DNA of 63,709 nucleotides, the filler included, from Licmophora abbreviata (lineage: Eukaryota): the NCBI GenBank assembly GCA_900291995.1. It is 13 parts of 13 records of this genome, joined end to end, with 100 filler letters (N's around TTAATTAATTAA, not from the genome) between each part and the next. Parts side by side here need not be neighbours in the genome. Positions count along the whole stretch, not along the records: positions 33,978 to 43,383 come from OLMU01005093.1; positions 43,484 to 46,756 come from OLMU01005094.1; positions 46,857 to 49,968 come from OLMU01005095.1; 10 more parts are not named here. One strand, 5' to 3'. Each line of letters begins with the position of its first letter. Positions within the stretch are counted from its first letter, which is position 1. Below the pieces are notes generated by a model. The model made no database searches. It saw only the letters and a list, made by a program, of their open reading frames with translations, and had not been told where the DNA came from. Of this stretch, positions 1 through 63,709 are shown in pieces. Made by a program: the position numbers and the translations under genes.

Positions 1-131
1 AGCAATGCACTTGAGATCGCAAAAGTGCCTGCAAAGTCTCTGCTTCGACCTGGTGAGCTTCAACCTCCACCATAAACTACCGGAGCTCAACAAGGACGCC
101 CCAGCACTTGTTTGTACAAGAACACACCTTA

Positions 132-1238
132 TCATACAGGCGTCATGAAGTATCCAAGAAGCTCGAAATCATTGGCATAAAACTCATTGATCTGTCGAAT
201 GGTCTCTGTGCTGAAATCGTCAAAGGTCATCTTCCGAACAGCTTGTCGTTGATTCCACAACGGCTTTTTCACTGGTGGCAATCGCACTGGCAGGTCGTAC
301 AGCCGCATCAAGGCGTCAAACTGCTCGTGCAAGTATTCGAATCTCAGCACGTGTGTCACCAGCATGTTCTGATCAGAATCATACACGTAATAATGCTGGG
401 GAAGCATGTGGCCCTTCATGATTTGCGCCGCCTCCCTTAGGTTGCGCTGTACCCAGTCATTAAAGACAGTCGGGTCGTCTCGGTCGTCCTCGTGGTAGCC
501 GAATGCGCTGCATCCATATTCACTTATGACTCGGTCGTACGGATTTCTCACCACCACAAAAGTGTCTTTGCCCAAGTATCGATTCGGTATTTGCCAATGG
601 GGTGCTGCGGTTTCATATGGATACAAGTTGTATATATATATATGTGTTTGGTGAGCGCCGTGTGGAGGAAAGCCGGGCAATAGTGAGCAGAGCACGCCAG
701 CACTTACGCATGTGCCATGGTTCCCCCATATACTTCAATGGTGGCATAACGGCCCGATTTTGAGACACCCTCATTTTCCAGTCGGGGTGGCGACATTTTT
801 GCCGTGGAATATCCCAATAGTGACATGCACCCCATTGTATGTTGGCTTGGACCGCAGCAGCCTCTTCAATGGCACTCCCACCCGTCTTGGTAATGTGAAT
901 CAGTTCTAGACTTGGCTTTGGGATTTTGGAAAGAATGCTCGCTGGGTCGGGCTCGAGTAAACTAACTGCGAAAAGCTTCCGTTGTCGTATGCGTGCAATT
1001 GGTTTTCGGAGAAAGAGAAAACTTCTGCCCTGTTGTTGTAAAGGTATGGAAACACATAACAGCACGAAAATGGCTCCTCCATGAGAAGCAAGAGGCCTGC
1101 TGCGACTCGAAATCTGGTCATTAGAATGCTGCTTGAGTAAAAGGAGAGAGGGGCTGCAGTCGTTCCAGGAAGGTCGTTGTCATGCCGTCGTGGTGAGTGA
1201 CGGCGATCGGCTTTTTCGCAATTTGGAAGGTCATTCAT
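132..1238 (-). CDS. Sulfotransferase family 2 (Golgi-type carbohydrate sulfotransferase), 2 exons, apparent 1-bp frameshift near 1080
   Basis: PAPS-binding motifs LIHITKTGGSAIE (ORF 613-1065) and VVVRNPYDRVISEY plus LPQHYY (ORF 132-695). GT-AG intron 707..605 joins WHM to PPHW in frame. Adding one G at 1079-1080 fuses ORF 906-1238 and gives a TM anchor VAAGLLLLMGGAIFVLLCVSI. Confidence 0.8.
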
Positions 1239-1445
1239 TCAGTCTTTCGTCTTTCCAGTCATCATGTCTGGGTCTGCTTTTTATCAAAACAGGGCCTATC
1301 TTTTATCTTTTAAATGATTCGATGTCGTCGACGACATTTTGGTAAGCGAGCTCCGAGTCACGAGCTTTCCCACTATTCAGGACTTTGAACCCGTGACCGA
1401 TGGACCACGACGACATCGACATTCAACGATTGATTGTCGTGGACC

Positions 1446-2414
1446 ATGGCAGCCCGTAAGTCTTGCACAAAGCTGACATGGGCGGAGGCCAAGGCCAGGG
1501 TTGGTAGTGACAGTGGCGTGTCCAAGAAAAAGGGAGAGAAACCGAAGAAATTGAATCATGTGGACAAAATAATTGCCAAGCAAACGGGTGCGATCGGCAA
1601 GGACGACGACAAGCGCCAGCGATCTCTGCGCAAACAAGCGCAGCGACAAGAAGAAAAGCTGACTGCCTTGGCTGAAAAGCGTGCTTTGGAGCGACAGAAG
1701 CAGTTGGAGCTTCCAGATGTGTATCCGTATGAGCAAGCCATGGCGCGAATGAATGAAGTGGCCGAGAAACTGGTGAATGCAGCGAGCATTGAGCCGAGAG
1801 CAGCGATGAGCAACGTCAATAATCGTGATCTAACAGATCTGCAGATAATTTCTCAAAGCAAAGAAATGCAACTGAGCGAAATCATGGCTCTGGAATCTAT
1901 CTTTGCCGAAACCAATGAATATATGATGTGTGAAGCGTCTCGCCTGGAGGAGCTTCGAACAAGAGTGGAGGAGTACCAATTAGATGAAGAAAACGAAGCC
2001 GTGCTACGATCGGTCGTCGACCACCCGCCCCTTTCGCTTGTGCTGCAGCTCACACTCAGCGATGAACGGCGTTTGGTCAGCAAAGACCTCGATTTAGTCG
2101 CCTCAATTTTGCTCCACGTCACTCTTCCGCCGACCTATCCGCTCGTGGCCTCGTCATCGCATGATCTTTTCGTTGATGTTTCCTACTTTTGTTGTACAGA
2201 TCGAGGCCAGCAAGTCAAAGCGGACAAGCCACTGGAAACCTTGGCACACTTGGAACAAGTCAAACTGGTAGAAGATCTACAGAAGCAGTGCGAAGAGATG
2301 TTACCTGATCTTTGTATTTATGAAGTCTGCGTCACGTGGCTGTCAGAACATATCTTTGAGTACATGACTTTGACTCCTACGTGCGAACTTCTTTTACCAG
2401 GCCAAAGGATTTGA
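1446..2414 (+). CDS. RWD-domain-containing protein with basic coiled-coil N-terminus
   Basis: Single ORF with QLSEIMALESIF, LHVTLPPTYP and C-terminal IYEVCVTWLSEH, typical of RWD domains. First ATG at 1446. Confidence 0.65.
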   Translation: MAARKSCTKLTWAEAKARVGSDSGVSKKKGEKPKKLNHVDKIIAKQTGAIGKDDDKRQRSLRKQAQRQEEKLTALAEKRALERQKQLELPDVYPYEQAMARMNEVAEKLVNAASIEPRAAMSNVNNRDLTDLQIISQSKEMQLSEIMALESIFAETNEYMMCEASRLEELRTRVEEYQLDEENEAVLRSVVDHPPLSLVLQLTLSDERRLVSKDLDLVASILLHVTLPPTYPLVASSSHDLFVDVSYFCCTDRGQQVKADKPLETLAHLEQVKLVEDLQKQCEEMLPDLCIYEVCVTWLSEHIFEYMTLTPTCELLLPGQRI

Positions 2415-2885
2415 GCTCCTTTGTGAAGCTTGTCCAAGCCTTCTGCAATCATGGTAGGGTACGAAACGCCACAAGGATCGTGCTGGTGCGAATGATGCGT
2501 ACCAGTTAGGCATAATGGCATCTGATTGTACGAGCACGAATTTGGTTGAGGGAAAATATTAGCTAGCGTGTCCGCTATAGAGAGCGAATGTTGACATCCT
2601 TGTAATCAAACCTATTCTGCCGGTACCACACCTGGGCGCTTGGCATTCATTCCGGGTCATGACATGACAGATTCGGTACGAGCTCCATACTCATCACGAG
2701 TTCTTCCATCAGGTTTGGACACTTTTTTTCTTTTTTCAAAACTTATGATAAGAGTTTTGAGACGGCAAGCGACCTTGACAATGGCAAAGAGCATGCCGCG
2801 GCGCCAGGGGAATCTGTCCTAGTCTTTTGCTTCTTTGTTCTCTGCTTGTTAGTGTTAGAATTCTCAGTATTTTGCTCACGGAAAG

Positions 2886-5800
2886 ATGACTACGGAGAAC
2901 GATGAAACCTCGAAGCACGACCAGCCTGCGCGCTCCGGAGTCGCCGACTACTTCGCGACGTTGGGAGTCGGAGAGACGCTGGTCTGGAAGCACACGCAGA
3001 AGACGAGTGAGATCGACACTGCGACTCTTGACGAAGATGAGGCAGCTCTATTGGAACGTTTCTATCGAGAAATCGTGGAGCTCACGATCGTTTGTCCTCA
3101 ACATCATGAACAAGACGACCCACTGCATCAGGAGGTGAACAAGGCACTTTCTTCGCCGTCGCCTTCGGAACTCGATGCGCATGGCTTGACAACAGTCTAT
3201 CTGACCTGCCCCGCATCGAAGTCTACTCAGGACCATTCCACTTGGTCTAAATCGCAAGTCTTCGAGGCTAACTTGAATCCTGTCCATGGACTGCGTGCTG
3301 AATTTGCGTCCCATGGTGGAAATTACAATCGACACGATGCATCTGCTACTGCTCCTGTCGGAAGGTCGACTCCCCTTAAAGGTCTCAAACAGAAATTTCG
3401 GAATCAAATCATTGTTCCCATGCTCAAGCGCCGTTCTGTACGTGAGGCAGCGTCATTTTATGCTGCATTTCGGCGGCGTGGACCGGACGAAGTCAACAAG
3501 CCCGGTATTGCCGATGTATCGTTGCGCTATGTACGGATCCACAAGAGTACTGTGGCAGCCACAACTTCTAAGGAAACATCCGCTACTAAATTACAACGTG
3601 GATTGGCGAAGAATGTTGCTCGAGTAGCCGAAGCCGGAAAACAAACAATCATGGAAAGCTACCGAAGTGCAAGCACTCCTCCGCCGCCAGACACTGCTCC
3701 CACACATTACTCTGCTTACTTGGAAGAAATGATTATGCTGCCAGATGGCTTCGACGAGTGGTGTATACCAGAAGACTACAAGGTGTTGCGGTTTGGCAGG
3801 CGCAGCAGCAGTAGAAATGTCCATGGTCACGTACGACTGCGCAGTACGATTTTGTTTCCGCATGAGAACACATCCCAGTCAAGTGAAGGGGTCGAGGCCT
3901 ACATGGAAAGCGGCTCCTTTCAAAGTGCACCATCGTCTCCACTGGGAAGGCGAAGCTGGGCTTCATCGTCGAATATTGGGGAAGAGGAAAATGGTACGCC
4001 TGCGTCCTCTCCAGCTGGAACTCCACATGACGTTGATGCTGAAGTAGTATTTCCAAAGCTTTTGCCCGAACTTCTTCCCAGTTTGCCAGTCATGAGGGAC
4101 GATGATGATTACTTGTATGTGCCTGTCCTTGCGACTCGTCGACAGAGAGTGGGAGATGAGGAGAGGTTTCACGAAGATCCTGCCCTAGTCGAGATAGCAG
4201 TGACGTTTCGGGATGGCGCGGGGGAAGCGGTTCTCCCGTCCGACGAGGAGGACCTCGACGCGGAAGAAGATGACGGCGCGTTTAGCCTTGTGGGCAAAAC
4301 CAAATGGTGTGAAGCGGCTGCGGGCGGAGCGAGGTATGCGCAAGCAGTTGGTACAGCTGCAGTCTTGGTCAAACGGAATGTACCAGTTGGTTTTGCCGAC
4401 GCTGCGTTTGCCGCTCGAGTCCTCGATCGTTTCCCAGCGAAGAATTACAAAGAATTTCCGTTACCAGAAGAAGAACTTCCAATGTTTTGCTATCCTACCG
4501 GGTGCCGCTTGCATCGGGCGCAGTTTAGTGATGTACCATTGCCACAGTACTACGGCTTCGTGGTAAAGAACGAGCGGGGTGACAGCATTTATGGTACGTC
4601 TTGTATCTGTAGGTCTCAAGGCTCATCAGAAGGTCTTCCATTGCTCATTTGCACTGTTGTGTTCTTAAGTCTCCTGTGTATCTTTCATGGAGCCTCTCAC
4701 TTCTGCAAAGAAGGAGCAACTGAGGAAAATGTCGGACTATCGGCAACGTGCCTCGATTCCCAATCGACGATACTGCGAACGAGTCAGGGCCCCCCTTTCG
4801 CCGCGGAGACGGAAGGGTCAAGACAGGGGGGCGAATGGTTCGATCATGTCGGACCTTCGCAGTGATAGCGATGTCATTGAAAATGGCTTGTCAGAAGTTT
4901 CCAGTGAAGCAGACGAAGGCATGCAACTGACTGCTTTCGATGACATGACAACATTCGAGAACAAAACGATATGTTTGGTCAGTCGATACCCGTTCTGGAC
5001 AGCCTTTCGGCGCTTTCTTTCTCATTTGCATCTTATCTCTGGATCGCCGTCGGAGTTTCCGCTTGAAAGATTCATTTCCCATTTGCTGCTAACAGTTCCT
5101 GTCCCCCGGGCCGGTGGTCCGCATGTTCTTGTCCCACTCACGGCGTTGAATGGACCAATGACACTAGAAATGCCTCCCACCAAGGACTTTCCTCTAGTGG
5201 ATCTCCCATTTCAGCGTGTCTTTGCGTGTCTGGATGTTCCTACGATCGTCACGGTCGTCCTTGGGTTTCTCGTGCTAGAACGAAAGGTGGGTTTGATTTG
5301 CTGGACACACTTTGCTTTAAGTGCTTAAGCAACTATCCGTTCTTACTTCATGNNNNNNNNNNNNNNNNNNNNNNNNNNNNNNNNNNNNNNNNNNNNTTAA
5401 TTAATTAANNNNNNNNNNNNNNNNNNNNNNNNNNNNNNNNNNNNNNNNNNNNCTCCCTTTTCAGCGTGTCTTTGCGTGTCTGGATGTTCCTACGATCGTC
5501 ACGGTCGTTCTTGGGTTTCTCGTGCTAGAACGAAAGGTGGGTTTGATTTTGTTGGAGACAAAATTTGCTTGACACACTTTGCTTTAAGTGCTTAAGCAAC
5601 TGTCCGTTCTTACTTCATGTTCATTCGCGCTTTCTCGCAGATAATCATCATGTCGTCCCGTCCATCACTGGTGCTTGATGCCTGCGAACTGTTGAAATCG
5701 CTTCTGTTTCCGTTTGATCTTTGCGCACCGTACGTGCCTCGTTTGACGGAGCCGTTTATGTCCTGTCTAGAATTTCCTGGAGCGATTTTTGTCGGGATTC

Positions 5801-8800
5801 ACGATGATGGAACTACTGATGGCTTGGCATCCATGGTCCGAGACGCCCCTCCCGAGGACAGTGCCATTGTGGACCTTGACACTGGAGAAATAGATTGTAG
5901 CGGCGACAGGTGAGAACCCATCAAGTTTTTCGAAAGAGGAGTACGAACGTGACTGTACACTTCTCACTTATTTTTTTCCGGTTTCCTATTATCCGCTCAG
6001 ATATGAAGTACTCAAGCAATGCTGGGGGATCATTCCCTCCGGGCCTCGATCGATGCTTGTATCAGAAATTGAAACTCTCTGTCGTGATGCAGGTATCGTG
6101 CCTGGTCAAGAGCCTCTTGATTCTCAAGTCGACCCTGCTTTCGCTGCGCCTATTCCTCCCGTATTTATTGACGGGGTCGATACTCCTGGGCCCGTTGTGC
6201 ATGAACCTTTGGATGACCGAGCCATTCGAGATGCATTCCTGCGCTTCTTTTGTGCCGTACTGGGTGGGTACGAACGCTATTTGGTAGTCCCTGATGCAGA
6301 CTTCTTGATAAGTGGCAATGAGTGGTTTGATGCGCAAGGGTTCTTGGCATCAGCGCCTCAGGACAAGGCTCCTTTCCTTGGATCGTTGGTTACGACGCAG
6401 CTCTTCCAGTCTTTCATTCAGCGCAGAACGGAAGCCAGTGACGTCCATTGCCTCCTCTTTGACGAATGCCTCATTGAATATCACTCCTCTCCAGTACCGT
6501 ATGGGCGTCTAGGTGGCGACGTTGAAGATGTCGCGGCAGACGGGGCGCCACCGCAGATGCTCTACAGCTTGCTTGTCGATCAATGTTGTGCCTATCCGTC
6601 ACATGCTGGAGAGCCACGAATCAGCGATAAAAGTGTACTTCACGAAGAACCACAACCGGATGGGTCCGGTTTGGACTTGCAACTTTCGCCAAGCCGCTCT
6701 GTCCCAAAGAGCACTATTTCGGCTGATTCATCGGTAGCAAGTTTGCTAAAGTACCAAGGGAGTGACATTATCACTGAGCCTTCTAGACTGAATCTTCCAC
6801 CAGACGTTCGGTTTGTGTATTTTGTCGACGGCAATCCTTGTTTTCCGCACCGACTAAACCCTGATCTGTTCTTCCCAGCAGAGCCAAGCGTGTCGATGCT
6901 GGTCGAAATTTCGGAAACGCCGCTCCCACTCTTAGCGCGAACCGAGAGAGAGCTTGAAGAAGCGCAGCGGCGTAGAAAATCTGCCATCTCCACGAGAGGG
7001 CTGCAGAATCAGCGACGTTGCCTGTGGCAGCTCCCAAAATTAATGGTAAGACTTGGATGCCTCTCTGTGCCTTTGCCTCCTGTTGGTTACATTTACTGAG
7101 ATCAATCGGTTGTCGTTGACTCCTCGACGAGCAGGGCTCGCATTTCTTAGGCGCATGGATGATCTGCGTTCCGTCACAGGTCTCGCAAACAAACTTGTCT
7201 CAAGAGCAACAGTCAAAATACTTGTTGCGAGCTCTGGGGGCACTGCGCACTCTCCGCAACAAGCAGCGCATTGTCCCAGATGAAGCTACCTACCGCTCTC
7301 TAATCGTGGCTTGCGGCCGTATCGCGAGCGACCGAAGAATTGAGCTTGTGAAGCTTTTTGGGCTGCTTCGTGTGGATGGCATCTTCCCTTCAGCAGTCAC
7401 GCTCGGTCAGTACACGCGCGCCTTGGCGGAGGGATACTCGAAGAGGTCTACCGGTACTGGAATGGGAGAAGAGGAACACGGTAGTTTCGGTGGTATCGAG
7501 GTAACCGCTACAGGGACTTCCGAGGGTGATCTCCCTATCGAACGAGAAGGTGTTGCGAATGCTTTTGACGGCAGTCTCTCTACACTTGAGGATTCCGGTC
7601 GGCGGTGGCGCCAACGTCACCCTCCCCGCCACGCTGCCTCTTCATACAAAATCAAGGCCCCGTCGAGTGATGAACACTTGAAGAAACCTCCTGTCAGGTC
7701 GTGGATCCCGGTTCTCATGTCGTCGTCGTTCTTGCCCCCCGGGCATGGACCTCGGACGAAAAAATCGATCGAACCCATGCTCCAAGACATGCAGTTTGTT
7801 GCGCTTTGGTCGAGGACGAGCTCCTGTGATAGTTGCTCTTACCTTCCCTTAGACGAGGAAGTGCAGAGTGGGTGGGATGTTGGGAATGAGCGGGAAGGCT
7901 CAATCAGCTGTCCTCGGTGTGGTTCTTCCCTCGTGCCTATGCTCGGCTTTGCTGAGCCTAACATGGCCGACGCGCTGGAGAATCGTGAGTCGCTTCGCGA
8001 AGAATCATCGTTGCCTCCGCAACTTGAGTCTGGCTTGGCTTTTAGTGAATCATCATCTCTCAGCGAGAGCTCTCTCACAAATGCCAGGTCTGGGTTTGTT
8101 ATCTACCTCAGCCCCGAGGCTCTACGCATCGCGCTTGAAGCATACGTCGAAACCGAGGGAGAAGTTGGCCTTGCAAGAGACACGCTTCGAGAACAGGACC
8201 CAGTGGTTTTCTTCAACCTTTGGTGGTATTGTGCACGATTCTCTTTACCGTTGCCTCTCCCGGTTTCTTCGGGGTCAAATGCTGATACGAATGAGACGTC
8301 TCCACGGCATGCTTGTGCGTTTGCAGCATGGGATCGGAGTGTTGCGTTCCAAGGGTGCTACCAAAGCGCCATGGCTCTGGTTCCACATGTCCCCTCGTCC
8401 AGGATTGACACCGGTCATTCTAGGGAAAACGTGGGATCCTTCCCCCTCCTCCCTGCTCTATCTCGCTTCAGTGTTCAATCGTTCTCTCAAGTAGACTGGG
8501 ACCATGCTGATCTATCTGAGATACTAGTGGCACTCGTCGATGCCTCTGACAAACGGGACTTCAAGCCAGTGGTTGAATGTGTCCTCCGATGCAATCAGAG
8601 GCGCGTCCAAGAGCTCAAAGGTGCAGCAGTGAATGATTCCATGACGGAAGGAGCGTTGTCTGACCTATCGAACAGTAAGGCCGTTGACGAACTCGACTGC
8701 TATCGGACCATCTTGTATTTGGCAAAGTACCAGTGTACCAGTGTATTTCACGTTTTCTTTCCTGCGTCGGCGAAACCTTGCAAAGGGTATCATTTCTGGT

Positions 8801-8949
8801 GCGCCACGGGCACTCCGTTGCCGGTGTTTGACCATTTGTTTCGTGATGCGGCCAAGAGGATCCGGACTCGGGAACGCCCGTTCACGCCTTTGCACGACGT
8901 ATCCGATGTTGCTCTCGGCTTCCGTTCCGTCTTTGGTCACATCATATAG
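2886..8949 (+). CDS. DENN-domain Rab GEF, DENND4/Crag-like, multi-exon, spans the linker at 5353-5452
   Basis: uDENN (VLDRFP..LPMFCYP), DENN (KTICLVSRYPF, LERKIII, LLFPF..YVP) and dDENN (AFLRFF, TQLFQSFI). PPR-like repeats PDEATYRSLIVACG and GIFPSAVTLGQY. CxxC pair and FFNLWWY near the C-terminus. GT-AG introns, e.g. 4594-4669. Confidence 0.85.
5353..5452. other. Artificial scaffold linker N44-TTAATTAATTAA-N44. Twelve copies start at 5353, 10719, 16602, 19613, 33878, 43384, 46757, 49969, 54987, 57498, 58750 and 61961.
   Basis: Identical 100-bp N-padded spacer carrying stop codons in all six frames. Confidence 0.97.
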
Positions 8950-9016
8950 AAGGCATCGTGCTCGGGTGGCGATTGCTCGTTCATACGTACGCCGTTTGCA
9001 TAGCATCGTCATTTTA

Positions 9017-10592
9017 TTAAAAACTAGCTCCGTTCGCCGCGGCTTGTTGACGCCTTCGCATCATTCGACGGCCCATGTAGCTGCTAACAAGGAAAATTAC
9101 AATCATTGCTCCCACAACGATCAAGAGCCATGCCCACCACTTAATGCTGTCTACAGACTGCATCATGTCTTCTTCCTGGGCGGTTATATTTTGAGCGCTC
9201 AAGGGAGCAATGCCCTGCGCCATGATACCAAACAATCCCCATGTGCTGTCTACTACTTGCTGTTGGGAGACGCGAAAATATCCATCTTCTCCCCAGCCTA
9301 TCACAATGAATTGAGGGTACAGTAAGTGTGATGATGAGTAGGAAAGCGCGTGTTCGGGAGACCACCTGTTGTGGCTTTCTCCATATGCCAACAAATGAGT
9401 TCGAAGACGCACCTGTGCCCCACGAGTTCTTCACGATCCAATAGGGCGGATCGGATGCGTCATCGTATCCCACAAGTAACACGGCATGGTCAATGCAGTC
9501 CACAGTTGTACAAGCACAGTCGCCATCATCGGTAAGAATACCAGACCCATAGTTGGACAGGGTTTTGCAACCCGCTTTCATCACGATACTAATAGGCAGC
9601 TGTGCGAGCCTGACCTTCATGCGGTTGACGCGATCCGCAAAGGTCAAATCCTCCTGCTGATATGTCACTACGAGTTCTGCTCCATCCGAAATGACCGACA
9701 GCGGCGTATTGGGTCCCAGGTTACACTGTTCTGTCGTGGAACCTCGTTCATCCGAGAACGGATAATCGTTGAGAATTGACATTCCACCAAATCGATTTTC
9801 CAGAGCGTACACCATTGCAGCAATGATATTGCCCCCATCGCAGCCATTGTTGAAATCATTGCATGAGATGAGCTGTTGGAACGACTGACTCTGAAGATAC
9901 GAAAAGTCGGAATCAATAGCCGCAGCGCCCTCGAGAGATCCACAGAGAGATACTGCCCAACAGCATCCACAGCGTCCCTGATCCTTGACGGATGTCACCG
10001 CCCCGCCCTCGACCCAATTCACAGAGTTGGGAATGGCTTGGATATTTACTTCTGCTGTAGGAAATATACCCTCCGTACTCGGATCGAACTTGTATCCCGT
10101 ACGCTGCATGAGCTCTTCGTCTGTATCGGCAGAAAGCGCATTGATCTTCATAAAATAGGAAGGCCGCAGCGCCGCCGCGTTGTGCCTGGACACAAATCGC
10201 GCCGCGTCTACCAGCAGTGCTAGACGCTCCGCTCGCGTCAACCGAGTCGAAAAGAGAGGCTGGTAGTGCTGCAGCCATGCGCTGTAGTCTACATCCTCAA
10301 TGCTGATACACACCGCGCGGTTGCTAAAGGGTCGAACGCGAAAGAGGTCTATGTAGCCATCCAAACATTGATCGCAAGTTTCTTCCATGTCAATGACTGC
10401 GCATGTCTGGTTGGAAGTGGTGCAGTCCTCAATGAGGGTCTCATTTTGACAAGCGTCTTGAAGGCGTCGTGGCTCACGGGGAAGGGCGTCGGTTCTGGAG
10501 AGGAGGAACCAGAACGCTGTGCTGAAGAGGAGATTCATCGTCACTAGCATCATGAATGCGAGCCTAGACCTTCTACAGTAACATGAGAACAT
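9017..10592 (-). CDS. Papain-family (C1A) cysteine protease with signal peptide, propeptide and C-terminal TM helix. Start is probably ATG 10553.
   Basis: QGRCGCCWAVS (catalytic Cys), DHAVLLVGY (His) and WIVKNSWG (Asn). An intron precedes WGEDGYFRV. Exon 2 encodes TM WWAWLLIVVGAMIVIFLVSSYM followed by basic residues. Confidence 0.9.
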
Positions 10593-11289
10593 ACCGGTGG
10601 AACATCATGTGTCATGTGTGCCATGTGACATGTGAGACTTCGAGACGTCCGAAATTTGAAATTCGAAATTCGAAATTCAGTTCCAAAACAGGGATTTCCG
10701 GGTTATCATATCATTTTCNNNNNNNNNNNNNNNNNNNNNNNNNNNNNNNNNNNNNNNNNNNNTTAATTAATTAANNNNNNNNNNNNNNNNNNNNNNNNNN
10801 NNNNNNNNNNNNNNNNNNATCAAGATTCCGTCTTCAGGGCTCGTGCGTATATTTTTACTAACAGTGTTTGGTTGAGAAAGGAATTCAGAAATTGAGTGTC
10901 AGGCATCCTGCATTACCAGTCGCACACACGCGTAGGCGTGCGTGGCATGTTGCAGCTCATCTTTTTCTCGCTTTGCGTTTTGTCGAGAGAGCAGGTGTAT
11001 TTTGTTGTAATTACATCATCAAGAGGTGTCGTTGATGCTTGTTGTTGTCACTCCAGAGAGTCCAATCACTGGCGCCAGCACAGACTAAAGTAGGGGGGAA
11101 GCGAAAGACCACAAGAAAAGTGAGAGTCAAGGAGAACACGACTTACAATCACTGAAGTTTGATTTCCCCAAACTATATTTGGAGTCCGTGTATTGCCTAG
11201 CTACACGAGCAGTAGGGCAGCAATCCATCGTCGCTTTACTTCTCAAGGGCCTGCTTCCCTATTTTAGTACACAATCTATAACACTCAAA

Positions 11290-14200
11290 ATGAGGAGTCG
11301 CTCCTCACGATTATTCATTGTGCTGCTGCACTTGGTTGGCGTTTCGACGAACCTGCCGAGACGACTCAAGGGAGTAGGCATTGTGGGAGTGCATCCAATG
11401 GCAATTTTACTAGAGAGATTAAGACTGGAAGACTTTGAAGATGGACTTGATGGGCTGTTACGAGCAGCAAGTAGTAGCAGTGAAGAAACGGAAGGAGATG
11501 TAATACTGGCAGAGCCATTCTGGTTGCAGGTGCGTTCCGAGGGAGTCAGTCGACCTGGCGTGACGTGTGTCTCTCTTGACGACCAAGACTCGCGGTCGCT
11601 AGATGATGAGTTCATTTACTATGGGATCTAACACTTTTTTCTACTCATGTATCCATCAGGACGATGCGGATGGAACGTGCTTTGGACCTGCAGGCTTTTC
11701 CGAATGCGGCGATGCCACTTTGTGGCTGCTACGACGCGCACCTCGATTGACACACCGACGTCGTCGACTCTGGCGGAGACTCTTGATACGAACAGACGAT
11801 GACGACGAGAAAGACAACAGTCCACAGCAAGCCGGGGGATTCGCCTTGCAACTGGTTGATATGGTTGGATTGCAGCAACAACAGGACAAGAAGTCAACAG
11901 GCGAATGTCTTGTGAGACAAAAGGGTGGAAGTTCCCGCTTGGAATTGGGATCGTGTTCAACGCGCGACAGAGCAGCTTGGACGTGGAGAATCAACGGCAA
12001 GGGGATCTTGTCCCATGATCCTGTGGGTGGACGACCGAAGCTGGCACGTCGACAACAACAACAAAGGCACTTGTCCATGTGCATCTCACGAACCAATGTG
12101 ACAGCTGCTGTCCTATCTTCGTGCCAAGAAGCGCCACTACAAGAACAAGAACAACAACAGGACCGGCGACAACCTCGTCGTGTCCAATTTTCCTTGGTAA
12201 GATACCAGGTTACGACACCAGCGATAAGTCGATCAGGCCATCCAAGAGAGCAAGACGGAAAAGTCAACGGCTCTGAAGAAACAGTGACGTCGAGAGAGAA
12301 TGCTCCTTCGCCGGAATCGACCCATGACGACGAAGCCATCCCTCATCTTCGAAAGACGATAGATCTAGCACACAGCCACGCGACAGATCCTTCCATGTTT
12401 CCTGATCTTAAGCCACAGTCCCAGCTTCTATTCACTCGTCCACTTGGAAGTGCAGGGCCCAAGAGAGCCCCTCAGGCGCCGCTCATTAGTGTTGCCCCCA
12501 CGCTAAAGGGGGCCAGTCCTCTTCTATTGGCTGTCAACACATTTCCACGAAACTCTCGCAAGGAGACAGTACCCGCCACGACTGCTCCAACAGCGTCTAC
12601 AACAAGGCCGCACAAGGTGAAGATTCCAACGCATCCTTACATTGCTGCTGCGAAGGATGAAGTTTTCTCCGACCCCCAAACGGGTCTCGAGTACCTGACG
12701 GATCTATGCGAGTATCTTGGTCATGATAGACGAGAATCGGGACGACACACGTTGGTTGGAGTGGGACAATACTTGCGAACCGTGTTCAATATTAAGGTAT
12801 GTGAAGTGTGTCGCTCGTCTCGTGAACAATTGGCGGAGATTCTCACTGCCAGCCACGTGTCCCCATTTTGATGCGTAGGTTTACGGTGTTGCCATGTATG
12901 TATCCAAACGCGACGTATTAGCGGATCCGTCTTTCGAGAAATACGCAGACTTGACTTCCGAGGAACTCCGAGAGGATCCCGAATTCTACACTCATTTGCG
13001 GGAGATGCCATCTAGAACAGATTCGAACGGGGGTATGTTCGACCGGACTCTTCTGGTTAAGCTCAATATGCAGCTTTCAACTGACACGATGCGCTCGAGC
13101 CTCCATGCTGACTGGAAGATGCTTACGGAAGAGAATAAAGATCTCCTCATCAACTCCAGTCTCAAGCCGCGACCGGCTGATGAGCGCATGTTGAAGAAGA
13201 TTCAGCATGAGGACAATCCTTCACGGTGTTCGTGTGGGCAAGTTGCACCGGAGGAATACAATGCAGACCCTTCGTGCTGTGCTCGGGGGACTGAACTTGT
13301 GTTCACGTGGCGGAAGAATGGTGATCTTGAAGCTCGTTTGGACGGGCGTGTCGTGGACATTTTCCCGCAATCGGATGTTGCTGCGGGTATCTTTTTCGAG
13401 TACCTCCGAGACGATGATCCCATTTCTCCCGACTTTCTCGATCATGTTGTCGATGGCTTCCCGTTCCTCTTGGCGCCACTGGCGCGCGTAAAGGGTGTCA
13501 ATATGGTTCACCCAAGCGCTTCACCAGAGGAGAAATCGGGCGAGCGAGGCTTTTTGAAGGGACTGGGCGGTGTTGCCGACATGGTATCCTCACGGACCGA
13601 CAGTTTTACAACATGGGTTCAAAGTGGAACCTCTGGCCTGACAAGTCAGGTCCGGGGCGCTGCGGAATTTATGGGGGACTCTGCACGGTCCGTAGGCGAA
13701 GAGATGGATCGACGCCGGGCGCATCTGTGGAACCAAGTCGCAACCTTCCCAGAAACGAGTGTGAACTTTGTCACATCAAGGCTGCATACGAATCGGCGTG
13801 CCGTCTCTATCGTGTCGGAAGCTGACCGTGGTTTCGATCCTCGGTTGAAGCTTACGTCTGAATTACCACGGATGAAGCAGGCACCGCGTGGTCGTGTGTT
13901 CCGATTCCCAATGATGCGATGGTTCGGAGAGGAGGAAATGCTCCCTGATGAGATTGAGCCGATCATCTATCCCACGATGACCTTTCCTCGCAACATGTGT
14001 CTGACGATGGTACACTTCTACCTTCTGCTTCTGTTGATTGTTAGCTTCCCAGGCTCTCAAAGCACTCGAAGACGGCTTGTGTTGAGGCGATCGAAAGATC
14101 CGAACTCGGATACGGACAGCGATTCGACTGCAGCTCAATACTCTCCTCGTAAGCGGGATCCCCAAGCAGCGTGGTATGACGAAGCAGAAAACCTGTCGTC

Positions 14201-14342
14201 ATTGATAGGAGAAACAAAACAGTCGAAAAGGCTGTTAAGTATTGCTAAAAGGCGACAGGCGCTTCAACGAGAAGAACTTGGGCCTAGCCAAAACGGTGGC
14301 GAACACGCTAATCTGAAGAAGTCCGCGAGCTTCTCCCTGTAA
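11290..14342 (+). CDS. Multidomain protein: hydrophobic leader, Cys/Trp ricin-B-like region, chalcone-isomerase-like fold, late TM segment (3 exons)
   Basis: Introns ~11531-11659 and ~12797-12878 join the ORFs. LVGVGQYLRTVFNIKVYGVAMYV and GTELVFTW..IFFEYLRDDDPISP match the CHI/fatty-acid-binding fold. TM segment MVHFYLLLLLIVSF. Confidence 0.65.
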
Positions 14343-14401
14343 CGCTACCATGTGATTCATGTAACTAATAGAAATGGCCTGAATGTCTACACGGTTCTTA
14401 C

Positions 14402-16448
14402 CTATCTAAAGCGATCAGGAGACAACACGCTTCGATCAATAAGTGTCTTGTCCGGCAGCTCGAACACCTTCCCGTTGTCAATTCTTTTGATGTCCTCGCA
14501 CAGTGCCTGTGCGACACAATCCGCCGTCGCCAGACTCAGCGTCCATCCTAGAGTCCCGTGCCCATTGTGGATGAATAGACCGGGAACCGAACTGACTTTC
14601 CCAGCGAGTGGAATATCATCGGGGCTGAGTGGGCGAAAGCACGGGGTGGCGTCCTCCGATGACAAGTCCTTGGCTTCTGGAAAGATTGCGCGTCCATAGC
14701 GGGCTAGGACTCGCGGTCCTACCGATGGAACACGAGAAGCAGCCTCTCGATAGCCCACCAGCTCTCCAAAGCCAGCCAACCGAGTCGTTTCCGATCCCAC
14801 GGATGTGCAGTAAAGTTGATCAACCGACATCGCGCGATGCAGCAAGTTTGGTGTCGATTTGGAACGGGCGTTGTGGCGTTCAACCTTTTCAGTATCGGTT
14901 TGAACGGTCAATGAATACCCACGCAAAGGATATGTAGGACAGAAGCGGCCTGCCTCCAGCTTTTGTGCAAAGATTGGTGTACTAATACCAGCTGCCAGAA
15001 CCACGAAATCCGCCTCGTAGTGGAGCCCATCTGCCGTAATGATTCGAAAACGTGTGGGATAAGCGTTCACGAGAGATAGTTCTTCCTCTGTGGCCGTCCC
15101 TCGGTTGATTAAACCATAAGCACGAGCACCCCCAGATCTGTTCTTGACTCTCTCAATCGATGTTACAATGCCGCCTTGCTCTCCTCGAAACTCCACTCCC
15201 AAGCATTTTTCGCATCGTCGCTTCAATTGGTGCACGTAACTGAGACAATTTGCCGTCACATCTTTGTCTCGCTGTACAGCATAAACCGGACCAAACGGCA
15301 GGTTCCTCAGATGGGGCTCCAACTCGACTGCTTCGTTCCAAGACAACAGCTTGGCCTCTTCTCCAAAGTGTTCAGCTTCCTCGACTGCTTGCTCTGCTTT
15401 CTTCAAGGATCGATGAAGAGACAAAAGGCCGTGTCCGACTCCGAGAGCGAGTCTGTCGCCCGAATCGAGGCCTCTCAACAGAGCCTCTCGATTTGCCTTT
15501 GCCAACTGCACTATGTGCTTGCCTCGCGTAACCGCTTCTTTTGGACCCGTCAGGAGAGACGTGATGACGAAGTGTCTCAAGAATGTCAGGAAGGTTCTGA
15601 GGTGCGCGAGGACATCGTGAGCTACCGCGATAATGGGTTGCTTCACTCATCGGCAATACACAAATGACGAGCATCCCGTACCTTCGCTCCTCTGGGGAGG
15701 CTTGCACTCCCAAACATTGTAGCACGTGAAAGGCAAAGTACGGCGGTGGCACTGTGAAATCATCGATTCGACGCAGCGGCACGTCGTCGTCCCGACCTTT
15801 ACCCATCCATCTGTCGCGTATCTGCTCGTACTTGGACATGGCCCATTCACTCGCCGAGTCTTGCGCTATTTGAACAAGTATACTGCGCTGCGACATAATG
15901 TGCATGGCAGCTCCTGGTACGACGCTGTTGGCATTGCGAGCTGTAGCGGCAGTCCATTGGGGCTGGTGTGCTGGGGAATACGCAGCATCGGCTGCACTGT
16001 CGGCCTCGAACACCACAATTTCCTCGTCTTGTCTGTCATGTTGGAGGCGTGTGGCAATGGCCGAGGCGGCAGTGATACCAGCTATTCCACCGCCGACAAT
16101 GGCAATGCGGACGCGATCATTGCGTTCGAAGACCGCTCCTGTAGGAGAAACCCGCAGCGATGACAGTGTTGAGTGTCCTGCATTTTTGTTTTGGCGGTCA
16201 CCAGTGATACTTTCTGGCGAGCGAGACAAACTCGGAGGGGCATGTTGCGCAGCAGAAGGCTTTCCAGTGGACAATCTGGTCCAGCTGAGAATGGACCAGA
16301 TTGTACCTACAGATCTAGAATTTCCTTGCCGGTGCAGAAGGCGAGACACAAAACACATTTGACTGTTGTGGTCGATGCTCTGAACTCCCCAGAAACCCGA
16401 CATGAAAGAAACTGCCGACAGGGTTATTCCTTGATGGAGGAATGTCAT
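14402..16448 (-). CDS. FAD-dependent oxidoreductase, D-amino-acid dehydrogenase/DAO family (2 exons, start uncertain)
   Basis: RIAIVGGGIAG dinucleotide motif, ATARNA, VVLAAG, YPLRGYSLT, CFRPLSPDDIPLAG and NGHGTLGWTLS. Intron 15681..15597 joins the two ORFs in frame. Confidence 0.85.
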
Positions 16449-16840
16449 GCTAGATTTGATATTATTTGTCGGTGTTGCAGCTATGAAGGGAGTCGAGTCG
16501 CTGAGAGAAAGTTGTCAAAGGCGCATCGTCGTTTGACGATGATTGCTGAGTTCGCATCAGTTCTTTCGCTGCAGTTTGGAACGAAGTCCCGGATGTCACA
16601 GNNNNNNNNNNNNNNNNNNNNNNNNNNNNNNNNNNNNNNNNNNNNTTAATTAATTAANNNNNNNNNNNNNNNNNNNNNNNNNNNNNNNNNNNNNNNNNNN
16701 NTCCCCTAAGTAAAATTGTCTCCTGTGACAATCGGCGTGTCAGGTCTCACGCTTCTCTTTCCCATTCAAAGTGTTTGCTCACAAAACGAGAAAGCAAACC
16801 GAACACTAAACCGCATCGATTGAAAGTCTCATCATTCGTG

Positions 16841-18097
16841 ATGACGATCTCTGATACTATTGACAGGAAAGTGCCTGCACTGAGACAGGAGAATTTCAAA
16901 GCCACTGTCACAGTGGTTGGCGGCGGCTCATCGGCTCACGTCCTCATTCCCTTTCTTTCGTGGTGTGGACATCAAGTTAGCCTCATGACTCGTCGACCGG
17001 AAGCCTGGAACGATATTGTCTCCGTCGAAATACATACCAAGAACGACCAAGTTACTGGTGCCGTGAAAGGACATCTTCACAAGATAAGTTCCGACCCAGC
17101 TGAAGTGATTCCGGGGGCCGACTGTGTCATTCTCTGCATGCCAGTCCATCAATACCGTGACGCACTTCATCGCCTTGCACCCTTTCTCAACTCCGATAAG
17201 GACGAGATTTTTGTTGGCACCCTCTATGGACAAGCAGGTTTTAACTGGATGGTGCACGAGGTCGAGCGCAAAATGCATATAAGCAATATTACGACATTCG
17301 CCGTTGGATTGATTCCTTGGATATGTCGCACGATTTCGTATGGAAGCATGGGCGTCAACTATGGGTGCAAACAGCACAATCTAGTTGCTGTCTCACCAGC
17401 TGATCGCTTTGAGCTACTAAATCAGACCATCTTAGACGATATCTGCTACACAATTCATGGTGAGGGAAAGTTCCTTCAGGCGTGTTCTTTCTTGTCTTTG
17501 ACGTTGTCGGTCGATAATCAGATCATTCATCCGTCCCGTTGCTACGGTCTTTGGCAGCGCTACGGCGGCAAATGGCCTTCTGAAGATCAGATTCCGTTTT
17601 TCTATAAGGACTTTGATAAACTTTCTGCAGATATTCTGACGCGTCTCGATGCCGACTACAGCAAGGTCCGCGAGGCAGTGTGCGCCCACTTCCCAGAGAG
17701 GCCGTTCCTCTACATGTTGGACTATTTGGCCTTGGAGCGCTTCACTCACCAAAGTCAAAGCGTGGATATTCTAGAGTCCTTCCGGGAAAGTAAACAGCTT
17801 GGACTCATCAAGACTCCCTGTGTAAGGTTGGAGACTGGTGAATACGCCCTCGACATTCAATGCCGCTTTTTCACCGACGACATTCCGTATGGCTTGCTCA
17901 TTACCAAGTGGATTGCCGAGCAGCTGAGTGTGGACACTCCCTTTTTGAACGAAGTCATCACATGGGCCCAGACGCTTCGTGGCTGGGAGTTCTTGAAGGA
18001 AGGAAAGGTCAACGTGACGAATGCCTTGAGCGACTTCTATGCGTCGGGGATCCCACCGGCGTATGGCCTTCTCACGGTTGACGAGATACTGGATTGA
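16841..18097 (+). CDS. NAD(P)-dependent opine (octopine/tauropine-type) dehydrogenase, intronless
   Basis: Rossmann VTVVGGGSSAH. Family motifs NQIIHP, FFYKD and RFFTDDIPYGL, plus TPFLNEVITWAQ. Confidence 0.88.
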   Translation: MTISDTIDRKVPALRQENFKATVTVVGGGSSAHVLIPFLSWCGHQVSLMTRRPEAWNDIVSVEIHTKNDQVTGAVKGHLHKISSDPAEVIPGADCVILCMPVHQYRDALHRLAPFLNSDKDEIFVGTLYGQAGFNWMVHEVERKMHISNITTFAVGLIPWICRTISYGSMGVNYGCKQHNLVAVSPADRFELLNQTILDDICYTIHGEGKFLQACSFLSLTLSVDNQIIHPSRCYGLWQRYGGKWPSEDQIPFFYKDFDKLSADILTRLDADYSKVREAVCAHFPERPFLYMLDYLALERFTHQSQSVDILESFRESKQLGLIKTPCVRLETGEYALDIQCRFFTDDIPYGLLITKWIAEQLSVDTPFLNEVITWAQTLRGWEFLKEGKVNVTNALSDFYASGIPPAYGLLTVDEILD

Positions 18098-18297
18098 TGA
18101 TGCTATGCCTTTTTAGTCCTATGAACAACATACAAGATGGAGGAGTTAAGCGCGGCGATCATGCGAGGTCTCATTAAGTCAGGGTGAATTCTTGATATGT
18201 CTTGCCGAGAGCTGAACGCTATACAGGCTCTCCGTGATACCTTTGATTTAGTCGTAGATTCCTGTAGGAGTATTTTGACAGTACCTACTCGATAGCT

Positions 18298-19840
18298 TCA
18301 AAGAGGAACTTGCTTCGCGTTCATGGCACAATCTGTGGAAAGAAACTCTGTCCAGCGGAAACGATACTTTTCAATCTTTTTTCTGACCAGGTCCTCGTTG
18401 CTCCCATAGCGATCCGCAAGATGCTTAGGGAGGTAAATGGCTAGCAATTCTTGTCCCAGCTGAAGACCAGCAGTGTTGTCGCTCGGATAGTGCACTCCTG
18501 CGACCGTCCGAGCATAGGCTATATCGTAGTCAACCAGTTTGGCCTGGCACCACTGCTCGTCCGTCAGATCTAGTACAATTGCCAGCCACAATGAGCCAAC
18601 GCTAGCAGCGGAATGCATAGCAGGCCAGGATGGGTGCATGGGGCAGCCTTCCGTGTAAGCCGTGAAATCGACGGCCGTTTCCAAATTCATGGTCTGAATA
18701 TCTGTGACAATATCACTTGGAACAACGTCTGTAGTCAGCTCGCCTTGAGCAATCATCCAAGCCACTTCTTCAGGACGGGCTCGTCCCACATGGAACTTGA
18801 CCCCGAAATTGTGAGGACCGACAGTTGCAATGGCCCATGTGTTCATGTCAGCCAACATGACTATCTCACGAAGAAACTCCGTTACAGAGTTGAATGGGAT
18901 GATGGACTGGTCTACTTTGGCTCCCATGTCGTCCATAAGGTAGCGTATGAGATCGACATGGTTTGTTCCGGGGAACTGCAAGAGTCAGAATGGTTGAAAT
19001 TGTCAGAATCAATCGGACGGGAGAACGTCAGTGTGTCATCTCACATGATTGCTTACCTCGTCGTGAACGGCTTCGGCTACCTCTGCAATACTGAGTTTCT
19101 TCCATGTGTCCGCCAGTGGCATGACAGTATGAGGATCAGAACCGTCCATTCGATGTTTCTGCACGTCAACCACCTCACGAAGTTCGCTCCAGTACGGGGC
19201 ATCGGGATTGCTCGAGGGATGAGACGGATAGCCACCTATGCCATATTGCACAAGACTAGAGAATGGAAATTCGCACTCAAAGCAATCGTCCTGGAGAATA
19301 ACAGACCAGCACTGAGACTGTCGTAACCAGTATGCTACATCCCCGGAAATGGGAAAGTCTTCAGAAGTCAAGCGTCGTTTCATCTCGTCCGGCACCACCG
19401 TCTGATCATCCCATTCCACTTTGGAAAAGCGGATACCGAGGTCACCGGGCTCCAGTGGAATGGTGAACCCTTCGGCTTGATCAGCCTCGGTCTCACCGGG
19501 GTTCAGATATTGGGATCCACGGTCTTTCTTAGCGGCACTACCCCCTGGATTGTACACCAGCTTGCGGTCCTCATTGTGAATCTCGGGGCTCGTTTTCGCG
19601 ATGGTGGGCTCGNNNNNNNNNNNNNNNNNNNNNNNNNNNNNNNNNNNNNNNNNNNNTTAATTAATTAANNNNNNNNNNNNNNNNNNNNNNNNNNNNNNNN
19701 NNNNNNNNNNNNATCTCGGGGCTCGTTTTCGCGATGGTGGGCTCGGTCTTTGCGCGTCGCAAATGCTCTGCGTCCACAGTGCTACAAAAGAGAACAGCCG
19801 GAAAAAGCAAGCGAAGGAGAAAGCTAGCGGAGGGGCTCAT
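18298..19840 (-). CDS. Secreted vanadium-dependent haloperoxidase-like (PAP2 superfamily) protein, copy 1
   Basis: Signal peptide MSPSASFLLRLLFPAVLFCSTVDA from ATG 19840, read across the overlapping linker. Intron 19056..18976. Motifs KFHVGRARPEE, HPSWPAMHS and ARTVAGVHYPSDN. Confidence 0.85.
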
Positions 19841-20326
19841 CCTGACAGTGATAGTCGTTGTCCAAAGCCTCTAGCTTCCTTAGGTTCGCGGTCGTGATCC
19901 GAAAAAGTGGAGCAAGCGTTGATGTGCGTTGGATGTTCGATTTGGCGATGATTGGGAGGTACTTTTGAACTTGAAGTGGTGGGCCCGATGGCGTCTGATT
20001 TTTCGACTACGAGCTCTCGAGCTATTACAAAATAGTCGCAACAGCATGCGTTCACTCCGATAGATCATAACGTCCTTAGGCCTGAATAGTGTTGAATGCA
20101 CCTGACGGAGTACGCGCGAGCCACTCTTATTCAAAAGTCAGACTCACACACATATTACTGGTTGAAAATGTCAATATACAACTACGAGGCTAAATACTAA
20201 ATATGCATGTGTCGAGCGAGGTGGCACCATTGTGAGTCCCAGAGACTTGAACCGTCCATCGCTACAAGACTCGCTACTTTCACACGTGAGTTTGAAGTCA
20301 CAACCCGCCGATAAAATACGACCACC

Positions 20327-21771
20327 ATGAGATTCGCCGAAAGCCTCCTCCTGGGCTACTTCCTGTTTGGGATTGCTCCCACCGACGCTGAAGAACAATC
20401 TCCAAGGCTGCGTCGGCTGAAAGGTCCCAAAGAAACGAGAAGAATCGAGGATGACGAGATGGTGGATCGACAGTTGGACCCTGCTACGCCACGAGGAGGC
20501 GCGGCCAAGAAGAAAGGAGAACAGAAAGGTAGCAAAGATCCACTTCTAGAAGGCAGCCAGACTACTGGACCCGTCATTATTCCAGCGACTCCTGGAGATC
20601 TCGGTATTCGCTTCTCCAAAATCGAATGGGAAGATCCGTCCGTTGTGCCGATGACGATGCAGCGTTCTCTGACTATGAGCGATTACCCTTTGTACGGAGA
20701 CATGGCACATTGGGTAAGGCAATCAGGATGCCCCTCGGTCATTATGGAAAAGGACTGCGATGTATGCGAAGTTCCCTTCGACACGCTTGTTCAGGCCGTT
20801 GGTGGCTATCCGTCTCATGCATCGAGCGACCCGGATGCACCATTCTGGGCCGAGCTCCGAGAGGTGGCAAATGTTCAGAAACTACGGGAAGCGGATGCAG
20901 ATCCTCTTGAGGTCATGCCCCTGGCTGATATTTGGAAACACATGAACATTGCAGAGGTCGCAGAGGCGGTTCACGACGAGGTAGGTCGGCACGTGCTCTG
21001 GTGATAGTTTCTCCGAAGACAATGCGAACCCAGGCTCACCACCCACGACCCACCCTTTTTTCGATTCCGTTGTTCGCTACTCTACGATGATAGTTTCCGG
21101 GTATTCACCACATTACACTCATAACTACTCTCTTGATGGATGGGGCGCCGGTCGATAGGTCGATCATTCCGTTCAAATGTGAAACTGAGTTTCTGCGCGG
21201 TCCCGTGATGCTCGCTGAGTTGAACACGTGGGCAATGGCCACGGTCGGTCCTTCCAACTTTGGCGTGAAGTATCATGTAGGACGCGCTCGTCCCGAAGAA
21301 GTAGCGTGGATGATTGCTCAGGGAGATCTTACGTCAGATGTCGTTCCGGTGGATATTATCGACTGCATAGAAGAAATGGACTTGGAAAAGGCTGTCGACT
21401 TTACCGCATACCCAGAGGGCAGTCCCATGCATCCATCGTGGCCTGCCATGCATTCTGCAGCTAGCGTTGGATCCTTATGGCTAGCCATTGTAATGGACTT
21501 GACGGAGGAGCAATGGTGTCAGGCCAAGCTCGTCGACTATGACATTGCATATGCTCGAACTGTTGCCGGAGTACACTATCCGACAGATAACACCGCTGGC
21601 CTTGCACTTGGACAAGAAATTCTGGCTATGTACCTTCCTGGTCATCTCGCAGCCCGATATGGAAGCGATGAGGATTTGGTCCGGAAGAAGATTGAAGAAT
21701 ATCGATTCGACTGGACCACGTTTCTGTCGACGGATTGTGCGAAGAATGCACAGGATATATCCAGAACATGA
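20327..21771 (+). CDS. Secreted vanadium-dependent haloperoxidase-like protein, copy 2
   Basis: Signal peptide followed by RLRRL. Intron 20981-21093 at the same AVHDE/FPG position as copy 1. Motifs KYHVGRARPEE, HPSWPAMHS and ARTVAGVHYPTDN. Confidence 0.88.
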
Positions 21772-21904
21772 CGAATATTCCGGCCAGAACTTATACTTCA
21801 ATGCTGTACCTTAGACATACGTAGCGCGCTTGAATTGTTAAAAATCATGAGAAACTTGATAAGCACTGTCTCTTCTTTACGTAGAAATATGCTAGTTAAA
21901 ACGA

Positions 21905-21978
21905 AGTCGAGCGCAATGTTGGTCCCCGAGAAAGCGCTTCGTTGGCCTTGAACGAGTGGTTGTTGTTGTTGCCCCCAA
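21905..21978 (-). pseudogene. Degenerate duplicate of the nucleolin 3' end
   Basis: agtcgagcgcaatgttggtccccgagaa...ttggccttgaacgagtggttgttgttgttgcccccaa aligns with nucleolin 24269-24357 (agtcgaacgtaatcttggtccccgagaa...ttggccttgaacgagttattgctgttgttgccgccaa) with an internal deletion. Confidence 0.75.
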
Positions 21979-22669
21979 TGTCCGGTGAGGGAGCGTTCTC
22001 TAGGGTAGCTCGAATTTCCACCACGTTACCCTCTCTAGGGATACAAGCCTTGTAACCTACTGTTGATCCCCAACCTGACGGTCTGTTACAGCTGCGCTGA
22101 TAAATCTTTCAGAGACAAAGAAGTTGGTCCAATAGTGCCAGGGACATGGATGTCGCTGTTCAAAAGTACGCATTGCATGGCCATCACATCAATCTTCTGG
22201 TTAACATTCCACGCCTCGAGTGGAGTGGAAACGTGAAGGTCGTGATTTAGACTATTTCGCTTTCGGTGTGTTTGAGTTCGGATGAGCGGTGGGACGGCCG
22301 AGTTGCTCGCGGACCCCGGCCATTGCTTCGTTGCCCTGTATACTACCTGGTACCAAGTAGACTACCCAGCAGACTACCCAGGCGTCTTATTCGTGCTTGA
22401 GCCTGTTCACAGCTGGTTCCACCTGGTCTGCATGGATTCACTCCTACCTGATGAGATACCGATACCGGCAAAGCGGTGAATCCAATCCCACCTGGGACAA
22501 AACGGGTGTCACCCGGCTTGACCAGTTCTTACTGGTTGACGACGCTAATATAAAAATTAAATAGGCATGAATATAGTATTTCACCGCAAGACTCGTTACT
22601 GTGTGTGTGTGCTTTTTCTTCACGTTTGGCCCCACAAATTAGAGAGAAAGCACACAAAGGACCACCATC

Positions 22670-24097
22670 ATGAACTTCTCCAAAATCCTCCTCCTGGGTT
22701 ATCTCTTTTCTGCGGTTACTCGCTCCGAGGCCGATCATCAATTCCAGCTGCGTCAGCTCAAGGGTACCAAGGAAACAAGAAGAATCGACAATGAAGAGAT
22801 GATGCCTGATCGCCAGCTGAACCGTGGTGCCACAACACAAGGGGCGCAAAGCAAGGAGAATGGGGACAAGAAACCCAGCAAGGATCCACTGCAAGAGGGA
22901 GGTCGGACCAGTGAACCCGTCACAATTCCGGTAGCACCTGGAGATCTCGGTATTCGCTTCTCCAAAGTCGAATGGGAAGATCCGTCCGCTGTGCCGATGA
23001 CGATGCAGCGTGCTTTGACCATGAACGACTTTCCTCTTTCTGGGGACTTGGCATACTGGGTAAGACAGTCAAAGTGTCCATCAGTCATTTTGGAAGAGGA
23101 CTGTAGGGAATGCGAAGTCCCCTTCGATACGCTTGTTCAGGCCGTTGGTGGCTATCCGTCTCATGCATCGAGCGACCCGAATGCCCCGTACTGGGTTGAG
23201 CTCCGAGAGGTGGCAAATGTTCAGAAATTACGGGAAGATGGTGCTGATCCGCATACTATCATGCCCTTGGCTGACATCTGGCAGCACATGAACATTGCAG
23301 AGGTCGCAGAGGCGGTTCACGACGAGGTAGGTTGGCACTTGCTTTGGTAACAGAGGAATATGCTCTTTTTCATTGAGAAGGCGAGCTCAATACTCATATT
23401 CTTTTTCAATGTCCTTTTCGCTACTGAAAAATGACAGATTCCGGGTATTCACCACATTACGCTCATACAGTCCCTTCTGGCGGAAGGCGCCCCGGTCGAC
23501 AGGTCGATCATTCCATTTAAGGGTGAAACTGAGTTTCTGCGCGGACCGGTCATGCTCGCGGACCTGAACACTTGGGCTATTGGCACGGTTGGTCCTCACA
23601 ACTTTGGTGTGAAGTATCACGTTGGGCGTGCTCGTCCTGAAGAGGTAGCATGGTTGATATCTCGGGGAGAGATTACTTCTGAGGTTGTTCCAGTGGATAT
23701 TGTCGATTGTATCGATGGAATGAACTTGGGAAAGGCGGTCGACTTTACTGCCTACCCGGAAGGCAGCCCGATGCATCCGTCGTGGCCTGCCATGCATTCC
23801 GCCGCTAGCGTTGGATCCTTGTGGCTGGCCGTCGTGATGGACTTGACGGAGGAGCAATGGTGTCAGGCCAAGCTGCTTGACTATGACATTGCGTATGCAC
23901 GGACGGTTGCAGGCGTCCATTACCCGACCGACAACACCGCTGGCCTTGCACTTGGACAAGAGATTCTGGCTAGGTACCTTCCTGGCCATCTTGCAGTGCG
24001 ATATGGAAGTGATAAAGATGTGGTTCGCCAGAAGATTGAAGAATATCGCTTCGATTGGAACACGTTTCTGGCTACTGATTGTGCCAAGAACGCATAG
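22670..24097 (+). CDS. Secreted vanadium-dependent haloperoxidase-like protein, copy 3
   Basis: Signal peptide followed by QLRQL. Intron 23327-23437. Same three catalytic motifs. Closely similar to copy 2. Confidence 0.88.
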
Positions 24098-24266
24098 ATG
24101 ATACACACAACATGAATATTCCCACTAGCATCCAAAGTGCTGTGCTGCGCACTAGCGGAAGCTAGAAGGAAATTGACGGAACTCAGGTGAGATGCTCTAA
24201 GCTATGAGGATAGTTGCTTTCACCAAACGGTGCTAATTTTTTTAAGACATATATATAGAGTTTACC

Positions 24267-25875
24267 TTAGTCGAACGTAATCTTGGTCCCCGAGAAGCCG
24301 CTAATGGCTCCACTTCGCTTGGCCTTGAACGAGTTATTGCTGTTGTTGCCGCCAAACCCACCACCTCCGCGACCACCAAAGCCTCCACCACGTCCTCCTC
24401 GGCCACGTCCACCACCTCGGCCTCCTCCGCCACGGCCGCGTCCGCCTCCGCGGCCATATCCAGAGTCGCCACCTCCACGGCCGCGTCCGCCGCCACCTCC
24501 GCCACCGAAGCTGTTTCTACGATCCGCAGCGTAGTCGACACGTACAGCGCGTCCCATGATCTCGGTACCTGCAAGTTCCACGGCCTTATCCGTGGCCTCT
24601 GACTCATAGTACTCTACATGCCCATACCCTTTGAACTCTTGAGTTTCACGATCGGTACTAAAGCGGATCATCTTGATCTCACCGCACTGTCCAAAGACTT
24701 CACGAATCGCATCTTCATCAACATCCCACGCCAAGTTGCCCACAAAGATTGTGCAGCATCCTTCTTCTTTCTGAGAAGGTCCACGGGGAGACATGATGGA
24801 CTTGGGGGTGGAGTACTTGATAGAGAGCCAGCGTCCGCTAAAGTCGTTTCCGTTCAATTCAATCGCTGCGGCAGCTCCTTCCACTGAACCAAAATCGATA
24901 ATGGCAGTTCCGGAACTGCGGCCGTCGTCCATGAGAGGCATTTCAACAGTGTTGCAGCCGTCTCCGCAGTTTTGAAAGAAATCACGAATCTCGTCTTCCG
25001 TAGCCCTCCAGGGAAGACCACGAATGTAGACCTTGGTGTTGGTAGCATCCGTGGAATCATCGACCGCGACACGCTTGGTGGGAGGACTGGAGGCAGCCTC
25101 GTCGTCGTTTGCCTTGCGCTTGTTGCTCTTCTTGTCTTCCTGCATGACTTCAGGGGGTACAGTAGACGACTGCGTGGAATCGTCCGAGGACGAGGAGACG
25201 GACGAATCGTCGTCCTTCTTGGCAGCCTTGGTGGGAGCCTCCTCTTCTTCATCATCACTACTGTCATCGTCAGACGAATCGGAGTCAGATGAAGAGTCCT
25301 CAGTCTCCTTCTTCTTGGTCTCTTTCGTGGGCACATCCTTCTTCTCCTTGGCCTCTTCCTCGTCATCCGAAGAGTCGTCATCATCCGACGAGTCGCTGCT
25401 ACTGCTGCTGTCGTCCTTCTTGACAACGGCAACCTTCTTCGTTCCTTCCACTGTTTTCGTGAAGGCCTTCACAAGCTTCACCGCTTCTTCTTCGTCGTCC
25501 GACGAGTCAGAAGACGAAGAAGAATCCGAGGACGAGCCCGACGACTCTTCCTTCTTGCTGTTGCTCTTCTTGACGACTACAGGCGCCTCGTCTTCCGACG
25601 AGGAATCGCTGTCAGAGGAAGACGAGTCGCTATCAGAAGATGACAATTCCTCTTCTTCGACCTGTTTCTTCTTCATCTTGACCTCCTCGTGTTTCTTTTT
25701 TCCCTCGCGGCTCTTCTTTTTGGCCTGTGGAAATTGGCGGCAACAGCACAAACTTGGGTGAGCGTGATGTAGTTTTTCCTTGACAATTCGACAGTCACCG
25801 ACTCGACTGAGTCCATCTCCTCTTAGAGACACAGACTCCACACACGAGTCTTACCTCTTTTCCTACGATAGCCAT
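24267..25875 (-). CDS. Nucleolin / Nsr1-like nucleolar protein
   Basis: Micro-exon MAIVGKE then intron 25854..25725. Acidic Ser-rich repeats, two RRMs (VYIRGLPW, IFVGNLAW, KGYGHVEY), RGG tract and terminal FSGTKITFD. Confidence 0.92.
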
Positions 25876-26204
25876 GATTCTTCTTGTTTCAATCACAAAC
25901 GATCGACTCAATGTGCTTGTCGTTTGTTCTTTGTTGTACGGTAGGATGAGTGAGAACGAAATGTTATTGTTTGTTGGCGCATCCAATTTCGGATTTGGAA
26001 TTGGAACAGGTTTGGTTGGCTGCGAGAGGATCCAAAAAAGATATGGTAAAGGTTCTACGTATATTGTACATACGATAGAATCAGTATAGCGATCGCGTTG
26101 AAATAGACGGCTGACGGCAAGACTTTCGCGCCAAACATCCACCGGCGACAACTAGAAAAAACAAACCGCCCCAAAAACTGATGGGACGATGACGCGACGA
26201 CGCC

Positions 26205-28325
26205 ATGCTGTTCGGCTACAGTTTCAAGCCCCCCATGAATGAAAAAAGGCTGGGTGCTCGTACAGTAGGTCTAAGACGGCCTCTGCGGAGACCTCTGCGG
26301 AGCGTTGTCAGTTGTGCTTGTCTATTGCTAGTAAAGTTTTCGGAGAGCAGTTTTGCTGCGGGTCCATCACAACCATCATCAGCATCCACCATTGCCTCCT
26401 TGCGCCAGCAGGCCCAAGCCTTTCTCGATCAGAGCGACCCTGATGCTGCATTTTCGGTACTCTCCGACATTTACAATTTAGATCCACACACACAGGGGCT
26501 CAACCGACTCTTTGAATCAGCATTGCACTTACGAATTCGCGTGGCGGATGATGATCAGAATGCCAATGCTCAAATTCAAGACCGCTTTGGTCTAGCATCC
26601 TTGTTGTTGGACCAAGAACGATACGAAGAAGCAATACCCTATCTTGTTGATATTACTCAAAAATTGGATCCAGGCAACGAACGTGCCTCGTGTCTATTGT
26701 TTCGAGCCAATGCAGCGTGTTGTCGGTGGAATGACTATACTAGGGACAGTGAGGCACTGCACCAGTCTCTGCGATTGAAAGAGCGCATTGACACGAGCAA
26801 CAGTTTCAATGACGTTCCTTCGGTGCACCCTTTTGAGGCACTCAAGTGGCCGTGTATCTCCTTATCAGAGGCGACGCAAATTGCTGTCTTGTATGCGCGA
26901 CGTGCAATTGGATCTGTGTCGGATAGTCTCATCCAGGATAAAGAGAGGAAGGCTCTTCTCGAAATTGAGAATGTCGAGTCGTTCAATGCTCCACCCGTGG
27001 TTACAGTCTCACGTGATAATAGTGGTGACCTGCCTTTTACGAGGAACAACTCGAACCGAACGCAGAAGACAAGAATTCGATTGGGATACATTAGTCCTGA
27101 TTTTACATCCAAACATCCCTTAGCATTCCTCATGCAAGATGTCTTTCGACATCACAATCGGGACGACTTTACAGTCCATCTGTATTCGCTGGCGTCCCCT
27201 GAAACATCTGACTCTTCTCCAGAATTGACAAACATTCGCAATGGCAGTGACTCCTTTACGTACCTTCCAGTCGGGGGAACGTCTCCCGAAGAACTTGCCA
27301 AGCGTATCGAGGAGGACAACCTTGACATTCTCATCGACCTTTGTGGTCACACGGGCACCATGGTAATGGCGCAGATACTGGCACTAAGACCAGCACCGGT
27401 TCAAGTTTCGTACATGGGGTTTCCAGGAAGCTCTGGAGCGGCGTACCATGATTATTTGGTGTGCGATGCCACAGTCGTACCGCCGCACTTGCGTTGTGCG
27501 TATACAGAAAGCATGATTTGGATGCCGCATTGTTACTTTGTCAACTCTCATGCAGCAGCTGCTGAGGCGTCATGCACGAATCGTATGACTGTCGGGGAGG
27601 TGCAGCAACTGCGACACGTGTATGGATTGCCTGTCGATGGGTTTGTATTTTGCTGTCACAGCCGCCCCGACAAGATTGATCCCGTCATTTTTCGAACATG
27701 GTTGAGAGCGCTGCGGCGGACACGAGAGAAGAATGGAGCAGCAGTTCTGTGGTTGTTGCGGTCGGGTGAGGAGATGGAACGCAACCTTCGTCGCATTGCG
27801 CTTGATGAATTTGATCTGGACGATGGTGCGTTGGTCTTTTGTGATATCTGTCCGCGAGACGAGCACCTTAAACGCCTCCATGCGGCGGACTTGTTCCTCG
27901 ACACACCCGCCTATAATGCCCATACGCTAGGATGCGACACGCTCTTTGCTGGGGTACCTATGATCACACTTTTGGTGCAACAACGTTCAGACGAGCCTGG
28001 TCGTTCAGAGAGTGATTCGGTGTTGTTGACTGACAAGTTGGCCAGTCGTGTGGGGGCGAGTCTGTTGTTGGCGGCTGGATTGGATGAGATGATTTGCTCA
28101 GATCTTGATACGTACGAATCTCAAATGGTGGCATGCGCCACAGAGAAGCGAGACTGGTTCCAAGGGGAGATTCGGCAGCGCCTTCGAGACAACATTTTGA
28201 CCTGCACACTCTTTGACACGAAACGATGGGTGAAAAACTTGGAAGTAGCTTTCCGATACGTTGCATTGCATTCAGAGGACAAGTCCCCTCGTGCGGACAT
28301 TCGAATCGCTGACCACGAACTATGA
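26205..28325 (+). CDS. Glycosyltransferase family 41 (O-GlcNAc transferase/SPINDLY-like) with short TPR region
   Basis: RIRLGYISPDFTSKHP, DILIDLCGHT, RPAPVQVSYMGFPGSSG, ADLFLDTPAYNAHT and ASRVGASLL. Confidence 0.9.
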   Translation: MLFGYSFKPPMNEKRLGARTVGLRRPLRRPLRSVVSCACLLLVKFSESSFAAGPSQPSSASTIASLRQQAQAFLDQSDPDAAFSVLSDIYNLDPHTQGLNRLFESALHLRIRVADDDQNANAQIQDRFGLASLLLDQERYEEAIPYLVDITQKLDPGNERASCLLFRANAACCRWNDYTRDSEALHQSLRLKERIDTSNSFNDVPSVHPFEALKWPCISLSEATQIAVLYARRAIGSVSDSLIQDKERKALLEIENVESFNAPPVVTVSRDNSGDLPFTRNNSNRTQKTRIRLGYISPDFTSKHPLAFLMQDVFRHHNRDDFTVHLYSLASPETSDSSPELTNIRNGSDSFTYLPVGGTSPEELAKRIEEDNLDILIDLCGHTGTMVMAQILALRPAPVQVSYMGFPGSSGAAYHDYLVCDATVVPPHLRCAYTESMIWMPHCYFVNSHAAAAEASCTNRMTVGEVQQLRHVYGLPVDGFVFCCHSRPDKIDPVIFRTWLRALRRTREKNGAAVLWLLRSGEEMERNLRRIALDEFDLDDGALVFCDICPRDEHLKRLHAADLFLDTPAYNAHTLGCDTLFAGVPMITLLVQQRSDEPGRSESDSVLLTDKLASRVGASLLLAAGLDEMICSDLDTYESQMVACATEKRDWFQGEIRQRLRDNILTCTLFDTKRWVKNLEVAFRYVALHSEDKSPRADIRIADHEL

Positions 28326-28413
28326 GGTCGTTTCACACGCTGGTAACACCTAAATCAGTCTACCAAAAAGACTGTGCAATTGTTCATGTGCATGATACTG
28401 TACAATCTAGAGG

Positions 28414-30330
28414 TCACACTTCCATCGATTCAGATTCCAGGCTACTTGTATGAAGTCGCATGATTTCAAGGAACTCGTCCCAGCTCACTCCGCCATCTTG
28501 ATTGAGGTCAATAGAGGCAACAATCTGTGATATGGTCTCCTCGTCTTCTCCGGCAGTTCGAAGGACCACACGTATCTCGTGAGGATCCAGAACACCATTT
28601 CCGTCCAGATCAATGGAATAGAATATCTCACGAAGCGCCTCTTCCGACAACTCATCGTTGATCCCCTCGGATTGTCCATTAGCAAATTTGTGATAGATAT
28701 CATTGCCGAATCGCAACTGCCGGTGGTACACGCGCACGTCCGGACCATCATCGAAGGCTTGCCGCATAATGGCTTTGAACTCATCCAAATCGATCGCACC
28801 GGATCCATCCAAATCAACGGACCGAAATATCTTGTACGCGTCTTCCTGTTGGACACCGAGATCGCGAAATGCTTCTTCGAGTTCCTCTGGTTGTATAAGA
28901 CCATCCCCATTGAGGTCCATACAGCGAAAGATCTCCGCTAGATTCCTGTCCGACAGAGTCTCACTGCTCCCATACTTTTTCAGTACCTCCATGCGGAAAC
29001 GCCTCTGCCAAAAGGCCTCCAATTTTCGGTGAGTGTCTTGCATGGTGTTCCTCCAGGACGCCGTCAGACCTTGCACCCACGGATGACAAAGGAAGGCGTG
29101 ACTCGTCATGCGCTTCTGCGGATCGGGATGCATCAGACCCTTGAGGAGCTCCACGCACGAGTCGCTCAAACCATCCATGCGTTCGTCAAATACAAGTTCC
29201 TTCAGAACGGTCATTCCATGTGATGGTGTCTTCCGTCCTCCTCCTACTTGACAAATCAAATCCTCAATTTCTTCATCCGTGGCAGTTCCATATTTATCAA
29301 ATGGATGAGTCCCCGTCAAGAGAATGTAGCAAATGCATCCTGTGGCCCACATGTCGGAAGCAGGAGTCGGAGTTGTCGCAGCCAAGACGAGTTCCGGTGA
29401 CCAATACGCAGTAGTTCCTCCAATAGCACTTTTGTGAATGTCCTCTGACTGCTCTTCCGACTGCTTGTCATCCTCCAGCAAGACAGCACATCCAAAGTCA
29501 ACCACTTTGAGCTGCTGCTGTTCGTCCGCAGTATCCGACATCATGAGATTTTCTGGTTTCAAATCACCATGCACTACACCTGCCGTAGTGTGCATGAAAT
29601 CGAGTGCTTCCGCATGTTGCCGTACAAACGTTGCCGCTTCTCCCTCACTGTAGGCTCCATTTTGAATCAAATGTTCGAAGAGCTCTAATCCGTGAATGAT
29701 TTCCATGGCCAAATAGTAGTTCTTACTGTCACTGTGCAAATCGACAAGTTGACAGATATGGGGATGTGCCTGTGAGGACAAGCGCTGGAGTGCGCGTACT
29801 TCGCGTCGAAACTCGTGTGGATCGGTGGCGGCTCGGTTCATGGTCTTGAGAGCGACAAGTCTGTGGTCCGACTTGCGACGAGCCTGTACGACAACCCCAT
29901 ACGCACCCTGACCTAGTATCTTTTCGAGCGTGTAGTGGTCGGATATTTGGAAGGACGCTTCTAAAGGTGCATTCGGCTTGGCTTCGCAGGTCGTGGTGAT
30001 GATGGTTCCTCTGTGGAATGATGATGATGGTAGTACAAGGAGAGGTCGTGCTTGTTCATTGTCGTCGTCGGTTGTCGTCGTATAGTACCACACGGCAGCG
30101 GAAAGAGCAAGAAGCGCCGCCTTTGGATAACAATGATGAGGTCTCGTCTGCAGTCTTGTTGCTGCTGTTGCACTCGGACTGCATGATGATGATGATGCTG
30201 TGAGGAGTCTCTTATTTCTTGCAGTCGAGCTCCTGTTGCTTGGACGACGGTACAGTGGATACAACACAGAACATCGCCGGAGACGACGAGAGCCGTCAGC
30301 AGTTGTGACTGCTCTTACTGTCGGCAGCAT
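28414..30330 (-). CDS. Calcium-dependent (CDPK/CaMK-like) Ser/Thr protein kinase with four EF-hands
   Basis: LGQGAYG, VALK, HGDLKPEN, DFG and DMWATG. EF-hands DLNGDGLIQPEE, DLDGSGAIDLDE, DLDGNGVLDPHE and DLNQDGGVSWDE. Confidence 0.93.
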   Translation of the reverse strand: MLPTVRAVTTADGSRRLRRCSVLYPLYRRPSNRSSTARNKRLLTASSSSCSPSATAATRLQTRPHHCYPKAALLALSAAVWYYTTTTDDDNEQARPLLVLPSSSFHRGTIITTTCEAKPNAPLEASFQISDHYTLEKILGQGAYGVVVQARRKSDHRLVALKTMNRAATDPHEFRREVRALQRLSSQAHPHICQLVDLHSDSKNYYLAMEIIHGLELFEHLIQNGAYSEGEAATFVRQHAEALDFMHTTAGVVHGDLKPENLMMSDTADEQQQLKVVDFGCAVLLEDDKQSEEQSEDIHKSAIGGTTAYWSPELVLAATTPTPASDMWATGCICYILLTGTHPFDKYGTATDEEIEDLICQVGGGRKTPSHGMTVLKELVFDERMDGLSDSCVELLKGLMHPDPQKRMTSHAFLCHPWVQGLTASWRNTMQDTHRKLEAFWQRRFRMEVLKKYGSSETLSDRNLAEIFRCMDLNGDGLIQPEELEEAFRDLGVQQEDAYKIFRSVDLDGSGAIDLDEFKAIMRQAFDDGPDVRVYHRQLRFGNDIYHKFANGQSEGINDELSEEALREIFYSIDLDGNGVLDPHEIRVVLRTAGEDEETISQIVASIDLNQDGGVSWDEFLEIMRLHTSSLESESMEV

Positions 30331-30714
30331 TCCAATTATGAAGACGATAAGTCAACTCTCTCTGTCTGTCTACTTTGGATCATGCGGTGTGGTCTTGGTG
30401 TGAACATTCATCGTCTTCTTCTTGCTTCTTCTTCTTCTCTTGTCGATGTGATGTTGTTGTTCCAAACTTGCAGAGCACCAAACTTCCAAACTTCCACAAT
30501 TTTGGCGGGAAGTGAATGAGTGCTTTTTGGAGCGCGCGACCTCGTGAATTATTTCATTTCTACTTCAGTTTTGTACTGAATCTTGTGTATGTACATGTAA
30601 TACTGAGATCTACGTTAACGTCTCGGATTACACAAAAAATGAAAAAGAGATGCAGTCACAATCTTGGTCAAAGGACCTCGTTTCTTGTATTACTCATATC
30701 AAAATGCATCTTAA

Positions 30715-32489
30715 GTGTTAAACAATCATTGCAATTTTGGTGCATTTCATGCCAAAGACAACGACGACAAGAACCTTCGTGCGCCGTGCCTGTTGGTTGT
30801 GAGTCTTTTTGCAGCGCTCGGTCTCGGGTCATTCATCACCGTCGTCGTTCTACCGGTCGGTTTTATGCGGCGTCGTTTGAGTAACAACGACGACCAAGAC
30901 AAGACGGCGACAAAGAAGAAGCTCTGGTCTTTGGTCATGTGGAAATCACGAAAAGACTTTCTGCTGGCGCAAGCCCAAGTTGCCGTCATTCTTGTCATTG
31001 CACACGTGAGTAGGAAGTCAAAAAGGAGTTTTATCGTACCTGGGTCGACTGTAAAACTAATTTATACTGTCTGCGTCTCTTCTTTACAGATTGGCAACAC
31101 GTGGCCCACTACCTACCCTCGCAATGACAATCACGACCCCCGTATGTTTTGGATTTTGAATGCCTGCTTTGGGGTGGCTGCCTTGGTGTCCCTGCGACAC
31201 GACGAGTCCTCCCGAGGCGTGCAGCTCTTGTCGCGTCCTCAAACGGAAGAATGGAAGGGATGGATGCAGACGGCCTTTATTCTGTATCATTACTATCGCA
31301 TGTATGCAGTCTACAATGAAATTCGGATCTTTGTCTCCTCCTATGTCTGGATGACGTGAGTAGACGGAATGTGTCCAGTGCTCTTTTCAAAATTGAGTCT
31401 TCTCACATCTCACCTCCTTTCTTATGTTCTCACAGTGGCTTTGGAAACTTCTTGTACTTTGACAAGAAGAAAGACTTTAGCCTGGACCGCGCCATTAGCA
31501 TGTGGCTGCGCATCAACTACTTTCCAATTCTCCTCAGTCTCTTCTTGAAGGTTCCGCTCGAACTATACTACGTCGTCCCACTCCATACAGCAGGATTCTT
31601 CATTACCATGGCGACCTGCAAAGTGGCATCTCTACTGAAAGAGTCTTCGTGGGGAGACTTCAACAGCAATCTCATGGCTGTCGCTCTGTGTTTGCTCGTT
31701 CATGTTGTCTTTTATGAAACGCCTCTCGTCGAGTCTCTCAAGTTCTTTTCAGACGAGTATCACTTTCGATTCCAGGCAGACAAGTACACGGCTTGGGTTG
31801 GGATTCTCTCGGGACTCTTTTGGTCCAGATTCAAGGACTTTATGAATTGGGCTCATGGCAGTGCCGTCAAGACTGTCTATCAGACGACGGCTATCTGGGG
31901 ACAACGAATCTGCGGAGTCTTTCTTTTATTCATTTGGTACTATGCATTTGGATACATGCAAGACAAGTACATGTACAATCCCACTCATCCATACGTCTTT
32001 TGGATGCCCGTCGCGGGTTGGTTGATGATCCGCAACAGCAGCAAGTACCTGACGGAACTCCATTCCACCGTCCTGGAATTCTTCGGCCGCATCACGTTGG
32101 AAACCTACGTCTTGCAGTTTCATCTGTTCATGTGCAAGAATGTACAACACATTCCTGTGGTCCTTCCTGGAGCGGATGCCAATGGACCGCTGTGGCTCAA
32201 GACGGCCAACATGTTGCTGTGCGGTGTGGTTTTTGTGAGTACGGCAGTGTGGGCGCGCAAGGTGACCATTACGACGCAAACGTCCGTTGTGGATCTTTTG
32301 ACGGAAGTGCGCAAGGGTCGAGCGTCGGGTGATGATGCGGATGACAGTAAGCCGACCTTGGAGGAACGAGCGTCGTTTCTGGAAAGCAATACGGATGAAG
32401 TTAAAAAGAACAATGGTGGCGAACTGGAGCTTGCTGGAGGGGAAGCTTCCACAAACAAAAATCTAGCTCCGCAGAAGGAACTGGTGTAA
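30715..32489 (+). CDS. Cas1p/CASD1/RWA-family polytopic O-acetyltransferase (3 or more exons, 5' end uncertain)
   Basis: LSRPQTEEWKGWMQ, YHY, YNEIRIFVSSYVWMT spliced to GFGNF, YYVVPLHT and FGRITLETYVLQFH. Confidence 0.88.
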
Positions 32490-32843
32490 ACTATCATACT
32501 ACGAAGTAAGATCCGTGACCTATCACTTTGCTATGTTCTAACTATGATGATGGGTGTGTCGATGAACGAATGGCGACAACTCGTTGATAGTACCGGTACC
32601 TCGAACCTGTTATCATGGAGAGCAACAACAGCTGGGACGCGAGTTTTTGTGCACCTTTGAGCCATGCTGGTACGAACTTGGAATTCGTAGTAGTCTACGT
32701 AGGAATAGTACTGAGTGTACGTTAAGATCGACGTTCGTACAATCCTACGGGACTCTACATAGAGGGAATCTGGCTTTTAGATTTCATTCATTCTGTTTGG
32801 CATCGCTGTGAAAGAAAGCGCTCGTCATCGTTGGTTCATCACC

Positions 32844-33402
32844 ATGACGTCTCTTCAGCTGGCTCGTAATGCACGAGAAATGTTCATTGCCAACCGACCA
32901 GCGACGCTGTATCGGGCCATTGTCAAGTACGTACGATGTTTTCAAATAAGAGCGAGAACTGAACGAGCATGCTGGGAGATGCAGCGGACCTGTTTAATCC
33001 TGCTTTTGCAAGATTCCGTGAATACCGAGATTCCCTTCTGGTGTTTGGAAAGTCGTCGTCTCGTTTTCTCTCACATGCTAGGATTGCAAACTTTTCACTC
33101 TCATCCTACCTTCTCTCAGGGAGATTCCTCGTGTCTTGGCGATTTACGACATTGACATGCCGGTTCCAGAGGTTCGAAAGGCTGTCCGTGGGATGTTTGC
33201 TGAGAATGAAACCGTGCGCGACGGACGGGTACTGGAAATGCTGGTGGAGAAGGGGTACATGGAGCTGGAGGAAACCTTGTTGCAGTACAAGCAGCGACCG
33301 CACTTGTTGGGTATGTTGAAAGAAACGGTTGTCTTGGAAGGAGCGAAACGCAAGAGATTGACACCGAATGCAACGATTGACGAACAATTTGATCGGGCGT
33401 AA
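32844..33402 (+). CDS. NDUFA6: NADH:ubiquinone oxidoreductase LYR subunit B14 (NDUFA6-like)
   Basis: Exon 1 ...ATLYRAIVK. Intron 32927-33119. Exon 2 EIPRVLAIYDID...VRDGRVLEMLVEKGYMELEETLLQYKQRPHLL. Confidence 0.85.
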
Positions 33403-33463
33403 GCGCCGTTGTAATCTCTACTTTTTAAGAACCAAAGGATTGAGAGTCTCCCGATACAACAAG

Positions 33464-33877
33464 TTATTCTTCCGCCTTGCTATTGTTGGTTGCAACATCC
33501 ATGATGTACCGCACAATGCTTTGTCGCAAGTCACGCAAGGCATCTCCCTTTTCTCGAGACTGTCGTCCCCGCACCAGCTTCCACAGCGCCTGCGACGCCT
33601 CCTTGGACGACACCAACCAATCGCGGCCGCTCGCATCCTCCTGCTCGACGGAAATGGGCGTCAAATGGACTCCCCTCAACCGCGCATACTTGAGATCTAA
33701 TGACTCGTTCTGCAAAAGACAGTCTGTCAATCTGGGACTCTGGTCAATCTCATCTTCGTCGAACTGAACAATCAAGGTGTAGGGGACGCGGTACCGCTTG
33801 TCGTCCTTTACGGCTTTCCAGAGCTGATCCGGGGTGGGATAGAATTCAAGTTCCTCCGACCGGGGGGTCAGTACGTT
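33464..33877 (-). CDS. 3' fragment of a hypothetical protein, truncated by the linker
   Basis: Plausible globular ORF ending in a stop at 33464, convergent on NDUFA6. No motif recognised. Confidence 0.4.
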   Translation of the reverse strand, partial: NVLTPRSEELEFYPTPDQLWKAVKDDKRYRVPYTLIVQFDEDEIDQSPRLTDCLLQNESLDLKYARLRGVHLTPISVEQEDASGRDWLVSSKEASQALWKLVRGRQSREKGDALRDLRQSIVRYIMDVATNNSKAEE

Positions 33878-33977
33878 NNNNNNNNNNNNNNNNNNNNNNN
33901 NNNNNNNNNNNNNNNNNNNNNTTAATTAATTAANNNNNNNNNNNNNNNNNNNNNNNNNNNNNNNNNNNNNNNNNNNN

Positions 33978-35094
33978 TGTCGTCTGCTTCCTTGTCTTTG
34001 TGACTGCTTGCCCCGCCTCGGTAATGCATCGTCTTGTAGACGTTGTTGTTCCTCTTCCAGTTTACGACTTTGTCGCAACAGAAGTTGCATCCCAGGTATA
34101 CTGGCCGATGCTCCCACATTGGTAAAGCTCATCAAAATGTAGGCTGCGTAGGGAATCGCATTTCGACTCGAACGACGACGACGACGAGTGTTACTGACAC
34201 CCTTGTCATTTTCCTCCACAGTATCCAACGTCGCCAAGACGGTGAGTAATCTGGCTCCCAAGGAGTGTCCCATACCCACAACAGGTATACTACTACAATC
34301 TTGGTACTCATCCATGACAACATCCTCAAGTGCCCTTGAAAGTTTTGTTGCAGACTCCGCGACAATGCAACATGCTGGAGTGGATTGTTGTTGTTGTTGT
34401 TGGATGACAATGGTGTAATGACTGGAATGGACGTTGCGACAATGACACTGCTGGTATTCAAAGACACGCTCTCTAACAATCGACGATACCACAATTTGGG
34501 AGTACTCCCAAAGAAGGTGCCACCGACAAAGTGTATGATGGAGCGGGGAGTCGTTACATGGGGCGGGGGGAATAAGACCCAAGTTGAAGCATCTGGACAC
34601 AGTTCCCATTCGAGCAGTGATGATGATGATGTTGTGTCGTCGTCGTCGTTGTTGTTGTCAAAATGGACCTTGTAGAAACCTCCTTGACGTTCGTATGGAT
34701 CGCTATCCTTGACGTTCGTTGGTCGTTGTTGGTAGTATCGTTCTTCATCATCAGGTTGGTCTTTCCAAAAGGATGAAGACTCTTCCTTTCTACCATTCTT
34801 GTTCACGTAGTAATCATCATCATCATCATTTTCATTTTCATTGGCGTAGTAGTAGTCATCATCGTCATTACGACGACGACGACGGGCAGCATACAAAGAA
34901 GAAGAAGAGCGTGATGGCATGATCCGTCTGTAGCAGTGTTGTTGCAATTGTTTCGTTGCCAACAACATGGTCCATGCTGCCTTTGTGGTTGGGACTTTTC
35001 CAAAGAGAAGTACAATGCTACTCAGCAAGAGCCATGGAGAAGTGGTAGTAGTGCTGCACAATTGTGTAGCATGCCGTCGTTTCATCATCCTCAT
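33978..35094 (-). CDS. DUF1350-like alpha/beta hydrolase, probably plastid-targeted. 1-bp frameshift near 34335. 3' end lost in the gap.
   Basis: IIHFVGGTFFGSTPKLWYRRLLE, nucleophile elbow GMGHSLGARL and ILMSFTN. Signal peptide ends TKA-AW. Confidence 0.7.
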
Positions 35095-35482
35095 GGTGAT
35101 GGTGGTGGAAATTGTGGTGTTATAGATTGTATTTTGGATTTTTTTGATTTTTTTCATTTTTTCGTACTTGGTACCTGTTATGATAGCGACGGCCAGACAG
35201 ACAGGTGTGACAGACACTCCTCTATTCAATGTTCAACACGGAAGCTGAAAGTACGTCAGGATGTCTTTCGGACAAAATAGATTTAACTCATATTTTTTAA
35301 TAATTAAATATGAAACGTGCTCGAAGTGATGTGTTTGCAAATGGCCACCTGGGATCAACGCAAACCACAAATTCAACATGAGAGGCTTCTAAAATCACTT
35401 GTACAATAGTCCACCTTGAAGACTTCTGAAAATACTAGCTCGCTCCCGGAGTGTATACTACAATACTTCACTCACACGAACG

Positions 35483-36499
35483 ATGGCTTCCCTGCAGGAA
35501 CAACAGCAAGAGCGAGGACAAGTCGATGGCTATCAGGCCGATGAGGACGTAGGCGGCAGCACCGACTGCGGCGATGCGAACACTGCTAGTACTTGTAGTA
35601 CTGAGACTGCAGTTGCTACGAGTACAACAAAACGAGATGACCGCCAAATTGACAACAACAAATCAACACTTCATACGAAAGAGACACACTTTTACAGTCG
35701 TCTGCCTCATCGCAGAAGAAAAAGGCGAAGAACTCTCACAAAGACTACAGACGAAACAAAGCCGTCCTCTCATTTTAGCCGTACTATCAACAACAACAAC
35801 AACAACAAGACACTACTTCATCCGCAGCAGCATTCCCGTCACGATACTTCCCTCCTTGACCTTTCCAACTTGCTTTTTACCTACTGGGATGCCTTGTCCA
35901 GAGTCTCTCGTCCTGGAGACTTTGGAACGAACCACACAGCGATGACACGACACGATGCTACTTTACAAGAAGAGTGCATACATCATAGCATCCTACCTCC
36001 CAACAAGCAGCTACTACTGCAATCCTCGTCTACTAGTACGATTCGAATGAAGTCTTCAAATCCTCACACCATGGAGCATGCCTTGTCAATTTCGAAATAC
36101 GCCAAGCTTGTTCTTCAAGCACATGCTCCCTTTTCCATGGTACATGCCAATGCAGCCTATCATGCAAGGTGGAAACCAAACTTGAGGGGTAACGACGTGG
36201 ATGTATCCAAAACATCCATGACGAGCCTTGCACAGGTCATTGCAAACTACTTTAGACATGTGGCGTCCTGCAACACTCCAACAACTCACCAGAACGACAC
36301 TACGTCTACTACTACCACTACTAGTAGTGTCATGCTGACTGTATTTCCAGTGTGGGGTGCAGAGACGCAAAGGGGTATACCTGTGGTGACTCACTACTTG
36401 GTCACGGAAGAAGAAGAAGCAGTGAGCAATGATGATGACGACGACGACACAATCCACAACGACTGTTTCACTCTTTCTGCAACGCAGGCAGTGGGATAA
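35483..36499 (+). CDS. Hypothetical protein with C-terminal PAS-like domain (paralog C), intronless
   Basis: MEHALSISKYAKLVLQAHAPFSMVHANAAY...VFPV..VTHYLV. RRRKRRR tract. Ends AVG*. Confidence 0.65.
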   Translation: MASLQEQQQERGQVDGYQADEDVGGSTDCGDANTASTCSTETAVATSTTKRDDRQIDNNKSTLHTKETHFYSRLPHRRRKRRRTLTKTTDETKPSSHFSRTINNNNNNKTLLHPQQHSRHDTSLLDLSNLLFTYWDALSRVSRPGDFGTNHTAMTRHDATLQEECIHHSILPPNKQLLLQSSSTSTIRMKSSNPHTMEHALSISKYAKLVLQAHAPFSMVHANAAYHARWKPNLRGNDVDVSKTSMTSLAQVIANYFRHVASCNTPTTHQNDTTSTTTTTSSVMLTVFPVWGAETQRGIPVVTHYLVTEEEEAVSNDDDDDDTIHNDCFTLSATQAVG

Positions 36500-36694
36500 A
36501 CGATTGTGTTTACTGGTACCGGTACCACCATATATAATACTACGTACCTGTACTTCTATTGGAGCGACCCACTCGTCCGCAACCATGATGAGGCTTCTAG
36601 AATCAATCTACCGGTAGAGCACGCTCTCGTGTCGTAGATTAGGTGATCCTCTACTACCATGACTTTTCCAATATTGACTACTGCCACTACTAGT

Positions 36695-39600
36695 CTACTT
36701 GACGAGCACGTCAAAGGCCCCGGTTCCATGCCGAATCGGTCGTCCCATGACAATGTTACCGCTGGGACTCATTAGCGACTCCTTCCGAGCATGATTGGCT
36801 GCTTCCGTCATGAAGGTGGCCGTTGTCTCAAAGCTCATTTGCAAAAAGGGGGAACCCACATCGGCCATGCCTCCACGATTCATAGCTTTAAAGTCACCTT
36901 CAAACGTCATGTAGTCGGCAATGAGCGACAGATGACGCGGGTCGACGGAAATGCCGTAGGCGCCAAAGACGCCTCGAATCTGATCCACAATGGTTCTGCG
37001 AGCCGCTTCGACTCCGTACGAACAACACACGGCCCAAATGTCGTTCGAGGTCAGGCGGTTGTGATCGACCACGCCGTCCAGCTTCCACAGTTCCTCAAAA
37101 TTTACGCCTGCTGTCTGCAGGCACCGGTTGTTGGCTTCGTCCTCATTGTTGATAAAGGCTTGTTGAATCTTGGGCCGTGAACGTACAAGTGTAGATGAGG
37201 CGGCGCGTTCGACCAGCCCGACCATGAGGAGAGGACGGACGGATGGATCAACCTTGAGAGGGCGGAGGATGAAGGAGTTGCTGGCCCTGTCAATTTTGAG
37301 GGTATTGGAGCCAAAGGAGGGTGCTGTCGTAGCAGTATTGTCATTTTCATTGCCGACATTCGATGAGGGTGGTGGATTGCCCTTTGTCCCTTCGTCTTCG
37401 TCGGACATGTCTGACTCGTGCGCCGTTTCTTCGTCTTCAACGTCCATAGGTCCGTAAGACGTCATTTCTTCTCGGTTCCCAAACCTGGAGGCATTTACAC
37501 CATCTTCTTCTCCCATGGCGTCGTCGTCGTCTTCTTCTCCGCCTTTATTGTCGTCATCATCGTCATCGTCAAGCTCATCGCGTTCACTGGCAGCGGGAGT
37601 TATTTCGCTCTCGACAAAGTGGGATGCCTCTCCACCCTGCACAGTGCCCCCTTCATCGTCTTGATTCGTGGCCGATCGTTTGATTTCTTTCTTCATGATT
37701 TCTGCCAAGGACGGAATGAAGAATTCGGTCGCGACACTTGCAATGGCTTCCAACGTCAGTCCAAACGCCTCCTTCATACGTTCGGAAGGATGCATCTTCA
37801 ATGTAATGTGGTATGCTCGCTGCCACGTGCCAGTTGCGTCCTGTTCCAGCGCCTCTCGAACTTGGACGCCACCATGACTAGAAATGAGTTCCATGAGGGT
37901 GAGTTTGGTAAAAGAACGAGTGAGCCGGACAGCCTCTTTGTCGGAAATGGAATCCAAGAGAGGAACCGACATGGTAGGAGTCTTAAGTTCTTTGGATGCT
38001 GTCATGATGATTTCGCGGAGACGAGGAATGCCCAATGTCACGTTTGCACCTGATCCAGCGAGATGGAAGGTATTGAGGGTCATTTGTGTTGACGGTTCTC
38101 CCACAGACTGGGCGGCAATGCTACCGACGGCTTCTCCCGGAGCACAGAGCGATGATGCATATTTGGCGGCAACCAGCGACCCAAAGTCTTCCGATGACAA
38201 ACCCGAGGCTTTCAGGATTGCTCGAAGCTTGTTGTCAGTCTTCAATGCAGAAGATGCAGCACCGGCCACGCGTTCTGAGACACATGCGCCACTAACACCG
38301 ATGCGATGACTACCGGCAGGGCCTTTTGCGCCGGACAGCAAAGGGTCAGGCAAGGCAGATCTGATGAGGATGCATGTACTGGAAATGGCGTCAGTCTTCC
38401 GCGCGCCGCATGGACCAAGGTCGACTTCGACTGGCACATGCGAGACTGTGTGACCATCCTGTAGATATCTCAATTGATAACTGCCATTATTGTGGCATTT
38501 GGCAACGATAGCACTGAACCAGCCTTTGCACAGAGCTCCACGTGTCCATGCAGCTCCAACTCGCAGTCTCCTCGCTTCGACATAGCTCCCAACCTCAAAC
38601 CTGCCTTGGACGGTAGTACTTTGTCGCTGGACATCTCGTGCGGCGATGTCAATCGACGAGTCAGGTAGTGGCACATTACACCGATTCAGAGCCTCTCGAT
38701 TGCTGGCCATGTACTCAAACGAACGAGACGAACAATCCAAGTAAGTAGCTTTTGTTGGATCCAAGCCGTCTTCTCCATAGAGGAACTGCACTACGCCTCC
38801 GTCGCTGTTTCGGACCGTCGAATCATAACAGACTTTCAACTCCTCCAAGTGTTTCACCAAGCATCTCTGCAAGTATCCAGAGCGGGATGTCTTCACTGCA
38901 GTATCGACAAGACCCTCGCGACCGGCCATACAGTGAAAGTAGTACTCTTGAGGACGAATGCCCGTCAGAAATCTGTCCATAATAAAGCCGTCTGCTCGGG
39001 GATTTGGATCGTAAGGAGCAAACGAAGGAAGAGTTCTACCTGAACTCAATCGCGGGACACGTCGTCCCTCCAAAGCCTGCTGTCCAAGCGCACACGACAC
39101 TTGTGATTGATTGACAGTTGAACCTTTGGCACCGGTGGTCACCATTAAGCCAAAAGTCTGTATCAAGAAAGAAAACATATAATGTGAGATGGAGAATGGG
39201 CTGTCGTCATCGAATGAGACGATCCATCGTGACGTACATTTGCAGGGAAGGGAACAGCGAGTCCGTTCGGAAGACAGGCTTTGATGATTTCAGATGCCAA
39301 AGGATTAAGCTGAGATTGCATGTACCCATCAAGTGCGGCAAATTTCTCCTTGCCTTCGCTTCCAGACAAAAGCTGGCCAATTTTCGCTGATGCAGCTGCA
39401 GACTCAACAGGTTTGAGAGGTTTGTCGGCGCCCTCCTTATCCTTGACAGGCTCGATCTGAACCTTTCCGCCCTCGGAATCAGCCCATGCCTTGGCCGCTC
39501 TAGAGCCAACGCTGTATGCGCGATTCACTAGCTTCCTGCGGGCGGCATCAGCTTCTTTGGTGAGAATAAGATCCTCCATTCGACATGAGTGGCCAGAATA

Positions 39601-42594
39601 ATACTGAAGGTAGGCTGTGAAAAGCCTCCCAAGAGAGTTCAAAAGAAGACCGGCTCGCCGAGCTCCGTAGGCCTCGTACACGGCATGCACCAGCGAAAAC
39701 TCAGTTGATCCAAACGCGGCCTTATCCAAAACTCCACGAAGAAGTTCTCCATCGCGAATGATAACAAGGTGCTCCTTTTGCGAGGCGCCGAACCCATGTT
39801 CAGGAGTCTTCGCCTTTCGTTCCACAGATATTCCTGGAAACTCGTGCTTTCGGGATCCAACGTCTTCCTGGTCGTTCCCTTTGCGTAAGTGGTGCAATAG
39901 CGTACTGAGAACCTGCTTTCCAGTCCAAAGCTCCTTGGCTTCTCCACGGCTGGAGGGAGGAGCTCGATATCCGCATCGCTGCGTATGAGTTCCAATCCAG
40001 GGAGACTCGTAAGAGACGCGAAGACAAGCTGTTGGTACTCCCACCGTTCCAAGAATGTATCTTTTCCAGTCATTTTCACCCCAGCATCGACATGGTCCTG
40101 GATTAGACCACGCAGTGGAGAACCGTCCGTAGGAACAATGTACTGCAGATCCGTTGCCGCGATAAATTTCGACTCGGCCGAGGCGATGTCATTCTGGGGA
40201 AAGTGACAATTCATTTCGTCTCCATCAAAATCAGCATTGTATGTGTTGCAGTCTGACGGCATCGCGATGCAGTGTCAGAGAATACATGCTACAACACACT
40301 CGGGGCGAAGAGCAAAGCACAAAGCGGGAATACTCACTTGCGTAGTGCATACGAATGGTCTTCTGTGTCGGATCGTGCAACATTCGCACAGAGTGAGCCA
40401 TGATCCCAGGCTTGTGCAACGTAGGCTGGAGACGGCGGGAAGGCACGCAACATGCATTAGTGCAATGAATAGGCCAGAATGCATAAAATGGTCGAATAGC
40501 GGCGGGATCCTCTGTACGACCAAGACCATCAACCTCAAGCAGCCGGTCGGCATATTTCTACGCCTAACCAAGCCACAGAGCAAGGTGACACTCTTCACCG
40601 ATAATTGGTCATAATCCATCAAATTCAAGTTCAGAGTGGTGCATGACTGGATATCTCTTCCTCGGAACGCGCTTCTTGTGCTGGCGACGCCTCAAACACA
40701 AAAGCAACTCACCTGACGATTGACTAACATCATGTCGCCATTTCTCAACTGGCGACCAACGACAACGGGAGGACCGCCTTTCTTGATAGATGAGACTAAT
40801 CGAGCCGCAACTGACTCGCGTCGCTTGTCATCCATTCGGCTCAAATCGATGCGTCTACCATCTGGAAAACGCACCCAAGATGCCCCGGGGTGATTGCTGG
40901 CACCACGCTCTACTAAACGTCGCATTTCTACGAAATTGAGGTCCGTCACCGGGGTTGGATAGGTTAATGTCTTGGCAAAGTGAAGTGGAATGCCGATTTC
41001 GTTCGTTCCAACATACGGGTCTGGTGAAATCACAGATCGGCAGGCAAAATCGACTCGTTTGCCCATCATGTGTCTGCAGCAGATGATCAAAATGGGTCAG
41101 GCCGGTCCACCGGGCGCACTTCACACATTGACATGAAAGAGCAGTCACAAAAAGTCTTACTTGCGAAAGATCCCTTCCTTCTTTTCCAGGATTTGTCGAA
41201 TACCAGGATTGACATTGCCCGAGGCGGTGGCGCTGGGGTCTTTCGAGCTGTCCATGAAACAGTTGACGGTCGTCTGCAATTCAATCCAAGCCGTGTATGC
41301 GTTGGTTTCTGAGTCCACCAAGAGCGATCGGATGCGCTCATTGAGAGTCAAAAGTTTGTTCAGATAAACGTTTTGAGAGTGCTCCACCTTCAAGGTCCCC
41401 AGCATCATGAGGGGGCGAAACCGTGATGGAGGTACAGGAATGGCACGTAGAAAGAACCGTCGAAAGCCCTCAGGTCCACCACCCCAGAATGCGGCACAAA
41501 GAAGAGGCTGTTTCTCCCACGTTAGTTTCACTTGAGCCTGAATTTCAAAAGACGTCATGTAACGATCCTTGGAAGGTGTATCGTCTGGCTTGTCCTGCTC
41601 TTCGTCGTCCTCGTCTTCTTCGTCTGAATCCATGTTTGGCTCGGTCCGTTGGTGGCCAGTCAGGGAATCATCTGAATCATACCCAGTCCTCTTTTTCTCC
41701 TCATATTCCAATGCGGGTGCGATCACGATACCCTCAGATGCATTGATTCTTGCCTGCTTCAACGACAGCACCGACTGAAAAACTTTGTTATTGGAATCTT
41801 GTCGAATCTTTGGCGAAAATGCACCACAATGTTCGCACTTCTTGCGCTGCAAACATGAGGAGAGCAGAAGCTGCTGTACTGTGCGCCGTGTGCGACGTTC
41901 CAGTGACGACGAGTCCGAGTGAGTTGAACCTCTCGATACCGGTCGTTCATGGACGCCTTGGAGAAATTCTTGTATGGCAGTCTGGACAGCCGCCGCCACG
42001 GACGTTTCTCCACGATTCTCTCGCGCCTGTCGAGACACATGCCGAATGTTAGCTTCTAATTCCAGTGCCTCCTGTAGTCTTCCGCTATCCAACAAGGCAA
42101 ACTGCGTCTTCAAGGTCTCCAGCTCCTGTTTGGGTGCACGCAATTCGTGACAATGCAAACACTTGGCTCGTAGAAGCTTAATCATGCTTCCGAACAACAG
42201 GGGGTGATAGACAGGTACACACAGCTCCAGATGCCCCGAGTGACCTGGGCAGTTCACGTAACTACAAGCGCATGTCTCGCAGATGCCTCCCGACGAGCTG
42301 TCGATCGGCCCCATTTTGCCGTCGTACAAACCGCCAGGCAATGGTGTCCCCAAGTCACGGTCCAGAGCTAGCGGGGACGTGATTTCCACCACCGATCGGG
42401 ACCGGACATCCTCATCTGTATAAAAACTGCTCGTGTAAGAGGGAATTCTGGCGTCAGAAGGATGCTCTGGAGCGATTCATATCAAAGGATACTAATCGAG
42501 TTTCGAACATGAAGCAAATAGAATATCAACAGAAAACTCACCCAAATATGACACTCTGCACCTGCCGTCTCACGATTGTATTATTCGGGTCCAT
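36695..42594 (-). CDS. RPA1: DNA-directed RNA polymerase I largest subunit (about 6 exons, 1-bp frameshift near 39937)
   Basis: [36 protein letters not shown], catalytic [47 protein letters not shown] and SFETT. Pol I-type acidic insert, no CTD. Confidence 0.96.
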
Positions 42595-42977
42595 ATCGTT
42601 TTGTCTTGCTTGTCGGTTGAGCTCAAACTGTTGTGGCACAGGAGAAGTCGCTCGTCAAGTTCAGAGATCTGCCGTCATTTCACTTGCGTCGAATTGTGGA
42701 AGATTTGGAGGGAACTTTTTTCGAAATTTCGTGGTGGCGCGCGAAGGAGCGCGCGGTCAGCGCGTCGTCAATCGAAAACGAGCGAGGGCCAGGCGCTGTT
42801 ACAACAAGTTCAAGTGCATGATTGCACGCTGATCGAGAGACTAACTACGCATTCCATGGCACTAGTACGTGTAGATGACACATTGCCAGGTAGCAGCCTC
42901 TAATCTGACTTCTCTGGTATTCTATAGCAACTCCGCAGCTATCATAGCGTGTATTTCTGTACCTTTTCCAAGATGTG

Positions 42978-45886
42978 CTATCCGATTGCAGTAACTGTCT
43001 CAGTTCTATCTGACGATTCCGCCGCATCTTCCTGCATGTCGTCTGCAGCTTGGTGTTCTGGTGCAACTAGAGCGTCCACTCTGCCGAAATCCTTGGGGAC
43101 AAAAGACTGTCTAGTTTCGTCTTGCTTCTCTGCGCTCTCGGGGACAAAGAGCTCAAGCTGGATCACATAATGCGTAATGTGGCTGGGAAAGTGCCGATGC
43201 TGAGCTTCAACAAAGTCCTTATCGTCATGATGATGCTTTGGTCGTTTGGATGCATGGTGATGTCCTGCGTTGTTGTCTACAGGATAATCCTCCTTATCCC
43301 CAACGTCCGTAACAATGCCGGCTTCATCAGGTGCCACCGATGAAACTACAGGCGAAATACAAACGCGGCACTGAATAGTGTGCNNNNNNNNNNNNNNNNN
43401 NNNNNNNNNNNNNNNNNNNNNNNNNNNTTAATTAATTAANNNNNNNNNNNNNNNNNNNNNNNNNNNNNNNNNNNNNNNNNNNNATACGAACGCGGCACTG
43501 AATAGTGTGCAGTGGGTAGCTTGGAGCTTCACTGCTGAGGCTGCTTTCACGACTTTCCTGCTTCTTGGACCCGACGTCAAGACTCGAGGAGTTTTCCAGT
43601 GATTTTGCGGCCACATTAACAACGTGGTAATCGCCAAACCCACTCCCTACTATAAGGCGTTCGAGAGACATGTCGTCAGACCCCGGCCAGCCGCCACCCG
43701 TACCGGTAGCTGCTGGAGGGGCGACAGAAGACGCATCAAAGAGCATCTTCGAAGGACGTACAGGCGGGGCCGCGTGTTGTTGTTCAAGAGGTGTCCTCTG
43801 CTCTTCTTTTGGTGGACCTGTAATAAAACTGGACGGCGGTAAGAGCGACACCGTCCCAGTGACAGGCTGGCCGACCACTGCGTGAGAGTCCACACCCGTA
43901 AGGCCAGTGTAGGCTGCATTGGCGTGAACCACCAGCTGAAAACGCGCGAGCAAACTTGTGAGGGCACGACTCTTAGATGGAAGCGACGAATCAACAGAGG
44001 TACTTACATAAGGCGGAAACGCTTGGATGATCATTCTAAATGAATCGAGGTAAACACGCACTGTTAGCATACTTTGAACAGCAGCTGTGGCACGACAGAC
44101 CGAAAAATACCATAGAGACAAACTCACCTTGCATTCTTGGAAAATGAAAGAACCTCGTCAAGTGCACACGCCTGTCCGGGTCGAAGGATAATATCTGAAT
44201 AGCCCTCACTACTGTCCGATGACTCCAGCTGCCGTTGGACTTGCTCCTCGTATTCGCGCCTCATGTTCATTCGCTTCCGTTTCTTGTGCAAAAGCTTCTT
44301 CTCGCGCACAGAGTCTACTTCATTAGGAAGCAGCTTCTGAGGCAGGGTTGGAGCAGGTCGCACATTACGTTGAGGATGAACACTCGAACGGGCCAAGGCA
44401 CTTGGTGGCTTCATCACATCGCCGTCTGCAATCATTTCCACTGCTTGTTGTACAGTCGTCTCGACACCTTTTGAGTGTCCATCCTGTACACATTTCTCTC
44501 CACTTTTCCCTTCATTTCCACTTCCTGAGCTGTTGTTATTTCCACTGTTGTGTCCACTATTCGTGCAGCTTCCCGAGTTTTCGTTCCCACTACCAGAACT
44601 GTTGTTGTTGCTTCCACTGTTTCCGCCACTTCCAGAACCAGATGTATTGGTAGTCCCCGTGTTTCCAGTGGAACTGAATCCACTCTGACTCTGACGTGCT
44701 ACATTATCAGACGACTCTGAAACAAACCGAGGCGGAGCGGGCACAGGAAACCGCTGCAGATCGGCTCGGATGTCGTCTTCCGGCTGCGGATGATGGGGCG
44801 CTTGGGGCTGAGCACTTCTTGTCGACGCAGTAGAGCGCGAGGAGTCTTCCGGAAGCGCTTCGCCACCACCCGGTCTTTCGTCTGCGACTCGCGATATGAC
44901 CTGTGCCTCACCTCGAACATCTTGCTGTTCCTCAGCATGCCCTTCGTGACTCTCGTCCTGTTCGTGTCGTCTCTTGTGTCGACGCTTCACTCGTGCTAGA
45001 ACTCTCATGGAGGAGGTATCACTTTCATCGGCAAGCGATCCCAGACTAGGCGCGGCAACCGCCCCGGATGGCTGTTGCTGACCGTCTTTTGGTCTATTGT
45101 CTGAATTGGTTGCTTGAGTTGCATCCGAGCATCCGGCAGCAGCAGCAGCATTGGAGGGTTGTTGTTGTTGAGCAGGCTCCCCAGAATAAAACTCAAAGAA
45201 AGGTCGAACAGCCTATTTATTGATTCGATTGTAACAAATGTCGTTATAAAAGTGGTGAGAGAGAAGCATGCGAGGCGCTCCAGCACACAAACATTCACGA
45301 CGCAAAGACCTACCTCCATCAATGTAAAGTAATGTTCGAACCTTGCAGGAACCTCTTCTGCAGTTTCCTGCTGAGGAAGAGAGTGCTGATCCTCGCAAAC
45401 AATGTCCGTGTTGACATAGCCGACCGTACTCAAGTCGATCCTTGGATCCATGGGATGCTGTATACGTACTCCATTCCATTGTGGCAAGGTAGCTCTGTCC
45501 TTCACGGAAGGCGGCTGCGAAAGATCAAGTCCACTCCGTCTCACCAGATCTTCTAGTATTTGCTCTTGCTGCCGTGCCTGGTGCTTTCCAGATTTGGAAT
45601 GTTCGGATCGCTTCTCATCCTCGTCCACTGCAGATGCGCGCCGTCTCGCTTTCGCTGCTTCGTGCAGAGTCAGACCGCCAATATTGAGGTGCGCCGGAGT
45701 CGTTCCTTTGTGGTTGGAGGAGGACTGTTCCGACGACGATTCGGAAGAGGACCAGTCGGCAATGTAGCCTTGTCCACTCCCACTCCCGCTTTCTCCACTG
45801 GCCAGTGGTGGACCACTGCTTTGACTGCTAGACGATTCATTCGCGCGGTCGTCTTGCTCGTCCATCGTTTTGGACTCTCCCTGCAT
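42978..45886 (-). CDS. Hypothetical Ser/Gly-rich protein with C-terminal PAS-like domain (paralog A), multi-exon, spans the overlapping linker
   Basis: ORFs 45005-45886, 44124-45008, 43432-44127 and 42978-43337 are joined by GT-AG introns and the linker overlap. Spliced ALDEVLSFSKNARMIIQAFPPY/LVVHANAAYTGLTG...ITHYVIQL. Ends TAIG*. Confidence 0.7.
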
Positions 45887-46370
45887 CCTCGTAGTGGTGG
45901 TACCCGTATACTTTCTGTCTGACAGCCAGTTCCGGAGAAGTGTCCCGTCTATTCTGTTTTCACTTCTATATCAATTGTTGATTTTGCGATGGCAATGATG
46001 ACCAATGTATCATTCATGTCTCTCTTGACACACACGTGATGTGATGTGTTGTTCTTTTTCGACTATTTCCCACGACAAATTGTGACGGGAGCAAAGTCCC
46101 ACACGCCATAAACCGTCACTGGGTGGAAACCAATTTTACGCACTTTTCTCATAAGTAGATTTGGCTGACGTGTTTTATCTCGTCCAGAAAAGGACGAATC
46201 AAAACGCATGGTTTGGATGACGCTCTTTTGAACATAAGTAGGAAGTTTCTCTGTCGGAAGGCGTAGCGGTTGCCCATAGGAGCTTGTTTTCTTCGTGTCA
46301 TCGAGACGCGCGCGCGAACTATTCTCATCAGCGAGAAAGCATCACAACAACAACAACAACAAGCACCACG

Positions 46371-47852
46371 ATGACCAATACTACGCCCAACAACCGAATC
46401 AACAGCGCCGCAAACAAAGACGAGGACGCTGCGTCCTCTTCGGGATACTCGACGGATCGAGAGGAAACGGAGGAGCCCGAAACCCGAGAATCGGATGATT
46501 CAGATCTCATTGACGCCCACGTAGTGAGACACGATAGAACAATCCGTAGTGACACGAACCAAGTACGAGAACAGTCCAAGGAAAATGCCATTGCATGCAA
46601 CAGCAGTCGCAAGAGATCCTTGGCTACGACCACTACTAGTGTTTACCCATCCTCGAGTACTACTACTAGTAGTCTCAGCGGCTCCGACAACGACTCTACC
46701 TCGGACGACTCGATCGTTTGGAAGCACAAGTATCTCACCAAGAAGCGTCGCGTCCTNNNNNNNNNNNNNNNNNNNNNNNNNNNNNNNNNNNNNNNNNNNN
46801 TTAATTAATTAANNNNNNNNNNNNNNNNNNNNNNNNNNNNNNNNNNNNNNNNNNNNCAAGAAGCGTCGCGTCCTCCAACGCGCCTCCAACCTCATGCAGC
46901 AAGACGATCTCTACGCTGCGTCCGTTGCACGACAGTCCATGACACCCATGACTGACTCGGAACTGTGGAAGGAAGCCCGAGAACTCTTGGGGGAACTCGA
47001 TGGCAACGAAAGTCGCTATCATCCAAGCAACAATAGTACGAAAAAGAGAGTGCGCATTGTGGAACCTTCACGAAAACGACTTTCAGGAAGAATTGACTTG
47101 AGCTTTGTGCAGCGCTTTAGCTCCAACGAAATGATGGACGCAGACATGAAACATTTCTTGTTTCCCACTACTCTCTACGATGACAACCACAACCAGTGGA
47201 TGCCACGAGCCTTGAGTCAGATTCAAGAGGTGCATCGAGTCTCGGACGATAGCGAGACGGAAAAGAAGACAAGAGATGCCATTTTGGCTTCTCGGAAACC
47301 CGCTCTCCACCCAACGGGTTCCACAGATCTAGACCAGGCCCTCGCTCTCACTCCCACTGCCCAGTAAGTGATTGGTGTCGTGGCTGCTGTAATTAGCACT
47401 GACGGCGATGATATGCACCCCTCTCATTTTCTCTTTTCTTATTTCCTTCTTCCATTAAAAAATATAGACTCATGGCTCAAGCAGTCCCACCCTTTGCGGT
47501 GGTGCACGCAAACCGAGCCTTCTACAATCTCTCTGGTATCGCTCCCGTGGACATTGTGGAGAAGCCCATTGAAGATGTTGTCAAACTGACTGTCGCACAA
47601 GAGAATGACAACTCGTCACTTCTTGGGGCATATCTAGAACGACCAGTGGGCAACCAAAAGCAAATGCCATGTGAGATCCGAGTCTTGTCCGTGCACGAGC
47701 CGAGTAGTGAGGAAGAATCCGCTCCCTTCACCCACGTGCTCGTGCAGATATACCCGTCTTCGTCGGTACAAGCCCCACGAGTGGATGCGAATCGAGAACT
47801 AATGGAAAGACCCGTCATGGAGGGCAGTGGGGTGCTACTGGGCATTGGTTGA
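46371..47852 (+). CDS. Hypothetical protein with C-terminal PAS-like domain (paralog B), 2 exons, spans the overlapping linker
   Basis: The linker flanks share CAAGAAGCGTCGCGTCCT. Intron 47364-47467. LDQALALTPTAQLMAQAVPPFAVVHANRAFYNLSG...FTHVLVQI. Ends GIG*. Confidence 0.7.
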
Positions 47853-48047
47853 AGATCATGCATGATATGAAGCCTGGGGGCGGGGGGAGTTTTTTTCGTT
47901 CTTTCTATTATACATTGTTCTTATTGGGTAAAATTCATGAAACTTCGTTGATACGTACATGCTCGTTCATCCAGTTGGTAGAAGTCTAGTGCTACTGTGC
48001 TACCATGTGGATGAATCATTCTCATGGCGCTACTGCGAGCACTAGAG

Positions 48048-49304
48048 TCATGCAATGCGGTGGAACTCTTTCTTGTGACGAAATGTCAGACTGATTCGAT
48101 ATCCTCGTTCCACAAGCGTATTCACCGGTGCATTAGCACACTTGTCACTCGCATATTCCGAGTCGCAGTCTTGAAGAATCGAGTGACAGTAATGGCTATA
48201 GGCGTCACCACCAAAGACCAGCAGTGAGCCAGTACCGTGGAGCAGCACTTGTAAGGCGAGGTTGCTTGGTTCGGTAGAGCCAATTTCGTGCGTGGCGAGA
48301 CGTTTGGTAAAGTCAAGTAGAACAGGAGAACCGCCCATCGAGATTGTAGCAGTGGTGTCGTCGTAGAGTGGTCCGTCCGTGTGTGGCAGTATGCCTTGAC
48401 CCGACTGATACTCGTTAATCAGTACAGAGTTCGGTGTCCGTGTTTCCGGAAAGATCCCTGATCGTACCAATCCATTTGCGATTTGTTGAAGGGGGAGGGG
48501 AAGCAGACCTAGCGAAGAATCATCATGATTGTCATCACTACTGCCAGACTCAAACAAGCACACTCGTCTTTTGCCGTACGTCATGGTTGTCCACCTGTTG
48601 AATCGCTTCTGCGGTGCATCTGTGCTAGAGTTTTCGGGAAGACGCTGCAGCCACTGCAGCAGACGCTCTTGGTGTGCTTGATTCATGCATTGAGGGATGT
48701 AATAGACATTGTCAAGCGGTGGAGCCGCATCCTTCTCGTCCGCACGCAGCGGCGCTGATAGTCTGTGACGGACGCGATCCAAGCGGGGGAAGGATGCAAT
48801 CTCGGGCCAGTCGTCCGTGTTGACACTCCGTTCGTCAGGCGCTGCGTCTGCACCACAGGTTTCTTCTTGCTTCTCCTTCTTTCCAAAGACGATACTGCTG
48901 ATCGCTTGTTCTTTGGCCTGCCGCGATCGCTCCTCTTGGCGTCGCTGTCGTGCGAGACGTTTCTCTTGTCGCAGTAGGGCTCGAAAATCAATGGCGGGAT
49001 AGTCCGACGCGTCAACAGGCTGTACAGTGGGAAAAGGTGTCGTCGCGTTGTTCGTGAGAGCCGGCTCTTTGTCGCTGTCGCTGCTGCTTGTGGTCATCCT
49101 CGTTGTTTGTGGTGGGGTCATCCCGTGTCCGTCGTCTCCACCATCTCCGTGCTTCGCCGAACGCCGATGGTCGATTTGACTTTTGACTAGCTCGAATCGA
49201 AATCCATCCCACTGGCTTTCATGGCGCGCGCGGCGGTGGCGCGAACTCATCAAGCACGGCGCACCTCGCTCCCGCCTCATCGACATGATGCCGACACGAG
49301 CCAA
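48048..49304 (-). CDS. AlkB-family 2OG-Fe(II) dioxygenase, ALKBH6-like (start uncertain)
   Basis: PNSVLINEYQSGQGILPHTDGPLY (HxD), HSI and RGYRISLTFRH. Confidence 0.85.
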   Translation of the reverse strand: MARVGIMSMRRERGAPCLMSSRHRRARHESQWDGFRFELVKSQIDHRRSAKHGDGGDDGHGMTPPQTTRMTTSSSDSDKEPALTNNATTPFPTVQPVDASDYPAIDFRALLRQEKRLARQRRQEERSRQAKEQAISSIVFGKKEKQEETCGADAAPDERSVNTDDWPEIASFPRLDRVRHRLSAPLRADEKDAAPPLDNVYYIPQCMNQAHQERLLQWLQRLPENSSTDAPQKRFNRWTTMTYGKRRVCLFESGSSDDNHDDSSLGLLPLPLQQIANGLVRSGIFPETRTPNSVLINEYQSGQGILPHTDGPLYDDTTATISMGGSPVLLDFTKRLATHEIGSTEPSNLALQVLLHGTGSLLVFGGDAYSHYCHSILQDCDSEYASDKCANAPVNTLVERGYRISLTFRHKKEFHRIA

Positions 49305-49529
49305 AAGACGCGAACCCCTTCGAGAAGAAAGTGATAGCTATCGTTCCATAGTAGATCAGTATTATGCAAGTCCTACAATAACTCGGAATCTACTACTTAC
49401 TTTCTCTAGGCGTGATCATCGCTCCTCTTGGCTGGACTGGCTCGTCGTGCTTGCTTCTTGCTGTTCTTGTTTGCTGGCCTCCTTGCTCCGAGTCAAGACA
49501 TTTCCTACTTTCTCTCTCGAATGCTTCTA

Positions 49530-50278
49530 CTAGACGGGCACGAAGGACTTGTAGCAAGCTCCATACTCCTCCCTGTATATCAACAACGTACGAGCCAGCA
49601 ACACGCGATACACACAATTAGCCACATGTAAGTTCCTACAACAAGTATTTGTCAACAACAACAACAACAATCTCACGACTCATGATGACGATTGTACTTA
49701 CGGAACACTGTCAGTGTCTGTCCAGTAGTAGCAAGCACCTGGACTTTCGGTCATATTCATGGACGGAACACCGCACCACATGCATGGGCAGGCTCCAGTA
49801 CCAACGTTCGTTCCGACCGCGACACAATCGGCCGGGTCCAGGACACCCATGCATGGATTATTGTCGTCGTCGGGAGTCGGGTCAGAGCGATCGGTAGTAC
49901 TACCAGCTTTCGTAGAACCACTGGATCTCTCATCTCCAGTGTCTCCGCTCTTCTTCTTGGAACTCTTGNNNNNNNNNNNNNNNNNNNNNNNNNNNNNNNN
50001 NNNNNNNNNNNNTTAATTAATTAANNNNNNNNNNNNNNNNNNNNNNNNNNNNNNNNNNNNNNNNNNNNGCTCTTCTTCTTGGAACTCTTGCCGGATTTGG
50101 AGGATGGTAGGCGACGGAGGAGAAGCTCTTCGTCTCGGGAGTCTTCTTGTTGATCGTCTTCGTTTTCGTTCCTCACGAAGGATCCCTTCTTGACCAATCG
50201 ACGGCCAATTCTGGCCTGGGACGTGGTAGTAGACACGGTCAGTATGACCAAGAATAGGAGAGTGGTAGAGACCTTCAT
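49530..50278 (-). CDS. Small secreted Lys/Ser-rich protein with Cys-rich C-terminus
   Basis: Signal peptide MKVSTTLLFLVILTVSTTTSQA, two RRL sites and SSKSGKSSKKKS. Continues across the overlapping linker. A GT-AG intron precedes EEYGACYKSFVPV*. Confidence 0.65.
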
Positions 50279-50754
50279 GGTGTCTTTGTGGATTGGGCTT
50301 CTCGATGGCAGCGTTGCTGTGTTTGTGTGAAGGATCGTGTGTTTCGTTTTTGTGAGTGGTTTCATGAAAGCGAACGCTGTCGTAGCAGGCTGTAGATGCA
50401 GTACACATGCTAAGATTGTATCTTGGATAAATATAGATTTGCCTACCAGCATGAATACAATGAGAGAATTTTGAAGAACTTTACAGGGGACTCAACACTT
50501 AATGAATTTGGCACTTCTACAAAAGCCCTTTATTCCTTCGGAATGGAACGAGCTTGCCAATATCCGGGTCTTCCAGAGGAGTCTACGCTCGCACAGACAG
50601 GACTGAAAACTGAAAGCGGATCAGCCATGGGGCGCACAGACCACAACGGCTGCTGTCACGATCCTTGTCTGCCATTGCGCCTCTTTCTGTCTCTTCCCTG
50701 TGATCCTCCACGTCTATCTTACTTCCCAGTCGAATACAGGGAGGGGAAGAAACT

Positions 50755-53700
50755 ATGGAATCGAGAAAGGACTCGACGGACGAATCTTCGTCGCTCGCCT
50801 CCGACCCGCACAATGCTACGGCTGCTGCCAACAGCAACGGTACTCCTGCACCTTCTTCCCCTTTCATGGACTTGGAACACCTTACCGATCAGATCGTGTC
50901 TATCCTCAGACAGTCGGCAGTTCCCATGCTGGCCATTGTCGTCTCGTTCATCCTCACGGGGCAGTCTTACATACTCTACTCCTACGTACTGCTCCCCCTC
51001 TGGATGTTTGCCTGGCGGTTCCTGTCGACCGCACTGGGCGTGGCTTTGGGACTGGGACTCGCCACGTATGTTTACGATCGACTTGAGGTATGGCAACAGC
51101 AGCAGAAAGGCGAGGAACAAGAGAAGGCTCTGCAACGACGTCGCGTCGTTTCTTCCCACGGCCTGTTCAAGAAGTCTGCTGCTACTAGTACTACTAGACT
51201 CTGGACGAAAGATGGTGACGTTGATTCCTATGCAGCACTCATGGCGAGTGCTGGATATGACGTTTCGCAGGGTCGATTGCGTGGACAAGTCGTCGCCAGT
51301 GATGAGCATGACAGCACTGCTACAAACTACCCGTACACACACGTGTCAGACCCCCAGCAGCTGTTGGGATCGCGCATCATGAAGGAACAGTGTCCTCACT
51401 TACCAGATAACATTTCTTTGCAGCTGGGAAGATGGATTGAGCATGTACGTGTTTTGCGGAGGATATAGTGTGTGACTAAAAATGTGCTGACTGGACTGAC
51501 GCTTTTGCTTGTGGGCAGATTATTCGCGACTTTGTCGCCAGTTGGTATTCCATGATTGACGCTTCTTGTCCCTATCAAGACGAAAAGGAATATCAGAAGC
51601 AGCAACAGCAAAAGGATAATGTCAACAACAACGACAACACGACGCCGTCTTCCCGCAGCATGATTCTTCTCCAGCACCGTCCGATTCCCATGATGCATAC
51701 CATGTATCAAACTCTTGCGGTCATATTTGGAGAATTGAGTTCGCGTGCGGAGCATGTCAACGTACTGGAGCTCGTCTTGTTGAAGTGGACGCGTGTCCTC
51801 AGTATGACCTTGCGAACCTATCGACAATTGCGACAATTAGCTGTGACCAAACAGAGTATGCATCTTAGTGGTAGTGGTGAGAGGAGTGCAACTGATACAG
51901 CAGAAGAGCAAAGCAGCGCTGCAGATCCCAGCACGGCCAAGTCTAGTCGCACGATTGCTTCGGACAGTGTCAGTAGCAATCCAACGTCAAGCAGATCCAA
52001 GCGTGGGCGGTTTGTGCATCGGCCGGTGTCCGAAATGAGCATGACGAAGGAATTCTTGCTCGCGGGAAAGTTGCATCGAGCTTTGACATTTGGGATGGAT
52101 GTCCCGAGTTTATTATTTGCCGATCCTTCTGGAAAGGAGTGTGGGCGCAATGACCCGGGCGACGTGAACGCTTCTGGGACTGTCTCTTCTTCATCATTGA
52201 CGGAAGAGCGAGTGCTGGAAGACCGTTTGTTCTCAATGTTGAACGCCTGCGAACTGGATTACAATCGCGTATTGTCACATCGAATGTGCCGCGCCTTGTT
52301 GCCGCGCAATGAGTTCTCGTCGCCGATATTACGCACGCTCATGACGGAAATGATGGCGGGATGTATCTTGACACCCATCATGTCGTGTTTTGGTCCTGAC
52401 TATCTCAACTACTGGATTACACTGTGTGCTCCGGTGGAAGGCGAGAAATGCGACAATATCACAAATGGAGAAGTCGCAGAATTGTCAACAGAAAATAATG
52501 AAATCGACGAGGGAGTCGAAAATGGCTTCGAACGGGTACTGGAAGGCAACGGCGACGAGGGGTCGATCGATGTCGTCCACAGCGATGGTCGAGTCAACGA
52601 GCCGGAGGATGGAGAAAAAGCGAGCGAGGCGATTGAAATGACACTGAGCCAAGTTAGTTTCTCGTCAGAGGCACCAGCTCCGGATGGCAATAATGAAGAC
52701 AAATCTCATGATGGTACTGAAGAGGGCGATACAGACGCGGACTATGGGAAACAGAATGCTAAAGAACCAGAAGATTCTGGGGATCTTATTCTGCCATTGT
52801 TAACCATGGCCGTCATCGAGCTGCAGCGCTTTATGGATTTTGAAGAGTGTCGTGATGCGCGAATGCAACACGAGCAGATGGAGATCAAATGGACGGAGAC
52901 TGGCTGTAGGGAAGCGGTCCAGTCGCTCGTCCTGGTGATTGAAGCAGCTCTGATTCACGGACGAAGGGAGAAGCGACTGCTACCAAGAAGAGAAAATGGA
53001 GAGACAAGTGTAGAGAGCAGAGATGAGGATCTGCATGACGATGAGACCTCGTTCGATGACACATTATCTTCACTAAGTGATTCTTCCCTGCCGCAACTTC
53101 TGATGGAGATTACTAGTGATCTAGACGCGTTTGAGGCACTGGTTGCACAAGAGGAGGAGAATATGGAAAGAAGGAAAGCCTCTGTCTACGAGGAGTCTGA
53201 TGAAGAGTATGGAGGGCCTTTCAAGCCAACCGCGTCCGAACTGTCGACACTACGTACTCTCATATCTGCTTGGCTGCACACTGGACAAGCTTTTCGAACC
53301 GTTTCGGTGCTGATACGAGCGCGTCAATCTATCCTGGAACCCTATTTCAACGAAAATGCATTCATAAGAACGGAAGAAAACGCCTACGGTTTCGTGCGGC
53401 AATTGAAAGCATTGGACAATGTGGAGATTCTAGTGGACACAGCGGCTATTCTGGCTAGTGCAACGCTGGATGTGAGCGGGAAAGCAAATGTGTCCGGTCA
53501 ACTGTACACTTCGCCTTGTCCTGAAGGCGTCGAAGTATCGGCTTCGCCGGAAATTAATTGTGAAGTTCCGAGCTTAGGCCCACGATCAGGTGGTGCGCTC
53601 AGAGGCAGCCGACTGTCGAGATTCATCTCGGGAAGCAGCCCCGACTCTATCTCCGTTGTAGATTTGAATCACCAGAAGTCGATGTCAGCTTCTAGCAGGG

Positions 53701-56700
53701 TTGTTGGAGGATCATCGATCCCGCGATACCTGGACTTTCGAAGAAACCAAAATTTTGCATCGAGTTTGCGGTCTGAACGGGAGAGAAGACAGTTTTCCTG
53801 GAAGGCTGCTTCCAGCACGAAGGACAACAAGGGCTTGAAGATTGTTTCCCGGGTCAAAGGTTCCTCGGAGGAAGATATCACCCATTTTCGAGAACTTCAT
53901 CATATTGCACGAGTTATGTACACTGGGACAAACATCCTGGGCTTGAGAGACGGAGCAAGACGAAATGACGCCACGGGTAGTGTGGAATCCGCGACGCAAG
54001 CAAGCACCGTGACTGGGGATGATGAAGGAGAATTAACCCGTCTGTCTCTGCTAACAGTTGAAATGGCGAGTCCTCGCAGGCGGCTTGAAATTCCAGATGA
54101 TGATTCTTCGTTTTTGCTGCGAGCTCAGGTACGTTGCTTCAGTATGCATCAACATATGTTCGGATGGTTCGAACCCACTAACGTGCCGATGTGGTCTTTC
54201 TTGCTGCGAGTAAGCCAAGACCGCTAAATGCTCTTGGAGTACATCGGGACCAAATGAACCACGAGTCGAGCTACAAGTGTTTTGCAGCTACGTATGATGA
54301 GCCTGCCTTCCGGCCTGACTCGACACGGTACACTGGAGGCCGATATATTCGGCGTTGTCAGCTACGGTACTACCCCAGTGACCGCACGGCGGCAATTGTC
54401 GTTGTGAACGACGCCAGGAGTCTGGATCAGCGAAAAGAACACAAGCTGCCCCCGGAAACAATCACTGTGGGTGTACCATCTGCCTCCTCGCTGTCTGGCG
54501 ACTTCTTGCGCAAACGTCATCTGTGTCAGAAGTGGAATCCCAGGGGCGCGGCTCCACGTTCAGGGTCGATTCTCGCGAGTTCGGTCATGGAGCCGTCCGA
54601 CTTCAATGCAGTCCCTAGAGCAGGGAAAGCAATAGACTTTCCTATCGCATGTCGCTTTTTGAACGTCCAATGGTTGAATTGAGTGGGAAGTTATTCACAG
54701 TCTACGATTCAAACATATCTGGAACCCATCGTGCCGATGCGAGCGTGCTCGAGCTGAGTGATGCCTCGCTTAGCGCTGCGCTCTTTCTTGCTGGTCGTGA
54801 CTGGGAGAAACAGTCTAGTCAAGAAGGCAAAAAGATATGCGAGGATGAGGAAGAAACACAATCAAGAGTCGAAATGGGGAAAGATGGCTATCCCGTTCTG
54901 TGGATGAAATTCAGCCGCAAGCAAGGCGACAAGAATGTAGTTGAAATCAAGCCATATAGGACATCGTATGTCCGAGCTGCAATGATNNNNNNNNNNNNNN
55001 NNNNNNNNNNNNNNNNNNNNNNNNNNNNNNTTAATTAATTAANNNNNNNNNNNNNNNNNNNNNNNNNNNNNNNNNNNNNNNNNNNNCGTGACGCAGGCAG
55101 GGTAGTCGGATACAGATGTTTAATTCCTACTTTTTCTGTCTTTTCGTGTTTAGTGCCTCGTTCAGTGCGTCCGTGCTGGATCAGCACGGGAAGCGACACG
55201 GCAGCGAACCGAAGCCTTGATGCAGCCGACATTGAAGCTGCTTGAATTCGCGGCGAGTGATCAACGGGAGAAACAAGCAATTCTGCTACGCGATCTCAAG
55301 CTTGGAATCAACCACATCGACAGGGAACAGCTGCGCCGCAACTCGTTGTTATACCCTCGGTACCCGACGTTTCTTCGTTCGCTGAAGGCTACTGTCGAAG
55401 GAGCAATTCAAGCCAAGGATGCGGAAGCGGTCGATGGACCTGGGTCAATGACTGTCTATAAGATTCGATGCGTGGCACTGGTCGACATCATCGATACCGA
55501 AGAAGATGGCCTCGATCTGAGGGAGTATTGCTCCGCCGACGGCTCGAGATCCAGCCTTTTCCGCGAAGAGTGGGTGGTTCATCGGCCTTTCAAAGACTTC
55601 AATATTCTCCACAAGCATCTAAAAACGCAGGTTTCATCGTCTGAAACCTCTGCTAGCGCTGGAGCCCGGTTGGTAGGGGCTTTTAGTGCCGGTGGAAACA
55701 CAGCAGGACATCGTAGTCGAAAGTCTCTTATTCCGTCTCTTGGACAGGCAACCAAAGCTGGCGCTCTTGGCGTAACGAAGAAATCTCTACAGAAACGCCG
55801 CGCTATCTTGGACGAATACCTGAGGCATCTCTTATCGCCGTCACTTCCCATTAATCAATGTGCGGAACTGATGCTTTTCTTGGGCGCCAATCACCCTCTG
55901 CCCCCTGACGCTCGGACAGGAGCAGGAATGCTGAGCGGTCCGGATCATCTCGGAAGGACGGACATGTTCCGCACTGCACTCGACGACGTAGTACCTTCCA
56001 CTCACGAATCCATCTCCGTAACGTCGCCGCCAGGCAAGGACCTTCTTAAGTCAAACCTGGCGCTTGTAGAACCAGAGATAGCCGCGAGACCAACTGAAAG
56101 TATCAATGACTCATCATTGCGGTCTCCCGTGTCCGCGAAGAACCACGTTTCGACAACTCAGCTTGACATCAGTGAGGAGGACGATTCGAGCAGCTCTCAC
56201 GTCCGAGAGAAGACCATGCTTCCTTCCATCAAGGCCAAAATTGATCGAGTACCTTTATCGAAAGCTCGCAACGCTGTGTTTGAACTGATACGATCGCAGT
56301 TCGACTTCGAGAATGCTTCTTTTTTTCGAAATCGATTGCTCTCAGCACTGAAAACTATGTCGTTTGCTGTCACCGGTGCAGGAGAGTTTCGGAACACTCT
56401 TTACGATGCTCATGTCAATAACCTGAGCTCCGAGGCCCTTTCGGGCTGGCTTGATTACAGCCTTTCAATGCTGTGGCCTGAAGGCGTCTTCTTTGAGTCT
56501 TCGCCGCCGACAACCACTGAGGAAAGCAAGGATATGGCCGACAAGTCTCTGGCGATGCTTTCGACTCTTTTTCCTGACCAAGTACGGGCGATCATAGGTC
56601 AGGAGATAACGACGGCTGGCTTAGAGATGCTCCACGAGATGATCCAGAATCGCGCTGTAACGAAAAGCCTGGCCTACATGCTGTTTGATCTCCTGTGGGC

Positions 56701-56761
56701 AGAAATTTTCCCAGAACTGCAGGATACACTGAGCGGCTCACAAGCTTTGCAGACAGAGTAG
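50755..56761 (+). CDS. Sorting nexin of the PXA-PX-Nexin_C (SNX13/14/25, Mdm1-like) type, multi-exon, with a frameshift near 54640 and a gap
   Basis: N-terminal TM helices. PXA (RWIEH/IIRDFVASWY). PX (WVVHRPFKDFNILHKHLK, RRAILDEYL). Nexin_C (LWPEG...KSLAYMLFDLLWAEIFPEL). Confidence 0.82.
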
Positions 56762-57085
56762 ATCATTATCTCAAGAAGTGTTTTTATTTTAACCTGTCTT
56801 GAGGAGGCCTTGTTTCTGATTTGGCGTCAACGACGACTGTCATAGAGTACTAGTACTCGGAGTATTATTTACTAGAATACGAGGCGCGCCGAGTGCACTA
56901 TGATATCGATGTGCGTTCTAGTCTTCCACAGAACGCACTTGCCAGCAAACCTGATCCGAGGATACCAGAAACTGTTGGAGAGGACCCGCACCATACCAAC
57001 GTTAGTGCCAACGTCTTCACTCGGCCGTCCCTATCATACTGTAGCTAGAGAAGCGATCGACTCTGCGCGGATCGAAGGTATGACA

Positions 57086-57497
57086 TCAAGTCAAGAAGGG
57101 ATTCTGCGAGTGATGCCTAGAGTGATTGCTCTCGTCGGACTTCATTATCGAGTCCAAGAGAGAGGAGCCCAACAGCGATGACCCATCGTCCACACCGCTG
57201 AGAAAGGAAGCGCCGCGACCGTCATGATTCGCACCGTACGAACCAAACAGACGAGGGGTAGGAGAAAAGCCGTCCCCGTACTGACCTGTCATCGTCGTCG
57301 ACACCGCCGGCGCTGAAATAACAGTTGATGACATGAAAGGGTTGCTTGTTTCAATCTCGGAAGCTCCGAGCATGTCAAATACTGTGGGTTCAGATTGCAA
57401 TGGAGGCAGGGGTTGCACTTGAGGGCGAAGATGCCGGGAAAGGTCAATCCCTGGTACACTGGGAGGAAAGAATGATTCGTTCGCTACAAATCCGGGC
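57086..57497 (-). CDS. 3' fragment of an unknown low-complexity protein
   Basis: Open frame from the gap to the stop at 57086, containing NPF motifs (SNPF, QNPF). Confidence 0.4.
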
Positions 57498-57597
57498 NNN
57501 NNNNNNNNNNNNNNNNNNNNNNNNNNNNNNNNNNNNNNNNNTTAATTAATTAANNNNNNNNNNNNNNNNNNNNNNNNNNNNNNNNNNNNNNNNNNNN

Positions 57598-58749
57598 GCC
57601 AAAGATATGAAGATTGACGTCCTTGTTCCCGATGTCATTCCGATCATTGATGCAAATTCTGTTCGCTCCATGCTTCACTACGACAACAATGATTGTCATG
57701 TTGCGTTTGCTCCCTTACAGGAGATTGGCGTTCCTTTTGGAAAGATTCCTGCGATCTGGACCATGGATGTCTGTGCTGACGACGTCGGCAGCACGCTAAC
57801 TCCGACAGTAGTGTTTCAGAAAGGCGAATTCAAGAATTCTCTGCAGAACAAAATTATCTGGGACTTTGAATGCGAAGAAGGAGGACTTTTCGATGGGAGA
57901 CTTGGAAAATGCTGGTATTGCATTGTCGAAGTGGTTCCAGACCTTTCAAAGTTGGCAACCTTCGATCTGAATCCTCTACTGTACTACGGTACGAAAGGTG
58001 ACCTATCCGTCCCAACGTCCGATTCGACGGATCGATATTTTGCACCGCTAGAGCAAATTAACATCGATGACTTCGTTGATGCTTCAGCCCTCGTGCTCGA
58101 ACCCGTCAGCGGAAACTCAGTTCTGGCTTGCACGCTTTCGGGGTTCACCTACCAGAGCGCATATGCGGCACAGTCCATCGAGTTCAGCATTGAGAATCTT
58201 GACAATGCGCTAGCCTCTGTTGAGCTAGGCTATGCGCAGCAATGCTATCTCTGTGGTACGTTCTTCAAGGATTGCAAGAAGGTACCGACGCCTGGCTTAG
58301 TTTCCACCACAACCTACATCTGGCAGCTGGAAACATGTGGAAACTACATCTTCTTCGGAACTTTTGATCAAACGGGACCCTTGGGATCAGCTCTTTTATC
58401 TCTTATTCAGTTTCAGCTTGGCTTCGATTTGGAAGATCTGAATCTTCCTCCTGACTATGAAGGAGCTTTAGAAGAGGGACTAGGTGCTCTCTTGCTGAGT
58501 CTCTTCCTTCAGGATTTCATTACGAAGGACGATCTAGGCTTTGATGTGTGGTACATTCAGAAGAACAGCGTGAGTACCGGCTGGTTCAAGCCTCTTGTCG
58601 TGGATGGGTTCAGAGGACTTGAGCCTAAAAGCGAGACTAGCCTAACCATGAAGGGAGACAGGGCAGCGGGCTGTGATAATGACTTTTGGAAGGAGTATGA
58701 CTCCATGGCTCCAATCACCAACGGAGTGAGGAAGATGGTTTGCCATTCG
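57598..58749 (+). CDS. Internal fragment of an unknown protein, paralog of 60284-62328
   Basis: Open frame between two linkers. Shares IIWDF, PLLYYGTK, DDFxDASALVLEP, TTTYIWQ, YIFFGT, GFDxWY and DGFRGL with the downstream gene. Confidence 0.75.
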
Positions 58750-58917
58750 NNNNNNNNNNNNNNNNNNNNNNNNNNNNNNNNNNNNNNNNNNNNTTAATTA
58801 ATTAANNNNNNNNNNNNNNNNNNNNNNNNNNNNNNNNNNNNNNNNNNNNGTAGCGTATTATACTTCGTATCACTTTCAACTCCTCCAAAGCCGTTCTGCT
58901 GTGGCCTTCATACGACG

Positions 58918-59526
58918 ATGAGATCGGCTACATCCCTTTTCCTAGCGATTCTGTTGTCATCATCGGGCCACGCTTTCGTCAACCACGGAGTCGCGTTTCG
59001 CGCCTCCTGCAGACTCGACGCAAACACGTACGACGATTGGCGTTCCGATGCTGTCGTTCCGACCATGCCGCTCGACGAGGAAAACGTTCGTTGGTGTATA
59101 CAAGAGCTCATCGCCTCGGATTATGGAAAACAAATGTTTGGCATTCATGATATGCCGGCAGCACATCAGATTACGGGCATGCTGGAGTTTGTTGAACTGG
59201 AAGGTCCTCAAGTCATTGTGCATTTATCGGGTCAGTTCTGGCATCGGCGCGAAACAGTGTTAGGACGTGCTGCCATGTGGCTTCACGCGTGCATACCGGA
59301 AATTACGGATGTCAATGTCGAAAACTTGGAAGAGCTTGAAGACTCTGAGGATGTTCTGGATGAGCTAACGGGTGCACTGGTGGAACGTATCGACAAGAGA
59401 GCCCCGGACTTCAACGGAGACCGGCAGACAATGGAATATCAAGGCATTGATCCCGACATACGTGGGCCTTTTCCGCCTGGTGTAGGTGGACTACGACCCG
59501 GCGGATCAATGATCAACCCAGCGTAG
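58918..59526 (+). CDS. Plastid-targeted NifU C-terminal-like domain protein lacking CxxC
   Basis: Signal peptide ending GHA-FV. PLDEENV, LEFVELEGPQVIVHLSGQFWH and IPEITDV resemble NFU domains. Confidence 0.65.
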   Translation: MRSATSLFLAILLSSSGHAFVNHGVAFRASCRLDANTYDDWRSDAVVPTMPLDEENVRWCIQELIASDYGKQMFGIHDMPAAHQITGMLEFVELEGPQVIVHLSGQFWHRRETVLGRAAMWLHACIPEITDVNVENLEELEDSEDVLDELTGALVERIDKRAPDFNGDRQTMEYQGIDPDIRGPFPPGVGGLRPGGSMINPA

Positions 59527-60283
59527 TGGAGATATGTCATGGAACAGAATTGTTGACCATTGCCAGCTATCCCAGTGGCTACGATTCTGTAGTGCGTCTC
59601 TGCTGTATCACTACTACTCGTACTTGTGAAATTTCGAAAATGCAAGGTGCGACGGACATTAAGCTCCTGGACACTACCAGGTACGACGATCGGTACCGGT
59701 GCGTCGTAAATGGCAACCCGGACCGCATCCCATTGTAATACCCAACACTTAGGTTGTCTGTCTGGCTTCTAGCCAGACCAAAAATCAAAGAGAATCAAAA
59801 ATGAAAAATAGCCACTAAAACGTGAGCAGCGGCTCGCCAACTCGGTATGTGTCTACCTTATTTAAGAGTTTAATACATTCAATTAAAGAATGGTCAACTA
59901 TTTCGTCTATAGTAGATTTTTATTGGCGTTGAAAGTTCAATGCGAGTATCAATTATATACGTGTCTAAATAGTATATCGAACACACCTCCACAAATTGTG
60001 CGCATGATTTCCAACGGCTCGGCTCTGACAAAGAGCTCCATTCCTCTCATCTGTTGCAGTCGATGTCAACGGAACGTAAAAAGGGCAAGTAGTACTGTTT
60101 ATTGTCTTATGCTTCGAAATCTACTCGGTCTCAACTGGCTGGGATGACTGGTCAAGGATATTGTCGCCGACATTAGAAAGCAGAGCTTGCTGTCGACCTC
60201 ACTCGTATTCCGTCTTACATCTTGAATCAATCTTGCCAAATTCGCTCATGCCTCGTTGTGCTTCTTTCGTCCTTCAGGCAGCC

Positions 60284-62328
60284 ATGAAGATTATTTCGTA
60301 TACGGTATCACTTGGCCTTGCCTTCCTTACCATTGTCCACCCAACTGTTGGGGAGCAACGCCGTGGTTTGGCGTTTGAAGAAGATTTCATCTCTCGCAGG
60401 ATCTTGAAATGGCTCTATGGGCTTGTATCTTCCGGTATAGAGGCAGTTCCCCGAAGTGATGGTGGCATTGCAACTTTCTTTAATCTGATTCGTGATCTCA
60501 TAGAGACGCCCCTAGGATTTGAGCGAACTGGTGTGATCGAGAGCTTTCTATCATATGGGGACCCCTACGCTTCTGGAATTTTTGGTCCGATTCCTCCCAA
60601 ATGGTCTGTTGAGGTATTCCCGGACGGGGAGAACCCTGTCAATGAATTGCTACCAGCGGCGTATAATAATAAGTACGCATGGGCAGCGGATTTCAACAAA
60701 GAATGCGGGGTTGGATTTATGGTTCATTCAACTGGCACAAATGGTCTCATTACGCTTCGTCCTACGTTTCCCACGTTGACGTTCCGAGATGCGAACGGAG
60801 AGCTTCTCACCCGGCAGTCCTTCAGAGATCCCCTTGAATCCCTCAATGGACCTGTGCTCGGGCTCCGCTCCGGGCTCGTGACAGGGTGCCCAACGAACAA
60901 CACGATTGAAGCCGTTGTTGCATCGGTTGGAATTCGAGACGACGCTACTGCCAGCACAATCACTCCTTCCAGTCTGTACAAGGTCACGGTCGATCTTGAG
61001 AGCGACGAGATGATCGTCGAGCCTCTTATTCCTGACATCATTCCCTTTGTCGGAGCAAACTCGATTCGCGCCGTAGCTCAGGGTATTGACGCCGATCCAT
61101 GTCATCTGGCCTTTGCTGCCTTGAATGAAAACGGCTTTCCGCCTCAGCTCTCACCTTCACTTTGGACGGTGGATATCTGTGCTGCGGACGTAAGTAGCAC
61201 GCTCACTGAAACAAAGTTCTTTCTTGAGGGACAGCCCACGGACTCTCTCACAGACGAACAAATTATCTGGGACTTTTTGTGTGACGAGCTCGTTTGCTGG
61301 TACAACATGGTTACCATCCTTCCCGATGTGACAAAAGCTTCGGGACTGGATTTGAAACCTCTCCTGTACTATGGAACGAAAGCAGACATCGCTGCCCCAG
61401 TAGGCGGTCCGAAAGAAGAGACCTTCGTGCCTGTCAGGCAAATTGACACGGACGATTTCCTAGACGCATCAGCCCTTGTGCTCGAGCCCATCGACCAGGA
61501 AACAGTGTTCGCTTGCACACTTTCGGGGTATGTCTATCAGGCGGTAACTGCCAGTCCTGATTTCGACTTTTCCTTGGAAAATATTGATCTCGCATTGGCA
61601 GGACTTGAGCTAGGAGCGGGTCAAGCCTGTTACATTTGTGATACTACGTCAAATGACTGCACCCAGGCTAGGGTCCCAGGCTTAGTTGCAACAACTACCT
61701 ACATCTGGCAGACAGTGACATGCGGAGATTACATCTTTTTTGGTACCTACGATTTAACCATGACTCTGGCAGCACTCTTCCTGGCTCTTGCCGAACAGCT
61801 TGCGGAATTTGACGTTGCAAGTCTTGCGCTTCCAGAAGAAACTGAATTGCTGTTCCGGGATGGTGCCGGTGCCATCCTTTTGAGTCTCTTCCTCGAGAAG
61901 TTCATCACCAGGAGTGACATGGGATTTGACATATGGTACGTTCCGAAAGACGAGGTTTCTNNNNNNNNNNNNNNNNNNNNNNNNNNNNNNNNNNNNNNNN
62001 NNNNTTAATTAATTAANNNNNNNNNNNNNNNNNNNNNNNNNNNNNNNNNNNNNNNNNNNNGAAAGACGAGGTTTCTACAACTTGGTTCAGGCCTTTGGTG
62101 CTAGATGGCTTTCGTGGGCTGACGCCTGAGGATGGCAGCGCCTGTGGGGGCACATACTGGACGCGGTACGATGCCACGGCGCCGGTCACTGAGGCGGTCA
62201 GGCAACTGGTATGCCACTCTCAACCAGATGGGTCGCAGCCGGTTCTTTTGGCTGGAAGTGCAGTTTTTGATAGCAGGTCGAGTAGCACTTATGTGATTCG
62301 TTTGGACGAAGAGTGCGCGGCTCCCTAG
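60284..62328 (+). CDS. Secreted protein of unknown function, intronless, spans the overlapping linker
   Basis: Signal peptide MKIISYTVSLGLAFLTIVHPTVG followed by RRGL. GAAAGACGAGGTTTCT occurs on both sides of the linker. Stop at 62328. Confidence 0.75.
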
Positions 62329-63581
62329 TAGTACGGGTACCAGGCAAGGTGCAATCCAGTGCACCAACACATTGTAAGAACAGTTCCCATTCATATAGTC
62401 AGAACAGCTGTGCGACTTGCTCCAGGTGAACCTGCTTTTGCTAGCTTCTATAGAATTTTCCTGGGGCGTGGAGGGGGGGTCGTCAGCCTCTGATCCTCGT
62501 CCTTGATTGGGCAGTTTGACGTAACCTCCTACCAGGTACCAGGTTGTGTCACGGCATACAGTGAACTGTGGCTAGCGTGTGTTCTGGCCTTTGTTCTAAC
62601 TCTCGCGAATTCAAGAAAAGAGCTCGAATCTGGACGAGGCAAAAAAGGTTGTGTATAAGGTATAATCTGTATTCAGCTGATTAAAAGAATTTGTATAAAA
62701 TCATTCAATATTGAATATAATATGTCACGATGTGTTGACTCAAATCGGCAGAATGCCAATGCGCCTGCAAAATGCACATACAGTGTTGTATACGTTTATT
62801 TGATCAATAATATCACGTAGATTTTGTACTGAACAGACTCTTTGACTCGTCTTTCGTATCACCCTGTCATTTTTCGTGAGAATAATGAATATATGACTAT
62901 TAAGCTAAAATATTGAATATATTAAGTTCAGCACTTAATATGTATATTAGAAACACTCCCATAGTACTTTTATGCGTTGAGCCAGCACAAACGTGCGTTG
63001 GGTTGCGTACGTACCCGTCTGGTACAATTTCCCAAGACCGCACTAAACAAGCACGGTCTCATCGGCACTCCCGGCCACGCAGTCCTGTCTCCTCACAGTT
63101 TTCGCAAAGAGTGAACAGAAAATACCTGCTGAGGTACACCCTGTATATGCTTCTGTGGACCTCCTCACACACGTTCAATCCTCTTCACGCTCTTCACGAC
63201 GGTGGATTGACTGTCTCCTGTCCCTCTAATCACTGCTGTTGAAAGACCAGTGGCGGCGACGAACAGAACTTCCCGGTGTTGGTTTTTGGCAGTTCAACGC
63301 ATTGGAATTTCTACGTAGAACTGAGTACAAGCTCTACGTGAGTCTCACTCATTTGTTCAGCAGCACCCCAAGGCGTTCACTTTTTCGCTTGATATCGACG
63401 GAAGTGTGCGGACGGAACAGCAATCAATTGATCGGATGTAAGTTCTTACCTGCTTGTGATTATGTACCGCGCTAGCTGGGTGTTGGAGCGCGACGGTAGA
63501 TTTTTGGACCTTGTCACACTTTCTTGGGATTTTCCTGTACTGGCGTTGAAAAGCCTCTTCTCACGTTCTTGTCACTCTGCC

Positions 63582-63709
63582 ATGTCCTCTTTGACTCAAA
63601 CACAACGTCAGAACCAAGGTCGATCTGTGCTGACGAGCTTCGCCACCATGCAAGACCAAGGTGCAGCCCAGACTGCAGCCGGCAAGAAGTTCGTGCCCAT
63701 CGCCATCTG
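63582..63709 (+). CDS. Possible 5' start of a gene running off the window
   Basis: Open frame MSSLTQTQRQNQG...ATMQDQGAAQ to the window end, with an in-frame GCCACCATG at 63648. Confidence 0.3.
   Translation, partial: MSSLTQTQRQNQGRSVLTSFATMQDQGAAQTAAGKKFVPIAI

Follow-up and report, generated by a model that had tools for sequence, protein, structure and literature searches.

Genes at the locus

The window, a stretch of 63,709 nucleotides from Licmophora abbreviata joined from 13 records of the genome (filler included), contains three genes, here termed A, B and C, two of which are arranged head-to-head:

42978..45886, minus strand: gene A, A-type, 838 aa; four exons, coding sequence of 2517 nt with a single terminal stop
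45886-45314, 45212-44128, 44035-44008 and 43935-42978, minus strand: exons of A, whose GT-AG introns restore a single open frame
46371..47852, plus strand: gene B, B-type, 419 aa; two exons (46371-47363 and 47468-47852), coding sequence of 1260 nt, open frame
35483..36499, plus strand: gene C, C-type, 338 aa; single-exon open reading frame
45887..46370, no strand assigned: divergent intergenic region of 484 bp separating the A and B start codons, from the gene coordinates

The peptides that the initial annotation of this DNA had quoted were all found within these genes at the positions it gave, and all three genes are intact. Both A and B are crossed by an assembly linker of the form N44-TTAATTAATTAA-N44, with flanking repeats of 27 nt in A and 18 nt in B. 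The last exon of A was read over the linker at 43384-43483, skipping the repeated 27 nt at 43357-43383, and exon 1 of B was read over the linker at 46757-46856, skipping the repeated 18 nt at 46857-46874. Once the linker and one repeat copy are removed the frame is kept in both genes, and the orthologues in L002 and L001 are uninterrupted at the corresponding points. B is also collinear with an intron-less relative in L001, with 103 identical columns out of 484. Four DNA sequencing runs yielded 14 read-length pieces at 99% likeness, two of which span exon-intron borders in unspliced form, as expected of DNA; no joints were found among them.

Paralogy, subfamilies and phyletic spread

Pairwise BLASTP comparisons unite the three proteins through a shared PAS-like block (E 7e-11 for A-B, 1e-7 for A-C and 2.6e-6 for B-C), and the core motif occurs in exactly three copies in the whole window. 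Outside this block the pairwise comparisons gave no significant match, and the N-terminal regions are of low complexity. Each gene has its closest matches in other diatoms, not in the two neighboring genes. Two-block BLASTP alignments of A with A-type proteins of Seminavis, Thalassionema, Epithemia and Ditylum score 132-188 bits; with Seminavis A reaches 186-189 bits, as against 51 bits for A with B. B matches its B-type relatives at E 1e-16 to 3e-23, and the nearest relatives of C (P0054, P0093 and P0047) score 47-63 bits over an alignment from aa 114 to 307, with motifs shared along the whole length. In a phylogenetic tree the A-, B- and C-type sets each lie on one side of a branch (SH-aLRT 96, 89 and 93, respectively). 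These sequence relationships indicate that A, B and C each represent a different old subfamily, and that all three subfamilies have their own orthologues in other diatoms. The earlier description of the genes as three paralogues with a PAS-fold C-terminal domain is thus backed by the pairwise comparisons, and also by the models, structure matches and PDB matches presented below.

A profile of the shared block retrieved 372 clusters at E<=1e-3, and 65 at E<=1e-10, from 1.84 billion representative proteins. Domain architectures were read from a local E-INS-i alignment, as other MAFFT alignments misaligned the C-terminal halves. A word-indexed protein search with the family alignment found at least 7 proteins; the same kind of search gave no match for the whole of C, nor for exon 2 of B versus longer proteins. 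All members that end in glycine and carry an organism name are from diatoms (10 species); since the organism names come from 30 cluster look-ups and one listing, restriction to diatoms is indicated rather than proven. The database names of the members are 'hypothetical', 'expressed unknown protein' or the automatically assigned 'PAS domain-containing protein' (UniRef). The Seminavis genes bear the identifiers Sro374_g129300 and Sro1363_g266350. Literature searches returned no paper describing PAS-only proteins with these termini, and no searchable paper mentions the gene identifiers of two members from Seminavis and two from Nitzschia. The proposal of an unrecognised PAS-only family gains support from the 372 profile matches, from the lack of any other domain (see below) and from the lack of a describing paper in these searches. 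The proposed architecture, a GY motif followed by a PAS domain and a terminal glycine, likewise recurs across the family.

A single divergent PAS domain

The shared block corresponds to the following domains:

43155..44162, minus strand: PAS domain of A, aa 542-780, with N-cap LDEVLSF at one end and last core strand ITHYVIQL at the other, placed by alignments and profile
47329..47750, plus strand: PAS domain of B, aa 281-386, with one intron after the N-cap; AlphaFold model, PAS/LOV matches in VIA
36071..36403, plus strand: PAS domain of C, aa 197-307; core of the model, PAS/LOV matches in VIA

Two introns and the linker interrupt the domain of A, which contains an insert of about 180 aa that is also found in L002 and in the Ditylum protein P0003. 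AlphaFold models were made without templates, using exon 2 only for B (pLDDT 72.9, pTM 0.61) and the full-length protein for C, whose core blocks have pLDDT 87-94 while confidence is low throughout the N-terminal half. The PAS fold predicted by the initial annotation, an antiparallel beta sheet with an N-cap and short helices at its flanks, was recovered in both models: the best 50 VIA rows of each are exclusively PAS/LOV structures, with middling Z scores of 5.5-7.0 for B and 3.6-5.0 for C. Foldseek with the B model found nothing at E<=1e-3, and its top rows are all LOV/PAS at E 0.4-1.4. In a search of PDB sequences with the family profile, 27 of 30 matches were LOV/PAS, the best being Brucella LOV-HK (E 3.5e-4); exon 2 of B alone found nothing in PDB sequences at E<=10. 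The ten best named clusters in the ESM Atlas all belong to the PAS clan. There appears to be one PAS domain per protein, as the local profile search gave one match each in B and C, and in A two partial matches that make up the split domain, and the models of B and C show one PAS core each. Taken together, the models and matches support the assignment of the C-terminal domain of the family to a single divergent PAS fold.

This divergence is also apparent in the Pfam scores. PAS_9 matches B with 16.2 bits against a cut-off of 27 (E 0.013), the PAS-clan profiles give no match in A and C, and none of the three proteins reaches the cut-off. Among the relatives PAS-clan matches were detected in 34 of 97 at E<=0.01 and in 13 of 53 at E<=0.001; the Pfam PAS cut-off is reached by 11 of these 150, including four glycine-ending members (P0023, P0106, P0111 and P0137). 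Because their own scores lie below the Pfam cut-offs, A, B and C join the PAS superfamily only via their family.

The cysteine that forms the flavin adduct in LOV domains lies in an NC[RK][FIL]-type motif. This pattern is present in none of 153 family sequences, A, B and C included. The helical middle of the domain, which corresponds to the ligand-pocket part, is the least conserved region, and in A-type proteins its place is taken by inserts as long as about 180 aa. In agreement with the earlier statement that bHLH and bZIP domains are lacking, the 150 relatives gave no Pfam match to a bHLH, bZIP or catalytic domain (97 searched at E<=0.01 and 53 at E<=0.001). Nor did A, B and C contain any such domain or another Pfam family, and their pieces gave no HLH or bZIP family at E<=1. 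The only non-PAS Pfam matches in the 150 relatives are three that are weak or low-complexity (DUF3135, NeA_P2 and DUF3439), and no detectable leucine zipper follows the basic tracts described below.

Conserved motifs upstream of the PAS domain

Close to the N-terminus each protein contains a short motif centered on Gly-Tyr:

45755..45769, minus strand: GYIAD of A, aa 40-44, in a Ser/Gly-rich acidic context; GY.AD.SS kept at >=80% in 15 A-type proteins
46443..46457, plus strand: GYSTD of B, aa 25-29; SGYx[ST]D in 7-8 of 13 B-type rows, B included
35528..35542, plus strand: GYQAD of C, aa 16-20; DGYxADxEE in 4 of 4 C-type proteins

Counting the window's own gene in each case, GYxAD is seen in 13 of 14 A-type, 4 of 4 C-type and 7-8 of 13 B-type rows. 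Of 64 full-length members, 24 have a GY.[AST]D motif ahead of the PAS domain, compared with 0.48 expected from shuffles; 14 further members show G[YF] variants, and the motif is absent in the remaining 26 even when variants are counted. These counts, together with its retention in orthologues, uphold the N-terminal GYxxD as a family signature. In many B-type proteins the motif reads D-S-G-Y-x-S/T.

Between this motif and the PAS domain lie a DLS motif and a basic tract:

45428..45442, minus strand: RIDLS of A, aa 149-153, inside an A-type block at aa 134-197; DPRIDLSTV kept at >=80% in 15 A-type proteins
47089..47103, plus strand: RIDLS of B, aa 201-205; ID.S.V kept in 20 B-type proteins
35852..35866, plus strand: LLDLS of C, aa 124-128, at a predicted helix start; SLL.LS..L..YWDA in 4 of 4 C-type proteins
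44271..44285, minus strand: KKRKR of A, aa 501-505; kept at >=80% in 15 A-type proteins, with no Pfam bZIP/bHLH match there
46740..46754, plus strand: KKRRV of B, aa 124-128; L..KR..L.RA kept in B-type proteins
35711..35731, plus strand: RRRKRRR of C, aa 77-83; RKRRR in 4 of 4 C-type proteins

The RIDLS of A is part of its second BLASTP block, which shows 53-62% identity to A-type relatives, and in the model of C a helix is predicted at residues 127-141 with low pLDDT. The KKRKR of A lies inside a conserved block, KK.L.KKRKRMNMRREYE, about 25 aa upstream of the PAS N-cap, and basic clusters precede the PAS domain in 41 of 64 full-length members. Taken alone such short motifs are not significant; however, DPRIDLSTV, the basic tracts, THY[VL] and the terminal glycine are each kept within subfamilies, and it is this conservation in orthologues that argues for their being real. 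The initial annotation had described the motifs as shared in the same order. All are indeed present in the three proteins, but their order differs, with RIDLS (aa 149) preceding KKRKR (aa 501) in A and the basic tract preceding the DLS motif in B and C. The A-type N-terminal block (aa 100-191) gave a best score of 0.85 in the ESM Atlas with no consistent family, and Pfam found no match in exon 1 of A or in the part of exon 1 of B downstream of the linker. A reading of RIDLS as the CtBP-type PxDLS motif was dropped, as A and B have Arg rather than a hydrophobic residue after the Pro/Gly.

A conserved C-terminus

All three proteins end in glycine:

42981..42992, minus strand: TAIG-stop of A; final G shared by 116 of 150 relatives, mostly preceded by V/I/C/M
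47838..47849, plus strand: LGIG-stop of B; predicted beta strand at residues 122-126 of the exon-2 model, last block pLDDT 72
36485..36496, plus strand: QAVG-stop of C; ARAVG or ARTVG ends 3 of 3 C-type relatives

Among the best 150 of the 372 matches the last residue is Gly in 116 and Ala in 13. The profile match stops at least 15 aa before the end of the protein in 136 of the matches, and 103 of these end in Gly, indicating that this feature is seen beyond the region that defined the family. In the 116 tails ending in Gly, position -2 is V/I/C/M in 109 and position -3 is T/A in 98, giving the consensus hydrophobic-x-[T/A]-[V/I/C/M]-G-COOH. The small-hydrophobic-Gly end can hence be regarded as a family signature, as had been suggested. 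That an extreme C-terminus should be kept to the last residue in over 100 clusters is unusual, and suggests that the free end is recognised. Because the tail is unstructured in the full-length model of C (pLDDT 30-37), the idea that it docks as a strand comes from one model, that of the truncated B domain.

In public gene models two B-type relatives, one of them from Fistulifera, end at the last PAS strand; such models can miss the C-terminal tail. An interpretation of the T-V-G tail as a 14-3-3 mode III site was also discarded, as Thr occupies position -3 in only 52 of 116 tails.

Functional interpretation

We regard the A/B/C family, with moderate confidence, as PAS-only interaction regulators that probably act in the nucleus, and whose C-terminal tail might serve as a docking strand or a recognition tag. 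What the sequences and models establish is the family, its signatures, its PAS fold and the age of the three subfamilies. A typical member comprises a long, disordered Ser/Asp/Asn-rich N-terminal region with a G-[Y/F]-x-[A/S/T]-D motif close to its start, a basic cluster and an [R/K]-I-D-L-S-x-V motif, followed by a single divergent PAS domain that is closest in sequence to LOV-type domains but lacks the flavin-cysteine site, an acidic linker and a near-invariant C-terminus, with no DNA-binding or catalytic domain. Regulation might proceed via protein-protein contacts of the PAS domain, and the N-terminal motifs could be docking or phosphorylation sites. Since the basic clusters are conserved, nuclear action is probable. 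The tail presumably needs a free small end. It might extend the PAS sheet by one strand, latching onto its own protein or onto a partner, or be a tag that another protein recognises.

An alternative, favored by the initial annotation, takes the family as unstable PERIOD-like clock or clock-associated repressors that would form PAS heterodimers with RITMO1/bHLH1a, bHLH1b or bZIP-PAS factors, with the GYxxD region as a phosphodegron and the glycine as a C-degron. A PAS protein without a DNA-binding domain would fit this role, as would the Ser/acidic N-terminal motifs, particularly the D-S-G-Y-x-S/T version of many B-type proteins, and the small last residue (G or A in 129 of 150); both Gly-end degrons and DSGxxS degrons exist in animals. 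However, neither the A-type GYSADCSS nor the C-type DGYxADxEE matches DSGxxS, there is one PAS domain instead of the two tandem repeats of PERIOD, and the gene identifiers of the Seminavis and Nitzschia members mentioned above occur in no searchable paper. We also know of no machinery for recognition of Gly-end degrons in diatoms. In its favor, the RITMO1 partners are described as uncharacterised (10.1101/2024.12.23.629939), and PAS/PAC-only signalling genes of T. pseudonana, which might belong to the A/B/C family, are reported as day-expressed (PMC6738920). On the whole we consider the clock-repressor role unlikely. The same applies to a more elaborate proposal, which we offer as speculation: the family might consist of diatom-specific co-regulators in which a flavin-less, LOV-derived PAS domain gates exposure of its own tail. 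Docked as an additional strand the tail would be hidden, and once released its glycine would be recognised by a partner protein or by a degradation system. In combination with the GYxAD phospho-motif this could time the abundance of bHLH-PAS/bZIP-PAS clock-factor partners, and the family would then be the missing non-DNA-binding limb of the diatom oscillator.

Other readings are harder to sustain. It is distinctly doubtful that these proteins are sensors, in which a LOV-like pocket would bind flavin, haem, a lipid or another ligand and the protein would signal light, redox state or a metabolite. In sequence and in fold the top matches are indeed LOV and flavin- or haem-binding PAS domains, and a 44-residue alignment to LOV sequences covers the N-cap and the first strands and helices, but the flavin-adduct cysteine pattern is found in 0 of 153 sequences, and the pocket-forming helical middle is poorly conserved and replaced by the long inserts in A-type proteins. 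UFM1, ATG8 and ATG12 end in x-Gly, and the near-invariant last residue with its conserved V/I/C/M neighbor could similarly mean that the glycine is covalently conjugated or processed, in the manner of ubiquitin-like modifiers, rather than used for docking. This we hold to be very improbable, given that the fold is PAS and not beta-grasp, that Ala ends 13 of 150 members and that the tail is a predicted strand in one model. Finally, the low complexity of the N-terminal regions and the lack of significant pairwise matches outside the PAS block might suggest chance motif matches, or open reading frames that are not genes. This reading is already contradicted by the 372 profile matches, the tail and GY statistics and the motifs kept in orthologues of other diatoms, transcriptome-derived proteins included; with the frames also open across GT-AG introns, its probability is practically negligible.

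Diatoms account for a large share of marine primary production, and most of their signalling and time-keeping proteins are uncharacterised. The family is large, restricted to diatoms as far as sampled, with at least three old subfamilies and sharp short motifs at both ends, and it provides candidates for PAS-PAS partners. The sharp terminal motifs and old subfamilies make the GY motif, the RIDLS block, the basic tract and the terminal glycine concrete mutational targets. RITMO1 is the only diatom time-keeping component studied in depth, and its interactors are described as uncharacterised (10.1101/2024.12.23.629939).

Comparison with known systems

Among PDB sequences, those closest to the family profile are LOV domains (phototropin LOV1/LOV2, aureochrome LOV, Brucella LOV-HK and short LOV proteins; E 3.5e-4 to 1e-2), with the match covering the N-cap, the first two strands and the helices that follow. 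LOV structures are also at or tied with the top of the matches of the B model (Z 6.9-7.0, rmsd 2.8-2.9 over 82-85 residues). Unlike LOV proteins, the A/B/C family lacks the flavin-cysteine motif and a conserved helical middle; it has no J-alpha-type helix, with an acidic linker to a conserved strand-like tail in its place, and no bZIP, kinase or F-box output domain.

The bHLH-PAS and bZIP-PAS factors of diatoms resemble the family in combining a single PAS domain with a variable N-terminal and a short C-terminal extension, as described in PMC6600994. The conserved basic tracts upstream of the PAS domain in the A/B/C family are a further likeness. In contrast to bHLH-PAS (RITMO1/bHLH1a, bHLH1b) and bZIP-PAS proteins, A, B, C and the 150 relatives show no Pfam bHLH or bZIP domain, and have terminal signatures of their own. 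Animal PERIOD is likewise a PAS protein without a DNA-binding domain, and a PERIOD PAS repeat (1wa9) is among the matches of the B model (Z 5.9). In PERIOD, however, there are two tandem PAS repeats and a kinase-binding region as against one PAS domain here, and no sequence relation extends beyond the fold. The PERIOD analogy of the initial annotation accordingly holds for the missing DNA-binding domain and fails for the number of PAS domains, the likeness being architectural only. For 47 of 150 relatives the Pfam models PF00989 (PAS), PF13426 (PAS_9) and PF08448 (PAS_4) give weak-to-threshold matches, located in the first half of the domain, whereas the termini and subfamily-specific blocks that distinguish the A/B/C family are not captured by them.

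Gene models and neighbourhood

Genes A, B and C, which the initial annotation had placed in this region as PAS-only paralogues, were found at exactly the coordinates it assigned to them, and every peptide that it quoted from their products is present. Together with the adjacent genes they are arranged as follows:

34132-35157, minus strand: gene for a DUF1350 protein (DUF1350, E 1e-7), upstream of C
35483-36499, plus strand: gene C, a single ORF coding for 338 aa
36695-42314, minus strand: multi-exon gene for the largest subunit of an RNA polymerase, putatively the Pol I subunit RPA1 named in the initial annotation, between C and A (Rpb1 domains 1, 4 and 5, with an acidic insert in domain 5)
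45886-42978, minus strand: gene A, 838 aa, with three GT-AG introns (45313-45213, 44127-44036 and 44007-43936)
46371-47852, plus strand: gene B, 419 aa, with one such intron (47364-47467)
48048-49286, minus strand: gene for a 2OG-Fe(II) oxygenase (2OG-FeII_Oxy_2, E 2.6e-12), downstream of B

A and B lie head-to-head, with 484 bp between them. Each crosses one of the assembly linkers, in which TTAATTAATTAA has 44 N on either side, and the sequence flanking the linker is repeated over 27 nt in gene A and over 18 nt in gene B. With the introns, linker and one copy of the repeat dropped, A reads as a single open frame of 838 aa and B as one of 419 aa; as the relatives are continuous at both points, we infer that the two frames run on across the linkers. 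The window is a contig chain with 12 linker sites in 5353-62060 (e.g. 43384-43483 and 46757-46856). The repeat copies in gene A are one C/T base apart, which changes Arg to Cys. Given the flank repeats of 27 and 18 nt at the two linkers read, the contig ends overlap and could represent two alleles.

Identification of the PAS domain

The three proteins are related through a PAS-like block (A-B, E 7e-11 with 37% identity over 60 aa; A-C, E 1e-7; B-C, E 2.6e-6), the core of which occurs in exactly three copies in the window. Outside this block no significant alignment was found among A, B and C, and the short motifs were therefore tested in relatives. Pfam searches recovered only a sub-threshold PAS_9 match in B (E 0.013) and no match in A and C. 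Among the relatives, PAS-clan matches were seen in 34 of 97 at E<=0.01 and in 13 of 53 at E<=0.001; 11 relatives rise above a Pfam cut-off, 4 of which have Gly as the last residue (hereafter Gly-enders). The only non-PAS matches in the relatives were to DUF3135, NeA_P2 and DUF3439, all weak or of low complexity, and no DNA-binding or catalytic domain was detected by Pfam.

An AlphaFold model of B exon 2, built from 57 relatives with no templates, has a pLDDT of 72.9 and a pTM of 0.61, and in an exhaustive structural comparison its best 50 rows are all PAS or LOV domains (Z 5.5-7.0; rmsd 2.6-6.1 over 72-100 residues); Foldseek also places LOV and PAS domains on top, without significance. The full-length model of C has a confident core, with blocks at pLDDT 87-94, and this core (residues 195-318) matches only PAS/LOV chains among the best 50 listed (Z 3.6-5.0). 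Its N-terminal 175 residues are modeled with low confidence, consistent with disorder. These PAS/LOV-only matches of the B and C models, together with the lack of DNA-binding or catalytic domains in Pfam searches, support the PAS-only nature proposed for the family. A search of PDB sequences with the family profile A5 gave Brucella LOV-HK as the best match (E 3.5e-4), with LOV/PAS domains in 27 of 30 rows; the alignment with LOV domains spans the N-cap, i.e. the start of the PAS domain, the first two strands and the helices after them. LOV domains carry a cysteine motif at which the flavin adduct forms, and a pattern for this motif matched 0/153 sequences of the family. From the N-cap to the protein end, B and C are compact (146-149 aa), and A, which contains an insert, spans 304 aa; 116 Gly-enders divide into 57 with a compact and 59 with a long domain.

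Relatives and their distribution

Word-indexed protein searches with C and with B returned no matches. Scanning metagenome contigs for the core pattern recovered two loci: L001, a 1.3-kb contig without introns that codes for a 386-aa B-type protein, and L002, which carries the 3' portion of an A-type gene and terminates a 50-kb contig. Eight rows drawn from the window and these two loci, cut to the N-cap plus the first half of the PAS domain, made up a profile (A4) that was then compared with 1.84 billion representative proteins and gave 372 matches at E<=1e-3, 65 of them at E<=1e-10. In the 30 clusters looked up and one listing, all Gly-ending members with names are from diatoms, belonging to Ditylum, Proboscia, Thalassionema, Licmophora, Grammatophora, Seminavis, Cylindrotheca, Nitzschia and Epithemia; a haptophyte match (P0070) is a canonical protein with two PAS domains and lacks the end typical of the family. 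The members are labeled in their sources as "hypothetical protein", "expressed unknown protein" or, automatically, "PAS domain-containing protein". Two B-type relatives, P0192 from the diatom Fistulifera solaris and P0076, end at the last PAS strand (...IQVY and ...IQIY), without the acidic linker and Gly tail; the likely cause is an overlooked intron or a truncated gene model, so that public annotations may hide the C-terminal signature of the family.

The conserved C-terminal end

Among the best 150 of the 372 profile matches, the last residue is Gly in 116 and Ala in 13; the overall Gly content of these proteins is 6.3%. The tail is no by-product of the search, since 103 of the 136 proteins in which the profile match ends at least 15 residues before the protein end still terminate in Gly. 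The same end in transcriptome-derived members indicates that it is the true protein end. The 116 Gly-enders are also constrained further upstream, with V, I, C or M at position -2 (109/116), T or A at position -3 (98/116) and V, L, I or F at position -5 (98/116). The last residues of the B model (122-126) are assigned as a β strand, in a final block of pLDDT 72 and in a construct without the N-cap, whereas the tail of the C model is unstructured (pLDDT 30-37); docking of the tail on the PAS sheet is accordingly a hypothesis with mixed support from the models.

The initial observation is confirmed, and its interpretation is partly supported, as regards an unrecognised PAS-only family: the relatives share a PAS domain as well as conserved termini peculiar to the family, and the literature searched contained no description of PAS-only proteins with such termini.

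N-terminal and subfamily-specific motifs

Of 64 full-length Gly-enders, 24 have the motif GY.[AST]D ahead of the PAS domain, mostly inside the first 100 residues; the number expected by shuffling is 0.48. Variants such as GGYSGD, SGYG[ST]E and SEG[FY]TSFF are present in 14 of the remaining 40. By subfamily, and with the window gene counted, an N-terminal GY motif is found in 13/14 A-type, 4/4 C-type and 7-8/13 B-type rows. In P0009, P0010, P0040, P0041 and P0043 a nearly identical N-terminal SSEG[FY]TSFFTTT stands in place of GYxAD, which suggests that the constant feature of the motif is an aromatic residue after Gly. Further motifs are conserved within the A-type (DPRIDLSTV, S.RVLARVKR and KK.L.KKRKRMNMRREYE), B-type (L..KR..L.RA, ID.S.V and WM..AL) and C-type proteins (RKRRR and SLL.LS..L..YWDA), and basic clusters are found in 41/64 full-length members. 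The motifs had been described as ordered; they are indeed present and conserved within subfamilies, but their order differs in A, where RIDLS lies ahead of the main basic tract. One block conserved in A-type proteins is located as follows:

44229-44300, minus strand: block KK.L.KKRKRMNMRREYEE (A aa 496-519), at least 80% conserved in 15 proteins, some 25 aa N-terminal to the PAS N-cap

The conservation of this block is far beyond the needs of a simple nuclear localisation signal; Pfam found neither a bZIP nor a bHLH domain in it, and it could form a helix that touches nucleic acid or a partner.

Divergence of the paralogues

With A-type proteins from Seminavis, Thalassionema, Epithemia and the centric diatom Ditylum, A scores 132-189 bits, in two or three blocks, among them the insert and the N-terminal block specific to A, as against 51 bits with B and 40 bits with C; B and C likewise have relatives of their own in BLASTP searches. 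A tree was built over 90 columns from 107 of the 153 sequences, after rows lacking the first eight profile positions or shorter than 70 residues had been left out. In it a branch separates each of the A-type, B-type and C-type sets from the other sequences (SH-aLRT 96, 89 and 93, respectively), with the window genes nearest their own sets. As the sets were BLAST-defined, the columns few and the B branch long, the tree is supporting evidence only. Seminavis and Cylindrotheca have at least one more subfamily, with the end VGVMG, which has no member in the window. To it belong P0065 (Seminavis), P0067 (Cylindrotheca), P0037, P0108 and P0148, which have a V-G-V-M-G or R-V-M-G end and match A, B and C on the PAS block only. 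It is unlikely that three members of such old divergence lie within 12.4 kb by chance.

Functional implications and comparison with known PAS proteins

The proteins of this diatom family contain one PAS-fold domain of LOV-like sequence, with no flavin-cysteine site and no other domain, preceded by a disordered N-terminal region, in which short motifs are conserved, and followed by a conserved free C-terminal end. They probably act via protein contacts of the PAS domain, and probably in the nucleus, judging from the basic clusters in 41 of 64 members. The N-terminal motifs could serve as docking or phosphorylation sites, and the tail could either dock as a strand on the PAS sheet or act as a tag whose small, free end is recognised. 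The initial annotation had envisaged clock-like, degron-bearing repressors resembling PERIOD, a speculative model with which these features are compatible.

Within the excerpts available of PMC6600994, 10.1101/2024.12.23.629939, 10.1101/2020.11.23.393678 and PMC4827209, the PAS factors described are of the bHLH-PAS and bZIP-PAS types only. The corresponding excerpt of PMC6738920 reports PAS/PAC-only "signalling" genes of Thalassiosira pseudonana that are day-expressed at all iron levels, two of which have adjacent identifiers (Thaps3_262720 and Thaps3_262721). These two genes may belong to the same family and show the same head-to-head pairing as A and B.
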